Positions 1-64,000 of a DNA stretch of 64,000 nt are shown here, in pieces. Every line of letters starts with the position of its first letter. Positions within the stretch are counted from its first letter, which is position 1. The translations under genes and the position numbers were made by a program. Origin of the DNA: Fibrobacteria bacterium (GTDB taxonomy: Bacteria > Fibrobacterota > Fibrobacteria > UBA11236); NCBI GenBank assembly GCA_043732185.1, contig JAYTHY010000074.1:96001-160000 (forward strand), in the 5' to 3' direction. The notes beneath the pieces were generated by a model. That model was given only the letters and a program-made list of their open reading frames with translations. It did not search any database and was not told the DNA's origin.

Positions 1-1
1 G

Positions 2-676
2 GGTGGTATCAACGGAAATGGATCGGAAGTGGCCTACAATTGGGTTCACGATATTGGCAGAGGGCTTGCTTATGGTACCGTTCCTGCTTTGTATACCGAT
101 GGTTCCCTTGATTATACAACTTATCACCATAATGTTGTTTGGAATCTCACTGGAGCAAATGCCGGTGCCGTGCAGATCAACAATACTGCCGGAGACAAAA
201 ACGGAAACCAGGGCATCTTCATCTACAATAACACGGGTCATAATGTCTCTAGTGCCATTACGGGTGTCGATCCCACCTACACCGAAAAAAACAACTATGT
301 CAACCAAGCAACCGCCAATTATGTCAGCGCAACTACTTACGACTTTCACCTCATTTCAACTTCGTCCGCCGTCAACACAGGTGTAGTTATTCCGGACATC
401 ACGGACAACTATGTTGGCAGCAGTCCCGACAAAGGTGCCTACGAGTATAACGGGAATGAGGTCGTAAGCAATTGGCGCGCGGGTTTGAATGTACCCATTT
501 ATTATACTGGTAATGGCACATGGTTACCGACTCCGGTGCATGCCCAAACAAGATTATTTCAAAAACCACCCCTCCAAGAATTCGATAGGCTATACGAAAT
601 CCAGGGACGATTACTGCATCGGGTTGGAGCTAAGCAGGTGCATGTAATACGGCGATCTTCATCACGAAATAAATAA
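2..676 (+). CDS. 5'-truncated secreted protein, right-handed beta-helix-like, with C-terminal sorting-like tail
   Basis: Frame is open from base 2 (GGINGNGSEVAYNWVHD). Asn-rich repeats (YNWVHD, HHNVVWN, IYNNT), a PDKGAYEY end motif and an LYEIQGR tail. Confidence 0.6.
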   Translation, partial: GGINGNGSEVAYNWVHDIGRGLAYGTVPALYTDGSLDYTTYHHNVVWNLTGANAGAVQINNTAGDKNGNQGIFIYNNTGHNVSSAITGVDPTYTEKNNYVNQATANYVSATTYDFHLISTSSAVNTGVVIPDITDNYVGSSPDKGAYEYNGNEVVSNWRAGLNVPIYYTGNGTWLPTPVHAQTRLFQKPPLQEFDRLYEIQGRLLHRVGAKQVHVIRRSSSRNK

Positions 677-752
677 TGAACCTATGCCCTATGTACGATT
701 ATTTTAGTGATGAATTAATTTTGAAGTTTTTCACACCCAGAAGGAATCTATC

Positions 753-2036
753 ATGCTAGGACTTCGTAAATTGGTGGCAATCCCATACCATTCAAAAAGT
801 ATTCTACATATCGCTCTTGCCGGTTTTTTCTGTATATCCGCCTCGATATCCGTTCACTCCCAACCGCTTCCTTCAGGGCCCCGGCTAAAAGAGTTGGCCG
901 ATAAGGCCGGTTTGTTATTAGGCGTGCGGACACTCATGCTTAGTGACACCTACAACACAGTTGTGGAAAGGGAATTCAATACTGGAACCACAACCTGGTA
1001 CGCTAAGTGGGAGGCGGAAGGTGTCACAGCATATGATCATTTCAACAAGGGGGTGAATTGGCTGTATTCAAAAAATATGCACCCGATGAATCACATGTTA
1101 TTCGGTCCGGATCAATATGAAAAAGCCCGTGTCAATGTGCTTACGGAAGCGGCGGCTTTGGATACCGTCATGGAAAGCCGTGTTCGCGGGATTATGCAAA
1201 GCAATGGGAATAGTACCAAGGTCAACTCCTGGAATATCGTGAATGAAGCGTTCCAGTGGAGCAGTGACGGCAGCAATGGGGACTATTGGGTGGAAAGCGG
1301 CATCGATCCCATGGTGTGGTGGAAAATGGGCTCGGAGAATGACAATTCCGGACTCACTGGGATAGATAAAGTCAATGTTAGGCATCCCATTTTCATCCGG
1401 AAAGCTTTTGAGTACGCTCGAAAATACACTACCGGTAAGCTGGAGCTGCGCGAGAACACCATTGAGTTCTCCTCTAAAAAATCGCGGGCGTTTTATCAGC
1501 TTGTAAAACATCTTAAGAATTCGGGCGTGCCCATTGATGCGATTGGCATGCAATGCCACCTTGAATTTGGTTTCAATACGGTTCAATTGGCCCAGGAAAT
1601 ACGTAAATACCGCGCCTTAGGTTTGCAGGTTTATTTTTCGGAAGTGGATATCAGCTGCGGAAATCAAGCTTGGACGAGCACGGTGGCGGAATTACAAAAG
1701 CAGGAATATCGAAAACTGATCACCGTCGCACTTGAAGAAGGAGTGAGTCAAGTCCACTTCTGGGGCCTCCGCGATGCCGATGAAAATTGGCTTGGGGATA
1801 AGAGTCCCTTGTTATTCGATAAGAATTCCAGCCCGAAACCAGCCTACTATGGAGTACAAGAAGCCCTGGTAGCCTTTAATGCCAAGACTACAGCCCTTTT
1901 CAATTCTGGACGCGGAATTTTCCATTTGAGTCGGGCACCTCTTGAGCCTACCGTACTTGGAATTTCGATAGATGGTCGGGTTAGAGCTTTACCACATGTC
2001 TTCGCGGAAATGCTCCCCCTATTTCCATCACGGTAG
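753..2036 (+). CDS. Glycoside hydrolase family 10 (endo-1,4-beta-xylanase-like), secreted
   Basis: GH10 motifs WNIVNEA (acid/base), PIDAIGMQCH, FSEVDI (nucleophile), FWGLRD, PKPAYYG; signal peptide. Confidence 0.9.
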   Translation: MLGLRKLVAIPYHSKSILHIALAGFFCISASISVHSQPLPSGPRLKELADKAGLLLGVRTLMLSDTYNTVVEREFNTGTTTWYAKWEAEGVTAYDHFNKGVNWLYSKNMHPMNHMLFGPDQYEKARVNVLTEAAALDTVMESRVRGIMQSNGNSTKVNSWNIVNEAFQWSSDGSNGDYWVESGIDPMVWWKMGSENDNSGLTGIDKVNVRHPIFIRKAFEYARKYTTGKLELRENTIEFSSKKSRAFYQLVKHLKNSGVPIDAIGMQCHLEFGFNTVQLAQEIRKYRALGLQVYFSEVDISCGNQAWTSTVAELQKQEYRKLITVALEEGVSQVHFWGLRDADENWLGDKSPLLFDKNSSPKPAYYGVQEALVAFNAKTTALFNSGRGIFHLSRAPLEPTVLGISIDGRVRALPHVFAEMLPLFPSR

Positions 2037-3251
2037 CTCCAATACCCAACGATACGCTTGCATAATATCCCGGCGAAACACATCTACTGTTCCATTTAAG
2101 TAAACATGGAATTTGCGGTACACGGACTCGTCACAAGTCCGTACAATGGCATCACGGTTGCGCTCGAGATTTAGCGCCCAATGCCGGGCTGTGAGCATAT
2201 AACTGTGTCGATCATCCCAAACCCCTAGCAATCGAAAAGGTGTTTTTGACAATTCTGTCATATAATCATGCAGGCATAGTGGGGAACAGTTACCGGGATA
2301 AATATGCTTGGATATGAAACTGTGGAACTTGTATTTCTCTCGGCAGGCGCTCGCGTCCAGATAAATTTTCCCTCCTGGTTTCAAAAGCCGTTGGTAGGTG
2401 GCGAGCGATTTCCGATAGTCCGGTAGGTGTTCGGTAACGCCCAAGTTGACAATGGCATCGAACTTTACACCGGGATTGAATTCATAAAGATGGTTATTGA
2501 CCACATCACAGGGTAGCTTTTCCGACGAGATCATGCGTTGTAAAAACTGTTCGCTTTCCTTGGATATGGTAAGCGATGTAACGCGAATGCCTTTTTTTCC
2601 GGCATGCTCATTGAACGCACCCCATCCGCCGCCAATGTCGAGCACATGATCCCCAGCCTTGGCTCCCACTGCATTGATGGCAAATTCGATTTTCCGGGTC
2701 ATGGCATCTTCCAGGGGCTCGTCATCATGCGCAAAAACGCCTTGGGAATAGCACCGGTGCCGCGTATCGAGAAAACCCAAATAGAGATCCAACGAATTGT
2801 CATAATGTGTGGAGATATGTGAACGATCCATTTTGGTCTGGCCGAACACGAGTGGTTTAGCCAGATTCCATATATAACTGAGCGGGTGTTTGTCCGTGGT
2901 CATATCTCGAAAGCGGTGCACCATGTCCATATCGCCAGTGATATTGATATGGCCCAGAACATAAGCCTCCACGAAGGCTAATCCATCCAGAGACGCCAAT
3001 GCGGAAACGCCAACCTTATCCATGACCTTGAAAGTGATGGTAGGTTCGCCTTGTCCAAATCGGAAAGGCTTATCTTCGCGCCATTGCAAATTGCAGGGAA
3101 CGCCTTGTCCACTTGCGTAATATTCGCCGCAAATTTTTCGCAAAAAGTTTACCAATCTCAGGAAACCGGGATCGGGAGGAATTGTTTGGAACGATCCGGA
3201 TTCTGAATTGGCGCTTTCGGTAGCAATTGGAGCGTATTCGGTTTTTTCCAT
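2028..3251 (-). CDS. cfa: Cyclopropane-fatty-acyl-phospholipid synthase family SAM-dependent methyltransferase
   Basis: ISTHYD, YSQG, LDIGGGWG, TISKE, EH and IYPG motifs. ATG 3251 chosen over GTG 3266. Confidence 0.8.
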   Translation of the reverse strand: MEKTEYAPIATESANSESGSFQTIPPDPGFLRLVNFLRKICGEYYASGQGVPCNLQWREDKPFRFGQGEPTITFKVMDKVGVSALASLDGLAFVEAYVLGHINITGDMDMVHRFRDMTTDKHPLSYIWNLAKPLVFGQTKMDRSHISTHYDNSLDLYLGFLDTRHRCYSQGVFAHDDEPLEDAMTRKIEFAINAVGAKAGDHVLDIGGGWGAFNEHAGKKGIRVTSLTISKESEQFLQRMISSEKLPCDVVNNHLYEFNPGVKFDAIVNLGVTEHLPDYRKSLATYQRLLKPGGKIYLDASACREKYKFHSFISKHIYPGNCSPLCLHDYMTELSKTPFRLLGVWDDRHSYMLTARHWALNLERNRDAIVRTCDESVYRKFHVYLNGTVDVFRRDIMQAYRWVLELP

Positions 3252-3505
3252 TAAAGACACCTTCACGAAAATGTGGGTTGAGTAACCATTAAAGTAAAAT
3301 TCGACATTGAGGATTTCAATTATATCCGCAAAAGCTGTAAATATATTCGACGCTTTTACTCAATAACGGCAATAAAAACGGATTAGGGCTTAATATTTCC
3401 TCGCTTTTATAAGCGAATTGTCTGCGTATAATAGCCGATAGCATTTACATTTTCCAGCTACGATTTTGTTCACCTTCAATCACACCTTAAGCCTAAGGGA
3501 ACTAC

Positions 3506-3610
3506 ATGAAGACCGCCCGATCCTTGTTTTCGACCGCTGTTTTGCTCCTAAATATCAATGCCAATGCAATTTTGATTACAGCCTTGCCCGTTTACGCAAA
3601 TCACGCATAA
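3506..3610 (+). CDS. Possible 34-aa small hydrophobic peptide or signal-peptide remnant (MKTARSLFSTAVLLLNINANAILITALPVYANHA)
   Basis: AAGGGA ribosome-binding site 5 nt before ATG. Not in the ORF track because it is under 60 aa. Confidence 0.35.
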   Translation: MKTARSLFSTAVLLLNINANAILITALPVYANHA

Positions 3611-3648
3611 CCTAATTCTAAAGACGAATACAAAACAGGATAACGCAC

Positions 3649-4131
3649 ATGGCTGATTTCAATATCGCAGTAGAAAAGACTTTGCTTCGTGAAGGTGGGG
3701 CCAAAATAACCGAAGATCCAAAGGACAAAGGAGGCTTGACAAAATTTGGAATCTCTCAGCGCAGTTATCCCAAAGTTGATATTCGCGCCTTGACTAAAGG
3801 CCAGGCTAAGGCCATTTATAAAGCCGACTATTGGGATAAAATTCGTGGCGATGACATCAAGTCACAACTAATAGCGGAAAATATTTTTGACACTGCGGTA
3901 AACATGGGCTCAAAAACTGCAGCGCGTTTGGTTCAGGAATCTTTGCAAATAGCTAAGCCGGACGGTATTATCGGACCCAAATCCTTGGAGGCGATCAATG
4001 GCCAATCGGAACGTGAGTTTCTTTCGGGTTTTACGTTGGGGAAAATTGGTCGTTACGTAGATATTTGCGTCAAAGATAAAACCCAGGAACGTTTTTTACT
4101 GGGATGGATACGGAGAAGCCTGGAAGCTTAA
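3649..4131 (+). CDS. Glycoside hydrolase family 108 lysozyme-like peptidoglycan hydrolase
   Basis: EGG..DPKDKGGLTKFGIS, YKADYWD, FDTAVNMG, DGIIGPKS, FLLGWIRR. Confidence 0.9.
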   Translation: MADFNIAVEKTLLREGGAKITEDPKDKGGLTKFGISQRSYPKVDIRALTKGQAKAIYKADYWDKIRGDDIKSQLIAENIFDTAVNMGSKTAARLVQESLQIAKPDGIIGPKSLEAINGQSEREFLSGFTLGKIGRYVDICVKDKTQERFLLGWIRRSLEA

Positions 4132-4169
4132 ATAGGGTACGCCGGTATTTGCACCGGCGCCCATACCGA

Positions 4170-4652
4170 TTAGTGGTGGTGGCCACCGGGACCATGCACA
4201 TGGCCATGGCCTATTTCATCCGCGGTTGCTTCACGAACTGCGACAATTGTGACATCAAAATTAAGATCCACTCCGGCTAATGGATGATTGCCATCCACTA
4301 CCACTTTGTCGCCATCAATTCCTATCACGGTAATGATCCGGACGCCATCTTCCCCTTCCGCTTCCAGCTCCATGCCCTCTTTAAGGTCCGGAATATCGGC
4401 AAAGTCGGCCTTGGTTAGGTTTTGTAAAAGCTCCTCATCTCGCGCCCCATACGCTTCCACATGCGGTATATTGGCTTTCAATGCCTCTCCAACAGTTTTG
4501 CCTTCCAGAACTTTTTCCAATCCGGGAATCAGTTGGCCGGCGCCATGGATAAACTGCAGGGGTTTGCCCTTGGAGGAGCGGTCCAGGACCTCGCCCTTTC
4601 CATCGGTTAGGATATAGTCGATGGATACCACAGAATTCTTGGAGATCTTCAT
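4170..4652 (-). CDS. slyD: FKBP-type peptidyl-prolyl isomerase SlyD
   Basis: VSIDY, LIPGLE, AYG, DGNHPLAG, VREAT..EI.HGHVH and a His-rich tail. True start is MKISK at 4652. Confidence 0.93.
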   Translation of the reverse strand: MKISKNSVVSIDYILTDGKGEVLDRSSKGKPLQFIHGAGQLIPGLEKVLEGKTVGEALKANIPHVEAYGARDEELLQNLTKADFADIPDLKEGMELEAEGEDGVRIITVIGIDGDKVVVDGNHPLAGVDLNFDVTIVAVREATADEIGHGHVHGPGGHHH

Positions 4653-4835
4653 AAAAACACCTTGTTTGCAGGGTTGATTGTTTGCGCCGGATAGTATGGT
4701 ACAAATTATTTCTAAGTGCGTCTTGGAGCCCCCATTTTCCCGACAAAAGCGCTGGAATTTGAGGGCGGAATTCTCTTTGTCGGTGTAGGTTTGGGTGGAT
4801 TCTACTCCTATTTGAATCTCTCCAAAAGGACAGGC

Positions 4836-5939
4836 ATGCATCAAATCGAATGGACGAAAAAATGTGGATGGGTTCTATGTGCATTCCTTACAGGTCTCTT
4901 GCCATCACACCTGATTGGTGGCCAATCGGCGGATTTGAGCGCAATATCCATTTTCCCTAAGGATAATTATTGGCATTGGGATATTTCCGGATTGCAAGTG
5001 CATCCCAATTCGGACAATTTTGTGGCATCGGTAGGCAAAACCGGTTCCTTGCATCCAGATTTCGGATCCACTCTTGGAGGCGCTGGCTGGGGCATTCCTT
5101 ATTTGCTGGTGGATAAAAACCAGGCGAAAATTCCCGTCAATTTTATAGACTATCCCGACGAAAGCGATCCGGGGCCGTATCCCATTCCTCTCAATGCGCC
5201 CATCGAAGGAGGGGATCCCCTATCGGGCGATCGACACACCCTAGCCATCGATAAGGATGCCAAAATTCTCTACGAGCTGTATATCGCTCAGCCCAAAACC
5301 GATCATTGGAATGCCGGCTGCGGGGCTAAATTTGATCTCAGCTCCAATGCCATGCGTCCCGATACCTGGACCTCGGCCGATGCCGCTGGGCTTCCCATTT
5401 TACCGGGCCTGGTGCGCTATGATGAAATTGCCAGGGGAGAAATCGATCATGCCATTCGAATGACCGTTGTCGTGAGTCAAAAAAAATACATCTGGCCCGC
5501 TCAGCACTATGCCAGCAGTAACACCAGCGCTAACGTACCTCCCATGGGTCTTCGGTTCCGACTCAAGGCCAGCGTCGATATTTCCAAACTTCCTCGCGCT
5601 GCCAAAATAGTGGCTACGGCACTAAAAAAATACGGAATGATTGTGGCCGATAATGGCGGCAATTGGTTTATTTCCGGCGCGCCCGATGATCGCATGCCGG
5701 ATGCCGAGATCGATGCGCTTAAAGGCTTGAAAGGCAGCGACTTTGAGGCCGTACTGAGCGTAGATGCGAACGGAAACCCCATTGCACCCAGCGCCATTTT
5801 TTCCCATCGCATTTCTAATCATGCGAGCCAAGGAGAAATCAAGGAGTGGTTCGATCCACTTGGACGACCGCTTGGATCCAATGTGGAAGCGATTATTCCA
5901 TTCCGTCCCATTCTCTCTGGAATCGGGCCAAAAAATTAA
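4836..5939 (+). CDS. Secreted conserved protein of unknown function with C-terminal sorting-like tail
   Basis: AAAGGA RBS before ATG 4836 and a signal peptide. Conserved-looking motifs GDRH, SADAAGLPILPGL, IDHAIR, PMGLRFRL, YGMIVADNG; WFDPLGR tail. Confidence 0.7.
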   Translation: MHQIEWTKKCGWVLCAFLTGLLPSHLIGGQSADLSAISIFPKDNYWHWDISGLQVHPNSDNFVASVGKTGSLHPDFGSTLGGAGWGIPYLLVDKNQAKIPVNFIDYPDESDPGPYPIPLNAPIEGGDPLSGDRHTLAIDKDAKILYELYIAQPKTDHWNAGCGAKFDLSSNAMRPDTWTSADAAGLPILPGLVRYDEIARGEIDHAIRMTVVVSQKKYIWPAQHYASSNTSANVPPMGLRFRLKASVDISKLPRAAKIVATALKKYGMIVADNGGNWFISGAPDDRMPDAEIDALKGLKGSDFEAVLSVDANGNPIAPSAIFSHRISNHASQGEIKEWFDPLGRPLGSNVEAIIPFRPILSGIGPKN

Positions 5940-6564
5940 GCATGAACACATGGCGTTCTTCAGCCATTGCTCGACCCATGGGCGTATTCATCTTATCCTT
6001 TAGCTTTAATAGCTTTTCGTGAAAATGATTGATGCTGGTGGAGCGTCCGCTCCGATAGCTGGATTGATCCAGAAGATCGCGAGGAGCTGTTGCAGGTTCA
6101 TGCATGGCATTTCCCCGGCTGCCGCCGTAAGCAAATGCACGGGCGATGCCCACCGCTCCGAGCGCGTCCAGGCGATCGGCATCCTGCACGGCCATGAGTT
6201 CAGGGGATTTTGCAACGGATTTTTTCCGATCGAGATCGCTACCAAATGAAACTCTTGCGAGTATATCTTCCAGCGTTGCGCGTCTCTCAGCGGATAAACC
6301 ACAGGTGTCCAAATAATCGGAAAGCACTTTTAAACCTTGTTCGGGAGTTCCGTTGAGCTTGGGATCCGCCACATCGTGCAAGAGGGCCGCCATTTCCACT
6401 AAAAATGGGTCTGCACCTACCTCAGGGCCAATGTGCAAGGCCAATTGACGAACGCGATGGATATGCCAATAATCATGTCCACAGGCGTTGGCTTCAAGGA
6501 GCTTAAGGACAAAGGCTTCCGTACGTGCCAGGAGCTCAAGGGTAGAGCTAGTATTTTCGGTCAT
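5893..6564 (-). CDS. HD-domain metal-dependent phosphohydrolase
   Basis: GHDYWHIHRV, LLHDVAD, QDADRLDALGAVGIARAF, HFHEKLLKL. Confidence 0.9.
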   Translation of the reverse strand: MTENTSSTLELLARTEAFVLKLLEANACGHDYWHIHRVRQLALHIGPEVGADPFLVEMAALLHDVADPKLNGTPEQGLKVLSDYLDTCGLSAERRATLEDILARVSFGSDLDRKKSVAKSPELMAVQDADRLDALGAVGIARAFAYGGSRGNAMHEPATAPRDLLDQSSYRSGRSTSINHFHEKLLKLKDKMNTPMGRAMAEERHVFMLNFLARFQREWDGME

Positions 6565-6648
6565 TCCGGAAAGATAACCATAGCCCTTACTGCGGTATAG
6601 GCTTGTTATTATTTAGGTCCAGACCAAATTAAGCGAGGAAGGTTTTTA

Positions 6649-6918
6649 ATGGGATACAATGGCGGTAAAAACAATTATGAAGAACGGGACAGGCTCTTTC
6701 AGCAAAGTTTAGATGGCAAACCAGTAAATCGCAATGATGTCAAAAAAGGCTTGAACGAATTGTTCAAAAACAAACCCCAGGGTGTCGATGAACGCTGCAC
6801 CAAAGGCCATTCTTGGATTCGCGACTTCGACGAAAAAGAAAAATGCGCTTACTGTCGCACTCCGCGCCCCCCCGGAGAAGCCACCCGACCCGGTTTTGCT
6901 CCCGGCACAAAAGTCTAG
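6649..6918 (+). CDS. Small hypothetical protein, possible zinc ribbon
   Basis: GAGGAAGG RBS; C-x3-H ... C-x2-C pattern (CTKGH, CAYC). Confidence 0.6.
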   Translation: MGYNGGKNNYEERDRLFQQSLDGKPVNRNDVKKGLNELFKNKPQGVDERCTKGHSWIRDFDEKEKCAYCRTPRPPGEATRPGFAPGTKV

Positions 6919-6936
6919 AATACATAACGGCTGCGC

Positions 6937-8124
6937 TCACAGCGGGGCAAATTGGATCTCTATCCCTTTTTCCAAAAAGAGATCCACGGATTGTGGTTTT
7001 ATTTTGCGTTTGAATTTGTCCAAAAGCAACAGGATTTGTGGTTTTTCCTTGGCGCTTAAATTGACCTTTGTGACGACGCCAATATTGCCAATCATGACCG
7101 GATAGGGCGATTTGATGACGACGATGCGCGTACCGGCAGGAAAAACAGGAATGGATGTGATCAAGGCATTGACGACATGGGAGTTCAATCCCTTGCCTGC
7201 ATCCGCGATGAGGGCGCGCATAGCATCCAATGGAGCTAAAGGCGCAACGGTTCCGGGCCGGGGGGAAATGCCACTGATGTATTTATCGGCTACCGCAGCC
7301 ACTTGGGCATAGCGATGAATATTGCCTCCCGCATGATGCAACGTTTTTTGTGGAAGCACATCATCCGCTTTTAGTGCACGGGGAAATCCACAACCATCCA
7401 ACCGTTCATGATGCTGGTAGGCCACATGGGCGGTATTGATATTGATGCCATCATTGGCCCTTAAGATGACGAATCCTACGGAAGGATGTTCTTGTAACAA
7501 CAGGTTTTCCCTCAATGACAACGGGCCTGTTTTCGCAAAAATAGCATCGGGTATGATGATCATGCCCAGATCCATCAGGAAGCAGCCCAGCGCCATGTCT
7601 TGAATGTCCGGCATCGGGAACTTAAGCTTTGACGCAAGCATCGTAGCCATGATGGTCACATCCAGACAGTGTTGATGGAGATACCCATCCTTGGTGCGCA
7701 TGGATGCCAGATTCACCAGAATGGGTTCCTGGCCCAGAATCGACCGAATGATTTGATCGACAATCGATTTCATCTGCTCGGTTGCGATCATGTTTTTGAA
7801 CCGACCAGGGTCTGCCTTAAAATGGGTCAGATTCTCCAATGTGGCGTCTTGAACTTCGCTGATCTTCTGGATCATGCTCATATTGTCTTTCCAGGCCTGC
7901 TGGGCCTGGAGGGCGAGTTGATCGTTGACATTTCCAGTGGGCTGGGTTTCATCTCCTTCCATATGCACCCAAATGGAACGCATACCCGTGCGCTTACATC
8001 GCGCAATGACAGCTTCATCCAGAAGAAAGCCGGCCGCCAACTGAATGCCATTTCCCCCACCGCCTAAAACGGAGCGGGCCACCATCATCCCAGGGGTGAC
8101 TTCTTCAATGGAAAGCTCAATCAT
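6937..8124 (-). CDS. HD-GYP domain protein with degenerate active site
   Basis: HQHCLDV, EHP, QHHERLDGCGFP, VAD. The HD motif is replaced by MD (FLMDLGM). Confidence 0.8.
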   Translation of the reverse strand: MIELSIEEVTPGMMVARSVLGGGGNGIQLAAGFLLDEAVIARCKRTGMRSIWVHMEGDETQPTGNVNDQLALQAQQAWKDNMSMIQKISEVQDATLENLTHFKADPGRFKNMIATEQMKSIVDQIIRSILGQEPILVNLASMRTKDGYLHQHCLDVTIMATMLASKLKFPMPDIQDMALGCFLMDLGMIIIPDAIFAKTGPLSLRENLLLQEHPSVGFVILRANDGININTAHVAYQHHERLDGCGFPRALKADDVLPQKTLHHAGGNIHRYAQVAAVADKYISGISPRPGTVAPLAPLDAMRALIADAGKGLNSHVVNALITSIPVFPAGTRIVVIKSPYPVMIGNIGVVTKVNLSAKEKPQILLLLDKFKRKIKPQSVDLFLEKGIEIQFAPL

Positions 8125-8309
8125 AGCGGTTTTTGATTTCCCTCAAGATAAGGAATTATCCCATAAAATTGAGGCAATGATGTTGCATTCGGGCCAAAAA
8201 ATAGAATCGGGCCGCTCAAGCGTTTTAAGTCTGGCTGGAAGCCTGAGTTCCGCAGGAGATTTCCCGGTTTTGGTACTAAGTTTTATACCATCCAAACTGC
8301 CAGGAGCCT

Positions 8310-10295
8310 ATGAAAACATCCTCGACCAAACGACTCGCCCTCATCGGAGCGTGCTGCTCTTTACTCACTGTTCGTATTAATGCAGCGCTTAACTATGAAG
8401 CAGGCTTCTCGGAAATCGAACCTGTGAGCTTCAAACTCCAAATACCTTCCGTATCCACTGCATCCTACACAAGTTCACGCACTCGACTTTTTTACGCCTT
8501 TCAACCTGCCGATGTCGATCAAGCCAACAAGCCGTTAGCTATTTTTTTTAATGGCGGTCCAGGCAGTTCCACCGGTCTTTTGTGGGGATTCAATACCAGC
8601 CATATGACCCTGGATTCGTCGCGCACCGGTGGCAAAGCCATTGCCTCCAACCCTTATACCTGGTCGAGTTTCGCCAACCTGCTTTATGTCGATGCGCGCT
8701 GTACTGGCTTTTCCTATGGCATGATGACGAATCCTCAGAACGATGTCGCCCGAGCCGCCGAATTCCATCTCCGGAATTTCAACTCCTATATCGATGGTGC
8801 CGATTTTGTGCGATTGTTGCTGCGTTTTCTGAAAAGTCATCCGGAACTTCGAACCAATCCAGTGGTGGTGGTTGGGGAAAGTTATGGTGGAATCCGGGCG
8901 GATGTTATTTTCGATTTGCTGCTGCGTTATCAGGAGTTCGGAAATGGAAATGAAATTTATCAAGATACGGCATTGGTTAGAGAGATCAAGGAGCATTATG
9001 CCTTTGCCTTTCCAACTTTTGTGGGCCAAACCGTGCCGCCTACAACTATTGCCACGCAATTCGGCCACCAAGTCCTCATCCAGCCCGTGATGGCCAGCAG
9101 GGCCATGGCCGATTCTCAGGCCGGTAACATGTGGGAATTGCCCGGTTCGATCATTTACGATTTAGCCAAGGAAACCGGACGCACATTTACACCCTGCGCC
9201 CAAGCGGGATGCAATAAGATGAACAACGCCATAGCCTTTGTACAGGCTGCGGGACGGGATTTGTATGCCATTCACAAACCAATGAATTGGGTCAATGGAA
9301 ATGTGGCCCTGCTGCCGTTAAGACTCAACGACATTTCAGTTCTGCAAGCGATGACTGTAATCGATCCTCATACAATTACGCAACTCTATGCAACTAGCCG
9401 TGCCCAAGCGTACCGGGTAAACGCCCTGACTCCACTGGGCGTGACGGAAGCCTGGTTGTCGCAAGGTGGACAGGAAGCCCTTCCCATTGGACCCATGGCC
9501 TTGGCCAAATACAATGCGTCCATGGTTGCCGCAGAAAGTCTTTCCACTGTATTTGGCCCCTTGCAGGCCTGGGATCGGTACTACATGACCAATCACAACG
9601 ATTTCGATTTGACTTTCTATGGCGCCGATGCCTTCAAATATCAAATCAGCCCCAATAGCAACCTTTTTGGCGAAAGGGCGCTTCGGAATATGTACTACAT
9701 CAAAACCTTCATCACCAATGCCAGAAATGACATGGTCTGCTATGCACCCGCCTTGAAACCCGTGTTCTTAAAATTTCCATCCCTGGTGTCCGGAGTTGTG
9801 ATTGATACCGTTCAACCCGTCACCGAAACGCGGCGCGGCGAAATGCGATTAGCGTATCAGGCCGGTGTTTTCGGAGAAAAACTTCCCGCGCAAACCCGCA
9901 CCATCCGGTTTCCCTATTACGCCAATTCCGGCCATGCGGTTTCCCTTTTCCAGCCACAAGAACTGATGCAAGATGTCAAGGCCTGGCTGACTCAAAGCAT
10001 CATTGTCGGCAATGGTCCATCGGATCACAGCGGAACAAAGCAGAATATCAACTTTACTTTTTCTGCGCAAGATGGAAACCTGAGAACCTGGGTTCATTCT
10101 GAAAGAGCACAACACATTCGACTCGATCTTTTTCAAAAGGACGGGAAAAAGGTGGCTACGCTTTTCTCCGGCTCCATTTCATCTGGATCGACAGAAGTCC
10201 ATGCGCCTTTGCAGATTCTCGGTGCAGGGGAATACCTTGCAGTGCTCAGCGGCGAAGGCAACGCGCGTGTTACCCGCTTATTGGCCTTACCATAG
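8310..10295 (+). CDS. Secreted serine carboxypeptidase (peptidase S10 family) with C-terminal sorting domain
   Basis: FFNGGPGSS, NPYTWSSFANLLYVD, GFSY, GESYGG, SGHAV; tail LFQKDGKKVATL...GEYL. Confidence 0.85.
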   Translation: MKTSSTKRLALIGACCSLLTVRINAALNYEAGFSEIEPVSFKLQIPSVSTASYTSSRTRLFYAFQPADVDQANKPLAIFFNGGPGSSTGLLWGFNTSHMTLDSSRTGGKAIASNPYTWSSFANLLYVDARCTGFSYGMMTNPQNDVARAAEFHLRNFNSYIDGADFVRLLLRFLKSHPELRTNPVVVVGESYGGIRADVIFDLLLRYQEFGNGNEIYQDTALVREIKEHYAFAFPTFVGQTVPPTTIATQFGHQVLIQPVMASRAMADSQAGNMWELPGSIIYDLAKETGRTFTPCAQAGCNKMNNAIAFVQAAGRDLYAIHKPMNWVNGNVALLPLRLNDISVLQAMTVIDPHTITQLYATSRAQAYRVNALTPLGVTEAWLSQGGQEALPIGPMALAKYNASMVAAESLSTVFGPLQAWDRYYMTNHNDFDLTFYGADAFKYQISPNSNLFGERALRNMYYIKTFITNARNDMVCYAPALKPVFLKFPSLVSGVVIDTVQPVTETRRGEMRLAYQAGVFGEKLPAQTRTIRFPYYANSGHAVSLFQPQELMQDVKAWLTQSIIVGNGPSDHSGTKQNINFTFSAQDGNLRTWVHSERAQHIRLDLFQKDGKKVATLFSGSISSGSTEVHAPLQILGAGEYLAVLSGEGNARVTRLLALP

Positions 10296-10348
10296 CGGGA
10301 GCAGTATATTGAAATACGCGTCAAATGAATTCAAGGGGACTCGATCCA

Positions 10349-11593
10349 ATGCAAAATCTTTTCGCCACACTTTTCGCCGTGCCCGTAAGTCTTTTATTAA
10401 CCGGCGCACCCGCGGCTACAGTGATTCCGCCCTCTGATACCAACTTCTTAAACGGCCTTTCCCCCTTGAACTGGGTTCGCAACTCCGCCTACGTCTGTAC
10501 TCCCGTCGGAGGGGCTTCCTTAAAGATCGGATTTACGGGAACGCGCCAAGTCACGTTGAATGTGGATACCAAGCATATTAAAACCAGCGCAGCCGGACGG
10601 TATCCGATTTTGGCCTGGTCCGTAAACGGGAGTGCGCCTCAATCGCATCAGCTCGTCCTCAATGAGACCTCCATACAACTGACTACTAATGCCACTAATC
10701 CCATCATCGATTTGTATTGTAAAGGGTTTTCTCCCTTTGAAAACCGGTGGTTGGGAGACATTCCGGAAAATTCCGTAAAAATCACCGGGTTCACGGTGGA
10801 CAGTGGCGGAGCAACGGTGGTCCTTCCCTTGCCTACTAAGGTGTGGATGAATATCGGCAATTCCATTGAGGCAGGAGATGCCGCGGCTTACGGTGCTGGA
10901 CAGGGTAGGCCGCCGGATGATTTATGGGCAGCCTCGGACGATGCGCGGAAAAGCTACGGTTACCTTTTGGCAAACCACTATGGATACAGTGAAGTTCGCT
11001 TAGCCTATGGCGGATGGAATTGGGGTGGAGGGATTGCCATTCCAGGCTTGAGTCCAGTTATAGACAATATTACCAGTACCGTGAGCCGCTTAACGACCTC
11101 ACTTTTCAATCCGATTCCCGATATCATACTGATCAACCTTGGTGAAAATGGTGTACCCATTAGCACTGATGTTACCGGCGCTTTGACCAAACTCCGCAGC
11201 CGCGTCAATGCTGCAACCAAAATCATCGTCATGGTCCCCGTATCCGGCAAGGCGCGTGCCGTCCTTACAGCGGCATTTAACACTTATAAGAGTGGAGCCA
11301 ATGACATGAATGCCTATCTCGTAGACTTGGGAAGTATCACTTTTGCAACGGCCGATGGCGTACACCCAACAGGCGTGGGCCATCTCTCAATTTACAATGC
11401 TGCCTTACCCGCCTTGAATACCCTTATACCAACAACACACATTAGGGGCGAAGCGAAAAGGGATATAAATCGAAGCGTTCAAAGCGAAATTTCTTTTGGA
11501 AAATCCTCCGCGCAATACTCTGTCACATTTTCCAAGGCTTCGGGTATTTTAAAAGTCTATTCTCTAGCTGGAAAGCAGAGACAATCGAAATAG
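10349..11593 (+). CDS. Secreted SGNH/GDSL hydrolase (carbohydrate esterase family 2-like architecture)
   Basis: N-terminal beta-rich domain, IGNSIEAG block I, INLGEN block III, DGVHP block V; VYSLAGK tail. Confidence 0.75.
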   Translation: MQNLFATLFAVPVSLLLTGAPAATVIPPSDTNFLNGLSPLNWVRNSAYVCTPVGGASLKIGFTGTRQVTLNVDTKHIKTSAAGRYPILAWSVNGSAPQSHQLVLNETSIQLTTNATNPIIDLYCKGFSPFENRWLGDIPENSVKITGFTVDSGGATVVLPLPTKVWMNIGNSIEAGDAAAYGAGQGRPPDDLWAASDDARKSYGYLLANHYGYSEVRLAYGGWNWGGGIAIPGLSPVIDNITSTVSRLTTSLFNPIPDIILINLGENGVPISTDVTGALTKLRSRVNAATKIIVMVPVSGKARAVLTAAFNTYKSGANDMNAYLVDLGSITFATADGVHPTGVGHLSIYNAALPALNTLIPTTHIRGEAKRDINRSVQSEISFGKSSAQYSVTFSKASGILKVYSLAGKQRQSK

Positions 11594-11611
11594 TAACTCG
11601 GCCAAAAAAAA

Positions 11612-13027
11612 TCAGGACAGCTGCTTTGGGAATATCAACGTAACTTCTGTTCCCGTGCTGACCTGACTGGTCATACTGATACTTCCGCCATGCGCTTCCA
11701 TAATTCTTTTGCACAAGCTCAGTCCTAGTCCATAGCCACCCGTTTCCCGTGATCTGGAAGGGTCTACTCGGTAAAACGGTTGAAATAGTTTTGGTATTTC
11801 TTCGCTAGGAATTCCTGTGCCATGATCTCGAACCCTAACTGTAACTGAATGTTCGTTCGCCAAAATGCGGATTTCTATTGGCGCGTTTTGCCCTTGTGAA
11901 AACTTACAGGCATTGTCCAGCACATTGGTCATGACTTTTCTGATTCGACTCGCATCGACATGGACCCGCAATCCTGCTGTCTCTACTTGCCTCTCGGGCA
12001 TACCCAGGCCCAGGCCCATGTCCATGCCGATGCCCATGAGCATGGCCCCGGGAGGCCGTCCACTCAGCTCTTTTATGGACTCACATACCATATCGCCTAG
12101 ATCGATTTCTTCCAATTGCAGCTTTCCATGCACGCTGTCCAACCGCGCTGCCTCCAGGATTTCGCCGATCATGGTTTCCATTTCGCGAATGTCTTCGCGT
12201 ATGCTGTCAGTATTCGTGCCCTCCGGGGTCAATTCCAACGCAACCTTGATACGCGTCAATGGTGAGCGGAGTTCATGGCTGACGTCCAACAGGAGTTGCT
12301 CCCTAGCCTTGACCAGCGCTGCCAAACGGCTGGACATAGTATTGAATGATTTGGCCAAATCTCCGAATTCATCGTGACTGCAAACCGGTACCTGATGGCC
12401 CAAATCACCTTGGCCCAATCTGTCTACGGCTGCAGAAAGGCTTTTAAGAGGAGACAACAATCGGCGGATGGCAAAAAAAGCACCAGCCAAAACTACGGAG
12501 AGAATCAGGATGACCAGTGCCAGATAGGCAACATGGTTTTCCATCAAATGGCGAAAATCCGGTACGAACAGAAACTGTCCTTGACCCTTGGAAACATTGA
12601 CGCAAAACTTTCCTCGACACCAGCCTACCTTGCCCATTTCCCCAGCTGGCAACAACTCGCGTCTATCCGTTTTGAATGCCGATTCCGAATGAACCTTATC
12701 CTGAAGTTTTTCCTTTCCAAGTTCCGGCCGTGAATCCCAAATTCCCTCCGGTCCCTCGTAGCGAATACGCAAAGAATATTTTTCCGATAAGAGTCGGGCT
12801 TTAGCCGTATCCGGTGGTGACCCGATTTCTGCGGCCAGGAATTGGGCGTAATGGCCGACATTTTTTTCCATCGCCGCATGGGCTTGCCCGGAAAACAACA
12901 ATCGATAGAATCCGCCCACGGTGAAATCAACCAAGCATCCCGTGGCCACCAAGACCAGGAAAAGCTTGGGCATCAGGGAATGACCCTTGCGTCTAGACTG
13001 CTTGCGCATCGTCCACGCTCTCCTCAT
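11612..13027 (-). CDS. Two-component sensor histidine kinase (2 TM, HAMP, HisKA, HATPase), CpxA-like
   Basis: DVSHELRSPL, NVLDNACKF, DHGTGI, FQPFYR, GYGLGL. Confidence 0.93.
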   Translation of the reverse strand: MRRAWTMRKQSRRKGHSLMPKLFLVLVATGCLVDFTVGGFYRLLFSGQAHAAMEKNVGHYAQFLAAEIGSPPDTAKARLLSEKYSLRIRYEGPEGIWDSRPELGKEKLQDKVHSESAFKTDRRELLPAGEMGKVGWCRGKFCVNVSKGQGQFLFVPDFRHLMENHVAYLALVILILSVVLAGAFFAIRRLLSPLKSLSAAVDRLGQGDLGHQVPVCSHDEFGDLAKSFNTMSSRLAALVKAREQLLLDVSHELRSPLTRIKVALELTPEGTNTDSIREDIREMETMIGEILEAARLDSVHGKLQLEEIDLGDMVCESIKELSGRPPGAMLMGIGMDMGLGLGMPERQVETAGLRVHVDASRIRKVMTNVLDNACKFSQGQNAPIEIRILANEHSVTVRVRDHGTGIPSEEIPKLFQPFYRVDPSRSRETGGYGLGLSLCKRIMEAHGGSISMTSQVSTGTEVTLIFPKQLS

Positions 13028-13709
13028 CGCCTATATACATATACCCGGACCCGCGCACGGTTTTAAGAAAAGCGGGATGGCGTGGATCATCCGAAAGTTT
13101 TTGCCGCAATCGGCTGATGAGCACATCGATGGAACGGTTGTAAGGCTCCCATTCCAATCCCTTGGTTCTATCTAATATGTGATCTCGATCCATGACCTTG
13201 CCGGGGCTACGCGCAAAAAGCGCCAGCACTTCGAACTCCATCGCGGTGAGGTCGATCGATTTACCTGCCAGGAGAGCTTCCTTACGTCGGAAATCGAGTT
13301 CCAGTCTTCCATGTTTTAGTCTGTCAGGGGGCTCGCTGCCATTTCCACGCCGCAGCACCGTTTGGATTCGGGCCACCAGTTCTCGTGGTTCAAAGGGTTT
13401 GGGTAGGTAATCGTCCGCACCCAGCTCTAATCCCAGAACCCGGTCCGCCACTTCTCCCCGTGCCGTAAGCATAATGATAGGCACAGTAAAATCCCGCCTA
13501 ATCTCCTTGCACATTTCAAAGCCATCCCGACCCGGTAACATCACGTCCAAAATCACCATATCCGGAATCTCGCGGCGCATAAAGCGAATGGCCTCATCAG
13601 GATGGGCCACAGCCACGACTTTAAAGCCGAACTTTTCCAGATAATCGGTGAGCAGTCGGCCCAGCTTGCGATCATCATCCAGTATGAGCACGGTTTTCAT
13701 AGTTGCCAT
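12993..13709 (-). CDS. OmpR/CpxR-family response regulator
   Basis: ILDDD, LDVMLPG, LTARG, GADDYLPKPF, RSIDVLISRLRQK, TVRGSGY. Start is 13709 or 13700. Confidence 0.93.
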   Translation of the reverse strand: MATMKTVLILDDDRKLGRLLTDYLEKFGFKVVAVAHPDEAIRFMRREIPDMVILDVMLPGRDGFEMCKEIRRDFTVPIIMLTARGEVADRVLGLELGADDYLPKPFEPRELVARIQTVLRRGNGSEPPDRLKHGRLELDFRRKEALLAGKSIDLTAMEFEVLALFARSPGKVMDRDHILDRTKGLEWEPYNRSIDVLISRLRQKLSDDPRHPAFLKTVRGSGYMYIGDEESVDDAQAV

Positions 13710-13773
13710 CCTTGGTCGGGAACCGCGCATGGCACGACTCCCGACATGTTCGGAAAGGTAGAGCATCGAAGCC

Positions 13774-14220
13774 TTAGCGGCAATACTCCTGAAGCTTGCC
13801 GGCCAGCTTTTCCCGCTGCGAGGCGTCCAGCATGGCATGGAACTCGGCAAATTCAACGATGAGAAAACCTCTGAGATCCTTCATCTTGGCCTCGCGTTCC
13901 TCAAAACTCTGGTTCAGCTTTCCCTGATCCACCGTTTCGGATCGCAATTGAGTCAAGAACACATCTTGCAGCCCAGCATGCACCGCACTGAACTCGCCTT
14001 TGCGGGCGAGAATATCGTTCTTGATTTTATCCAGCTTGGCTTTTTGCGCATCAGTCAAATCCAGCTCCTTGCCAATCCGCTTGGTGATATGCTCGGCCCG
14101 CTTTTCAGGTGAAGAGCGCATGCAAAAGCCACCATGCCCGTGACAACCGGATAGAAACAAAGCGCCTGCGGTTATAGCCAGCAAGGGAAAAGCGATTTTG
14201 GAAATTCTTCGTAGTAACAT
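13774..14220 (-). CDS. Spy/CpxP-family periplasmic chaperone, predicted lipoprotein
   Basis: AAGGAG RBS; lipobox LSGC; LTxxQ motifs LDLTDAQK and LDASQR. Confidence 0.8.
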   Translation of the reverse strand: MLLRRISKIAFPLLAITAGALFLSGCHGHGGFCMRSSPEKRAEHITKRIGKELDLTDAQKAKLDKIKNDILARKGEFSAVHAGLQDVFLTQLRSETVDQGKLNQSFEEREAKMKDLRGFLIVEFAEFHAMLDASQREKLAGKLQEYCR

Positions 14221-14324
14221 TAGGTCTCCTTGGTTTGTCCCGACTACCTGCCGGGGGAAACGGCACTTTGCCGTCGTTGAGTAGAGAAGATACTGGGCTA
14301 AAGTAAGCGGCTTATGTTTGTTCC

Positions 14325-14339
14325 GTAACAAAGTGTAAC
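14325..14339. promoter_or_regulatory. CpxR/OmpR-type direct repeat GTAAC-N5-GTAAC
   Basis: gtaacaaagtgtaac in the divergent spacer upstream of the Spy/CpxP-regulator-kinase operon. Resembles the GTAAA-N5-GTAAA CpxR box. Confidence 0.55.
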
Positions 14340-14368
14340 CAAAGCGTTGATTACTACCTTAAAGAACC

Positions 14369-14971
14369 ATGCTGACCTATATCCTAATCGGCCTAAACGT
14401 AGGTATTTCGCTATGGGCCTTTTCCGCCATGCGCAAACCGGGTTCTGCCAAGTCTTATCTTTTTATTCCGTATGAGGTCGCGCAAGGCCGCAATCTTTTG
14501 GGTGTGCTGCTTTCCAATTTCTCCCATGCGGATGCCTGGCATATTATTTTCAACATGCTGACTCTATTTTATTTCGGTCCCGTTGTCGAGCATTTCCTTG
14601 GTCCCAAGATGCTTGTAGTCTATGGCCTTTCGGGCATTGCTGCACTGCTGCTCATCTTCCTCCTACGCCGCAACAATCCCCAATACCGGGTGCTAGGCGC
14701 CAGTGGATCGATTACGGGAATATTGTTTGCCGCCATCGTACTCAAACCGGAAATGAGTATTTATTTCATGGTGCTGCCTATTCCCATACCCGCACCAGTA
14801 TTCGCCCTTAGCTACATCGCTTATTCGACATTTCTCCTGGATAGGCAGGTTGGCAATGTCTCCCATGAAGCCCATATCGGCGGCGCCGTAACCGGTTTCT
14901 TATCCGCCGGACTCCTTTCCTCTTACGGCTTCAGCCAAGTTGTCGAGCGCATTCATCGACTTTTGCCTTGA
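14369..14971 (+). CDS. Rhomboid family intramembrane serine protease
   Basis: FSHADAWHIIFNM, GASG, SHEAHIGG; multiple TM segments. Confidence 0.92.
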   Translation: MLTYILIGLNVGISLWAFSAMRKPGSAKSYLFIPYEVAQGRNLLGVLLSNFSHADAWHIIFNMLTLFYFGPVVEHFLGPKMLVVYGLSGIAALLLIFLLRRNNPQYRVLGASGSITGILFAAIVLKPEMSIYFMVLPIPIPAPVFALSYIAYSTFLLDRQVGNVSHEAHIGGAVTGFLSAGLLSSYGFSQVVERIHRLLP

Positions 14972-15651
14972 ACAGCCCTTCCCACCCCATTAGCCCTTGG
15001 AAAGAGACGCTCGCCGCTGGCCGCGCCAATCTCATTCCTGGTTTGGCCCTGCAATCTTTTGCTTTGGCTCTAGTCTTGGCATACTATTTTCATCCACCAA
15101 CTCATGCGCTGCTGGAGGTCCTGGCCGCGTTTAAATCCCGGCTAGGACTGCGCTACAGCTCCATTGCCACTGCCTTGGCCGGTGGGGTTATACCCTCGCT
15201 GTTCCTATGGATCAATCCCCGTACCCGTGCTGTTACCCCATTTTCCCACATGCTTTTCTTCACCCTTTTCTGGGCGTATAAAGGAATCGAAGTGGATTTG
15301 ATGTATCGGCTTCAGGCTTGGATGTTTGGCGTGGAACCCTCATTTTGGGTGATTCTTAAAAAGGTATTGGTGGATGAGTTCGTCTTTACTGCTTTTTATT
15401 TCGCTCCAGCAGCCCTTTGTATTTTCCACTGGAAAGAATCAGGGTTTCCTTTTACCGGGCTCAAGGACTTCGGCTGGGTGTCTTTTCTGAAACGAAACTT
15501 GCCTAAAGCGCTGTTAACCACATGGGTCGTATGGCTTCCCGCTGTGGCCATTATTTACAGTTTACCAGCGCCATTGCAGATGCCGCTTTTCAATATCGTG
15601 CTGTGTTTCTTTTCCCTGATTTATATCACCCTAACTCGAAAGCAAGCCTAG
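14968..15651 (+). CDS. Mpv17/PMP22-like membrane protein
   Basis: KKVLVDEF, W.VWLPA..IIYSLP..LQ; hydrophobic; start overlaps the rhomboid stop. Confidence 0.7.
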   Translation: MNSPSHPISPWKETLAAGRANLIPGLALQSFALALVLAYYFHPPTHALLEVLAAFKSRLGLRYSSIATALAGGVIPSLFLWINPRTRAVTPFSHMLFFTLFWAYKGIEVDLMYRLQAWMFGVEPSFWVILKKVLVDEFVFTAFYFAPAALCIFHWKESGFPFTGLKDFGWVSFLKRNLPKALLTTWVVWLPAVAIIYSLPAPLQMPLFNIVLCFFSLIYITLTRKQA

Positions 15652-15685
15652 CCCCGACTCAGCCTGGGTTAGGCGACGCTCAAGC

Positions 15686-16381
15686 TCAGGTCCGCTCAAA
15701 TAAAACGGAATTTCCCACTTTACCCACCGGCCGCAAAATGTCCATGCGGACCAGGCAATAAGTCATTCTGGCAATGCGAAAATACGGCTGCTTTAAAGCT
15801 GTGGCAATTTCCCGGTTTGTGGAAGGACCAGTCCAGTCCTTCGGAAGCAGTCGCAGAAAGTCCCGACCCGTCTCGAACAATTCCCGACTGGTTACTTCCA
15901 AAAGCAGGTGATCTTTGATGCTGGTTCCCTTGCGACGCCAGCTTCCTTTGCCGTCTTCGCAGCGCAGTTCTTCTTCCTTAATCAGCACCACTTCCACTGA
16001 AAAATTGGGATCCAGTATGAGCTGCGGAAAGCTGACCAACTCATCGAAAAGGTCGTAGAGACTTCCCCGCTTGGGCGATTTGCGGCGACTCAAAAAGGTG
16101 GTTCCATCCTTGGCCAGTTTGGTGATCCATTTTTCCACGGCTACGGGATGGACAATACGCACGGGCCGATCTGGAAGCAATACTTGTAGTTTGCGTTTCA
16201 AGCTGGAAAAACTGCCAGTTTGTATTTCAATGATTTGCTCACCTCTGCGGATATCCACCCAGTATCCGCCGACTTTTTCCTCTACACAATCCCCAGGTTC
16301 GGTATACAACCGTTTCAGGTTGGCATGCATAGAGCGTTCGCGTAGGGTGCCAATCAAAAAGTCGCTTCCAGGAAGGCTCAT
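15686..16381 (-). CDS. Conserved hypothetical protein, PD-(D/E)xK nuclease-like fold
   Basis: E.S.H..LK, VDI...IIEIQT pattern, basic RRKSPKRG segment, helix-turn-helix-like C-terminus. Confidence 0.55.
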   Translation of the reverse strand: MSLPGSDFLIGTLRERSMHANLKRLYTEPGDCVEEKVGGYWVDIRRGEQIIEIQTGSFSSLKRKLQVLLPDRPVRIVHPVAVEKWITKLAKDGTTFLSRRKSPKRGSLYDLFDELVSFPQLILDPNFSVEVVLIKEEELRCEDGKGSWRRKGTSIKDHLLLEVTSRELFETGRDFLRLLPKDWTGPSTNREIATALKQPYFRIARMTYCLVRMDILRPVGKVGNSVLFERT

Positions 16382-16543
16382 GAGCCGAATAATAGCATTG
16401 TAGTGGCTACCTCATCAGATGTATGGAGACGTTGGCAATTTATTTTAGTTGACCGTGTTTTCTAGCCGCCCGTATACTTGATAGTACTAGCAAAGGCCAG
16501 TATTTGCAGGCCATGGAACATACTTTTTTGGAGATCAAGACCC

Positions 16544-17164
16544 ATGTCCGAAAAGTATAATGTCAGACTGAATTACATCTCCAACTTGTTTTTAAAGTGC
16601 ACGGTAGCCCTGATTTCCGGCGCCTTACTTTCTTCACTACTCGCCTGGTTTATTTATGGCGGACTGGAATCGCCATCATATGGGGCGGCAATAACCCAGA
16701 TGGATCGAATACGAGTTGGCTTGTTCAGGGTAACGCTTTTTTGCGCAGTTGCGCAAGTATTCTTGGCCATCGCTCTGCTATGGATTATCGGCATTTACGC
16801 ATCAAATAAAATAGCCGGGCCGCTGATCCGCTTTGAGAAATGCTTGAAAAATCTTGGCGAGGGAAACCTGTTCCAGTCCATCCAATTTAGAATCGGCGAT
16901 CAGGATCAACGCTTGCCCTTGGCCTTGCAGGCGACCTGTTCGCGGCTACGCGAGAGGATTAGGCGGGGAAAGGATAGCGCCGATGCGCTTGGCGAATTGA
17001 GCGAGCAACTTGCAAAGGAAAGCGACCCAAACCTTTCCGAAGAAGAGATAAAAATAGCACGGTCTATTCTAGCCAGTCACAGCGATCAATTAAAAAAAAT
17101 AGGGGTCCTCGCAGCCTATTCCAAAGAAGATCCTGAGGGGTTGGAAGCAAAAGTCCATGCATAA
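16544..17164 (+). CDS. Two-TM membrane protein with HAMP-like domain and coiled tail
   Basis: Two hydrophobic helices, then SNKIAGPLIRF...GEGNL...FRIGDQ. No kinase or MCP output domain. Confidence 0.65.
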   Translation: MSEKYNVRLNYISNLFLKCTVALISGALLSSLLAWFIYGGLESPSYGAAITQMDRIRVGLFRVTLFCAVAQVFLAIALLWIIGIYASNKIAGPLIRFEKCLKNLGEGNLFQSIQFRIGDQDQRLPLALQATCSRLRERIRRGKDSADALGELSEQLAKESDPNLSEEEIKIARSILASHSDQLKKIGVLAAYSKEDPEGLEAKVHA

Positions 17165-18023
17165 AATCGGAGCCGTGGGGATTTTGCTTTTGTTCGCGCT
17201 GGTTACTTTTTATGCGTTTCTCTTTGCAGGCTCGGACAACGCCCCAAAATCTCCCCACCGCGGCGAGTCCCAATGCCGAAATTGTCACCTGGGAAAAGCA
17301 CCCGATGGAGCAAATGGATCACGCGTCACACTGGTTAAGGATGTGGATTTGATCTGCAAGTCCTGTCACGACACCAAGGAAGGCTTGTCCCATCCATCTG
17401 GTGTCAAGATGGATTGGCCCGCTCCGGACAGCCTGCCGCTCGATTGGGCCGGTAGACTGACCTGCACCACTTGCCACTATATGCATGATGAAGGAAAGGA
17501 AGATAAAACCGGGTACAGGATCCGGACTCAAACGATTGGCAGGGAATTTTGTGAAACGTGTCATTCGGAATTCAAGGACCTGGTAGGTGGCAAACACAGG
17601 CAATTTCTGGACAAGTCGCATCTGGAAGCGCCCGATTCGGCCAAAACGGATCATTCGGTGCTGGACCACTTGTCTCAAGAATGTCTTGGCTGTCATGTGG
17701 GACGCATCGAACAAAGTTTTTCAATGGAAACCCAGCGGAACATCACCATCTTTCAGCATGGGCAAATACAAAGCACCCATCCCATTGCGGTACCCTATCC
17801 TCCCCTATCCACCGGCGACCTGAAGTTCAACCCGGTTGGAGATCTCGATAAAAGAATCAACCTGTATAATGGCAAGATTGGTTGCGGTACGTGCCATGAG
17901 CCATTTTCAAACAAAACTTCCGGCCTCGTTATGGAAAACAAGGAAGATGAGCTCTGTTTACAATGCCATTTGATGAATCGTAAACGATCCGGCCTCCCGA
18001 AAAGGGAAGTGAGGTACCCATGA
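17157..18023 (+). CDS. Multiheme c-type cytochrome (7 CxxCH, paired-CxxCH type)
   Basis: CRNCH, CKSCH, CTTCH, CETCH, CLGCH, CGTCH, CLQCH; SHP and THP axial-His motifs; N-terminal signal/anchor. Confidence 0.9.
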   Translation: MHKIGAVGILLLFALVTFYAFLFAGSDNAPKSPHRGESQCRNCHLGKAPDGANGSRVTLVKDVDLICKSCHDTKEGLSHPSGVKMDWPAPDSLPLDWAGRLTCTTCHYMHDEGKEDKTGYRIRTQTIGREFCETCHSEFKDLVGGKHRQFLDKSHLEAPDSAKTDHSVLDHLSQECLGCHVGRIEQSFSMETQRNITIFQHGQIQSTHPIAVPYPPLSTGDLKFNPVGDLDKRINLYNGKIGCGTCHEPFSNKTSGLVMENKEDELCLQCHLMNRKRSGLPKREVRYP

Positions 18024-18622
18024 ATTCCAGCCCACAACTCCCTGGAAAATTCAAAAGAAAATATCTGGTCAATGGATCTTTTCAAATTCGATTCGTTGCA
18101 TTTCTTTGTACCCCCGTTATACTTACCGGGATTTTTTCCATCATTGTTGTATATAATAGTGCTCATGGGGCCCTGATGGAGAGCATGTTTCGCTCCCATC
18201 TTGCTTCTGGAGAAATCGGAAAAATTCTGACTATGCCGATTCTGAAAGCCAATCTGTTGGTGTTTGGTGTTTCCTGCCTCTTGGCTATGGGGGCGATTCT
18301 TTTAATCGCCTACAGATCGAATAAGTCCATCCAATCCATTGAATCCGATTTGCTCAACTTTGGGGAAAAGCCCGCCGTTTCAAAATGGCGACAAAGCTCC
18401 GTTCTCTGGAGCGGAATTGAAAGTGAATCCGTCGAAAAATTTCAAGCAAGGTTAAACGGATTTCGGCAAGCTGCCGATTTGCTCGCCTCTGTTGAAACAA
18501 ATTTCGCGTTGACTTCAGATGCATCGCAGTTTCCAAACCGCGAACGCTTGGTTAGAATACTTAAAGAAGCCGAAACCTATTGCCGACTGTCCCTCAATCA
18601 GTTCCAATGGAATAAAGCCTAG
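18020..18622 (+). CDS. Two-TM membrane protein, partly resembling the upstream HAMP-like protein
   Basis: KRKYLVNGSFQIRF N-terminus, two TM helices, ATGA overlap with the cytochrome stop. Confidence 0.6.
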   Translation: MNSSPQLPGKFKRKYLVNGSFQIRFVAFLCTPVILTGIFSIIVVYNSAHGALMESMFRSHLASGEIGKILTMPILKANLLVFGVSCLLAMGAILLIAYRSNKSIQSIESDLLNFGEKPAVSKWRQSSVLWSGIESESVEKFQARLNGFRQAADLLASVETNFALTSDASQFPNRERLVRILKEAETYCRLSLNQFQWNKA

Positions 18623-18661
18623 CGGATTGTAAAATTATTCAATACAGGAAAATGGTTTGAT

Positions 18662-19459
18662 ATGGACACTCTCGAAAACTTACTCTCCAAACTTTGGGAA
18701 GAGTATCGCGCGCTCAACCCTCAGGCCACGCGCATACAGGAACTCCTAAAAGCACGTGGAGAGTCGATACAAAACGATCATATTGCATTTCGAACGGTAG
18801 ACGATCCAAGAGTGGATATAAGCGTCATGAGCGCGCCGTTTACTGCACTAGGATATCGAGAAGCAGGTCGGTATACCTTTCCCGAAAAAAAGCTTGATGC
18901 CGTACATTACGAACATGCCGATCCGGCTCAGCCCAAAATATTCATCAGTCAGCTACGCATGCGGGAGCTCAGCCAGGGAGCTCAGTCCATGCTGCTCGGC
19001 CTTATCAATCAAATCCCCGGAGCCTTTCTCGCTAATCCGTTCTGGTGTGTCGGCGGGCGGTCATGGAGTCTGGATTTTACCACCTATACCGCCTTGGAAA
19101 GGGAAAGTGACTATGCTGCCTGGCTTTCCGCTTTCGGATTCCGTCCCAACCATTTTACGGTCTTGGCCAATGCCCTGCGCACTTTTCCAAACCTTCTGGC
19201 TCTAAACAGTTTCTTAAAATCCGAAGGTTTTGTTTTGAATGCCAGTGGCGGAGAGATTAAAGGCAGCCCAGAACTCTTCTTAGAACAGTCCTCAACCTTG
19301 GCAAATCAGGTATCCACGGCGTTTAGCGATGGCTTCCATGCCATACCCGGTTGTTATTATGAGTTTGCCAGACGGTATCCTCTGCCAAGCGGCCAACTTT
19401 TCCAAGGTTTTATTACTGCGTCGGCAAATCGGATATTCGAAAGCACGGATCGAAAGTAA
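18662..19459 (+). CDS. DUF1338 family protein (2-oxoadipate dioxygenase/decarboxylase HglS-like)
   Basis: NDHIAFRT, PKIFISQL, ESDYAAW, NHFT, LEQSST, YYEFARRY, F.GF...SA.RIFEST. Confidence 0.85.
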   Translation: MDTLENLLSKLWEEYRALNPQATRIQELLKARGESIQNDHIAFRTVDDPRVDISVMSAPFTALGYREAGRYTFPEKKLDAVHYEHADPAQPKIFISQLRMRELSQGAQSMLLGLINQIPGAFLANPFWCVGGRSWSLDFTTYTALERESDYAAWLSAFGFRPNHFTVLANALRTFPNLLALNSFLKSEGFVLNASGGEIKGSPELFLEQSSTLANQVSTAFSDGFHAIPGCYYEFARRYPLPSGQLFQGFITASANRIFESTDRK

Positions 19460-19497
19460 ACGCAGTAAATTGCCACAACCTTAAAATCCCAGAAAAC

Positions 19498-19527
19498 AAA
19501 AAGCCATGCTATTACAGCATGGCTTTT
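19498..19527. terminator. Probable bidirectional intrinsic terminator
   Basis: aagccatgct-attac-agcatggctt perfect stem with A and T tracts on each side, between convergent genes. Confidence 0.8.
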
Positions 19528-19550
19528 CCATTTTCGAAATCAATCGAAAA

Positions 19551-21452
19551 TTATTTAATCAGGAATTTCTGAACCAGATTCTGACTGCCTACATTGAGTT
19601 TGACAAAGTACAGGCCGCGTTTGATAGCGTTTAAGTCAACGCGTTCATTCGTTGCAGAGGTTGCACCACTTACCATTTCTTTTCCAAAGAGGTCGAACAC
19701 TGAATAATTTGCCCCGGCCTGGCTTAGAATGACAAAGCCATTCTTACCAGATTCAATGAGGCCCAACTGATTCGAGTTTCTGTTTGCAATAACACCCTGC
19801 CGAATACCGGCTGCATTTGTGACTTCAATGGAGAAGTCTTGCACGTCACCGGCGAACAACTTGCCCAGCGGGTCTGCGACGCTGCCCAAGGAGTCGTACT
19901 GCACGCGCACGCGCATTCTGGTAAGACCGAGTTTTGCCGTGGTTGGTACCACTACCTGTGCCGTGACATCACCGCTTGCTAATCCGCCCTGGGTGGACAG
20001 AACTTTTTCAGTCGAATCAAAGGAGCAATCTGAGTTCCAATCGATCCAGGCGTAGGCATGATCTGGCGGAAATACTGCGTTGAGCGTCACTGCCAGAGTC
20101 AAAGTTTGACCCAGACCCACTTTCGTTAAGTTCGCGGTGTAGTCGGAATAGAATTCTCCTGCTTTCGGAACACGCGAGGTGGACTGGCCAATATCGCCAA
20201 ATGAGACATAACTGATGTAGTCGGCACCCGTTCCGGCGAATCCTGCAGCATCACCGTAGCATGTAGGTCCTTCAATATAGGTAGGGGCCAGCGTAATGCT
20301 CTTATCTAGAGTGATGGATATGGTACGGTCCTTAAGGGTTGACACAGCACCCCAACCCGAAAACAGAAAGCCGTAAGCCGGAGCTACCGTGGCCTTGATG
20401 ACGGTACCTTGATTGTACGCGCCGCCAGCCGGACTAATCGTGACCGAACCCTTGGTTACATCAACGGGCACCGTAACCGTGCAAATGGGTGTGGTGACAA
20501 AAACGGGAGTAATGGTAGAGTTTTTGGAAATAACCAGATCCAAGGGATTGGCATCTGTGGTATTGTCGCCGCTCCATGCCGAAAATTTATAACCAAGGCT
20601 AGGAGTCGCTTCCATATGAATGGTTTCACCGGAGTCGTATGCAGCTCGGATGGGTGAATAGACCAAAGTGCCGTTGGTAACGCTGGTAGCCAAAGTATAG
20701 ACTGGCACAGCTTTTCCCTTGGTGACGATGATGCTATAGTCTTCAACATCTCCGGCAAAACCATTACCACAGGGTGCTCCGGGCGCGCCTTCTGCATACT
20801 GAACGCGAACGCGCATGCGGGTGGCCCCGGCAACGGTGGATTGGGGAATAAAGACGGTGGTGATGTTTGCTTGTTGAATGGCGGCATAGTCCGAATGGAG
20901 AACCACTTCGGACGTATCAAAAGTGCCGTCTTGATTAAAGTCAATCCAAACGAATATTTGGTCCGGCGGGAAGGTGGTTCCCAAAGAGACTTGCAGTCCA
21001 TAGGTTTGGCCAGTTGTGACAAAGGCGGCCATGGAAGTGTAGTCGGTATAATTCTCCTGCAATTGGAAAGGATGTGGTGCCGACTGGTTATTTAGATTTG
21101 CAAAGGAAACCATGTTCATAAAGTCCGCGCCCGTGCCAACGGAACCCGCTGCGGTGCAATAACCCGTCGCCGCTGTGACAAAACTTGCGGTCAATGATTT
21201 ATCCGCATCCATAACTACTGCAACAGTATTTTCCGTGCTGGTGGTGGCACCGGTCCAACCCGTGAAAACTTTTCCTGGATTCGCTGCGACAGTAACTATA
21301 ACCGTCGTACCGGTAGCATAACTGCCGCCTGGAGGAGTGAGTGTGATAACACCATCCGGAGCAGTGGTCGTTAATGTAAAGGTTTGAGCCACCGTAAAGC
21401 TGGCAAACACCCCAAGTGCTAAAATTGCTGTACTCAATATCCGACGAATCAT
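19551..21452 (-). CDS. Secreted protein with two GEVED-like domains, three InlB-B-like bacterial repeats and a T9SS-type C-terminal domain
   Basis: WIDFNQDG..RMRVR..GDVEDY and WIDWN..RMRVR..GDVQDF; three F.GW.G-type repeats; VFDLFGK...GLYFVK...KFLIK tail. Confidence 0.8.
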   Translation of the reverse strand: MIRRILSTAILALGVFASFTVAQTFTLTTTAPDGVITLTPPGGSYATGTTVIVTVAANPGKVFTGWTGATTSTENTVAVVMDADKSLTASFVTAATGYCTAAGSVGTGADFMNMVSFANLNNQSAPHPFQLQENYTDYTSMAAFVTTGQTYGLQVSLGTTFPPDQIFVWIDFNQDGTFDTSEVVLHSDYAAIQQANITTVFIPQSTVAGATRMRVRVQYAEGAPGAPCGNGFAGDVEDYSIIVTKGKAVPVYTLATSVTNGTLVYSPIRAAYDSGETIHMEATPSLGYKFSAWSGDNTTDANPLDLVISKNSTITPVFVTTPICTVTVPVDVTKGSVTISPAGGAYNQGTVIKATVAPAYGFLFSGWGAVSTLKDRTISITLDKSITLAPTYIEGPTCYGDAAGFAGTGADYISYVSFGDIGQSTSRVPKAGEFYSDYTANLTKVGLGQTLTLAVTLNAVFPPDHAYAWIDWNSDCSFDSTEKVLSTQGGLASGDVTAQVVVPTTAKLGLTRMRVRVQYDSLGSVADPLGKLFAGDVQDFSIEVTNAAGIRQGVIANRNSNQLGLIESGKNGFVILSQAGANYSVFDLFGKEMVSGATSATNERVDLNAIKRGLYFVKLNVGSQNLVQKFLIK

Positions 21453-21560
21453 CTGTCCCCCTAATATGTGTGATGCACGAAATGCCTAATGTTCATGGCA
21501 ATTAAAGGGGCTAAAGATAGACTTTGCCTTAAAGAAAAAACAGGTTCTTTTTACAAAAGT

Positions 21561-22781
21561 CTACTCGTGTGGGAACAGCGGAATTGTCAATAAATGTGAT
21601 TCGGCAGGCCGGGCACCAGAACCAGCGTCCACTTTGATAAAACCTATGTCTGCCTTTTTGAAATCCGCTAAGGGATATTCACTGGGCCCGAAACCGGACA
21701 ACGACTCCCGAACACGGCCACCTATATCTAAAATAGTCAAGCGATAGGGGCCCGGAAAAAGGACGGAAAGGACCTTGTTTTGCGAAAAGACCCCAATTCG
21801 GGCGATTTCATGTTGCTGAAGGCCCGTTCCCTTTAGAGTTTTGCAAGCTGCCGAGTCCGGCATATTGACGGCTGAATTGAATTCTAAAAAGCGACTGTCC
21901 GCACAGCCATAAATTGCCGGCAGGTTTTTTTGGTAGGCCTTCCAAACTGTCATGGAATTGGCCAAATGTGTAATCGGATTTTGCGGCAATCCATAGCATT
22001 GCAACGCGAAGGACCCGTGAAATCCATTTTCAACCAACATTTTTACAAGCACAAAGGTGTCAAAATTGCCCTCACCTAAGGGGCGAATCAAGGTTGTCCA
22101 ATCCGAGCCCACGCTGTCGGTGCCATTAATAGAAGCTGCGAAAACATAGGCCATGGAAGTTTTAAGCAAGGAATCCGCCCTTTGCGTAAAATTCAATTTC
22201 ATCACACTGCAGTAGCGCTGCTCGTGGCATTGGTTGAAACAAATGCCGACATTGGGGCGATTGGCGAGTTTTGCCACCCGGAGCGCCTGAACGGCATTGG
22301 AAACAAAATCACCATAATGCGGATATATGGCGACTTTACGTCCCGATGGTGCCAAGAGGTCCGCTACCCTAGCCACGTTCAAGGCCGCTTGTGCCTCAGT
22401 TGAAACAGAGCCGGCGGGAATATACAGGAACACCAATTCTCCTGCGGTTTTTAAAGCCGTTAAGTCTCCACTGATATTGTCGCCGGGATTGCGCCAAATA
22501 CCAAGAAGCTTTTGATTCCGTTGTTGCAGGGCCGGCAATAGAGTAGTGAAATCGCTGGACCCCCCTTCCCACATGATCCCGTTATAGCCTGCATTGGCGA
22601 TAAGAGTCACTTTATCAGTTGGGTTACCGGGAATGCCCGTGGATTGCGGGTAGATGGGATGAGTCAATCGGGTAGTGGGAAGCTGAGCCAAACCCAATGT
22701 GGCAAAGGCTAGAATTAAAGCGACGAGGTGCTGCGAAAGTCGTCCTTGTTTCAAGGCTGGAAGCTGGAATGACATGTTCAT
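21561..22781 (-). CDS. Secreted xylose-isomerase-like TIM-barrel (sugar phosphate isomerase/epimerase family) protein
   Basis: AIYPH, NVGICFNQCH, PLGEGNFD, GFHG...LQCY; signal peptide; GCAD..C linker; ILDIGGR tail. AAGGGA RBS before ATG 22781. Confidence 0.7.
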   Translation of the reverse strand: MNMSFQLPALKQGRLSQHLVALILAFATLGLAQLPTTRLTHPIYPQSTGIPGNPTDKVTLIANAGYNGIMWEGGSSDFTTLLPALQQRNQKLLGIWRNPGDNISGDLTALKTAGELVFLYIPAGSVSTEAQAALNVARVADLLAPSGRKVAIYPHYGDFVSNAVQALRVAKLANRPNVGICFNQCHEQRYCSVMKLNFTQRADSLLKTSMAYVFAASINGTDSVGSDWTTLIRPLGEGNFDTFVLVKMLVENGFHGSFALQCYGLPQNPITHLANSMTVWKAYQKNLPAIYGCADSRFLEFNSAVNMPDSAACKTLKGTGLQQHEIARIGVFSQNKVLSVLFPGPYRLTILDIGGRVRESLSGFGPSEYPLADFKKADIGFIKVDAGSGARPAESHLLTIPLFPHE

Positions 22782-22905
22782 GCTGTGTTCCCTTGTCAAT
22801 CTCTATACCCGGTTTGGCCTGCCGAGTCTACAAGCTATGCTGGATTTCAAAAAGCCACACCGTGTTTTCACACCCTACCTCGAAAAATACCGCCGTGGTG
22901 GCAGA

Positions 22906-24285
22906 TTAGTCCAGGCCCAAAATACCTTCTAACGCCACTGAAGCTGCGCGGCTCTCCCTTAAAAGGTCCGGATCCAGTAGATCTGCCGACAGTACGCGAT
23001 CCCGGTAATGTTTTTCTACCCAATCCATCAGCCGCTTATAGATCTGGTCGTTGAATTTCACTCCATTTGGGACCTCGCCCCATTCCTCCGGAGTCAAAAC
23101 AGCGCGTAGCCTTAGGCACGCCGGACCTCCGCCGTTGCGCATGCTTTGTCGCAGATTTACAAACGCCACTTCGGTTATACCAAAACCTAAATGCGGCAAG
23201 TGTTCCAAATATTTGCGAGTGGACGGATTCCGACGGCACTCTTCGGCCGCCAACAGAAGCATTCCCCCATCGGGCAGGCTAATGATTTGCGAATTGAACA
23301 AATAGGTGGAAATGGCCGTCGCCAAGGAAACGTGCTGCGATTTCACTTCAATCAACCGCAGCGCCCCGTGACCTAATGCTGCGAACTTGCGTTGAATTTC
23401 CCTTAGCGCCCCACTCCGGTTCAGAAAAGCAGCTTCATGGAAAAATAAAACGTCCGCATTGGCAACGGATATCACATCGTTATGAAAGACACCGGCGTCA
23501 ATGGCAACGGGATTTTGGGCAAGAAAAAGGGTTCGTTCCGGAGCCAATGCATGCAAACGGGCTACCGCTTCCGAAGCTTCTTGGGATTGACGCGGGGCAT
23601 ATCGGCGCGTGGTATTGCGCTTTTGCTGTGCGTGGGAAAATCCAAATACGAATACTTCTAAGCCAGTCTCGGCATGCTGCGACGCCAGGCGAATATGATT
23701 GGCTGCGCCCTCATCCCAAAAATAATTTGCTGTGGGTAAGGGATCATGGTGGACAAACCGGTGGCCCGGGAAAATCCGTTTCAGCAGACGGGATGTGTGA
23801 GGCGTTTCCAAGCTCCGATGCAGCTGGCTCGCCAGATTGGCGGGAGTAATATGCACCTTGCCATCGGCGCAATCGGACGAGGGTGAAATCGTAGCCGCAT
23901 TGGCCGTCCACATAGCGGAAGCACTCCAAGCGGCAGCCAAAAGAACAGGATTCTGTTTTCCAACTTTTTGCAAAACATCGGGATCTCTACCCGTAAATCC
24001 CAAACGCCGTAGCCAATCGAGATCGGGACGGATTTGGGGGGGTAGAATCGCTTGTGGAATTCCGCGGGAGGCGAGGTATCGCATCTTGTCCAACCCTTGC
24101 AGGGCCGCCTGCCTGGGATTGGCCGGTTGCTTGCGATTGACTTGCGAGGCGACATTGCCATGTGCCAAGCCCGCATAATTATGCGTCAATCCAACCAGGC
24201 CATCGAAATTGACTTCTTGAGTTTGAGATTGGGCTTGGACTTGGACCTGGGTCTTGATCTGCGTCGCGGTGAATTTCTTTTTCAA
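22906..24285 (-). CDS. astB: N-succinylarginine dihydrolase
   Basis: EVNFDGLVGLTHNYAGL, SASAMWTANAAT, DEGAANH, GVFHNDVI, SMRNGGGPACLRL. TTG start overlaps the astD stop. Confidence 0.95.
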   Translation of the reverse strand: MKKKFTATQIKTQVQVQAQSQTQEVNFDGLVGLTHNYAGLAHGNVASQVNRKQPANPRQAALQGLDKMRYLASRGIPQAILPPQIRPDLDWLRRLGFTGRDPDVLQKVGKQNPVLLAAAWSASAMWTANAATISPSSDCADGKVHITPANLASQLHRSLETPHTSRLLKRIFPGHRFVHHDPLPTANYFWDEGAANHIRLASQHAETGLEVFVFGFSHAQQKRNTTRRYAPRQSQEASEAVARLHALAPERTLFLAQNPVAIDAGVFHNDVISVANADVLFFHEAAFLNRSGALREIQRKFAALGHGALRLIEVKSQHVSLATAISTYLFNSQIISLPDGGMLLLAAEECRRNPSTRKYLEHLPHLGFGITEVAFVNLRQSMRNGGGPACLRLRAVLTPEEWGEVPNGVKFNDQIYKRLMDWVEKHYRDRVLSADLLDPDLLRESRAASVALEGILGLD

Positions 24286-25760
24286 GGGTCGATGCCCAGT
24301 GGAAGCGGTTGGATTCCCGACCCATCCGGCTTTGCCAGTGGAGCGGCTTCCAAAGATGCTACAGGGTAGGCACAATAATCAGCTGCATAATACGCGCTGG
24401 GCCGATGGTTGCCGCTGTCGCCGACGCCGCCAAAAGGCAGCTTGCCGCTGGCTCCGGTGGTTTGCCGGTTCCAGTTGACCACTCCGGCGCGGATTCGATT
24501 CCGGAACAATTCCCAACGATCGAGCCTATCGCTGAGAAGTCCTGCTGCCAATCCAAAACGAGTTTGATTGGCCACATCTATGGCGGCGTCGAAATCTTTT
24601 ACCCGAATGATTTGTAGTAGGGGCCCAAAATATTCCTCATCGGGACAATTTTCCACTCCGGTCATATCCACGATACCGGGAGATAAAAATGCGTGCTGCA
24701 TGCGCCGCATACGAACCAATATCGTACCGCCCAGTTTTTCCAATTTCGATTGTGCGTCCATTAGGTGATCGGCCGCTTGAATGGAAATGACCGGTCCCAA
24801 AAAGGGTTCCGGACGGTCTCCATAGGCTCCCACTCTTAATCGCGGAACCAAGGAAAGGAGTGCCCGCAAATGCCGGTCCCCATCTGTACCCTCGGGTAGG
24901 ATAAGTCGCCGAGCGCACACACAGCGCTGTCCGGCGGTGATAAAGGCCGACTGAGCCGTGAGCAAAGCAGCCTGTTGCGCTTCCGCACAGTCCCAGATGA
25001 CAAGAGGATTATTGCCTCCAAGTTCCAAGGCTAATATTTTTCCCGGATGTTCTGAAAATTGGCGCGCCAGAGCTACGCCGCCTGCATGGCTGCCGGTAAA
25101 AAAAAGTCCGTCCAATCCGGGGTGCGAAGCGAGGGAAACCCCCGTGTTACGTCCTCCCTGAACCAGATTCAAGACACCTGCAGGCAGTCCTGCCTGTTGC
25201 CAAAAAGCCGTGGTCCATTCGGACACACCCGGTGTCATTTCACTCGGTTTGAAAACCACCGTGTTGCCGGCCAGTAAGGCGGGTACGATATGGCTATGCG
25301 GCAAATGGCCGGGCAAATTAAACGGTCCGAGCACGGCCACGACTCCATGGGGTCGAAAGCGTTTGACAGCCCTAAAATCCGCCTGAGAAAATTCGGATTC
25401 CGAGCAGCGATCGCGATAGGCTTCGATGGAATTTGCCACCTTGGCCACCATGGTATCGCATTCTTGCAGCGATTCCCACAGGGGCTTTCCTGTTTCCTGG
25501 GAAATGGCGTCGGCCAATACAGCGCGGTTCTCTTTCACTTTGTCTGCAAAGGAGGTTAGGTAACCGGTGCGTTCACTTACCGTCAAGCGGCTCCAGAATA
25601 ATAAAGCCGACCGAGCAGCCGCAATAGCCGCATCCACTTGCTTGGGAGACGCTTCCTGACCTTCCCAAACGGAATTACCTGTAGACGGATCGACGGAAGC
25701 AAATTGTGCTCCTTCGCCCAGCGTCCAAACTCCAGCAATGAAATGTCCGCGGCCTATCAT
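24282..25760 (-). CDS. astD: Succinylglutamate-semialdehyde dehydrogenase
   Basis: GPFNLPGHLP, FTGS, ALELGGNNP, GQRCVCARR, SGNHRPSAYYAADYCAYP. Confidence 0.95.
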   Translation of the reverse strand: MIGRGHFIAGVWTLGEGAQFASVDPSTGNSVWEGQEASPKQVDAAIAAARSALLFWSRLTVSERTGYLTSFADKVKENRAVLADAISQETGKPLWESLQECDTMVAKVANSIEAYRDRCSESEFSQADFRAVKRFRPHGVVAVLGPFNLPGHLPHSHIVPALLAGNTVVFKPSEMTPGVSEWTTAFWQQAGLPAGVLNLVQGGRNTGVSLASHPGLDGLFFTGSHAGGVALARQFSEHPGKILALELGGNNPLVIWDCAEAQQAALLTAQSAFITAGQRCVCARRLILPEGTDGDRHLRALLSLVPRLRVGAYGDRPEPFLGPVISIQAADHLMDAQSKLEKLGGTILVRMRRMQHAFLSPGIVDMTGVENCPDEEYFGPLLQIIRVKDFDAAIDVANQTRFGLAAGLLSDRLDRWELFRNRIRAGVVNWNRQTTGASGKLPFGGVGDSGNHRPSAYYAADYCAYPVASLEAAPLAKPDGSGIQPLPLGIDP

Positions 25761-26842
25761 TTTTTCTTTTTGGCTCTAGGTACGGGGGACCGCAAAGGTG
25801 CCGCTACAGGGACGGATACGGCCCCACGAATAGGCGCCACTCGCACCGGATCGCCTTTTTTTAAACTAAGTGCTTTAGCAGTTTCCTGCGATATTTCAAC
25901 TCCCTTTCCCGGCAATATATTCAGGGAAGCTACCGTAGCACGGAAGCCGTGAGAATAGGTATTGGAAAGCAGGAACGGATCGGTTTCGATGGGCTTTCCC
26001 AGGATTTTTAATACCTGCAGCACCTGACTTTCTTTTACCGTGCGAATGTCATCGGTGGGACAGCTGATAATTGGGCCACCCTCGAAAATATCCACCATGC
26101 CCGAAAAAGAAAAACCTTCTCCTTCCAATAGTTTGATGGCAGGAACAGACTCGGAATGCACACGTCCGATCACATCCTGCGCCACTTTGGGCAAGAGTGG
26201 AATATAAATGGGATGCTTGGGCATGAGATCGGCGATGAAACGTTTGTCCTTCATGACCATAGCATCCGCTTTGGGGAAATCGATTTCAAAAAAATGCCGC
26301 CCCAGCGCATCCCAGAAAACGGAACCACCCTTCTCATCGATGACGCCGCGCATTTCCGCCAACACCACAGGGTCGAAAAATTGCCTGTGATCGGCGATGA
26401 ACATGAAACGGCTCAAGGATAAAAGCCGGCCATTGGTCCCACGGCGAAAATTAGGCGCCAGAAACAAGCTGCCGATTTCGGAAGGGCCGTTATGCTCCTT
26501 GACCAGATGCAAAGCGCGAATTTCATTGCGCACCTTAAGGGTTTTGGATTCATGCACGGTGGTTTCCAAACGGTAGGTCCAGAACGGTTCGAATCCGCCC
26601 ACTTTGGAAACGATGCCAGCGGTGCCGCCCACTTCGCCGCGCTCTAAATCTTCCATTACAAATAGATAGGTTTCACCGCCCGGTTTTTTCGCCATGCGTG
26701 CAAAGCCGCGCTGAGACTCCAGAATTCGGCCCTTCAGCAAATCACGATCATGCGGCAAAGTCGTAAGCCCAAAGCTGGCTTGGGAAGACAGCTGCATCAG
26801 CGCTTCCAAATCATTCAGCTGTACAGGTCTAATTATGACCAT
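25757..26842 (-). CDS. astA: Arginine N-succinyltransferase
   Basis: IIRPV..DL, GLTTLP, SEIGSLFL, GRLLS.SRF, AEMRG, FWDALG, VDIFEGGP. Confidence 0.93.
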   Translation of the reverse strand: MVIIRPVQLNDLEALMQLSSQASFGLTTLPHDRDLLKGRILESQRGFARMAKKPGGETYLFVMEDLERGEVGGTAGIVSKVGGFEPFWTYRLETTVHESKTLKVRNEIRALHLVKEHNGPSEIGSLFLAPNFRRGTNGRLLSLSRFMFIADHRQFFDPVVLAEMRGVIDEKGGSVFWDALGRHFFEIDFPKADAMVMKDKRFIADLMPKHPIYIPLLPKVAQDVIGRVHSESVPAIKLLEGEGFSFSGMVDIFEGGPIISCPTDDIRTVKESQVLQVLKILGKPIETDPFLLSNTYSHGFRATVASLNILPGKGVEISQETAKALSLKKGDPVRVAPIRGAVSVPVAAPLRSPVPRAKKKK

Positions 26843-26846
26843 AAGC

Positions 26847-28307
26847 TTAGCCTTTGCCTTTCTTGGTGTCGGCAGCCCCGACAGTCCCTGCTCCGGCAGC
26901 CTCTGCCCCGGCAGCCTCTGCCGCCGTTTCGAGCAACACCCGTTCGATAATAGGGAATGCTGCATCGATGTCGCTTGTTTCTGTGGATCCTACGGGAAGC
27001 AGAAACCGCGCCCGCGCTGGATTTTCACCCGCAATAAAACCGATCACACCTGCATCGAATAACTTTCGCAAATACAGCGCCACCAAATCCGATTTGCCTC
27101 CCAGCGGTGTGAAGGCCAGCATGCCCCCAAGGCCAAAGGGTCCTGCTGCAAGCTTGGGATGACGGCGCACCAAATCTTCCAGCTTATGGGTAAAATGCCG
27201 TGAGAGACGCATGATTTTTCCATCTGGTCCCAGAAAACCTTGCTCCAGCATGATACGCAGTATGGCCCGCGCGGCATGGATGGATACGGACGGCGCAGAA
27301 AAAGTTTGACTCACCAGTCCAGGCTTTGGTTTGAATTCCGCACGAAACAAGGTCGCACAGGCTTGGCTCAATTTTCCAAGTGTGACCGCGTCCACGAAAG
27401 CATCTAGACCGAAATGCTGGAAGGCAAAAAACTCGGAGGTCCGTCCGAAAGTTTGGATTTCATCCATAAGAATGGAAACACCGGACTTTTTAAGAATCTG
27501 CATTAGAGCGCGGAAAAAATCACTGTCACCGGGAAGATACCCCGCCCCCTCTCCTTGAATGAGTTCAAAAATCATGCAGGCATATTCATTGGGATGCTTC
27601 TGCAAGTGATTTTCCAGACAGGCCGCAGCCTCGTCCGTACTTTCCTTCGGTCGCAGCGGATCGAAAAAGGGCACATAATCCACGGCCAAGGATTCCGGCA
27701 GCCCCTGCCGGTAGGCGGGCTTATCCGTAATTTGGGATAAGGCCAAAGTCCGCCCCGCAAAACAATGCTGGAAAGCCAGCACTCGGTTGGCGGGAAAGCG
27801 TTTTTGGAACAGTATTTTGAGAGCGTTCTCATTGGCCATGGCGCCACTACTGGTCAAAAACCCATGTGCCAGTTGAGCACCTTTGCGATTGGCCGCCTGT
27901 AAAAGTTCAGTGAGCAGGGCTTCGCTAGTCGCGTTCTGTTGCAAGTTTCCTTGCATCACCGTGTTCTCTAAGGCCGCGTCCACGCCAACTTCCAATAAGG
28001 CCGGATGATTGTGCCCCATATAATGCACGCCGATACCGGTGATGAAATCATACTTAACACTACCATCCGCCAGTTCGACCAAAGGACCTCGTCCCAGTCC
28101 ACTTCCCAGATAAGGATAGTAGAGCGCGGATCCGCGCAGGCTCCCGAATCGTGCCAAGGTTTCTGCATACTCCTGGGTCAAATTAGGATCCGGAGGCCGG
28201 ACACCTGTCAAAGCAGCCTGATGCTCCACCATCGCTTCCCGCAGCAATCGTTTTGCTTCTTGCACTCTTGAATCACTTGCCAAAGCTTTGGCCGCCAATT
28301 GTCCCAT
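26847..28307 (-). CDS. Class III PLP-dependent aminotransferase (putative succinylornithine transaminase role)
   Basis: SGAMANENALK, FAGRT, ELIQGEG, DEIQTFGRT, TLGK; lies within the ast operon. Confidence 0.8.
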   Translation of the reverse strand: MGQLAAKALASDSRVQEAKRLLREAMVEHQAALTGVRPPDPNLTQEYAETLARFGSLRGSALYYPYLGSGLGRGPLVELADGSVKYDFITGIGVHYMGHNHPALLEVGVDAALENTVMQGNLQQNATSEALLTELLQAANRKGAQLAHGFLTSSGAMANENALKILFQKRFPANRVLAFQHCFAGRTLALSQITDKPAYRQGLPESLAVDYVPFFDPLRPKESTDEAAACLENHLQKHPNEYACMIFELIQGEGAGYLPGDSDFFRALMQILKKSGVSILMDEIQTFGRTSEFFAFQHFGLDAFVDAVTLGKLSQACATLFRAEFKPKPGLVSQTFSAPSVSIHAARAILRIMLEQGFLGPDGKIMRLSRHFTHKLEDLVRRHPKLAAGPFGLGGMLAFTPLGGKSDLVALYLRKLFDAGVIGFIAGENPARARFLLPVGSTETSDIDAAFPIIERVLLETAAEAAGAEAAGAGTVGAADTKKGKG

Positions 28308-28310
28308 GGT

Positions 28311-29606
28311 CTACGCTTCCTTTCCCGTCACATCAGACAGCCATATCCACTCACCCGAACCCAATTGCATCAGAAGTAGCGCAGCCAATTTCGATCTTTC
28401 CACCAAACTGCCCAGCACCAGAAATTCTTGTGGGCTGTGGATGTTACCGCCCACGGCCCCCAGGGTGTCCACATTCGGCAAACCTGCGGCCGCTAATTTA
28501 TTGCCATCAGAAACGCCACCACTAGACTCCCAATTCAGATCCATTCCCAATTGCAATCCGCATTCCCGTACCTTTTTCAGCAGGGCCAGATACTCTTGTC
28601 CAAGCGGTTTAGGCGGTGACGCAAACCCGCCGGTTATCTCCAAGCTAATGCCATCGCGAAGGTCGAACTCTTCCTTGAGTGCTACCAAAAATATTTCCAC
28701 CGACGTTTGATCCGCCGGATCCTGCACTCGAACATTGAATCGTCCAATCGCAAGATCGGGAACGCGATTGAGTGGGCCTCCCCCTTCCACCCTGCCGACA
28801 TTCACCAAGATCCCTGGATGTGATTTTCCGAATGCTTCCAGCTCCACAATCAGGTGGGCCAAGACATGGATGGCGTTCCGCCCCAGATGCGGATCTCGTC
28901 CGGCATGAGCGGCCTTGCCGTGAACGACGGCGGTGAAATTGCCCGATCCCTTGCGGGCCCCAACGAGATTGCCGTTGGGAAGACTAGGTTCGAACAGCAG
29001 TCCGAAATGATTGCGCCTCGCAGCCTCGATAAATAATGACGCAGACCCAGGGGAGCCGAGTTCTTCATCAGGGTTGATGAGAACTTCCCAGCCTACACCG
29101 GCTGAAAAAGGACTGGATTCGAATGTTTCCAGCGCCTTGAGGAGAATGACGAGACCCCCTTTGGCATCGGCGGCCCCGGATGCATGCATGATGCCATTCT
29201 CTATACGTATCTCAGGAGGTACTCTAGGCGCCGCTCCTTCGAGCTTTTCCCCCGCACCCGGCTTTACAGCCCCGCCCGACTTTTCTGCCCCCCCGTAGAC
29301 TACATCCATATGAATGCCGAGAAATACCTGCATTGGCGCATCGGGTCGTTTACGAAACCGCAGCGCTCTGCCTAGCGGTCGATTTCGGATCAGGCCTTCC
29401 GAGTCTACATCCAGTTGGGGGGGCAAATTCAGCTCTTCCAAGGTTGCACCCAGACTCAAAAACGCACCCTTGACCTTTTCCGCCATGGACGTGAGTCCAG
29501 CAAGATCATGACTGCCCGATGACACACGCACCCAATCCGCTACCATGTCGGCCATAGCGCCAGATTGGGCCGTTAATCTTTCTAGATATGCGGCATAACG
29601 TTGCAT
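28311..29606 (-). CDS. M20 family metallo-hydrolase (putative desuccinylase replacing AstE)
   Basis: HMDVV, ADAKGG, PDEELGS, FEP, AHAGR, GGVSDGN, NIHS..E; first gene of the ast operon. Confidence 0.8.
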   Translation of the reverse strand: MQRYAAYLERLTAQSGAMADMVADWVRVSSGSHDLAGLTSMAEKVKGAFLSLGATLEELNLPPQLDVDSEGLIRNRPLGRALRFRKRPDAPMQVFLGIHMDVVYGGAEKSGGAVKPGAGEKLEGAAPRVPPEIRIENGIMHASGAADAKGGLVILLKALETFESSPFSAGVGWEVLINPDEELGSPGSASLFIEAARRNHFGLLFEPSLPNGNLVGARKGSGNFTAVVHGKAAHAGRDPHLGRNAIHVLAHLIVELEAFGKSHPGILVNVGRVEGGGPLNRVPDLAIGRFNVRVQDPADQTSVEIFLVALKEEFDLRDGISLEITGGFASPPKPLGQEYLALLKKVRECGLQLGMDLNWESSGGVSDGNKLAAAGLPNVDTLGAVGGNIHSPQEFLVLGSLVERSKLAALLLMQLGSGEWIWLSDVTGKEA

Positions 29607-29897
29607 TGACTTTTTTCCGGAAAACCCGGCCTCACCCTGAAACTATAGTTCCAAAAATACCCAAGAAAGTCAAGAAATGGTCGGTTGGAGCAGGGTTATT
29701 AGTCCAAAAATGGGAAGGGCCCGGCAAAATGCCGAGCCTCCCGAAAGGGTTTTAGTTTTATTGGGCAGGTACCGCATGAATATACCCGCTCCAGCGCAGG
29801 TCCCTCACCTGCTCACAAAAGCCAGTTTAGAGGGTGGCGGAATGAATCGCCAAGAAAAATTTACTTTTGTTGTCGAGCAAATCATCCGTAAACAAGG

Positions 29898-30383
29898 TTG
29901 GTCCCCATTTTCACCCATCTCGACAAAGAAAACCAGCCTGCAATGGTGGATGTTGGAGGGAAAGCCCATACGAGACGCGAAGCCGTCGCCCAAGCTTTAG
30001 TCAAACTACCGGAAGAGATTTCCAGCCTATTCCGGGATGGAGACATTCACGCTAAAAAAGGCCCTGTTTTTCAAACTGCCATCATCGCCGGAATCATGGC
30101 TTGCAAAAAAACGTCCGAACTGATCCCGCTTTGCCATCCCCTACCTTTGGATGATTGCAAAATCCGCATCCACCTGAATGAGGATCAAGACGCAGTCATC
30201 ACATGCCGGGTTCTCTGCCATCACAAAACCGGGGTGGAAATGGAAGCGTTGACCGGCGCCAGCATCGCTGCACTAACCTTGTACGATATGTGCAAGGCCA
30301 TCTCCCACAAAATGATCATCGGCGATATCCGCCTGCTGGAAAAAACCGGTGGCAAATCCGATTTCCGAGATCCGGCGGACTGA
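29898..30383 (+). CDS. moaC: Cyclic pyranopterin monophosphate synthase
   Basis: FTHLD, MVDVGGK, LIPLCHP, TGVEMEAL, YDMCKA, KTGGKS. Confidence 0.96.
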   Translation: MVPIFTHLDKENQPAMVDVGGKAHTRREAVAQALVKLPEEISSLFRDGDIHAKKGPVFQTAIIAGIMACKKTSELIPLCHPLPLDDCKIRIHLNEDQDAVITCRVLCHHKTGVEMEALTGASIAALTLYDMCKAISHKMIIGDIRLLEKTGGKSDFRDPAD

Positions 30384-30387
30384 CCCA

Positions 30388-30972
30388 GTGGAATTGTTCG
30401 GTCTAGTCCTGGTCGGCGGCCGCAGCGCCCGCATGCGCGCGGACAAAGCATCGCTAATCTACCACGGCGTTCCCCAAGCCGAATACTGTTTAAAATTACT
30501 TGCCCCGCATTGCACGCAAGCTTTCCTTTCCTGTCGGCAAGATCAATCCGATCAAGTTGGCTTCCAAGGTTTTCCGCAAATCCACGACACCTTTTTAAAC
30601 ATGGGGCCGATGAGCGGCATTCTCTCTGCCCTGCGTGCCCATCCCGGACATGCGTTCTTGGTAGTGGCCTGCGACCTCCCTTTTCTCGACGCCCCAACGC
30701 TTAACGCCCTCGTTCTCGCCCGCAATCCAGACCAACTGGCTACCGCCTTCACAGGGTCGCAAAATGGACTGCCCGAGCCTCTCTGCGCCATCTATGAACC
30801 CGCAAGTTACCCTCGCATGTTGGATTTTTTGGGCAGAGGCATTACCTGCCCACGCAAAGTCCTTCTGAATTCCCCAGCCCATTTGCTCGCCCCACCGGAC
30901 ATCCGCGCTCTTATTAACGCCAATGATCCAGTCGCCTATCTGGACGCAAAGAACACCCTGACTTCGACTTAG
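30388..30972 (+). CDS. mobA: Molybdenum cofactor guanylyltransferase-like NTP transferase
   Basis: LVGGRSARMRADKA, GPMSGI, VACDLP, PEPLCAIY, NAN. GTG 30388 is the likely start. Confidence 0.85.
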   Translation: MELFGLVLVGGRSARMRADKASLIYHGVPQAEYCLKLLAPHCTQAFLSCRQDQSDQVGFQGFPQIHDTFLNMGPMSGILSALRAHPGHAFLVVACDLPFLDAPTLNALVLARNPDQLATAFTGSQNGLPEPLCAIYEPASYPRMLDFLGRGITCPRKVLLNSPAHLLAPPDIRALINANDPVAYLDAKNTLTST

Positions 30973-31032
30973 TTCCACAAACAGCATGATAGACTAGCAA
31001 ACTCTACTCCCAGCATTCCATAATTGAGATCC

Positions 31033-31764
31033 ATGCCCATCATTCTACTAGCCTGCATTGCTCTTCTTTCCCTATGCTTCTCCCCTCCCATTCAAGCTGG
31101 AGATCTTCTAGGAGAGGATTTCGAGGAAGCTGAAAACCACACCTACGCCGCTCTCCCCAAATTGCGGCTCTCAGCGGAATATGGTTTCAGCAAATGGCTC
31201 ATGAGTCCAGACTCGATCACAAGTAGCTACGAAAATTACCTGTCACGACTGGAAATTGGCACCACCTCCAATGCCGAACTCGCCTACTTCTTCTGGCCCA
31301 AAGGCGGTGTAGGAGTCAGCTGGATTTGGTTTCTATCGAGAGCCAAAGCCACTGACATACAGAAATGGCCGTCCAGTTCAGCAACCCACAACCTCGATGA
31401 AAGAGTTTCCGTAACCTATATCGGACCGGATTTTCTCACCAGGCATCAACTGAGCGACAAAGCCATGCTCATCGGTGGCCTGGGCGTAGGCTACTTATTC
31501 TTCCATGAATCCGGAGTCGACAATTCCAAAACGTTCAGTGTCACTGCCGAAAACTTCGCCATCCAAGCCCACGTCGGCGCCGACTATGCGCTTTTTCACA
31601 ACCTGGCTCTAGGCCTGGAAGGACGCTTCTTCTTTTCCAACATCCGAGAGTACAACTACAACGGTATCAAATACAAAATCAAGGATCCAAACAACCAATT
31701 TATCTGGTACAACGTCCCCTTATACCGCCTAGAACTAAGCGCGGGACTTCACTTGCTGCTCTAG
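31033..31764 (+). CDS. Predicted outer-membrane beta-barrel protein
   Basis: Signal peptide; alternating aromatic/Gly strands (GLGVGY, VGADY, LGLEGRF, LSAGLHL). Confidence 0.6.
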   Translation: MPIILLACIALLSLCFSPPIQAGDLLGEDFEEAENHTYAALPKLRLSAEYGFSKWLMSPDSITSSYENYLSRLEIGTTSNAELAYFFWPKGGVGVSWIWFLSRAKATDIQKWPSSSATHNLDERVSVTYIGPDFLTRHQLSDKAMLIGGLGVGYLFFHESGVDNSKTFSVTAENFAIQAHVGADYALFHNLALGLEGRFFFSNIREYNYNGIKYKIKDPNNQFIWYNVPLYRLELSAGLHLLL

Positions 31765-31846
31765 ACCACTCATTGACTCCCTGGTCAGCAACTCTGATCA
31801 TCGGGCCATTTTAGTATTTTTTCCCGCTACATGGAAAAGAGTACCT

Positions 31847-32350
31847 ATGAAAAATTTTATCCTGTCCTTTTTAATCTTTGCCTTAAACCTTGTGGCTTCC
31901 GAGAACGCCAAATTTTCAATCGGTCCGACATTCTCAGGCGGGGAAATCCGCAAACAATATGGCAATGATGTGGAAGGGTTAACGAGGATTTATGAATACG
32001 GGATCCACGTTTCATCCGAGATGAAATATGTAGAATCAAGTATTCAATTTGAACTGGGGCGGTATACCAGAAATCCCGCATATGGTTTAAGTCTCGATTT
32101 GAATGGAAAATACGGCATCTTCCAAGATTGGGTAAAACTTTATGCCGGTATTGGATATGCCTATAATGGATATGTAGATGACCGTTGGGTAGGTTACAAT
32201 TCGATAATTGGTGAGTACTCACACATTTTTTGTCCCTATCTAACCGCCAAAACAGAACTGTTTAAAGTCGTCTGTTTGGGATTCGAGGGGTTATTCAATT
32301 CTAAGCTCAATTGGAAGGAAAGGATAAGCCTAGCCCTTTATCATTTTTAA
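31847..32350 (+). CDS. Hypothetical exported protein, small beta-barrel-like
   Basis: Signal peptide, YAGIGY strand, C-terminal Phe; AT-rich. Confidence 0.55.
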   Translation: MKNFILSFLIFALNLVASENAKFSIGPTFSGGEIRKQYGNDVEGLTRIYEYGIHVSSEMKYVESSIQFELGRYTRNPAYGLSLDLNGKYGIFQDWVKLYAGIGYAYNGYVDDRWVGYNSIIGEYSHIFCPYLTAKTELFKVVCLGFEGLFNSKLNWKERISLALYHF

Positions 32351-32380
32351 TCGCGGACCCATTCCATCCCTGCAGCTCCG

Positions 32381-32475
32381 CCCCCACTCCGCATCTCCAC
32401 CCCCACTCCCCACTCCCCACTCCACACTCCACACTCCACATCCACATCCACATCCGCATCCGCATCCCATCCCCC
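32381..32475. repeat. Degenerate C/A-rich 6-7 nt tandem repeat
   Basis: Consecutive units ccccact, ccacact, ccacat, ccgcat. Confidence 0.8.
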
Positions 32476-32556
32476 ACGCACGGTTCCCAACCGGCCCGTG
32501 GCGCCAGAATCCCCATCCCCATTCTTTACTCTGTGAACCTCACCTGCCGCAGAGGT

Positions 32557-32776
32557 GGGGCGCCCGGGGTGAACCCTGGGGCCGAATCGTCGCAGGTGCC
32601 GGCGCGGACATTCCCGCGGAAAGCAAGGCCGCCCCTGGGGCAAACCCAATCCACCTGACCCTAGCGGCCTGAATATCGACTCATTGAATCCCACCGCGGG
32701 AATGCCCAGCCAACCCAGCGAACCCCAAGCCGGCACCGTAGACGCCTGAGGCCCCAGGGTTCACCCCGGGCACCCC
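32557..32776. repeat. 220-bp nested inverted-repeat element (REPIN/MITE-like or structured RNA)
   Basis: 27-bp terminal inverted repeats at 32557-32583 and 32750-32776 with one mismatch, plus three inner complementary pairs. Confidence 0.75.
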
Positions 32777-32786
32777 GCGACCCACG

Positions 32787-33572
32787 TTACATATCCTGCC
32801 AGAAACGGAAATCCGTACTTTCAATATCCTTCGTCGTCGGCATGGGAAAAAACCGGTACTTGTCCTGACTCGTGAACATGAATCCGTGACGGATCATCTT
32901 GAAGGAAATTTGATCCAGCGGACAGAATAAGGAAATACCCTTAGTGGTTTTTTCGGGTTTGATTTTCATCTGCAAAATGGCATCGCGCAGTTTGGAAGGA
33001 TGCAGAAACGGAAACGGCGCCTGCATAAAAGGATTCCGCTCGAAGTTGGCAATGAACTCGTCCACATTCAAATCGATTTGGGTGTAGAACAATTTGGGAC
33101 AGCCTTTGGCGTTTCCTGGCGTGGTGATGAATTTACCAAACTCGACCATATCATAAGGGCTGATGACGAGCATGGATAGGGGCGCGATTTCGGCAAAGGT
33201 GCGCAAGAAGCCGACTTGATGCACCTTATCGTATTCCTGGGGCTTGAGCTCCAAGATGTGCGCTTCCGAAGTCGAAAGGTAAAGGTGATTGATGCAATCG
33301 AAATCCATATGCTCCATTACGCGGTACGAGCAAATGAATTTGGTATGCTTGGGCCGTCCGTCGGCATGCGGTACGAGATCGGCCAAACCTGCATCGATAT
33401 TGAAGTAGGGATGTCGGAAATTGATGTCGATATCGGCGAATACCAGCTTGCCCGAATAATGTCGGATGGATCCAATAAGATAGTGCCGGGCAAACGCCTC
33501 CGGAGCCAACTGCGAGGCGACTAAAGCTTGATTGGGATACAGGATTTGATAGAGTCGGTTTTCGTATTGCAT
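32787..33572 (-). CDS. Conserved hypothetical cytoplasmic protein, co-transcribed with the pyrophosphatase gene
   Basis: 261-aa ORF with protein-like composition, starting 2 nt after the hppA stop. Confidence 0.75.
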
Positions 33573-33574
33573 GT

Positions 33575-35650
33575 TCAGAGACCCCAGAAGAGTTTGAGCA
33601 TGGGAGCAATGACCACCGACATGACGCCCATCAGTTTAATCAAAATATTCAAAGAAGGCCCGGCCGTGTCCTTGAACGGATCGCCGACCGTATCCCCCAC
33701 TACCGCGGCCTTGTGGGCATCCGAGCCCTTACCCCCGCTGACACCGCTTTCGATGGTCTTCTTAGCGTTGTCCCAGGCACCGCCGGTATTGCTCATGAAT
33801 ATAGCTAATGCCACTCCCGATGCCGTGACACCGGTCAGGAACCCCATCAGCATTTCTATGCCCCCCAAAAACCCAACGGCAACGGGCGATAGAATCGCCA
33901 AAAGCCCTGGCAGCACCATTTCCTTAAGGGCCGCAGTGGTACTAATATCGATGCACTTGGCATAGTCCGGTTCCGCTTTGTCTTGGAGCAGGCCGGGAAT
34001 GGTACGGAACTGCCGTCGCACTTCTTCGACCATGGCCATGGCCGCGCGCCCTACCGCCATCATGCACATAGAGGAGAAAAGGTAGGGAATCATGCCACCG
34101 AGCAAAAGCCCCACCAGCACTTTTGGATTTGTGATCTCGATAACATCTATTCCAACTTCGGTTTTAAAGGCCGAGAAAAGCACAATGGACGTCAGTGCTG
34201 CCGAACCAATCGCGAACCCTTTGCCGATTGCAGCCGTGGTATTTCCCACCGCATCGAGCTTATCGGTAGTGGCACGCACCGAGGGCGGCATTTCCGACAT
34301 TTCCGCCAGACCACCGGCATTATCTGCCACTGGGCCAAATGCGTCTACGGCTAGCTGGATGCCCAAAGTCAATTGCAATCCCACGGTGGCGATGGCTACG
34401 CCGAACAGACCAGCGAGATTGTAACTGAGCAGAATCGCCGCGCCCATGACCACGACTGGAAGGGCCGTGGATACCATGCCTACACCCATGCCAGTAATGA
34501 TGGTGGTGGCCGGGCCCGTGTCGCACGCTTTGACAATGGCGTTGACGGGCACTTTATTGGTTGCGGTAAAGTATTCGGTAAGCATGCCGATCAGCGTACC
34601 CGCACCGATTCCAACCACTGTGCAAAGGAAGAGTTGGAGGGCACCAGAGCCGCCATTAAAGGTTTGGCCTCCAAGGCAACCATAAAAAATCGGATAGCTG
34701 AAAAGGGCGGCGAGGATGGATGCTATATGCGAACCTTTATTCAAAGCGCCTTGCGGCGATCCGCCTTCCTTAACCCTTACGAATTGGATTCCGATGGCCG
34801 AGGCGACTGCGCCGGCCGCAGCCAAAACCAGCGGCAGCAAAGCAAGTCGGATTTTAAGAATGTCACTGGCTTCCGCAGCCAAGCCAAGAATCATACAGCC
34901 CAGCACGGAGGCAACAAAGGATTCGTAGAGATCGGCGCCCATGCCCGCAACGTCACCGACGTTGTCGCCCACATTATCGGCGATGGTGGCGGGATTACGA
35001 GGATCATCTTCCGGAATTCCAGCTTCCACTTTACCGACTAGATCCGCGCCCACATCGGCCGCTTTGGTATAGATGCCGCCGCCCACGCGGGCAAAGAGCG
35101 CAATACACGAAGCGCCTAAGGCAAAGCCGGATAGAATTGGAAGAATTTGATGCTGAAAGTTTACCGGGTCCCGGCCAAAGCAAAGAATTGTGACGATCAT
35201 GATCACGGTGATGCCGCCCAAAGCCAAACCGACAACACTCATCCCCATGACAGACCCGGCCGCAAAAGAAACGCAGAGAGCTTCATTTAAGGATTTACTG
35301 GCAGCGGTCGTTGTGCGCATATTGGCCTGAGTGGCGATGCGCATACCAAAGAATCCGGAAGAAGCCGAGCAAATGGCCCCAATACCGAAGGTGACGGCTT
35401 CCCACCGCAAAATCCCTTTATTGCCCAATAGAAGCAAAGTGGCGGCCACAAGGACAAAGGGCACCAAAACTTTGTATTCCCGGAAAAGAAAGGCCATGGC
35501 CCCTTCCGCCACGTAACCGCCAATCTTCCTTAGCTTATCGCTACCAATCTCCTGCTTCATGATCCATTTCGACTTGAAAAATGCGAAAACAATGGCGAAA
35601 ATGCTTCCTAGCAACCCTATGGCTAAGGGCAATTGTATGTCGAGATCCAT
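33575..35650 (-). CDS. hppA: Membrane-bound ion-translocating pyrophosphatase, K+-dependent type (Na+- or H+-pumping)
   Basis: [40 protein letters not shown] (Ala at the K+-dependence position), [10 protein letters not shown]. Confidence 0.95.
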
Positions 35651-35869
35651 TATGCCTTTCCGGTAAAAAACCTTTTGAGCAGTAAATATAGCCGCGCCTG
35701 GGGCGCTACTTTAGATTTTTTATGATCTTAGTTTTTTTCTGCATTTCCAAACAAGGTCCTTTTGATTTATCTCATCGGATTCGCCAACATTGCATGCTCA
35801 ATATGGGATAGGGTGCAAGGATTTTTGGAAAAATTGGCTTTTTAAGGTTGACAATGAGGTTATACTAAG

Positions 35870-36418
35870 ATGCTTATGCGATTTAGGGCGAAATGGGTTG
35901 GAATATTGTTTTTGGAATGGGTGCAATGTGCATCTGCAGCAACCCTGCCCAATGCAAATCCTGCACAATTGACGGACGTGCCCCGGGCTCAGTATGAATT
36001 TAGTCCGGCAGCGGGCCTAATGGGTGGGAGTGCGCTAATCGGAATGCGGATTTCCATGAATTATCATCCCGTTAATCTTGAACTAGCCACCGATCAGGTC
36101 ATGGGTCGCACTGCAACCTTGTATCCCGTGACCTTGAACGCGGTTTTAGACTTGGCCGACTCTAAGAAAACCGTGCCCTATGGCATTATCGGCGGTGGCC
36201 TTTTCCTAACTGTACCGATTAATTCCGTTGGCGACCAGACCGTATCTTCTATTGGGGTCAATTTTGGAGGAGGCATTCGGTATTACATCAACTCGAGAAT
36301 TGGCATACGCTTCGAAACCAAACAGTTGTTCACGCGTATCGACAATCGGGCCGACCATCGGCAGGAACTCTTGATTTTTCAATCCTCCAGCCTGGGAGTT
36401 TTATTTGCTTTCGGTTAA
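35870..36418 (+). CDS. Predicted outer-membrane beta-barrel protein
   Basis: VPYGIIGGG, VNFGGGIRYY, IRFE strands; terminal FAFG. Confidence 0.7.
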   Translation: MLMRFRAKWVGILFLEWVQCASAATLPNANPAQLTDVPRAQYEFSPAAGLMGGSALIGMRISMNYHPVNLELATDQVMGRTATLYPVTLNAVLDLADSKKTVPYGIIGGGLFLTVPINSVGDQTVSSIGVNFGGGIRYYINSRIGIRFETKQLFTRIDNRADHRQELLIFQSSSLGVLFAFG

Positions 36419-37190
36419 TACCAAACCCAGAGTCCATTCAAAAGGCTGGCTGCGACCGTTTTTGGTTTGTGCTTGTCTTTTCGCCCTTTGCATCCTTACC
36501 GGTCACGCTGGAACCCGAAAAACAGCCCCAACCAAGGCGCCTGCCGAACACCAACTGGGCCGCGCTGCAGCGGAAACCGTCTATGTGCCGGTTAAAGCAC
36601 CTGCCCCGCTTTATCCCAGCGCCAATTCGGAATCATCAAAGGACGAGAACCGCCCAATACGCACTTCGATGTCTCAAGGCCCAGCGCGTGATTTTGACCA
36701 ATCCTATGGCCTATTCGCGGGGTTTTACAATGCGGAAGTTCTTGGCAGCAATCCTTACGCAAACCTATACTGGGACGTGTTCCCAAAAGACCAAGCCTTT
36801 TTCTTTGAATTCACTTCGGGCGTTGGAACTGTGCAATCTTCATTTTCGAAAAGCGTGGTCGGAGGTGGCGTGTTCCCCCATAGCTTTATGATTACAGCAG
36901 AAGCCCTGGGTGGGTACACGTACTCGGGCCTGGCGCATGGCACAGGCATAGCCGGGGGACTTTATCCCTATTTTACAGGCGGAATTACAGCGATCTACCA
37001 AGGAGGAGTGCCTAATATAGGGGGAGTCCTGGGATTTGGAAATCGTATGAATATTCCGTACGGACCCAAAAATGGCAGATGGGCATTGAACTATGGCGTG
37101 CGTGACCATATCTATTCCCAAAAAATCCGGAGTCAACCGTCCATGACCCAGAACTTTGTCGTATTGCTCGGAGTGCAGAAATACTATTAA
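36405..37190 (+). CDS. Predicted outer-membrane beta-barrel protein with N-terminal disordered linker
   Basis: YPYFTGG, VRDHIY, terminal GVQKYY; overlaps the upstream gene. Confidence 0.6.
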   Translation: MLSVNTKPRVHSKGWLRPFLVCACLFALCILTGHAGTRKTAPTKAPAEHQLGRAAAETVYVPVKAPAPLYPSANSESSKDENRPIRTSMSQGPARDFDQSYGLFAGFYNAEVLGSNPYANLYWDVFPKDQAFFFEFTSGVGTVQSSFSKSVVGGGVFPHSFMITAEALGGYTYSGLAHGTGIAGGLYPYFTGGITAIYQGGVPNIGGVLGFGNRMNIPYGPKNGRWALNYGVRDHIYSQKIRSQPSMTQNFVVLLGVQKYY

Positions 37191-37208
37191 AAGTTCACGA
37201 GGTACCCT

Positions 37209-39449
37209 ATGAATCCTACTCGATACCTAACGACATTTTGTGCCGCTGCCTTGCTAACCGCCTGTCTCGAACCCGCCGATCAAATCATGGAACGCTATGG
37301 TGAGGGCAAGCTCATTTTTGTTAAGGAGCCCAGTGTAGGCGGCACGAGTATGAACGACAACGTAGCCATGGCGAGCAATCCCAATGAATTTTATCCGGGT
37401 ACGGACATTATTCTCCTGTCACCGATTTCCCCAACCGGAAAACTCACCAATTTGACCGCGCAATGGACCCGTGCCGTCGAGAATCACAACGATTGGGGCG
37501 CCGCGTTGGATCCGGAAGTTTCTTTCGATGGCACCAGGATACTTTTTTCGATGCGCAAACCGAGCACTCAGACGTCGCTGAACCAGCATTGGGGTATTTA
37601 TGAAATGAATGTAGACGGAACGCATTTGGTCCAGTTGACCAGTCCGGAAATTGGGGACGATGTGGATCCAGCCTATATCGATGCAACCCATATCGTATTC
37701 GGATCCACGCGCAATCAAATCTTGGATGAATATGAACGTCGAGCTGTGCCCCAACTTTTTGTAGGCGAAATGGGTGGCGTAGGCGGAAACTTGGTGAACG
37801 TTCGCCAGATCACATTTAACCAAAGCCACGATCAAAATCCATTTGTCCATTCCAGTGGCAAGATATTTTTTACGCGCTGGGATCATTTAGGCGACCCAAA
37901 TAAAATGCCCTTGTTTACCGTAAATCCGGATGGCTCCGGTCAGTTTGTTCTCTATGGCGCTGACGAAACCTTCACTGGCTCGCAAACCAGCGGTTCACGC
38001 ACATTTTTGGAAGCGCGAGAACTGCATGACGGCGGACTAGTCGCTTCGCTGATGGACAGGGCTTCCCAGTTTGAAGGTGGCGCTATCAGCATCGTGGACC
38101 TCTCAAAATTTACCTCCGCTCCCGAGGTTCTCACCTCCAGTTCTAGCCCCTACAACACAACCCGAAACCCGTCCAATGCGCTGTTCAAAACACCCTATCC
38201 CATCATGGACGGAGGCCGGGAAAAAATATTAGTAGCGGAATCGGCCCATGAAGCTGGGAATGACGTCAAAAATGCATACGTAAATTACGATCTGTTCATA
38301 ATGGATAAGGATGGCGGAAATCTGAAACTCATACACGCCGATCCCTTAAACAATGATTACGACCCCATTGTAGTCGCGCCGCGCGCCTTTACCCCCAAGC
38401 CCTTTGCCATGAACCCGTTGATCGCGGATGCGTTCAAGAACGGCGTAACCACGGGAAAGTTTTTTGATGCAGACGTGTACAGCCGACAAGACAATGACGG
38501 CCATATGTCCGCCAAGGATCTCCTCAACGGTGGCACGGATAGGAGTAAGGGCTTGGCGAAATTTGTTCGCGTGATCGAAGCCGTGCCCATGTCCGCCCAA
38601 TACCGTTCCATGGAAGGCGTCGGCCGCACCGAATTCGAGAAACAACACGTAATTGGCTACGGAGATGTGCGTGCGGACGGCTCCCTCTCGTTGGAAGTGC
38701 CGGCGAATAAGGCCTTGCATTTGCAAACGCTTGATGAAAATGGGATGATGCTCGTCAACCAATTGCAATGGATCAATGTTATGCCTGGAGAAAAGCGCAT
38801 GTGTACGGGGTGCCATGGCGCAAGAGAAAAAGATCAAGACATCAACTATTTCAAAATCGTGAATGATTCCGTGGTCTTCAAGCCCTCAGCGGGAAATCTA
38901 CTCGCGGAAACCAAGAACTACCTCTCCGGCTTCTACAATGCCCAGAAAGTCACTGAACACCCATCCGCCCGAAAGGACACTCTGGATTTCATGAGCCTTT
39001 ACTACCCCGGCAAAACCGCTACTGTACAAGCTATCCTAAATCGCCGCTGCAACTCCTGTCACGCTGTGGCGACTGCTAAAGATTCCGGAGGCAGCCTGGT
39101 TCTCGAAAATGTCCCGGATACAGCCTTGAACAACCACAGTAACGCCAATGTTTACGCCACCCTAACCAACGACAATGGCTATACCACCGCCAAAGCCGGA
39201 ACCAAACTGCGTTACGCCACCCCGGACGGCGCTCGAGAAAGCCCGCTGGCGTGGGTTCTCCTGAATAAACAGTTGACCGATAAAAACGAAACCTTATATC
39301 GGCCTACCTCCTACAACCACAGCACCCTCTGGCAAAAGGATTCGACTGGACGCATAAACGCCTTTGCGAAAGAAAACGTCGACCTATTGTCCTTGATTGA
39401 ATGGATGGATATGGGAACGCAATTCAACAATTCCAATTACACAAAATAA
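37209..39449 (+). CDS. Lipoprotein with TolB/PD40-like beta-propeller, hydrazine-synthase-alpha-like middle domain and two c-type heme motifs
   Basis: Lipobox LTAC; DPEVSFDG.RILFSMR, DVDPAY, ITFNQSHDQNP, FTRWDH, NPDGS; DGS...EVPAN...LQTLDENG...PGEKRMCTGCH; second motif CNSCH; EWMDMG. Confidence 0.8.
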   Translation: MNPTRYLTTFCAAALLTACLEPADQIMERYGEGKLIFVKEPSVGGTSMNDNVAMASNPNEFYPGTDIILLSPISPTGKLTNLTAQWTRAVENHNDWGAALDPEVSFDGTRILFSMRKPSTQTSLNQHWGIYEMNVDGTHLVQLTSPEIGDDVDPAYIDATHIVFGSTRNQILDEYERRAVPQLFVGEMGGVGGNLVNVRQITFNQSHDQNPFVHSSGKIFFTRWDHLGDPNKMPLFTVNPDGSGQFVLYGADETFTGSQTSGSRTFLEARELHDGGLVASLMDRASQFEGGAISIVDLSKFTSAPEVLTSSSSPYNTTRNPSNALFKTPYPIMDGGREKILVAESAHEAGNDVKNAYVNYDLFIMDKDGGNLKLIHADPLNNDYDPIVVAPRAFTPKPFAMNPLIADAFKNGVTTGKFFDADVYSRQDNDGHMSAKDLLNGGTDRSKGLAKFVRVIEAVPMSAQYRSMEGVGRTEFEKQHVIGYGDVRADGSLSLEVPANKALHLQTLDENGMMLVNQLQWINVMPGEKRMCTGCHGAREKDQDINYFKIVNDSVVFKPSAGNLLAETKNYLSGFYNAQKVTEHPSARKDTLDFMSLYYPGKTATVQAILNRRCNSCHAVATAKDSGGSLVLENVPDTALNNHSNANVYATLTNDNGYTTAKAGTKLRYATPDGARESPLAWVLLNKQLTDKNETLYRPTSYNHSTLWQKDSTGRINAFAKENVDLLSLIEWMDMGTQFNNSNYTK

Positions 39450-39462
39450 CGCGTTCAAGGAT

Positions 39463-39987
39463 TTGATTCTGTTGCTTCGTCCGCATTTTTTAGCCTTCGG
39501 TTTGACTATGGCTTTAAGCTTAACATCAGCTCCAGTATGGGCAGGTTCTGGCCCTAAACCGGGATCGATGGCTCCGTCGTTCAGCCTTCCGGATCTCCTC
39601 AAAAACCGCGGAGACATGAGCCTACGCCAACTAGAAGGCAAAGTGGTCCTGGTCGATTTTTGGGCAAGCTGGTGCCCGCCCTGTAAAAAGTCGCTGCCGG
39701 AACTTGGCCAGATGCGCCTTCGAAATCCAGCACTGGTGATCGTGGCGATAAGCATTGATGAAAACCGCAGCAAGGCCGTGGATTTTCTAAAAAACTCCGA
39801 CACATCGCTCGTCTATCTGCACGATGCCAAACACGAGGCCGCGGAAAAATTCGACCTCGGCGGAATGCCCTCAGCGTTTCTCATCGACAAAAAGGGTATG
39901 CTGCGCAACCGGTTTGACGGGTATGGTTCCGGAGAATTAAAATCCATGGAAACCGAGGCCAGGAAATTACTGGAGGAGAAACCATGA
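39463..39987 (+). CDS. TlpA/ResA-family thiol-disulfide oxidoreductase
   Basis: GKVVLVDFWASWCPPC, GMPSAFLID. Start uncertain (39463-39508). Confidence 0.9.
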   Translation: MILLLRPHFLAFGLTMALSLTSAPVWAGSGPKPGSMAPSFSLPDLLKNRGDMSLRQLEGKVVLVDFWASWCPPCKKSLPELGQMRLRNPALVIVAISIDENRSKAVDFLKNSDTSLVYLHDAKHEAAEKFDLGGMPSAFLIDKKGMLRNRFDGYGSGELKSMETEARKLLEEKP

Positions 39988-40226
39988 AAAAAAAGCTTTG
40001 GTGGAGAAGTAGGGCTACAGTCCGGATTGCAATAGGTGCGGGGGCGCTGCTCTTGTCCGCCTGCGCAGCTGTTAAGCCCTATGAGCGGGAGAAATTGGCG
40101 GATCCCATAATGGAGCCAGGTGGCCAATTTTCCAAGCAAACCTTAGAGCAAAAATTTTTCTCCACGCGTGAAGGCAGCATCGGCGGACCAACCGGTATAG
40201 GTGGCGGGTGTGGATGTTCGAAATGA
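39984..40226 (+). CDS. DUF4266 family small lipoprotein
   Basis: LSAC lipobox, VKPYERE.LA, REGS.GG, terminal GGGCGC. Confidence 0.88.
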   Translation: MKKKLWWRSRATVRIAIGAGALLLSACAAVKPYEREKLADPIMEPGGQFSKQTLEQKFFSTREGSIGGPTGIGGGCGCSK

Positions 40227-41359
40227 TTCGATGGATCCGCAGCTCCTGTATGGTTTTTTTAGTTGTGATCCTAACGACCGCCATACTGTCGCAAGCCGAT
40301 CAGGTGGAATACACCACCTACTACTTTAAAGACAATCATGAAAATACCGTGGCCACATCTGCCTTCTCCTTGGCCAAAACCCTTTGGAAAAAAACCCAGA
40401 TCCTGTTGGATGTCGAGCTTGATCAAACCACCGTGCCACCTTCCATTGATGGGGTCAGCGGGGCTTCACGACCGCAGCGGCAAAGCAAGTCCGACTTCAT
40501 CAAGAATCGGGGGCAGATTATCGGCGGGCTGGAACAGGGTCTAGGCGACAACACCAAAGTTTCTGGCAGTTATTACTTCAGTCAAGAAGTGGACTACGCA
40601 TCGCAATCCGTTATTGGCAGCTTGACTCAAGAGTTTCTCCAGAAAAACCTTACCGTTACGCTACGAGGTCAATATACTTTGGACTCCGTTGGCGAGATTT
40701 TGGGCGACGGAGCCATGCTGAATCGATTTAAGGAAACGCATCAAGCTTCCTTAACCATTTCGCAATTGCTTTCACCGACCACCGTTCTGCGTATGGGCGC
40801 GGATGGCATGCGCAACCATGGAATTTTGAGCGACCCTTACAGGAAAGTCTTGCTCGACCAAACTGATAATGTTTTGAATAAGGATACCCTAATCGAACGT
40901 CACCCCAACATGCGCTACCGCCAAGCAGCCTGGGCCGAGATAAGCAAATTCATGCCAGGTATGGATGGCTCGTTCATCATTACATACCGCTACTACTGGG
41001 ATGATTGGAACTTAAAATCGAACACCCTATCACTCAAATTGAACAAATACATTACTCCCAACTGGATCCTTAGTCCAGAGTATCGCTATTACGTTCAGAC
41101 GGGCGTCAATTTCGGAGACTATGCCAAAAACCAGCCGAATATTTTTGATGCAGTTGACTATAAACTCAGAGCGTTCACCAGCCATACCGTGGGCATGGGG
41201 GCAACATGCTTTCTGCGTGCCTTCGGAAAAAATCATCCCGATTGGGATTTCCTAACCAACACATCCGTTTCGCTTTTGTATTTCCACTATTTCAATGATA
41301 CGGACGCCGACAATTTTACGGCCAACATCCTAGAAACGCGGATCAAGTTTGCCTTTTAA
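40223..41359 (+). CDS. DUF3570 family outer-membrane beta-barrel
   Basis: DGVSGAS, S.EVDY.S, G.LSDPYR, E.HP..R, YRYY.DDW, YRYY.Q, terminal KFAF; ATGA overlap with DUF4266. Confidence 0.85.
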   Translation: MIRWIRSSCMVFLVVILTTAILSQADQVEYTTYYFKDNHENTVATSAFSLAKTLWKKTQILLDVELDQTTVPPSIDGVSGASRPQRQSKSDFIKNRGQIIGGLEQGLGDNTKVSGSYYFSQEVDYASQSVIGSLTQEFLQKNLTVTLRGQYTLDSVGEILGDGAMLNRFKETHQASLTISQLLSPTTVLRMGADGMRNHGILSDPYRKVLLDQTDNVLNKDTLIERHPNMRYRQAAWAEISKFMPGMDGSFIITYRYYWDDWNLKSNTLSLKLNKYITPNWILSPEYRYYVQTGVNFGDYAKNQPNIFDAVDYKLRAFTSHTVGMGATCFLRAFGKNHPDWDFLTNTSVSLLYFHYFNDTDADNFTANILETRIKFAF

Positions 41360-41422
41360 CTGAGCGTCACATGCTACCTTTAAAGTGCGTGGGTTTTATT
41401 TTGACTCTATCCCACTAGCGCA

Positions 41423-41860
41423 TCAGCCAGGCACAGCTACGTGCAATTGTTTGAGAATCCCAGCAAACCCGCCATCCGCAACCGGTTGCATTTCCAGGAG
41501 GTGCAAGAGACCGCCGTGAAACTGTGCGGTAAAATTTTCCACCGGCAATTGAATGGACATTCCCGTGGCAGGCAGTCGGATGCCTAAGAGCAGAAGATCC
41601 AAGGTGTCTTTATGGGTGCCGGTAAAAGAAAAGTGGCCGGTAACTTTTCCATGGTTTTCTTCCAATACAACAAGATTGAAAGAAAAATCCGGAAAGGCGT
41701 GGCCCAATGCCTTGTGTAGCGTGAGCCATTCCTGCTTGCTAATCGGTTTGTGATCGGCGCCGAGGAATTGAAAATTGTCCTCCAGGCATTTTGCTGCCTT
41801 ATCAAAATTGTGGGATTGAATCGCCTTGATACATTCTTTGAGAATCTTCGCTGAAGCCAC
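41423..41860 (-). CDS. SnoaL-like ester cyclase / NTF2-fold protein
   Basis: AFPDF, FTGTH, PATG, LKQL; AAGGAG RBS before GTG. Confidence 0.8.
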   Translation of the reverse strand: MASAKILKECIKAIQSHNFDKAAKCLEDNFQFLGADHKPISKQEWLTLHKALGHAFPDFSFNLVVLEENHGKVTGHFSFTGTHKDTLDLLLLGIRLPATGMSIQLPVENFTAQFHGGLLHLLEMQPVADGGFAGILKQLHVAVPG

Positions 41861-42016
41861 TTTTCTCTCCTTTTAAAGGTTTAACTCAAATGATGAACCA
41901 AAAATCGGGGCAAAGAAAACGAGCCCATAGATAAAGTTTTCAATATTTAATGAACAGAAGCCTCCTTTAGTGCGTGGCGTTTTTCCGTTGATAACTTAGG
42001 GAAAACTTTTTTTGAA

Positions 42017-42376
42017 TTAATCCTCATTGTCGGACCAGTTGTTATTACGCGACTGCTTTTTTTTCGACTGCAAGGATTTTGCCTTCTTTTTGCTGCGTTT
42101 CGCGGACTTGGGAGGCTTTGTCACCTTGCGCACCAAGGGCACTATATTCAGTTTTACAACCTTTTCGCGCAGCTTTTCCAGGCAAATACATTTGTTTAAA
42201 AACTGGCTGCGCTCCTGTTGGCACATCACCACAATTCCTGTTGGTAGATGGCGTAGGCGCACGGCGCTATCGGTTTTATTTACGTGTTGGCCACCTTTGC
42301 CGCCCGAACGAAAAGTTTCCACTTCACATTCATCAAGCAGTTTTTCGTCCGATTCCGGCAGTAGAATCCGAGGCAT
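42017..42376 (-). CDS. Peptide chain release factor-like GGQ protein (ArfB-like ribosome rescue candidate)
   Basis: [27 protein letters not shown], basic C-terminal tail. Confidence 0.85.
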
Positions 42377-42428
42377 ACCTTAAAGAGAGGAATGTTAATG
42401 CCTCTTGGCAAAGAAAGAAATGAAACAA

Positions 42429-42444
42429 GCCCCCTCGAGGGGGC
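42429..42444 (-). terminator. Probable intrinsic terminator after the CDGSH gene
   Basis: Perfect palindrome gccccctcgagggggc followed by TTGTTT on the minus strand. Confidence 0.65.
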
Positions 42445-42464
42445 CGGAGGTCTTTGCGCGGGGC

Positions 42465-42668
42465 TTAGGGAGCGACTACCTCGGAGGCGAAACCCTGCTT
42501 GCTATGCGAACCATCGCAAAACGGTTTTTTAGAACTTAGGCCGCAGCGGCATAGAAAGGCAGCCTTTCCAGGTTCCAGAGTGAAGGGTTTGCCTGCGGAA
42601 TCATTGAGTGAAAAGTCCCCTTCAACTTTTAGGGGTCCATTTTTCAAGGGTGTCATTTGAGCCGACAT
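42465..42668 (-). CDS. CDGSH iron-sulfur domain protein
   Basis: NGPL.V.G, LCRCGLSSKKPFCDGSH; AAAGGA RBS before ATG 42668. Confidence 0.93.
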   Translation of the reverse strand: MSAQMTPLKNGPLKVEGDFSLNDSAGKPFTLEPGKAAFLCRCGLSSKKPFCDGSHSKQGFASEVVAP

Positions 42669-42721
42669 ATTCATTCCTTTGTTTTGGGAGGAACCTCCCA
42701 GGCCATAATAATACACTTTAT

Positions 42722-42736
42722 TTGTTGTAACAACAA
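42722..42736. promoter_or_regulatory. Inverted repeat TTGTTG-N3-CAACAA, putative operator
   Basis: Perfect dyad in the AT-rich divergent spacer between the CDGSH and HAD genes. Confidence 0.45.
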
Positions 42737-42789
42737 TAGTTATCACATTTAAATAGCTGCTGACGACTTTTTATAAGTTCTAGCCAATT

Positions 42790-43635
42790 ATGCCCTTTTC
42801 TCCCTATCGCCTCGTCATCTCCGACATCGACGGCACACTTCTGGATGATGAGGGCAACTTGCCTCAGATTAACCGGGACGCTTTGACGCATTGCCGCGAT
42901 CTGGGCATTCAAACCTGCTTGGCCACGGGTAGGCGCTGGACCACTTGCGCCCGCCTTTTGGATAGGCTCAAACTTCACCACCTGATCGACTTTTGCATCC
43001 TGAACAATGGCATGCTCGTGCGCCAGGTGGCTACGGAACGAATCCTGTTCAAACGCGAGTTTCCGCTTTCCCAAGTCCTCGCCGCAGCCGAACGGCTGAA
43101 TGCTCTGGGTCTGGATCCCATCGTACTCGGACACAATCCTGATGGACATACCAAGGATGTCTTTCATCGCAACGATGCATTGCTCAATGCCGATTTCATC
43201 GCCAAGAACGTCGGGCACACCCAGCGGGTAACTGAATGGAGCGAGCTTGCGAACGCGCATCTTGTTGAATTGGTTTTGATCGGAAAAAAACCAGATTTGG
43301 AAACCGCCGCTGCGGCACTTGCACCTCTCGAATTGGAAACCACCATACTGCGTAATTCTTTCTATGCCGAATACATGTTGGAAGGCACCCCCAAAGGGGT
43401 TTCCAAACTTTTAGGCGCCCGGGAACTGATTGCCCATTTGGGATTGGAGGTGCGGGACGTTATCGCACTTGGGGATTCCGACAATGACTTGACCATGCTC
43501 CGGGGTATTCCCATGTCCATCGCCATGGCCAATGCTGACGCGACATTGAAAGCCATTGCCAAAGAGACAACCAGCTTGAATACCGAAGGTGGTTTTGGAC
43601 ATGCTTTGTTCCGCTTGCTGGGACAGCCCGGGTAA
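42790..43635 (+). CDS. Cof-type HAD-IIB family hydrolase
   Basis: SDIDGTLL, ATGR, NNG, SK, GDSDNDLTM, AMANA. Confidence 0.92.
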   Translation: MPFSPYRLVISDIDGTLLDDEGNLPQINRDALTHCRDLGIQTCLATGRRWTTCARLLDRLKLHHLIDFCILNNGMLVRQVATERILFKREFPLSQVLAAAERLNALGLDPIVLGHNPDGHTKDVFHRNDALLNADFIAKNVGHTQRVTEWSELANAHLVELVLIGKKPDLETAAAALAPLELETTILRNSFYAEYMLEGTPKGVSKLLGARELIAHLGLEVRDVIALGDSDNDLTMLRGIPMSIAMANADATLKAIAKETTSLNTEGGFGHALFRLLGQPG

Positions 43636-43666
43636 TTGACCGACTATTCTAATCAAAGGAGTGCGC

Positions 43667-44356
43667 ATGCTTATCGAAACGCTGACTCAAGAAGAAGCCC
43701 GAGTACTCGGCACCTTGGCGGAAAAAAGTTTGGCGACGCCGGACTATTATCCCCTGACTCTGAATTCCCTGCGCACGGCCTGCAATCAAAAAAGCAATCG
43801 GGATCCGGTTACGGAGTATACCGATGAAACCGTTTCACTGGCATTGGCCGGCCTCAAACGCAAAGTTTTGGTCACCTTCATTCCTTACGGATCGCAAGGA
43901 AATCTCTACAAATACCGGCATTTTTTGGAAGACCCCCGGTTCCATCTCAGCCAAGGCGAAATTGCCATCCTGGCCGTGTTGCTGCTACGCGGTAGGCAAA
44001 CTTTGAACGAAATTAAATTGCGAGCATCGAGCCTGCTACCCCTCGACTCTCTAGAAGCAACGGAAGCCTTGCTGCAAAGCCTCGCCAACCGAGTCGAGCC
44101 CTTGACGGAATATCTTCCGAAGCGGCCGGGTTGGAAAGAGCCTCGCTGGACGGACAAACTGTGTCCACATCAATCGGAAACGCAATCAGAATCGGCCCTT
44201 AAGGAGCAAGAAGGTGCGGAAACACCGGAGGCTCAAACGCCCAGCCGACCACAAAACTCAGACTTGGAAATCATTCGACTGGCCTTGGCAGATTTGACCG
44301 AAAAATATGCGGCCCTTAAAACGGACGTCGAAAAAATAAAATCGGAACTGTACTGA
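43667..44356 (+). CDS. YceH/DUF480 family protein
   Basis: EARVLG.L.EK..TPDYYPLTLN.L..ACNQKSNRDPV, LLLRG.QT. Confidence 0.9.
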   Translation: MLIETLTQEEARVLGTLAEKSLATPDYYPLTLNSLRTACNQKSNRDPVTEYTDETVSLALAGLKRKVLVTFIPYGSQGNLYKYRHFLEDPRFHLSQGEIAILAVLLLRGRQTLNEIKLRASSLLPLDSLEATEALLQSLANRVEPLTEYLPKRPGWKEPRWTDKLCPHQSETQSESALKEQEGAETPEAQTPSRPQNSDLEIIRLALADLTEKYAALKTDVEKIKSELY

Positions 44357-44408
44357 CTCAAATATTTTTTGTTTCATAACTCGGTTGTACCATGACTCGG
44401 CTGCTTCC

Positions 44409-45950
44409 TTACTCCGCGCCCACGCCCAAGTAGCTGCGGACTTTTTCCGCTTCGAATTTTGCTGCCGCCTCAGGCTCGGATTTTACCAGCGACACGGCGA
44501 TCCCGACGACAAAGGCACCGGCGATGGAGAATAGACCCGGGTTCTTGAAGGGAACAATAGGCGCCGCGTGTTTGAAGATATCGACCCATACCGTGGGGCT
44601 AAGGATGATCAGAACAACAGCCAGTACCAAGCCCGTGAGGATACTGGAAACGGCGCCTGCGGTGGTGAAGCGTTTCCACATGATGGACATGAGGAGCGCG
44701 GGGAAGTTGGCGCTGGCAGCAATGGCAAAAGCCAGACCCACCATAAAAGCCACGTTCTGACCCTTGAACAAGATTCCCAGCGCAATGGCAATGGCTCCCA
44801 AAAGGACTGTCGCTATTTTGGCCATATTAACCTGATTGTGTTCTGTGGATTTTCCCTTTTTGATAACGCCCAAATAAAGATCATGGGATAAGGCCGATGC
44901 TCCCGCCAGAGTAAGGCCAGCCACTACCGCCAAAATAGTTGCGAAAGCAACCGCCGCCAAAAATCCCAGGAAAACATTTCCTCCGAGTACTTCAGCCAGC
45001 AGCGGGGCAGCCATGTTGCCGCCCTTATCCATGCCTTTGATGATGTCCTGCCCAACAAATACAGCAGCACCAAATCCAATGGTAAAAGTAAGAATGTAAA
45101 AGTATCCGATAAATCCGGTGGCGTAGAATACGGATTTGCGCGCTTCCTTGGCATTGGGCACGGTATAGAATCGCATCAGAATGTGCGGTAACCCTGCCGT
45201 GCCAAACATCAGCGCCAGGCCAAGGGAAACCGCATCGAGCGGATTGGATACAAGGCCACCGGGGCTGAGAAACCCTTCGCCGTATTTTGTGACGGCCTCA
45301 TGGAACAGCCAGCCATAGTTGAAATGGGCTTTGATTAGAACCATAAGCACCAGCAGGGTAGCCCCCCCAAGTAGCAAGCAGGCTTTGATAATTTGCACCC
45401 AGGTAGTAGCCAGCATGCCGCCGAAAAGCACGTATGCGGTCATCAGCACACCTACGAGAACCACGGCGAGTTCGTAAGGCAGGGAAAACATCAGCTTGAC
45501 CAGGCTGCCCGCTCCCACCATTTGGGCGATGAGATAAAAAAGCACGGTCATGATGGCGCCTAAAGACGCGACGGTTTTGATGGGGCCGGGATTGAGACGG
45601 TAGGCGGTAACATCCGAAAATGTATACGTGCCTAAATTGCGCAGAGGTTCTGCAATCAGGCAAAGAACAACGGGCCAGCCCACCAAGAACCCAACAGAAT
45701 AGATGAGGCCGTCATACCCCTTCAAGGAAACCAGGCCCGCAATTCCCAGAAAGGATGCGGCGCTCATATAATCACCCGCTAGCGCCAGACCATTTTGAAA
45801 GCCCGTTACACTTCGGCCCGCAGCATAGAATTCCTTGGCGGTTTTAGTTTTCTTAGCGGCCCAATACGTGATCCCCAAAGTCAGCGCAACAAACAAAAAA
45901 AAGAAAGCAATGGCGATGGGGTTGCTGTGTCCGATGAGCGTCGTCTGCAT
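44409..45950 (-). CDS. actP: Cation/acetate symporter (SSS family)
   Basis: [51 protein letters not shown]. Confidence 0.93.
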
Positions 45951-46282
45951 TATCTGTCCGCCAATTTGCTTTTAAAAGCCGTTACTGCGGGATCGTACTT
46001 CCGGTTTGCCCATAGGACGTAGATGCCCGTGAACACGCAGGTTACCGCTATCACGCCGATGCCGATGGGGATACCCAGGGTAATATTTTCCGTAACTTTT
46101 TTGGCCAAAAAGGATTTGTCGAAGGCCACCAAAAAAATAAAACCGAAATACACCGCCATGGTAGCCAAGGTCAAACCGACCGAGACGGAAGTTTTCTTTC
46201 GCATCAACTTTTTAAAGTCCGGATTTTCGAGCACCGCGTGTATAGCCGCCCGATTGGAATCCAGGGGTTGGATATCTCGCAT
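45950..46282 (-). CDS. DUF485 (YjcH-like) small membrane partner of ActP
   Basis: Two TM helices, YFGFI, TGIYV.WAN..YD; overlaps the actP start. Confidence 0.9.
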
Positions 46283-46298
46283 CAAAACTCCATTTTAT

Positions 46299-46808
46299 TC
46301 AGGTGGATGGACCAGGGCTTTGTATTCGCATCAGCTGAGCCGAGGCGACGGAAAGCAAACAGTATCCAAGAAAATACCAGAATCCATCGTGAAGCTGTGC
46401 GGTCAGTCCTTCAGCGGCACCGGCGGCTAAAAAAGCCAGCAGAATACCCATTACAAAGACATCCGCCATGGACCACTTGCCGATGAGGGCCACAAAGCGG
46501 AAGATGGGCAACCGGAACGGTGCCTTTGGGATCGCCAATACATACAGCAAGGATAAGCCCTTGGCCATGGGAACGATCACGCTAAAGAGAAGGATTAGAA
46601 AGGCAACCAATCGGTTACCGGTATCATAGAGATTACCTATGGTGCCCAGAATGCTGCGGGTCTGATGATAAATAGCCATCTTGCCTATAAAAGGCAGCAC
46701 CGGGGAGATATCCAAGGTCAAGGCCGGGCGCGTGAGCCCCGGGAACAAACACGCAAAGGACGCTAATATCAGGCTTAACGCCACCACATTGAGGGATTTG
46801 TTTCGCAT
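46299..46808 (-). CDS. Paraquat-inducible protein A (PqiA)-like membrane protein
   Basis: LFSVIVP..K, IGKWSMADVF, GF.YF..YC. Confidence 0.85.
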   Translation of the reverse strand: MRNKSLNVVALSLILASFACLFPGLTRPALTLDISPVLPFIGKMAIYHQTRSILGTIGNLYDTGNRLVAFLILLFSVIVPMAKGLSLLYVLAIPKAPFRLPIFRFVALIGKWSMADVFVMGILLAFLAAGAAEGLTAQLHDGFWYFLGYCLLSVASAQLMRIQSPGPST

Positions 46809-46849
46809 CGCATTCAAATTAGCTAATCTTCGGTTAGGAGAATACCAAC

Positions 46850-47563
46850 ATGCCGACCAAATCTTTAGTCACCTGCTCGATTTGCAAACGCCAATTGACT
46901 CAAAGCAAATGCGTACCCAACCATGCCATTCGATCCGCCATGGTCGCCCATTTGAAAAAGGATCATGCAGATTGGAATCCAGATGGTTTTATCTGTCATG
47001 CCGATTTGAATCGCCTACGCGCCGAATACGTACAGCGCATGCTGGTATCCGGTAAAGGCAACCTTGCTCATCTCGAAGCCGATGTGGAACAAAGCTTTAA
47101 GGATGACGCCCTCATTTCAAGTTTGTTGAAAGAAGAAAGCAAGGAACCGATTACCTTCGGCCAAAAAATGGCGGACGGCGTGGCCCGATTTGGGGGGAGC
47201 TGGAGGTTTCTCATCACCTTCGCCTGTTTTCTGGCGCTGTGGATTTGCCTTAACGTGGCCATCATCGTTATCGCCCATGCCCAGGCCTTTGATCCCTATC
47301 CTTTTATCCTGTTGAATCTGATCCTCTCCTGTCTCGCCTCCGTGCAAGCACCGATTATCATGATGAGTCAGAATCGTCAAGAAGCCCGCGACCGCACGCG
47401 CGCCGAGAACGACTATAAGGTGAATCTTAAAGCGGAGCTGGAAATCCGGAATCTACATGAGAAATTTGATCATCTGCTGGAGCATCAATGGCAGTACTTG
47501 ATGGAGATCCAGCAGGTTCAGGTGGAGCTGATGGAGGAGTTGGCGGATAGGAAGAAGAATTGA
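46850..47563 (+). CDS. DUF1003 family membrane protein
   Basis: FGGSW, FDPYPFILLNL.LSC.A..QAPIIMMSQNRQ, NLKAELEI. Confidence 0.92.
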   Translation: MPTKSLVTCSICKRQLTQSKCVPNHAIRSAMVAHLKKDHADWNPDGFICHADLNRLRAEYVQRMLVSGKGNLAHLEADVEQSFKDDALISSLLKEESKEPITFGQKMADGVARFGGSWRFLITFACFLALWICLNVAIIVIAHAQAFDPYPFILLNLILSCLASVQAPIIMMSQNRQEARDRTRAENDYKVNLKAELEIRNLHEKFDHLLEHQWQYLMEIQQVQVELMEELADRKKN

Positions 47564-47591
47564 TGGTGCGAAAAGTCGGTGCTAGGCTGGG

Positions 47592-48218
47592 CTACTTAAT
47601 CCCCAACTGCCGCATCTCCGCCAAAGATGAAACTGAAACATGCATATCGCGCAGTAGCCCATCGCTGATACTGTAAATCCAGCCATGCACGGTCAAGTCC
47701 TGCTGCTTGAACCAAGCCTTCTGCACCAACGTCGTGTTGCACACATTATACACCTGGGCCACTACATTCATTTCACACAAGCGATCCGTGCGCGCTTCCG
47801 GATCCGCAATGGCGTTGAGCTCCTGCTCATTGTGATAGTACAAGTCCCGCACATTGCGCAGCCAATTGTCGATCAAACCATGCGGCGAATCTTCCATGGC
47901 CGCGCGGATGCCGCCGCAGCCGTAATGACCGCAGACTATGATGTGCTTCACTTTTAATACGGCGATGGCGTATTGCATCACGGACAGACAGTTCATGTCG
48001 GTGTGGATGACCAGATTTGAAACATTGCGATGTACGAATAGTTCGCCGGGCAAAAGGCCCACGATTTCATTGGCGGGCACACGGCTATCGGAACAGCCTA
48101 TCCATAGATAACTGGGCGTTTGTTGTTTGGTCAATTTCTCGAAGAATTGGGAATCCGTCTTGAGGATGTTTTTGGCCCATTCGCGGTTGTTGTCGAAAAG
48201 AGAATTGAGTTCGTCCAT
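47592..48218 (-). CDS. can: Beta-class carbonic anhydrase
   Basis: WIGCSDSRVP, FVHRN, CGHYGCGG, HGWIY. Confidence 0.95.
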   Translation of the reverse strand: MDELNSLFDNNREWAKNILKTDSQFFEKLTKQQTPSYLWIGCSDSRVPANEIVGLLPGELFVHRNVSNLVIHTDMNCLSVMQYAIAVLKVKHIIVCGHYGCGGIRAAMEDSPHGLIDNWLRNVRDLYYHNEQELNAIADPEARTDRLCEMNVVAQVYNVCNTTLVQKAWFKQQDLTVHGWIYSISDGLLRDMHVSVSSLAEMRQLGIK

Positions 48219-48256
48219 GAATTAGAATGATAGCAAAGACTGCATGAATTAATTTT

Positions 48257-49042
48257 ATGTCCATGCAAACTATCGCCATTGAAAATCTGGTTAAAACCTA
48301 TCGGAACGGTGTCAAAGCCTTGGACGGCGTTTCTTTTCAGGTCAGCCAAGGTAAAATCTTTGGCTTGCTCGGTCCCAATGGGGCGGGCAAAAGCACCACC
48401 GTACGCATCCTGACCTCTTTAACCAAGCCCGATGGCGGCAAGGCGGAAGTCGCGGGCTGCGATGTCATGCGCGACCCGCAGCGCGTGCGCGAACGCATCG
48501 GGTATGTTGCGCAGGCATCGGGCGTGGACAAATGGGGAACGGGACGGGAGAATCTTATTTTACAGGCGCAGCTTATGCGCGTGGCTCCCGCTGCCATTGC
48601 TGGCCGGGTGGATCAGTTGCTAGCCTGGGTGCGCCTCACTGACGTGGGTGGCCGGATTGTCAAAACCTATTCGGGTGGTATGAAGCGCCGCCTGGATTTG
48701 GCCATGGGACTTGTGAATGAACCTGCCGTCCTCTTTCTGGATGAACCCACTACCGGACTCGACCCGGAAACACGCAAGGCACTGTGGAACGATCTCATTC
48801 GCTTGCGCAAAGAGCGCAACCTAACCGTGCTTTTGACCACGCATTATCTGGAAGAGGCGGACCATCTATGCGATAGGTTGGCAATTGTCGATCATGGCAA
48901 GGTGGTGGCGGAAGGGTCTCCAGCGGCACTTAAGGCCAGTATCCGCGGTGATACCGTAACCGGAACGCCCACGCTTGACGATGTGTACATGCACTATACT
49001 GGCCATCGCATGGATCAGGATGCCGCCGAAGGGATAAAATGA
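48257..49042 (+). CDS. ABC transporter ATP-binding protein (DrrA-like exporter)
   Basis: GPNGAGKST, YSGGMKRRL, LDEPTTGLD, TTHYLEEAD. Confidence 0.92.
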   Translation: MSMQTIAIENLVKTYRNGVKALDGVSFQVSQGKIFGLLGPNGAGKSTTVRILTSLTKPDGGKAEVAGCDVMRDPQRVRERIGYVAQASGVDKWGTGRENLILQAQLMRVAPAAIAGRVDQLLAWVRLTDVGGRIVKTYSGGMKRRLDLAMGLVNEPAVLFLDEPTTGLDPETRKALWNDLIRLRKERNLTVLLTTHYLEEADHLCDRLAIVDHGKVVAEGSPAALKASIRGDTVTGTPTLDDVYMHYTGHRMDQDAAEGIK

Positions 49043-49812
49043 TGCCGTTCCTAACCGATTCTCTCCATCTACTCTTGCGACATATCCGCACCACTATCCG
49101 CATTCCCATTTGGGTGGCGGTCACCTTGGTACAGCCCGTCATCTGGCTCACCCTCTACGGACAGCTGTTCCGCAGGGTAGTGGAAATACCTGGATTTGGA
49201 TCGGGATCCTATATTCAATTTTTGACTCCGGGTGTTGTGGTCATGACGGCGCTGTTCGGCTCTGCCTGGTCCGGCATGGGAATCATTGAAGACTTGACGG
49301 ATGGGGTCATGGACCGGATGTTGGCCACGCCTGTCAGTCGGGCTGCTTTGATTTTCGCCCGGGTACTGCATGCCGCGCTTACGGTGGCGGCGCAGTCCTG
49401 CATCATTCTATTGTTTGGCATGCTGCTGGGGGCGAGAATCGCCGGAGGCATACCAGGATTTATGGCCATTTTGGTTTTGGGAGCTTTACTGGGATGCGGT
49501 TTTTCCGCGCTTTCCAATGGCTTGGCGTTGATCACCAGGCGGGAAGAAACCTTGATTGCCGTCATTAACTTTTTCGGGTTGCCACTGACATTTCTTTCTA
49601 CGGCATTTATTGCATCGGAATTGATGCCGGGGTGGATTCGCGGCTTATCCCGTGCCAACCCCGTGAACTGGGCCGTTGATGCGTCCCGTGATGCCATGCT
49701 TGGAAAAGATTGGGGGTACGTTTGGATCGCAGGACTGATGCTGGCGGGCTTTACCCTTGTCTCCGTGGGATTGGCAACCCAGGCATTTAGGGCTTATCGA
49801 CGCGCTACTTAA
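49039..49812 (+). CDS. ABC-2 type exporter permease (DrrB-like)
   Basis: QP..WL.L.G, Y..F..PG, MP.W..NP; six TM segments. Confidence 0.9.
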   Translation: MMPFLTDSLHLLLRHIRTTIRIPIWVAVTLVQPVIWLTLYGQLFRRVVEIPGFGSGSYIQFLTPGVVVMTALFGSAWSGMGIIEDLTDGVMDRMLATPVSRAALIFARVLHAALTVAAQSCIILLFGMLLGARIAGGIPGFMAILVLGALLGCGFSALSNGLALITRREETLIAVINFFGLPLTFLSTAFIASELMPGWIRGLSRANPVNWAVDASRDAMLGKDWGYVWIAGLMLAGFTLVSVGLATQAFRAYRRAT

Positions 49813-51916
49813 GGGTTTGATATTCGATCTGTAGCACCCGTACTAAAAAAGCCCATTTGTCCGCCGCCTCTTCAATACTCTTGGTGATGGGTTTTCCAGC
49901 GCCATGCCCTGCTTTGGTTTCGATGCGGATTAATAAAGGCCCCGACGATGCATCGCCCGCGGCTTGCAACGCTGCCGCAAATTTGAAACTATGACTCGGC
50001 ACCACGCGATCGTCGTGATCGGCCGTAGTGATGAGCACTGCCGGGTAGCGGGTACCGGGTTTTAGAGTATGCAAAGGCGAATACTTCAGCAAGGTTTTAA
50101 ATGCCTCGGGATTTTCAGGACTGCCGTAATCGGACACCCATGCCCAACCGATAGTAAATAAATGGAAACGCAGCATATCCATGACGCCCACCGCTGGCAG
50201 CACAGCTGCAAATAATTCCGGGCGCTGATTCATGCAAGCGGCTACCAGGAGGCCGCCATTGCTTCCACCGCCAATGGCCAAACGCTCCGAGCGTGTGTAC
50301 TTGTTTTGTATCAGCCATTCCGCAGCTGCGATAAAGTCATCGAAACAATTTTGTTTTTGGGACTTGGCTCCGGCTTGATGCCATTCTTCTCCGTACTCGC
50401 CACCCCCGCGGATATTGGCCACCGCCAAGACACCGCCCAGCTCCAGCCAGGGAAGATTGGCGGTGGAAAAACTCGGGGTGAGTGAGATTCCGAACCCCCC
50501 GTAACCGTACAGATACGTCGGGTTGTTTCCGTCCAGCTTAAGGCCCTTTTTGTGAACGAGAAAAATAGGAATGCGGGTTCCATCCTGGCTGGTCGCAAAT
50601 ACCTGTTCCGTTTCGAATTTGGCGACATCAAAATCCAAAGTGGGTTTGCGAAAGACGGTGCTTGTTTTAGTAGAAAAATCTAGTCGATACACAGTTGCCG
50701 GAAAAGTGAACCCCGTGAAGGTGAAAAAGGTTTCCATGTCTTCGCGCTCACCGGAAAAACCACCGACGGTTCCCAAACCCGGTATTTCCAATTCACCCAG
50801 TGAACCTCCTGTAAACGTGTAGGTGCGGATTACAGAATGGGCGTCCTTCAGGTAACCTGTCACAAATCGGTTGCCCACTACGCTCACATCCTCCAAAGTA
50901 TCCGCAGACTGAGGAAGGATTTCTTGCCATCCGTCTGGATTCATGTTGTCAAATGCCATACCCACCACACGGCCACGCGGGGCGTTCCAATCCGTTAGAA
51001 ACCAAAAGGTTTTTCCATCATCACCAACAGGCGTGAACTTGGCCTTAAACTCCGGCACTAGTTCGTGTACCGTTCCGTTTGGATCGCGAAGGTCCTTCCA
51101 CAAAACCAAATTCATCGGGTCTGTTCCCTTCCAAACCAGTATTAAAAGAATTGTTCCCGATTCACTGAGATCGGCAGTAAACCCCCATTCCTCTTGATCC
51201 GGACGGTGGTAGATGATTTTATCCTGGCGCTGATCCTCTCCCAGACGATGAAAGCATAATTTCTGAAAACGATTGATATCCTCCAGTTTGTTTTGATCGC
51301 CGTCATAGCGTCCGTAATAAATTCCGGAACCGTCTTTGGCCCAGACGGGCGAGGAGAATTTAATGCGCTCTAACTTATCAGCCAGGTCTTCTCCTGTTTC
51401 AATGTTCCGTATCCGCCAGGTTTCCCAATCGGAACCGGATTGGGAAACGCCGTAGGCCAAATACTGCCCATCTTCACTCACCGAAAATACCGTAAGGGAA
51501 ACGGTTCCATCCTTGGACAGCGTATTTGGATCGATTAATACGCGAGGTTCGTCATTTAAGGAGAGTAACGTGTACAGTACGCTGTGGTTCTGGAGGCCAT
51601 CATTTTTGAAATAGAAATACCGCCCGCCCTTTTTGAAGGGCGCGCCGAAGCGCTCGTAATTCCAAAGTGTTTTCAATCGGTCACGAATGGAGTTTCGGGC
51701 GGGAATGGACTCCAAATATTTTAAGGTCAAACCGTTCTGCGCCTCAACCCAGGAGCGGGTTTCATCTCCGTCCAAATCTTCCAGCCAACGATAGGGATCG
51801 GCTATGGACGTCCCATGTAATACATCTACTTGATCGGATTTTCTGGAACTGGGATAAATGATGGGGTAAGCGATGGGATCAGCGAGGAAAGATGCAGGCG
51901 ATAAAGGTTTTTCCAT
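49805..51916 (-). CDS. Prolyl oligopeptidase (S9A)
   Basis: DPYRWLED, YGYGGF, GGSNGGLL, DHDDRV, AGHG. Confidence 0.95.
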   Translation of the reverse strand: MEKPLSPASFLADPIAYPIIYPSSRKSDQVDVLHGTSIADPYRWLEDLDGDETRSWVEAQNGLTLKYLESIPARNSIRDRLKTLWNYERFGAPFKKGGRYFYFKNDGLQNHSVLYTLLSLNDEPRVLIDPNTLSKDGTVSLTVFSVSEDGQYLAYGVSQSGSDWETWRIRNIETGEDLADKLERIKFSSPVWAKDGSGIYYGRYDGDQNKLEDINRFQKLCFHRLGEDQRQDKIIYHRPDQEEWGFTADLSESGTILLILVWKGTDPMNLVLWKDLRDPNGTVHELVPEFKAKFTPVGDDGKTFWFLTDWNAPRGRVVGMAFDNMNPDGWQEILPQSADTLEDVSVVGNRFVTGYLKDAHSVIRTYTFTGGSLGELEIPGLGTVGGFSGEREDMETFFTFTGFTFPATVYRLDFSTKTSTVFRKPTLDFDVAKFETEQVFATSQDGTRIPIFLVHKKGLKLDGNNPTYLYGYGGFGISLTPSFSTANLPWLELGGVLAVANIRGGGEYGEEWHQAGAKSQKQNCFDDFIAAAEWLIQNKYTRSERLAIGGGSNGGLLVAACMNQRPELFAAVLPAVGVMDMLRFHLFTIGWAWVSDYGSPENPEAFKTLLKYSPLHTLKPGTRYPAVLITTADHDDRVVPSHSFKFAAALQAAGDASSGPLLIRIETKAGHGAGKPITKSIEEAADKWAFLVRVLQIEYQTLK

Positions 51917-51962
51917 ACGACCAATATAGTCGTCCGGGACCTTCTCGCCTATGCATACCCGA

Positions 51963-53273
51963 TTAGAAATTAAAGGCAGGCATAAAATACAGGAACCAAC
52001 CCGGTTGCTTAGAATAAGCGTCGTTGGTGATTTTTGCCGCGGCCAATTTGCTGGCGGATTTGTCGGCTAAAAATAGCGCTGCCCCTAGAACAATATTAGA
52101 CTTAGGGTAAAGTGCTAAATGAGCTTCCAAATTGAATTCTTGTCCATAGGGATCGTCCTGCCCTGATGGGGCAGCTTGAGGCATAAAATAATGATATTGA
52201 GGTTTTACGGTGACGCGTGGGTTACCACTGGCATTTGGTAGAAACGCGAAATCCCCATCCAAACGAATATCCATCACGCCATACTTTGGGTTATTCACAA
52301 AATAGTCCATCCAGCCATATAGAGCATGAGCGAAATAGTAATTTGCCCGGTACGTATGGATTTTTGTATCCGTTGGATCGTCATCGCCACTCATCATGTC
52401 CAAACCCAAGTTGGCCTTATAGGTATTGATCACAATACCGGCGCGGGTGGCCAGCTGAAACGCACCGTTAGCATAGTCCACGCCCTTTTTGGACACATCA
52501 CCCATTTGATAGATGAACTCTTCTTCAAAAGCAAACATGCCAAGCTTTCCCGCTAGCCTTTCCCCAAAGTATTCCAGATCATAAGCTGCCGACGTGTCAC
52601 CGGCATATACCGTACTGGGAAGACGGCTTTGATCATAGAATCCATATCCTTCAGCGACGATGTCGGGAGTTATTTGATGCGAGTAATACAATCCGTTCAA
52701 AAGTAAACGATCGTTTTTGGCTGCCGTATTTGTGTCTCTAACCAAAAAGGACAGACCAGTCAAATTTCCCACTTCGCCAATCTTATAGTTAAAGGACACG
52801 CCGTCAAAGGATCGCGATGTAGGACTCCATTCCAGAGTGCTCAAAAACCGTCCTGCACCTAGGGTCATTTTCTGCCGTCCTAAAGCGGTTTTGAAATTTC
52901 CTTCTTCAATGGCCAAATATCCTTGTAAGAGATCCACTCCCTTTGCATTGGAGGTGCTGGCCGTCGCTGCATTGGTGCCAACTGGAGGGACTTCCGAACC
53001 CATAAATCGGACGTCTTGCATTTCAACTTTTATCTCCACTTTTTGCGATGGGACGGCTGTGAATCCCAGTCTGGTTCTTAATTGCGTGCTTAAGAATGGG
53101 TGATTGGCCAAGGTATCGCGAATGTCCTTGCTATCGAATTCAGTGCGCGTTCGGACTTGTCCGAAAAACGGCGGTTGCGGTACTGCGTACGGGGACTCGA
53201 GCGGCGCGCTCCCCCAAACAATTCCAATTGTTACGACGGATATAAAGGGGACTAACTTTCCAGCAATACGCAT
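51963..53273 (-). CDS. Alginate-export-family outer-membrane porin, last gene of the nitrate ABC operon
   Basis: R.R.E, RTRLG, QDVR, GRQ, RSFDG, SGDD, H..YG.MD; terminal FNF. Confidence 0.75.
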   Translation of the reverse strand: MRIAGKLVPFISVVTIGIVWGSAPLESPYAVPQPPFFGQVRTRTEFDSKDIRDTLANHPFLSTQLRTRLGFTAVPSQKVEIKVEMQDVRFMGSEVPPVGTNAATASTSNAKGVDLLQGYLAIEEGNFKTALGRQKMTLGAGRFLSTLEWSPTSRSFDGVSFNYKIGEVGNLTGLSFLVRDTNTAAKNDRLLLNGLYYSHQITPDIVAEGYGFYDQSRLPSTVYAGDTSAAYDLEYFGERLAGKLGMFAFEEEFIYQMGDVSKKGVDYANGAFQLATRAGIVINTYKANLGLDMMSGDDDPTDTKIHTYRANYYFAHALYGWMDYFVNNPKYGVMDIRLDGDFAFLPNASGNPRVTVKPQYHYFMPQAAPSGQDDPYGQEFNLEAHLALYPKSNIVLGAALFLADKSASKLAAAKITNDAYSKQPGWFLYFMPAFNF

Positions 53274-53296
53274 AATTCTCCTTAATAGTGTGATTT

Positions 53297-54145
53297 TTAA
53301 ACAAGGCCTGCATGCACGCCCGCACCGATCAGATAATGCAGCAACTCTTTGCGAAGCGCAGTATAGAGCGGCACTTCCAATAGGGACTCCCGCGCCCTTG
53401 GACGCGGAATATCTACCTGAAACATTTTGGCGATGGTCGCTTGCGGTCCGTTAGACATGAGAACAATTCGATCCGAAAGAAAAATTGCTTCATCGACATC
53501 GTGGGTGATCATCAGAACAGTTTTTCGATTGTGTTCCCAAATCGAAGTCAATTCATCCTGCATACTGCCGCGCGTCAAAGCATCCAAGGCTCCGAAGGGT
53601 TCATCCAAAAGCAGTACCTGTGGGTTCGCCGCAAAAGCTCGCGCAATCCCGACGCGCTGCTTCATGCCGCCGGAAAGTTGACCCGGTTTTTTGGCCACAT
53701 GCGGCCCAAGATGCACCATATCCACATATTTTTTGGCCAGCTCCTCACGAAACTTGCGGTCCTTTTTTGGGTTTACACTGTCAACGGCCACGAGCACGTT
53801 TTCGAGTACCGTCAACCAAGGAGGGAGCGAATGGCTCTGGAAAACAACTGCCCGATCCAAACCTGGCGCAGTCACTTCCTTACCATTCACGGCCACTGTT
53901 CCTTCAGTTGGTTGGTATAAACCTGCCACCATATTGAGCAATGTGGACTTGCCACAGCCGGAATGACCGATGATGCTTACAAACTCACCCTTGGCTATCC
54001 TTAAATCCACGCCAGCCAAGGCATGGAACCGACTTTTTCCATGACCAAAATATTTATGCACTCCGGAAATATCGACGAATTTATCTTCTTTTTCCGATTG
54101 GACTTGCGACTGTTTTTCTGCATGTCTGCCTAGTGTGGATATCAT
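53297..54145 (-). CDS. Nitrate ABC transporter ATP-binding subunit (NrtC/D type)
   Basis: IGHSGCGKST, VFQ.HSL.PW, LSGGMKQRVGIARA, LDEPFGALDALTR, THDVDEA. Confidence 0.9.
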   Translation of the reverse strand: MISTLGRHAEKQSQVQSEKEDKFVDISGVHKYFGHGKSRFHALAGVDLRIAKGEFVSIIGHSGCGKSTLLNMVAGLYQPTEGTVAVNGKEVTAPGLDRAVVFQSHSLPPWLTVLENVLVAVDSVNPKKDRKFREELAKKYVDMVHLGPHVAKKPGQLSGGMKQRVGIARAFAANPQVLLLDEPFGALDALTRGSMQDELTSIWEHNRKTVLMITHDVDEAIFLSDRIVLMSNGPQATIAKMFQVDIPRPRARESLLEVPLYTALRKELLHYLIGAGVHAGLV

Positions 54146-54925
54146 TCAGGTGCCTACCGTTCCGAATAGGGACGCCAGCTTTGCCACCATTCTATCGAGT
54201 AACAGCCCCGTTAACCCCACGTAAGTAACCGATACGATAATGTCGCTCATGCGAGACGAGTTCCAAGAATCCCAGATAAAAAATCCAATCCCTACTCCAC
54301 CCGTCAACATTTCCGCCGCGACAATTGCCAACCAGGCCATGCCGATGGAAATTCTGAGGCCGGTAAAAATAAAGGGTGCGGCCGATGGCAGCATGATTTT
54401 GAAAAAATATCGACTGCCTTTTAACTGATAGACCCTAGCGACATTTTCGTATTCAGAGGGTATGCGCATGACTCCCACCGAGGTATTGATGATAATTGGC
54501 CATAACGCGGTAATGAAGATGACAAATATCGCCGATGGATTTGCCTGATTAAATATGGCCAAGGAAATGGGCAGCCACGCCAAGGGTGGAATCGTGCGAA
54601 GAACCTGAAAAATGGGATCCACTGCCTTGAATGCCATGCTCGATTTTCCGATCAATATTCCCAACAAGATTCCCACGATGGCCGCAAGCGAATATCCTGC
54701 CGCCACGCGTCGCAATGAAGACAGCAACTGCCAGCCCAGACCCTTATCATTCGGTCCATTATCAAACCAAGGGTGCGCGATAATATTCCACGACTCGGTC
54801 ACTGTCTTTATTGGACCTGGTAGAACAACTCCCTCGCGCTGAGAATAAATCTCCCAAAACAGACCAATAAAAAAGAGAGCTAATACCGGCAGAATATAGG
54901 TTTGAGCGGGATTCTTCGTTATCAT
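54146..54925 (-). CDS. nrtB: Nitrate ABC transporter permease
   Basis: GPNDKGLGW, PLAWLPI, GMAWLAIVAAEML.GG.GIGFFIWD.WN. Confidence 0.9.
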   Translation of the reverse strand: MITKNPAQTYILPVLALFFIGLFWEIYSQREGVVLPGPIKTVTESWNIIAHPWFDNGPNDKGLGWQLLSSLRRVAAGYSLAAIVGILLGILIGKSSMAFKAVDPIFQVLRTIPPLAWLPISLAIFNQANPSAIFVIFITALWPIIINTSVGVMRIPSEYENVARVYQLKGSRYFFKIMLPSAAPFIFTGLRISIGMAWLAIVAAEMLTGGVGIGFFIWDSWNSSRMSDIIVSVTYVGLTGLLLDRMVAKLASLFGTVGT

Positions 54926-56265
54926 TTCCGCCCCGTAGCGCCTTTTTTCCCGTCGATATTTTTGATTTTAAGCTTGGCCAAATAGCCTTCTGGATCGTTT
55001 GGGTCGAATGTGACACCATCAAAAAAGGTCTCAATACCGCGCGAATCGCTTGCTGGTATCATGGATTCCTGGCCGATCTCTTTGGCGCATTCTTTCCACA
55101 AGTCTGCGCGATTTACTTCGCCGATTACCTTATCATAATCGACTCCGTTGGGCAGGTAACCCCATCTACGCGTTTCCGCCAAAAACCACTTATCATGGCT
55201 CTTATATGGAAATGAAGCGTGGTCGCGCCAGAATTTCATCCGTTCCCCTTCTTTTGGTTTTCTTTTTCCATCTCCATAGTCTGTGTGCCCTTGGAGACGG
55301 GGCAATAAATCTTCGACGGGACAATTGATCCAGTTTTTTTGCGATAGAATCCTGGCAAGTTCTGGTTTATTTTCATCCTTATCACACCAAATCTGGGCTT
55401 CCATTACGGCTTTAAGCAAAGCCTTGGTTGCGTTTGGATGCGCATCGCACCAATCCTTGCGCATGGCAAATGACTTTTCCGGATGGTCTTTCCAAATTTC
55501 CTGAGTCTGGATTGCCGTATAGCCGATTCGTTGATTGATAAGCTGTTGATTCCAAGGCTCACCGACGCAAAAGGCGTCCATATTGCCCACGCGCATGTTC
55601 GCTACCATTTGCGGTGGTGGAATCACTATTGTAGAGACGTCCAGATCGGGATCAATTCCCCCAGCAGCCAGCCAATAACGAATCCAGTAATTGTGCGTGC
55701 CTGTCGGAAATGTCATTGCGAAGGTGAGTGGTTTGCCCCCTCGTTTTTTCGCCATATCGATCCAGGACTTAAACAGGGAAGCGTCTTTACCAATTCCCGT
55801 CTCCTTGTATTTTTCAGCAACCGAAATGGCTTGGTTATTCAGGTTGAGACGGGCCAGCAAATAGATGGGGACGGGCTTATTGCCCTTGGTTACCAAACCC
55901 ATGCTGAGCGAATACGCCATAGGAGTGAGCAGATGAGCGCCATCAATACCGCCTTTGTCCGATCCCAATTCCAAATTATCCCGGTTCGCTCCCCAGGACG
56001 CTTGTTTTAGAACTTCGACATCAGGCATTCCATACTTTGCAAAAAATCCTTTTTCTTTGGCTACCGCCAATGGTGCGAAATCGGTTAATGCGATAAAACC
56101 AAGCTTGGCTTTGGTGGTTTCCGGTTTTACCGGATCGGCTGTAGCCCCCATGGATAGCCCGTTTGCCAGCATGGTTAATGCTAACGCCACGCATGCGGTT
56201 GTTGATTTTGCGTAACTCGCTTTTATGGAATTGAAATATTGGTTACTTGAGGTTACTGCTTGCAT
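54922..56265 (-). CDS. nrtA: NrtA/CmpA-family periplasmic nitrate-binding protein
   Basis: PETTKAKLGFIALTD, MTFPTGTH..W.RYWLAAGGIDP, PPPQMVANM, CVGEPWN, HPEK. GGAG RBS before ATG 56265. Confidence 0.88.
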   Translation of the reverse strand: MQAVTSSNQYFNSIKASYAKSTTACVALALTMLANGLSMGATADPVKPETTKAKLGFIALTDFAPLAVAKEKGFFAKYGMPDVEVLKQASWGANRDNLELGSDKGGIDGAHLLTPMAYSLSMGLVTKGNKPVPIYLLARLNLNNQAISVAEKYKETGIGKDASLFKSWIDMAKKRGGKPLTFAMTFPTGTHNYWIRYWLAAGGIDPDLDVSTIVIPPPQMVANMRVGNMDAFCVGEPWNQQLINQRIGYTAIQTQEIWKDHPEKSFAMRKDWCDAHPNATKALLKAVMEAQIWCDKDENKPELARILSQKNWINCPVEDLLPRLQGHTDYGDGKRKPKEGERMKFWRDHASFPYKSHDKWFLAETRRWGYLPNGVDYDKVIGEVNRADLWKECAKEIGQESMIPASDSRGIETFFDGVTFDPNDPEGYLAKLKIKNIDGKKGATGRK

Positions 56266-56308
56266 TGGGCATACTCCGTCGGCTACACTGCATGCAGCCG
56301 CTATTGGT

Positions 56309-56335
56309 ATGTCCAAAAGCCCGGACGGACCGGAG
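56309..56335 (-). promoter_or_regulatory. 27-nt leader motif shared with the nirA leader
   Basis: CTCCGGTCCGTCCGGGCTTTTGGACAT, 23/27 identical to 59267-59293 in sense orientation. Confidence 0.65.
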
Positions 56336-56489
56336 TAAGCAAGCCCTTGTACTAAGGACTATTAGAAGCTCAAACGCCTCCGCTTATTGACTGCTGCGGT
56401 AACGGAGATGTTTTCTCCGATTTGGAAGTCCGTCCAAATTTCCGCCGCAATCAATCAGTTGGTTTTTGATACGGACAGTTGTAATTAAA

Positions 56490-56504
56490 GCAAAGCGCGT
56501 ACCA
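56490..56504 (-). promoter_or_regulatory. Sigma-54 -24/-12 promoter for the nrt operon
   Basis: TGGTAC-GCGCT-TTGC on the minus strand. Confidence 0.8.
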
Positions 56505-56555
56505 AGTGAATTTGATGCGCAATGCCGCACATGATGGCTTGAGACCTTGAATGTG

Positions 56556-57632
56556 TCATCCCGATTTGGACAATAAGGAAACTGTTGGCACGATGTGTTC
56601 GGATTTGCCAGTTTGGAAATGTCTTACAGGAGAACCTCGTGTCGCAGAAACCGAATCGTAATGGAATTTTTCCAAACAAATCGATTCCACATTCAAACGC
56701 GTGCACGCCAAGGACTCGGCATGCCCATGGCGCTGCATCTGCTCTATATACCAATGGACATGTGACCTGGATGGGAAGTGGGCTCCATCTTGATCAAATT
56801 TTCGACTTTGCATCGTTTCCGGAATCTTGTCCAACCGTGATCTTAGCGATGCCTCCACCACCGACTTTGGTGTATTTACATATCGCTTGGAAGCGACAAT
56901 CTCCGCCGCCGTTTCAATGTTGTCCGGATCCGCCAACCAATCACCTGCCATGGAAAGCGACTGAATCACCATAGCATGCTCTTGTTGGTGCGCGCCATGC
57001 CAACCCGCCCTCACTGCCAATACTTTTTCGCCTAAACCTGGAAAAAATTCCCGACTGTCTGCCGCCAATCGGCCCAGCTTCGAGGCCATGGCGCGTCGAC
57101 TCCAAGGATCACCTACGCAAAACCCGTCGATTTCGTTTTTCCTAAGCCTGCCCACCATTTCCTGCGGTGGTATAATTTTTAAGCTTATTCTTGGCCCAAT
57201 TGATAAGCCGCCCATGGCCAACCAATATCTAAGGAAATATTCTTGTGTCCCTCTCGGGAAAACCACACCCAGACAAAGGGTTCTTTTAAAGTCCGCCGAT
57301 AACCAGCGGGCAAGATGTTCAGCTGTTCTTATGCCCTGATTCCACAGCGCATTGGAAAGGATAATGCCATTACCGTTGCGACTCAAGGTAAAGGCATGGC
57401 ATAAGGCAGGATAGTTAGGATCTTTTTCCAATACGGATTGTATTGGAATGGTTAGGAGCAAATGTGCAGCATCCAATTGACCAGAGCCAAGATTCTCGCG
57501 AATGGCACTCCAGCTTTGGGCCTTATGCAGTTCCACCGCGATTCCGTGAGCTTCAAAAAAACCTTGCTCTTTGGCGATTGCCAGTAATGCGCAGTCTACT
57601 AAGGGAATGAAACCGATTTGTAAGTCTGGCAT
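56556..57632 (-). CDS. nasS: NasS-like cytoplasmic nitrate sensor (NrtA fold, no signal peptide)
   Basis: Starts directly at LQIGFIPLVDCA; has LRYWLA, PPQEMV, FCVGDPW, EKVL; no export signal. Confidence 0.7.
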   Translation of the reverse strand: MPDLQIGFIPLVDCALLAIAKEQGFFEAHGIAVELHKAQSWSAIRENLGSGQLDAAHLLLTIPIQSVLEKDPNYPALCHAFTLSRNGNGIILSNALWNQGIRTAEHLARWLSADFKRTLCLGVVFPRGTQEYFLRYWLAMGGLSIGPRISLKIIPPQEMVGRLRKNEIDGFCVGDPWSRRAMASKLGRLAADSREFFPGLGEKVLAVRAGWHGAHQQEHAMVIQSLSMAGDWLADPDNIETAAEIVASKRYVNTPKSVVEASLRSRLDKIPETMQSRKFDQDGAHFPSRSHVHWYIEQMQRHGHAESLACTRLNVESICLEKFHYDSVSATRGSPVRHFQTGKSEHIVPTVSLLSKSG

Positions 57633-57667
57633 CGACTGGCAGGACGTCGGTTATGGGTGTCCGTCCA

Positions 57668-57681
57668 TGGCGCCATTGCCA
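57668..57681 (-). promoter_or_regulatory. ANTAR-type hairpin candidate
   Basis: TGGC-AATGGC-GCCA: 4-bp stem and hexaloop with A1 and G4, in the narK-nasS spacer. Confidence 0.4.
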
Positions 57682-57686
57682 AGGAC

Positions 57687-58901
57687 TTAAACTCGCGCTC
57701 TGGCGATTTCCGGGGATCCCCAAGTTGCACGCCAACGAAATTTAACCTTGAACAAAATTCCAAATGCGCATACGCCCAATAATGCGTACATGAGAAATCC
57801 AATGCGGTAATCCCCGCTCCATTGTTTTGAGAGGCCTAAGGAATAGGCCAAGTAAAATCCACCCACACCACCGGCCATGCCGACAAGTCCGGTCAAGGTT
57901 CCCATTTCACGTTGGAAGCGTTGAGGTAACAGCTGAAATACGGCGCCGTTGCCCATTCCCATGGACATCATGGCGACTATAAATAATGCCAGCGTGAGCG
58001 CCAGAGTGGTTGGAAACGCAGCGATCAAAAGCATGGATAAAACAACCATGATGTAAAACCATTGCAGAGCGCGAACACCACCAACTTTATCGGCAATATT
58101 TCCGCCAATGGGCCGGAACATGGAGCCGCAGAATACGCAGGCAGCGGTCAAGTAGCCGGCCGTCGCCGGAGTCAAACCGAATTGGCTGTTAAAGTAAATA
58201 ACCAAGCTGGATGCCATTCCCACAAAGCCGCCGAATGTTACCATGTAAAAAAGCATAAACCACCACGCATCCTTCTCTTTAAGGACTTGGAAATATCTGG
58301 AAAGTTTTTGTGGAGGAGGCAAACCGGGAGCATCCTTAGCCATGATAGTGTAGAGAATCATGGTAAGCGAAAGAGGAATGAGTACTAAACCGAATACATT
58401 GCTCCAGCCAAAATGAGTGGCCAGCAATGGTGCAAATAATGCTGAGAATACCGTTCCGGAATTGCCTGCTCCCGCTATCCCTAAGGCCAAACCCTGAGCT
58501 TCAGGCGGATACCAGCGCGATGCTAAAGGCAAGGCCACTGCAAACGAGGCGCCTGCAACACCCAAACACACGCCCAATAAATAAACTTGGTTCAGACTAT
58601 GCACACCAAACATCCAGGCGCAAAGTAAAGCCGAAAGCACCACTCCCTGGCCTATCAGGCCTGCCTTTTTTGCGCCCAAGGAATCCACCAAAATCCCCAT
58701 AAACACACGCAGGATGGCTCCGGAAAGCACCGGCACCGCCACCATCATTCCTTTTTGCGATGGAGTCAATCCAAGGTCTTTGGCAATGTGGACACCCAAG
58801 GGTCCAAGCAAAACCCAAACCATAAAACTCATATCAAAATACAGAAAGGCGGCAAACAAGGTGGCGGGATTACCGGCTTTGGCAAAGTCTCTGAGTTTCA
58901 T
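57687..58901 (-). CDS. NarK/NasA-family nitrate/nitrite MFS transporter
   Basis: AFLYFDMSFMVW, GASFAVALP, GAGNSG, TFGGFVG, GMGNGAVFQL.PQRF. Confidence 0.93.
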   Translation of the reverse strand: MKLRDFAKAGNPATLFAAFLYFDMSFMVWVLLGPLGVHIAKDLGLTPSQKGMMVAVPVLSGAILRVFMGILVDSLGAKKAGLIGQGVVLSALLCAWMFGVHSLNQVYLLGVCLGVAGASFAVALPLASRWYPPEAQGLALGIAGAGNSGTVFSALFAPLLATHFGWSNVFGLVLIPLSLTMILYTIMAKDAPGLPPPQKLSRYFQVLKEKDAWWFMLFYMVTFGGFVGMASSLVIYFNSQFGLTPATAGYLTAACVFCGSMFRPIGGNIADKVGGVRALQWFYIMVVLSMLLIAAFPTTLALTLALFIVAMMSMGMGNGAVFQLLPQRFQREMGTLTGLVGMAGGVGGFYLAYSLGLSKQWSGDYRIGFLMYALLGVCAFGILFKVKFRWRATWGSPEIARARV

Positions 58902-58929
58902 GGTACGTTCTCCTACTCACCGTTTCTAA

Positions 58930-58944
58930 GCAAACGCAATGCCA
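58930..58944 (-). promoter_or_regulatory. Sigma-54 -24/-12 promoter for the narK-nasS unit
   Basis: TGGCAT-TGCGT-TTGC on the minus strand, 28 nt upstream of the start codon. Confidence 0.75.
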
Positions 58945-59223
58945 TATTTGTTTGCTGCGAATCATGTATCATGCATGTTACTGTTATTTTTGTCCGCTTA
59001 TTTAAAACAAAAGCGTTTGCCAATTTATTTGTACTTGCCAAGCCTAATTCAGTAAATCAATTAAACCTAAAGTCCGCAAAAGATGACCGAAATTGTAAGA
59101 ACGGAATTGACACAACCTGACCATTGGAAACATTGATTTTTATTTAACCGAGCGTTTTGAGGGCCAGCGTCCGCTTTCGCTTTGAATTTTCGGAAATGAA
59201 CCCATTACCTTGATTAAATATTT

Positions 59224-59238
59224 TGGTACGCCCTTTGC
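59224..59238 (+). promoter_or_regulatory. Sigma-54 -24/-12 promoter for the nirA operon
   Basis: TGGTAC-GCCCT-TTGC. Confidence 0.8.
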
Positions 59239-59266
59239 GTTATACAACTGGATTACCGCCAACCGT

Positions 59267-59293
59267 CTCCGGTCCGTCCGAACCTTTGGTCAT
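59267..59293 (+). promoter_or_regulatory. 27-nt leader motif shared with the nrtA leader
   Basis: CTCCGGTCCGTCCGAACCTTTGGTCAT. Confidence 0.65.
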
Positions 59294-59378
59294 CGCAATT
59301 CCTCTTTATCAAAGGAGGATGGGCCATGGCATTGGCTATGGAAATACCCGGCGATGGAGGCATGTCGGGAGATTTTTC

Positions 59379-61163
59379 GTGATACCTAAGGGAACACCTG
59401 GAGGGCCATTCTCCACAGAACAGAAGGAATACCTGGATGGGTTTTTCCGCGCCCAAAACCGGAAGATTGAAGTTGAGCCCTCGACTCCAGCATCCAATCA
59501 GGAAAACGTTCTTCATCTCGCCCTAGGCAAACGCGCCCAACAAGCATGGATAGCCGCAGGCAAGCGACTCTCCAAGGAAGAGAAAATAAAGTTTGATGCC
59601 AACCCTTTAGATGCATGGCCACGCATCGCCGAGCTTTCCGCTCAAAATGCCCTACCCGAGGGCGAAGATCTCTATCGCCTTAAAACCCACGGCCTTTGGA
59701 ATGTGTCTCCGGCGCAAACCGCCATGATGTGTCGATTGAGAATTCCCGGTGGCGTCCTCAACGCTCATCAAGCGCAAGCTATCGCCAAAGCCGCAAGCGC
59801 CTACGGCGGAGGCTATGTGGATATTACCACGCGGGCAAATTTCCAGATTCGTGAGATCCCCGCCAAGCATATGCTCTCACTGCTCACCGACCTCCATGAA
59901 TGCGGGATAACCCCACGCGGATCGGGTGCAGACAATATCCGCAATGTCACCGGTAACGCCACATGCGGCATCGACAAAAATGAATTCTACAATGTCCTGC
60001 CTCTCTGTCGGCAATTGCATCACCTCATCCTCCATGACCGAGATCTTTTCGGGCTGCCACGCAAATTCAACGTCGCCTTTGACGGCGGCAACACCGTCTC
60101 CTCGCTCGAAGACACCAATGACATTGGTTTAAAAGCCGTCAAAATATTGGACAGACCAGGCCTGAAGTCTGGAATTTATTTCAGAGTTGCCCTCGGTGGC
60201 ATCACCGGCCACGGAGATTTGGCCAGAGACACGGGCCTTCTGCTCAAGCCGGAAGAATGCCTGCCCGTCATCACGGCCATGATTAAAGTCTATATAGCCA
60301 GCGGTGACCGAGGCAATCGCAAACGCGCCCGGCTCAAGTACGTGCTTGATTCCTGGGGCTTCGAAAAATTCCTGAGCGAAACACAGAAGCTGCTCACTTT
60401 TGAATTGCGGCGCTTACCCGAATCCGATTGCTTGTCCGCGCCCCCCATAAATAAAGTCGCTCATTTAGGTATTCACCACCAGCGCCAAACTGGACTGAAC
60501 TACATCGGCGTCGATGTGCCGGTCGGGAGGCTCACAGTGCAACAATTGCGCGGATTGGCAAACCTCTCCAAACACTATGGGTCCGGAACGCTACGGCTTA
60601 CCGTATGGCAAAACCTGATCCTATCCGATATTCCCGACGCTGACCTAAGCCATGCCATCCAGGACCTGCATGCCCTAGGACTCAATCACGAGGCCAATCC
60701 CATCAGCGCTGGCATTGTCGCCTGCACGGGCGCCGAAGGATGCAAATTCGGGATGGCGCCCACAAAATCTACGGCGTTAGCCATAACCGATTGGCTTAAG
60801 GACAGAATAACTTTGGAACACCCCGTCAATATTCATTTGACCGGTTGCACCCATTCCTGCGCGCAGCATTTTATCGGTGACATTGGACTATTAGCCACTG
60901 GCGTAGACACGGAAAACTATAAAGGCCCGGGCTTCCATTTCTTTGTGGGAGGTGGCTATGGCCGCACCGGCCGCATGGCAGTAGCCGCAGTGCGTTTTGT
61001 CCCCGTCCCCCAAGTCCCGATGGAAATCGAACGCATTCTGAATATCTACCTCGAACTGCGCATGCCGCAAGAAAGCTTTTCGGATTTCACCGGAAGACAG
61101 GACAGCCAAGCCTTGCAGGCGTTATTCCTGGATGCGGCCTTAACTACCAAGGAACAATTATGA
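59379..61163 (+). CDS. nirA: NirA-family siroheme/4Fe-4S nitrite reductase
   Basis: MCRLRIPGG, TTRANFQIR, GADNIRN, LPRKFN, ACTG..GC, TGC.HSC.QH. GGGAG RBS before GTG 59379; the ORF-track start lies inside the promoter. Confidence 0.88.
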   Translation: MIPKGTPGGPFSTEQKEYLDGFFRAQNRKIEVEPSTPASNQENVLHLALGKRAQQAWIAAGKRLSKEEKIKFDANPLDAWPRIAELSAQNALPEGEDLYRLKTHGLWNVSPAQTAMMCRLRIPGGVLNAHQAQAIAKAASAYGGGYVDITTRANFQIREIPAKHMLSLLTDLHECGITPRGSGADNIRNVTGNATCGIDKNEFYNVLPLCRQLHHLILHDRDLFGLPRKFNVAFDGGNTVSSLEDTNDIGLKAVKILDRPGLKSGIYFRVALGGITGHGDLARDTGLLLKPEECLPVITAMIKVYIASGDRGNRKRARLKYVLDSWGFEKFLSETQKLLTFELRRLPESDCLSAPPINKVAHLGIHHQRQTGLNYIGVDVPVGRLTVQQLRGLANLSKHYGSGTLRLTVWQNLILSDIPDADLSHAIQDLHALGLNHEANPISAGIVACTGAEGCKFGMAPTKSTALAITDWLKDRITLEHPVNIHLTGCTHSCAQHFIGDIGLLATGVDTENYKGPGFHFFVGGGYGRTGRMAVAAVRFVPVPQVPMEIERILNIYLELRMPQESFSDFTGRQDSQALQALFLDAALTTKEQL

Positions 61164-63067
61164 GCCCTCCCGTCCTTCCCGATTCCTCTCCCTTCTCCTC
61201 CGAACAACGGAATTGGCTGAACGGATATTTTGCAGGTTTGAGCAATGCCGACATCAATGGAAATACAATAGCTGCATCCAATGACAACACGACTGTTGCA
61301 TCAAATGGCAGCGCAACTATACAATCGCTTTCCGCAGCTACATTGCCTGTCCTGGTTTTGTTTGGATCGCAGTCGGGAACGACGGAAGGATTGGCGCAAA
61401 CATTAACAGAAAAGTTGGCTGCCACAAAGGCCCCGGACGGCACCGGCCCTCGGTACACTCCACGCCTGATGGGAATGGATCAGTATCGCGATTTCGACTG
61501 GACTCAGGAAACCACCATCCTCCTCTTGACCAGCACATGGGGGGATGGAGACATGCCCGATAATGCGGTAGCCTTTTGGGAATGGCTTAAATCTCCGGAA
61601 GCGCCGACCCTGTCCAAACTCCAATTTTCCGTGCTGGGGTTGGGGGATCGCAACTATTCGCATTTTTGCCAAGCAGGAAAAAACTTGGACGCGCGCCTGT
61701 TCGAGTTGGGAGCGAAAAGAATCATACCGTTGGTTGAATGCGACACGGACTATGAATCCACCTCCGAAAAATGGATGACGGATGTCCTGGAATCATTGGC
61801 CCACTCTCATGACAAAGCTGTTTCTGAGAGTCAACCTGTTTCCGAAAATATTTCGACTCAACCAATCCCATCCCAGCACAATCTGGTCCAAGGTAGCCGG
61901 GACCAACATGAGACAATAGCGCCGACGCCTCCAAAATATTCCCGGAAAAACCCGTTCTTTGCACCTCTGCTAGAAAACCATCCACTCAATGCCAAAGGAT
62001 CCTCCAAGGACACCCGCCACCTGGCCTTCTCCCTACTGGGTAGCAGCCTTGAATACAAAGTAGGCGATGCACTCGGTATCTATCCCCGCAACTGCTATGA
62101 ACTGGTGGATAGAATTATCCTGTCTCTCAACTGTCTCGGTAACGAGAAGGTTACCCTAGATGGCGGAGAAGAAATAACCTTGCGGTCAGGCCTGATCTCC
62201 AGAATTGATCTCCGCCGCGGTACAGAGCGGCTGCTATTCAACCTGCGTCAGGCCTGCTTTAATTTGGGCGAAAAACGTCGACTGGATGAACTCATCGGCG
62301 AGGATGGCGCCAAGGCTCGACCTTATTTAGCAGAACGAGATGTGCTCGACGTTTTGATGGACTTCCCGCATACCCGCCTCGATGCCCAGCATTTGACGGC
62401 GTCTCTGAATAAGATTGCTCCCAGATTGTATTCCATTTCCAGCTCCCCGGATGAAAATCCCGGCGAAGTGCATTTGACGGTGGCGGTGGTTCGTTACGCT
62501 GCCGCCGGCCGTCGACGCCTTGGCGTAGCCTCCTCGTTTCTGGCAGAGAGAATTCCCCTGGGCATGACCGCGCCCGTCTTCATTCAGCCCACGGCGCATT
62601 TCACCTTGCCAGCTAAACCCGGCTGCCCAATCATCATGGTGGGTCCAGGCACCGGAATCGCGCCCTTTCGCGCCTTTTTGCAACAACGCCGTTACCTGGG
62701 TGATACGGGTAAAAATTGGCTTTTCTTCGGAGATCAGCACCGGCAATACGACTTTCTATACAGCGATGAATTTGTAGCCATGGCCGCCTCCGGATTTTTA
62801 ACCAGGATGGACCTGGCTTTCTCAAGGGATCAAGAAGAAAAGGTTTACGTGCAAACGCGCATGCTAGAACAGTCCCGAGAACTATTTGCCTGGCTTGAGG
62901 CGGGTGCGCACTTTTATGTTTGCGGGGATGCCAAGCGTATGGCCAAGGATGTGGAAGAGGCCTTGCTGCAAGTCATAACCAAAGAAAGTGGTCAGAGTCC
63001 GGAATCGGCCCGAGTTTATCTGGACACCATGAAAACCGGGAAGCGGTATCAGCGAGACGTGTACTGA
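61160..63067 (+). CDS. Diflavin reductase (CysJ-like flavoprotein), probable electron donor to NirA
   Basis: FGSQSGT, TSTWGDGD, LGD..Y..FC, RLYSISS, GPGTGIAPFR, YVCGDA, RYQRDVY. Confidence 0.9.
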   Translation: MSPPVLPDSSPFSSEQRNWLNGYFAGLSNADINGNTIAASNDNTTVASNGSATIQSLSAATLPVLVLFGSQSGTTEGLAQTLTEKLAATKAPDGTGPRYTPRLMGMDQYRDFDWTQETTILLLTSTWGDGDMPDNAVAFWEWLKSPEAPTLSKLQFSVLGLGDRNYSHFCQAGKNLDARLFELGAKRIIPLVECDTDYESTSEKWMTDVLESLAHSHDKAVSESQPVSENISTQPIPSQHNLVQGSRDQHETIAPTPPKYSRKNPFFAPLLENHPLNAKGSSKDTRHLAFSLLGSSLEYKVGDALGIYPRNCYELVDRIILSLNCLGNEKVTLDGGEEITLRSGLISRIDLRRGTERLLFNLRQACFNLGEKRRLDELIGEDGAKARPYLAERDVLDVLMDFPHTRLDAQHLTASLNKIAPRLYSISSSPDENPGEVHLTVAVVRYAAAGRRRLGVASSFLAERIPLGMTAPVFIQPTAHFTLPAKPGCPIIMVGPGTGIAPFRAFLQQRRYLGDTGKNWLFFGDQHRQYDFLYSDEFVAMAASGFLTRMDLAFSRDQEEKVYVQTRMLEQSRELFAWLEAGAHFYVCGDAKRMAKDVEEALLQVITKESGQSPESARVYLDTMKTGKRYQRDVY

Positions 63068-63068
63068 A

Positions 63069-64000
63069 ATGACAAAACCCTCCCTGAACAATTTCCTAGG
63101 AGAAGGGCAGGCGCTGATTGGCGCATACCTGGAGGAACAGCAAAACCTGACGGCGGTAGATCGTTTTTCCACCGAGCACGATCGCATAAATGGATTGAAG
63201 GGGAGCCAGCCGCGTTTAGAAAGCCATTACCGTGATTTACTGCCTTTTGAATCGCCCAAACCCGGCCAGCAATACGCTTTTGAAGTGGACCTCGATCGCT
63301 GTACGGGCTGCAAAGCTTGTGTCACCGCCTGCCATAGTTTAAATGGTTTGGACGAGGAGGAGACTTGGCGCTCGGTCGGTCTCATCCACAATGTCATGGG
63401 TAAGCCCCTGCAGCAAACTGTAACCACTGCATGCCAACACTGCCTGGATCCCGCATGTGCAAATGGTTGCCCCGTCAAAGCCTTTGAAAAAGATCCGATT
63501 ACCGGCATCGTAAAACATTTGGATGATCAATGCATTGGATGCGAATACTGCATTTTGAAATGCCCGTACGATGTCCCCCAATACCACCATGGAAAAGGCA
63601 TCGTCCGGAAATGTGATATGTGCACCAGCCGACTCGAAGTGGGTGAAGCGCCCGCCTGTGTGCAGGCCTGCCCTACCAAAGCGATCCGCATCACCGTGGT
63701 CTCCAATGCGGACGTACTAAAAAATCCCACCGATTACACCGCATTACCTGGTGCACCGGACCCAACATACACCTATCCTACGACGCGTTATAAAACCACG
63801 CGCAAATTTCCGGCAGGCATGGAAGCCGCTGACGCATATAAATTTCGCAAGGAAAAAGCACACATACCCCTGGTGCTCATGCTGACACTTTCACAAATGG
63901 CCGCAGGATTCTTTTTCTTCCTGGAGATAGGAACTTGGACCGGATGGGTGCCGAGCCATACCGATTTTCAAGCATGGACCCATAGCATCGGTGCTGGCCT
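63069..64000 (+). CDS. 3'-truncated DmsB-like 4x[4Fe-4S] domain fused to a DmsC/YnfH-like membrane anchor
   Basis: Translated by hand from ATG 63069: CTGCKACVTAC, CQHCLDPAC..GCP, CIGCEYC..KCPY, KCDMC...PACVQACP, then HIPLVLMLTLSQ. No stop before the window end, so absent from the ORF track. Confidence 0.88.
   Translation, partial: MTKPSLNNFLGEGQALIGAYLEEQQNLTAVDRFSTEHDRINGLKGSQPRLESHYRDLLPFESPKPGQQYAFEVDLDRCTGCKACVTACHSLNGLDEEETWRSVGLIHNVMGKPLQQTVTTACQHCLDPACANGCPVKAFEKDPITGIVKHLDDQCIGCEYCILKCPYDVPQYHHGKGIVRKCDMCTSRLEVGEAPACVQACPTKAIRITVVSNADVLKNPTDYTALPGAPDPTYTYPTTRYKTTRKFPAGMEAADAYKFRKEKAHIPLVLMLTLSQMAAGFFFFLEIGTWTGWVPSHTDFQAWTHSIGAG

Follow-up and report, generated by a model that had tools for sequence, protein, structure and literature searches.

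A conserved cell-envelope operon joining a two-haem-motif relative of hydrazine synthase alpha to a DUF3570 outer-membrane barrel

Gene order and upstream region

The window analysed here, a 64,000-nucleotide stretch of DNA from a Fibrobacteria bacterium, harbours six genes between positions 35870 and 41359, all on the + strand and all encoding exported products. The original prediction had described them as packed or overlapping, and every open reading frame was found as claimed. HMM searches likewise bore out the HZS_alpha, thioredoxin, DUF4266 and DUF3570 domain calls, each above its cut-off. The features are:

35820..35866, + strand: promoter-like block of A/T tracts with TTGAC (35848-35852) and TATACT (35861-35866), just upstream of gene 1
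35870-36418, + strand: gene 1, 182 aa, predicted small exported outer-membrane beta-barrel of the OMP_b-brl type
36405-37190, + strand: gene 2, 261 aa, small exported protein of an unnamed family, possibly a barrel
37209-39449, + strand: gene 3 (HzsL), 746 aa, lipoprotein whose TolB-like propeller is followed by an HZS_alpha middle domain and, at the C-terminus, a cytochrome c domain
39397-39987, + strand: gene 4, 196 aa as called, TlpA/ResA-like periplasmic thioredoxin with WCPPC
39984-40226, + strand: gene 5, 80 aa (mature ~54 aa), DUF4266 lipoprotein with a Gly-rich tail
40208-41359, + strand: gene 6, 383 aa, DUF3570 outer-membrane barrel with one ApbE-type flavinylation motif

Neighbouring genes overlap by 14 nt at junction 1/2, lie 18 nt apart at 2/3, overlap by 53 nt (or lie 13 nt apart) at 3/4, and overlap by 4 nt at 4/5 and by 19 nt at 5/6. 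The alternative at junction 3/4 depends on the start of gene 4. The more likely start is a TTG at 39463: the product would then have 174 aa, a length that fits the orthologs (158-176 aa), and the overlap with gene 3 would disappear.

Of the 14 other Fibrobacterota loci examined, 10 have the block TTTTGGGAAAATGGCTTTTTTACGGTTGAC-N7/8-TATAAT ahead of gene 1. A reduced form, just TTGAC-N8/9-TATAAT/TATTAT, was found before gene 1 at L061 and L024, and the block is absent from L059 and L066. Unlike the block, the remaining spacer before gene 1 varies among these loci. A stricter version of the pattern occurs once in the 4.46-Mb genome, upstream of gene 1; a generic sigma-70 scan made no call on the block. 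We infer that it acts as a promoter. Because the -10-like hexamer lies only 3 nt upstream of 35870, the true start of gene 1 may be the second ATG at 35876.

Genes 1 and 2 had both been predicted to encode small barrels, which held for gene 1 at the level of its family. PF13505 (OMP_b-brl) matched 29 of 30 gene 1 orthologs at E<=0.01 (best E 2.9e-11), and the window's own copy stayed under the cut-off of 28.7 with 21 bits (E 4e-4), so that the putative OMP_b-brl assignment is one of the family only. For gene 2 the prediction fared less well: none of 30 orthologs had a Pfam match, and the profiles of genes 1 and 2 showed no similarity (hhalign probability 2.6%). A weak match to TIGR04565 (E 0.0035), a language-model look-alike cluster in the atlas with PF13505 on 31% of its members, which serves as a lead only, and the F/Y that ends 52 of 56 orthologs hint that gene 2 may also be a barrel.

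HzsL and hydrazine synthase alpha

The product of gene 3 matched HZS_alpha (PF18582) with an E of 8e-20, above the cut-off. As predicted, it has a lipobox cysteine (Cys19), a propeller and an HzsA-like middle domain that ends with C532TGCH, followed by C614NSCH in the C-terminal cytochrome c domain. In an alignment of 66 sequences, the C and H residues of both haem motifs were invariant, as was H704, and Cys19 was nearly invariant; the lipobox Cys was present in 54 of 55 HzsL orthologs. H704 could be a distal haem ligand. When the PDB was searched with an HzsL profile, the sole match was 5c2v_A, hydrazine synthase alpha (E 2e-29), in three stretches spanning the propeller and residues 357-735. 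The AF2 model of HzsL (pLDDT 88.4, pTM 0.88) again had 5c2v_A as its top Foldseek match (E 1.4e-33, TM 0.65/0.63 over the whole length), followed by TolB. By sequence and structure model, HzsL is a full-length homologue of hydrazine synthase alpha, of a putatively non-catalytic type.

We also considered HzsL as a hydrazine synthase and rejected this. It reached 104.6 bits against the cut-off of 800 of the NCBIfam HzsA equivalog NF052339. In HzsA, Tyr591 is the proximal ligand of haem alpha-I, four residues past the CxxCH His (Hagglund 2025, PMC12758564). The HMM alignment pairs CSGCHYGSY of HzsA with CTGCHdsrD of the HzsL family, and the tyrosine position is taken by E540 in the window copy and by D in most relatives. 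Of the HzsA zinc site (Cys303 with His587), Cys303 falls outside the stretches aligned to HzsL. The alignment stops at HzsA residue 769, and no family His was found in the few residues after it, where HzsA has the distal His772 of haem alpha-II. In agreement with the predicted absence of hzsB and hzsC from the window, neither a beta (propeller) nor a gamma (CCP/MauG-like dihaem) subunit gene was found among the six genes or their neighbours. The window holds no CCP/MauG-type (HzsC-like) gene, and the only CCP_MauG match of the genome is on contig C23. HzsA-like proteins have been reported beyond anammox bacteria, with no known function (Hagglund 2025, PMC12758564), as the original prediction had stated.

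Predicted redox partners of HzsL and their distribution

Gene 4 had been described as a CPPC thioredoxin. Redoxin (E 6e-20), AhpC-TSA and Thioredoxin_8 all matched above their cut-offs, and 34 of 35 orthologs retain WCxPC, the window copy having WCPPC. Its hydrophobic N-terminus ends VWA-G and was read from the sequence as a putative export signal. The NCBIfam equivalogs were missed: ResA with 74 against 170 bits, TlpA with 62 against 230 and DsbE with 60 against 123. Gene 5 matched DUF4266 (PF14086) with an E of 5e-16 and 59.7 bits (cut-off 27). Cys27 of the lipobox and G74, G75, C76, G77, C78 and K80 were invariant in 44 sequences, and the tail GGCGC[AST]K was found in 49 of 51 ORFs, the remaining two ending at contig edges. 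Thus the predicted lipobox and CGC tail stood, and the predicted end, GGGCGC, had to be corrected to GGGCGCSK.

For gene 6, the predicted large barrel was recovered both as a DUF3570 match (PF12094, E 3e-35, 122.5 bits against a cut-off of 25) and as an AF2 model with 16 long strands (pLDDT 87.4, pTM 0.79); Foldseek returned generic outer-membrane barrels only (TM ~0.45). The flavinylation motif S84-G-A-S87 lies within a low-confidence loop of the model (residues 77-96), between strands 3 and 4. [ST]GA[ST]RP was present at the aligned site in all 49 of 49 HzsL-linked DUF3570 barrels, and one further HzsL-linked barrel, at L091, has SSAS in place of the canonical motif. Flavinylation of DUF3570 by ApbE has been demonstrated experimentally, and ApbE-associated members are described as carrying two [S/T]GA[S/T] motifs (Meheust 2021, eLife 10:e66878, PMC8238504). 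The second motif is absent from the HzsL-linked subfamily. Gene 6 belongs to a family known for covalent flavin, and FMN on this copy is predicted as likely. In a quick tree, the HzsL-linked barrels formed one side of a branch (SH-aLRT 98), which indicates that HzsL and DUF3570 represent one old, partner-specific pairing. Judged by conservation, every redox motif of the operon (WCxPC, the CGC tail, [ST]GA[ST] and the two CxxCH) is under selection.

The synteny set comprised 62 loci, labelled mostly Fibrobacterota, Calditrichota, Ignavibacteriota and Bacteroidota. Genes 1 and 2 occur together in 49 of 49 assessable loci, adjoining each other without exception. DUF4266 and DUF3570 were found in 44 of 45 loci, and TlpA is also present in cis in 27 of those 44. 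At L014, the lipoprotein and genes 1 and 2 are present, yet no DUF4266/DUF3570 follows downstream. The gene set is therefore kept across phyla, and these counts place the arrangement well beyond chance. Loss of synteny and loss of the CxxCH motifs had been named as grounds for refuting the original prediction, and neither was borne out, both features being conserved. The six genes are a real cell-envelope operon, common to several bacterial phyla. Conservation of neighbours extends to only two more genes, which encode an NHL/FlgD-Ig protein carrying a secretion tail and a third small barrel; outside the phylum of the window, the last protein of the operon bears a type IX secretion tail.

We inspected a further 20 DUF3570 loci in the phylum. 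In 18 of them a CxxCH protein is encoded on the same strand no more than 3.5 kb away: three of these are HzsL and 15 are small CxxCH/CX4CH lipoproteins, the one at L095 being ambiguous. No haem partner was seen beside DUF3570 at L097 and L098, nor in a second cluster of genome G001, which consists just of TlpA-ApbE-DUF4266-DUF3570. Conversely, proteins with an HZS_alpha domain often occur without DUF3570: one genome with a single DUF3570 had as many as 32 matches, and B. thetaiotaomicron has HZS_alpha and no DUF3570. Our literature search found no paper linking HzsA-like proteins to DUF3570. The words 'hydrazine' and 'propeller' each occur 0 times in the main text of Meheust 2021 (PMC8238504).

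The window has no ApbE gene, as predicted. The genome encodes a single ApbE; its gene lies on contig C87 in a sister DUF3570 cluster, together with a gene for a CcdA/DsbD-type membrane protein placed directly after the TlpA of that cluster. DUF3570 occurs in three modules of the genome, all of them next to a c-haem lipoprotein, and CcdA and the one ApbE are confined to the module on C87. Elsewhere the genome encodes another three TlpA-like proteins and separate genes for cytochrome c assembly. In 121 sampled Fibrobacterota genomes, whose kin are not independent, ApbE was present in 15 of 15 DUF3570-positive and 55 of 106 other genomes. In the window's own family, with the same dependence among kin, the six genomes with DUF3570 are the same six with ApbE, and three have neither. 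ApbE was also found in 5 of 5 other DUF3570 carriers checked, and in 8 of 14 control genomes; this commonness counts against using it as an argument for the relay proposed below.

A possible electron relay and its place among known systems

The operon joins a two-haem-motif HzsA relative to a barrel family known for covalent flavin. We rate the chances as about even that it is a thiol→flavin→haem electron relay at the outer membrane, feeding the HzsA-like lipoprotein. Cytoplasmic reducing power would cross the inner membrane via the CcdA/DsbD-type protein of the C87 cluster, which would hand it to TlpA. TlpA would reduce the vicinal CGC disulfide on the flexible DUF4266 tail, and the tail in turn the FMN placed on the conserved DUF3570 loop by the single ApbE. 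At the flavin the electron pair would be parted, so that the haems receive electrons one at a time; the lipoprotein, possibly docked or held by the two small upstream outer-membrane proteins, would then pass them to an envelope or external oxidant. The central cofactor is most likely flavin, a step absent from the thiol→haem model of the original prediction, because DUF3570 is a shown ApbE substrate and has kept the motif in this subfamily. In that model, TlpA would reduce the CGC tail of DUF4266, which may plug the DUF3570 barrel, and would pass electrons to, or mature, a haem enzyme at the surface. In chemical terms, a dithiol that hands electrons to flavin and then to haem is a natural two-electron to one-electron converter. 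The relay is favoured over a purely structural barrel, since such a barrel needs no flavinylation site. The direction of electron flow is one that we purely infer. Flavinylated systems could in principle run backwards (Meheust 2021, PMC8238504), and the homologous haem alpha-II of hydrazine synthase has a low potential of ~-330 mV (Versantvoort 2025), which would make it a poor fit as an acceptor from a dithiol.

Several observations count against the relay. TlpA is missing in cis from 17 of the 44 operons, the L091 barrel has its SSAS motif and L014 lacks DUF4266/DUF3570. A haem partner is not universal for DUF3570 (the G001 cassette, L097 and L098), and many HZS_alpha-domain proteins occur without DUF3570. 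By the rule usually applied to OMPs, the modelled flavin loop would share its side with the long, outer loops, and in the orthologs inspected HzsL has no Bacteroidota-type export signal directly past its Cys; the geometry of the last step therefore counts against the relay as well.

It is unlikely, although the best placed of the alternatives, that the partners serve only to mature and dock the lipoprotein. TlpA, with CcdA, would then just keep the apocytochrome CxxCH reduced for haem attachment, like ResA/CcmG, and DUF4266 and DUF3570 would insert, anchor or surface-expose the lipoprotein with no electron feed. The best NCBIfam matches of TlpA are indeed the cytochrome-maturation thioredoxins ResA, TlpA and DsbE, a thioredoxin adjoins the c-haem lipoprotein in all three modules of the genome, and on C87 CcdA comes after TlpA, an order shared with System II. 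The type IX tail protein ending the operon in other phyla also makes a surface-assembly role conceivable. However, a scaffold needs neither the flavinylation motif nor the CGC tail, both kept in essentially all linked copies, and the 17 operons without TlpA still keep DUF4266 and DUF3570. The genome has its further TlpA-like proteins and separate assembly genes, and the TlpA/DUF4266/DUF3570/ApbE cassette is also found without an adjoining cytochrome (G001; Meheust 2021, PMC8238504).

Less probable again is metal handling, in which Fe(III)/Cu(II) would be reduced or chaperoned at the outer membrane for uptake. The CGC tail would bind or reduce the metal, the barrel would let it through and the haem lipoprotein would be the reductase. 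A vicinal Cys-Gly-Cys on a flexible tail would be a plausible soft-metal site, but the conserved neighbours of the operon include no metal transporter, TonB receptor or siderophore gene, and no Fur-like box was found at <=5 mismatches in 15 upstream regions scanned. Metal handling is partly a special case of the relay, with the substrate named. We give the lowest probability, a slim one, to reverse flow. Here the haem lipoprotein would take electrons from an envelope or external reductant and send them via flavin to disulfides, or the module would be an outer-membrane sulfhydryl oxidase whose electrons end up on the haems. The direction is not fixed by any sequence feature, but the DsbD/CcdA family, one member of which sits with ApbE in the sister cluster, exports reducing equivalents, and TlpA-type WCxPC thioredoxins act as reductants in characterised systems.

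The operon resembles the DsbD-type flavinylation clusters. The co-occurrence of TlpA, DUF4266 and DUF3570 with ApbE agrees with the ApbE/DUF3570/thioredoxin-like/DUF4266 clusters described there, which often include DsbD, thought to send electrons outward (Meheust 2021, PMC8238504). The operon has the same three families in the same order and strand, with an identical CxC tail and [S/T]GA[S/T] site. Three of the five components are in the operon, and ApbE and the DsbD_TM protein are likewise in the genome but in trans on C87, where the full set is found. In contrast to these clusters, the barrel has one flavinylation motif rather than the two described, and the operon adds the two-haem lipoprotein and two small outer-membrane proteins.

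HzsL shares with HzsA of Kuenenia stuttgartiensis (5C2V) the propeller, the haem-binding middle domain and the C-terminal cytochrome c domain, and its TM of 0.65 is similar to the 0.66-0.67 of published homologues (Hagglund 2025, PMC12758564). Unlike HzsA, it is a lipoprotein, and the propeller motifs invariant in its family, DEYERR, FNQSHD and RWxHLGxPN, have no match in HzsA. The published clades I-IV are defined by a co-located beta-gamma homologue (PMC12758564), whereas the HzsL family is without one.

As in the CcdA-ResA and DsbD-TlpA thiol pathways, gene 4 encodes a WCxPC thioredoxin with a putative export signal, and CcdA lies directly after TlpA in the sister module on C87. However, gene 4 has DUF4266 and DUF3570 as conserved neighbours rather than ccs or ccm genes, and unlike ResA and TlpA proper it stays under both equivalog cut-offs. 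MtrCAB-like conduits consist of a 26-strand barrel with a decahaem inside and have quinol-linked cytochromes as donor. The operon has no homology to MtrCAB and is similar only in how it may work: an outer-membrane barrel encoded with redox lipoproteins could conduct electrons through the outer membrane or along it, here with 16 strands, a predicted covalent flavin on a loop and a thiol relay as the putative donor.

The operon and its haem lipoprotein

The interval 35870-41359 is occupied by six plus-strand ORFs, which overlap or are separated by 19 nt or less. The exception is the uncertain start of the TlpA gene, for which TTG 39463 is the most likely start codon, rather than 39397. As originally predicted, HZS_alpha, thioredoxin, DUF4266 and DUF3570 domains were recovered with Pfam and NCBIfam, and putative N-terminal export signals are readable in all six gene products. 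The window itself is C74:96001-160000 of the genome G000. Near-identical loci, at 97% protein identity, were found in records of Fibrobacteria bacterium.

Genes of the operon (35870-41359, plus strand) with their Pfam/NCBIfam matches
Gene 1: small barrel, OMP_b-brl below threshold
Gene 2: small exported protein
Gene 3 (37209-39449): HzsL, 746-aa lipoprotein with HZS_alpha domain and two CxxCH motifs, lipobox LTAC
Gene 4: TlpA-like thioredoxin, Redoxin/AhpC-TSA/Thioredoxin_8
Gene 5: DUF4266 lipoprotein, lipobox LSAC
Gene 6: DUF3570 barrel

We rejected the idea that gene 2 is a paralogue of gene 1 (BLASTP E 0.16, hhalign probability 2.6%). Divergently oriented upstream of the operon (33575-35650, minus strand) lies a gene that we take, from reading its translation, to encode a putative membrane-bound proton-translocating pyrophosphatase-like protein. 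This neighbour was seen again in 12 loci and probably reflects lineage synteny, not function.

Among 8000 scored candidates, 690 homologues of HzsL were found at E<=1e-5. The best 120 of these 690 all carry PF18582 and are mostly ~730-800 aa long, with a few truncated forms. In an alignment of 66 sequences, the lipobox cysteine, both haem-binding motifs (C532xxC535H536 and C614xxC617H618) and the family-specific propeller motifs D173EYERR, F203NQSHD and R223WxHLGxPN are invariant or nearly so. The only solved structure matched by the family profile was hydrazine synthase alpha (5c2v_A, E 2e-29), in an alignment that spans everything between propeller and last helix. Furthermore, the AF2 model of HzsL (pLDDT 88.4, pTM 0.88) matched the same structure from end to end (E 1.4e-33, TM 0.65); the next match, TolB, covered the propeller only.

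Nevertheless, HzsL is not a hydrazine synthase proper, because it scores 105 against the 800 bits of the equivalog, it carries Asp/Glu at the position aligned with the haem ligand Tyr591 of hydrazine synthase (features as defined in Hagglund 2025, PMC12758564), and no gene for a beta or gamma subunit was found near it, the original prediction also noting that the window has no hzsB/C. The non-anammox alpha homologues described in that paper adjoin beta-gamma homologues, and no alpha homologue with a known function was found.

HZS_alpha domains are common without DUF3570, and 26 of the 121 sampled Fibrobacterota genomes carry HZS_alpha. In three of the phylum's genomes the HZS_alpha ORFs are expanded, with 32 matches in G048, 25 in G080 and 19 in G088. 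Most of the frames measure 850-1100 aa, and several ORFs share one contig (e.g. G048:C2, G088:C36). Each of the three genomes has a single DUF3570, and the expanded ORFs are a different haem-protein family.

Conservation of the operon across phyla

A pattern scan restricted to one genome per species yielded 62 loci, whose record titles chiefly name Fibrobacterota, Calditrichota, Ignavibacteriota and Bacteroidota and in a few cases carry another label. The genes in these loci were counted by phmmer with the window proteins. Genes 1 and 2 lie upstream in 49/49 assessable loci (at least 1.6 kb upstream available). The neighbourhood survey suggested with the original prediction showed that the HzsL/DUF3570 synteny is kept across phyla, DUF4266 and DUF3570 lying downstream in 44 of the 45 assessable loci (at least 2.3 kb downstream available). 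A TlpA gene is placed between HzsL and DUF4266 in 27/44. The exception, L014 (11196-13799), keeps genes 1-3, with unrelated genes replacing TlpA, DUF4266 and DUF3570.

Loci from outside Fibrobacterota show two additional operon genes. One of them, seen in 27 loci, comes first and encodes a third small OMP_b-brl barrel directly 5' of gene 1 (e.g. L029:6590-7186); the other, seen in 31 loci, comes last, directly 3' of the barrel gene (e.g. L025:13692-16175, L038:12599-15058). The product of this last gene (~800 aa) combines NHL repeats and two FlgD-Ig domains with a C-terminal sorting domain for type IX secretion, a composition that points to a putative cell-surface partner. When orthologues of these two extra proteins were sought elsewhere in G000, the genome of the window, only weak domain-level matches and no clear candidates were obtained. 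The complete operon was also seen in metagenome bins labelled 'uncultured Bifidobacteriales' (L023, L062) and 'Deltaproteobacteria' (L026). These labels look doubtful; in the DUF3570 tree, the barrels of the three bins fall among copies from Fibrobacterota or Bacteroidota.

A DUF3570 of Chlorobium is flavinylated by ApbE at two [S/T]GA[S/T] sites (Meheust 2021, PMC8238504), whereas the DUF3570 of the window has one such site, S84GAS87. The sequence [ST]GA[ST]RP is present in 49/49 HzsL-linked copies; a further DUF3570 copy from the window's own family (L091) has SSAS at this site. In the AF2 model (pLDDT 87.4, pTM 0.79), 16 long strands form the barrel, and the flavinylation site is placed in a conserved, low-confidence loop of 20 residues between strands 3 and 4, facing the way the other long loops face. 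In outer-membrane barrels this side would, as a rule, be the outer face or the lumen. Foldseek matched the model to generic outer-membrane barrels only. When 69 barrels, among them two pairs of identical duplicates, were placed in a quick maximum-likelihood tree, the 51 HzsL-linked barrels fell on one side of a branch with an SH-aLRT of 98. The mature DUF4266 lipoprotein has ~54 residues and a Gly-rich tail. Of 51 ORFs, 49 close with GGCGC[AST]K and the remaining two are truncated at contig ends. Possible redox cycling of the DUF4266 CxC tail was proposed in Meheust 2021 (PMC8238504), where the function is called uncertain.

Directly 5' of gene 1 (35820-35866) we found the block GATTTTTGGAAAAATTGGCTTTTTAAGGTTGAC-N8-TATACT, followed after 3 nt by ATG. 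Of the 14 other Fibrobacterota loci compared, 10 have the block in nearly identical form, while the remaining spacer differs; just TTGAC-N8/9-TATAAT/TATTAT is left in L061 and L024, and the block is missing from L059 and L066. The strict pattern occurs once in the 4.46-Mb genome. Only 7-8 nt separate TTGAC from the -10-like hexamer, and the leader would have a few bases at most. Judged by sequence, this suggests an operon-specific operator or an unusual promoter, and a near-leaderless mRNA. A generic promoter and terminator scan gave counts at or below the shuffled expectation and no terminator after gene 6, and there were no Rfam matches at E<=0.1 in 35000-42500. Consensus boxes for Fur, FNR/CRP, PerR, OxyR (half-site) and NsrR gave only scattered low-quality matches in 15 upstream regions, none of them conserved. 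The 13 sequencing runs listed are all of DNA, and none is recorded as RNA.

Sister modules, ApbE and haem partners

The window's genome harbours three DUF3570 modules, located in the window and on the contigs C129 and C87.

Sister modules in the window's genome
C129:12596-15258: in order, lipoprotein (217 aa; two CxxCH, one CX4CH), DUF4266 (ends in GGGCGC), DUF3570 and TlpA
C87:19310-26373: in order, similar lipoprotein (270 aa), DUF4266 (ends in GGGCGC), DUF3570, TlpA and CcdA (DsbD_TM)
C87, past CcdA: Ig/Fn3 protein, ApbE, NusG_II-domain protein and a membrane protein like heptaprenyl diphosphate synthase component I

The window is indeed without ApbE, as had been noted, but the genome is not: its only ApbE is the one on C87. 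The window module must therefore borrow its flavin transferase from C87, and its membrane electron source is probably borrowed from there as well. We rejected an ApbE dedicated to DUF3570, since the genome also has two FMN_bind matches. A fourth small CxxCH/CX4CH cytochrome lipoprotein (C26:1732-2388, minus strand; E 2e-40 to the C129 copy) lies near a contig end, and no DUF3570 was detected beside it.

DUF3570 was found in 15 of the 121 Fibrobacterota genomes sampled, and all 15 carry ApbE, compared to 55 of the 106 others. Within the family of the window, DUF3570 and ApbE occur in the same six genomes and are both missing from three; as kin, these are not independent cases. In 18 of 20 further loci fetched from this sample, a haem-motif protein is encoded on the same strand within 3.5 kb of DUF3570. 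The partner is of the HzsL type in three loci and a small cytochrome lipoprotein in 15; of these 15, L095 is ambiguous and L094 has its partner downstream. No haem-motif ORF was found beside DUF3570 in the other two, L097 and L098; L097 is from the window's genus and is the counterpart of the C87 module. The haem partner is not universal for DUF3570. Among five other carriers checked, the HzsL-linked barrel is the only DUF3570 in four, and the fifth (G001) has an additional bare TlpA-ApbE-DUF4266-DUF3570 cassette without a haem protein.

A possible electron relay

Redox centres of four kinds are jointly conserved, namely WCxPC, CGC, the flavin site and the two haem sites. The flavin on DUF3570 is established experimentally for the family, a DsbD-type electron source has been described for such clusters in Meheust 2021 (PMC8238504), and a source of this type (CcdA) is encoded in the C87 cluster. 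The simplest and most likely reading is a relay, in which we infer every transfer and its direction: electrons would pass from CcdA to TlpA, on to the DUF4266 tail, then to FMN-DUF3570 and to the haems of HzsL, the flavin presumably converting electron pairs into single electrons. Genes 1 and 2 may also have a role. Alternatively, electrons could flow in reverse through the same centres, the proteins could act in maturation or docking only, or the system could handle metals.

According to Meheust 2021 (PMC8238504), ApbE/DUF3570/thioredoxin-like/DUF4266 clusters number 227 with DsbD and 316 further ones, spread over hundreds of genomes, with no terminal function assigned in 2021. Among the matches listed, our full-text literature search, which took in the main text of that paper, found no published link between HZS_alpha/HzsA-like proteins and DUF3570 or DUF4266. 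'Hydrazine' and 'propeller' occur 0 times each in its main text, and HZS_alpha, PF18582 and Fibrobacter are not mentioned in three small supplementary files. 'DUF3570' is presumably absent from Hagglund 2025 (PMC12758564), since this paper was not among the listed full-text matches for the term. New here are the hub-and-spoke layout of one ApbE/CcdA cluster with two satellite modules, a barrel clade that is partner-specific, the tally of haem partners within one phylum (18/20), the additional gene with a secretion tail that other phyla carry and the conserved upstream block specific to the operon.

Two orphan systems, the ApbE/DUF3570/DUF4266/thioredoxin clusters and the non-anammox HzsA relatives, are joined by near-perfect synteny in several phyla, which gives each a testable partner. 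The link suggests an adaptor role for the flavin barrel, from two-electron thiol to one-electron haem chemistry at the outer membrane, and it bears on the origin of hydrazine synthase from ordinary periplasmic haem proteins. If the relay is true, cytoplasmic reducing power would be spent at or beyond the outer membrane without the respiratory chain. This would bear on how sediment bacteria defend themselves against oxidative stress, reduce metals and carry out extracellular electron transfer.

It is conceivable, if rather unlikely, that the operon encodes a flavin-based trans-outer-membrane conduit widespread in Fibrobacterota-Chlorobiota-Bacteroidota. The Gly-rich CGC tail of DUF4266 would then enter the 16-strand DUF3570 barrel from the periplasm and reduce FMN on the conserved loop, folded inward from the outer side, and the flavin would pass single electrons to the haem enzyme at the cell surface. 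Driven by thiols and flavin, such a conduit would correspond in function to the porin-cytochrome (MtrAB-type) systems, but its fuel would come from cytoplasmic thioredoxin through CcdA and not from the quinone pool.
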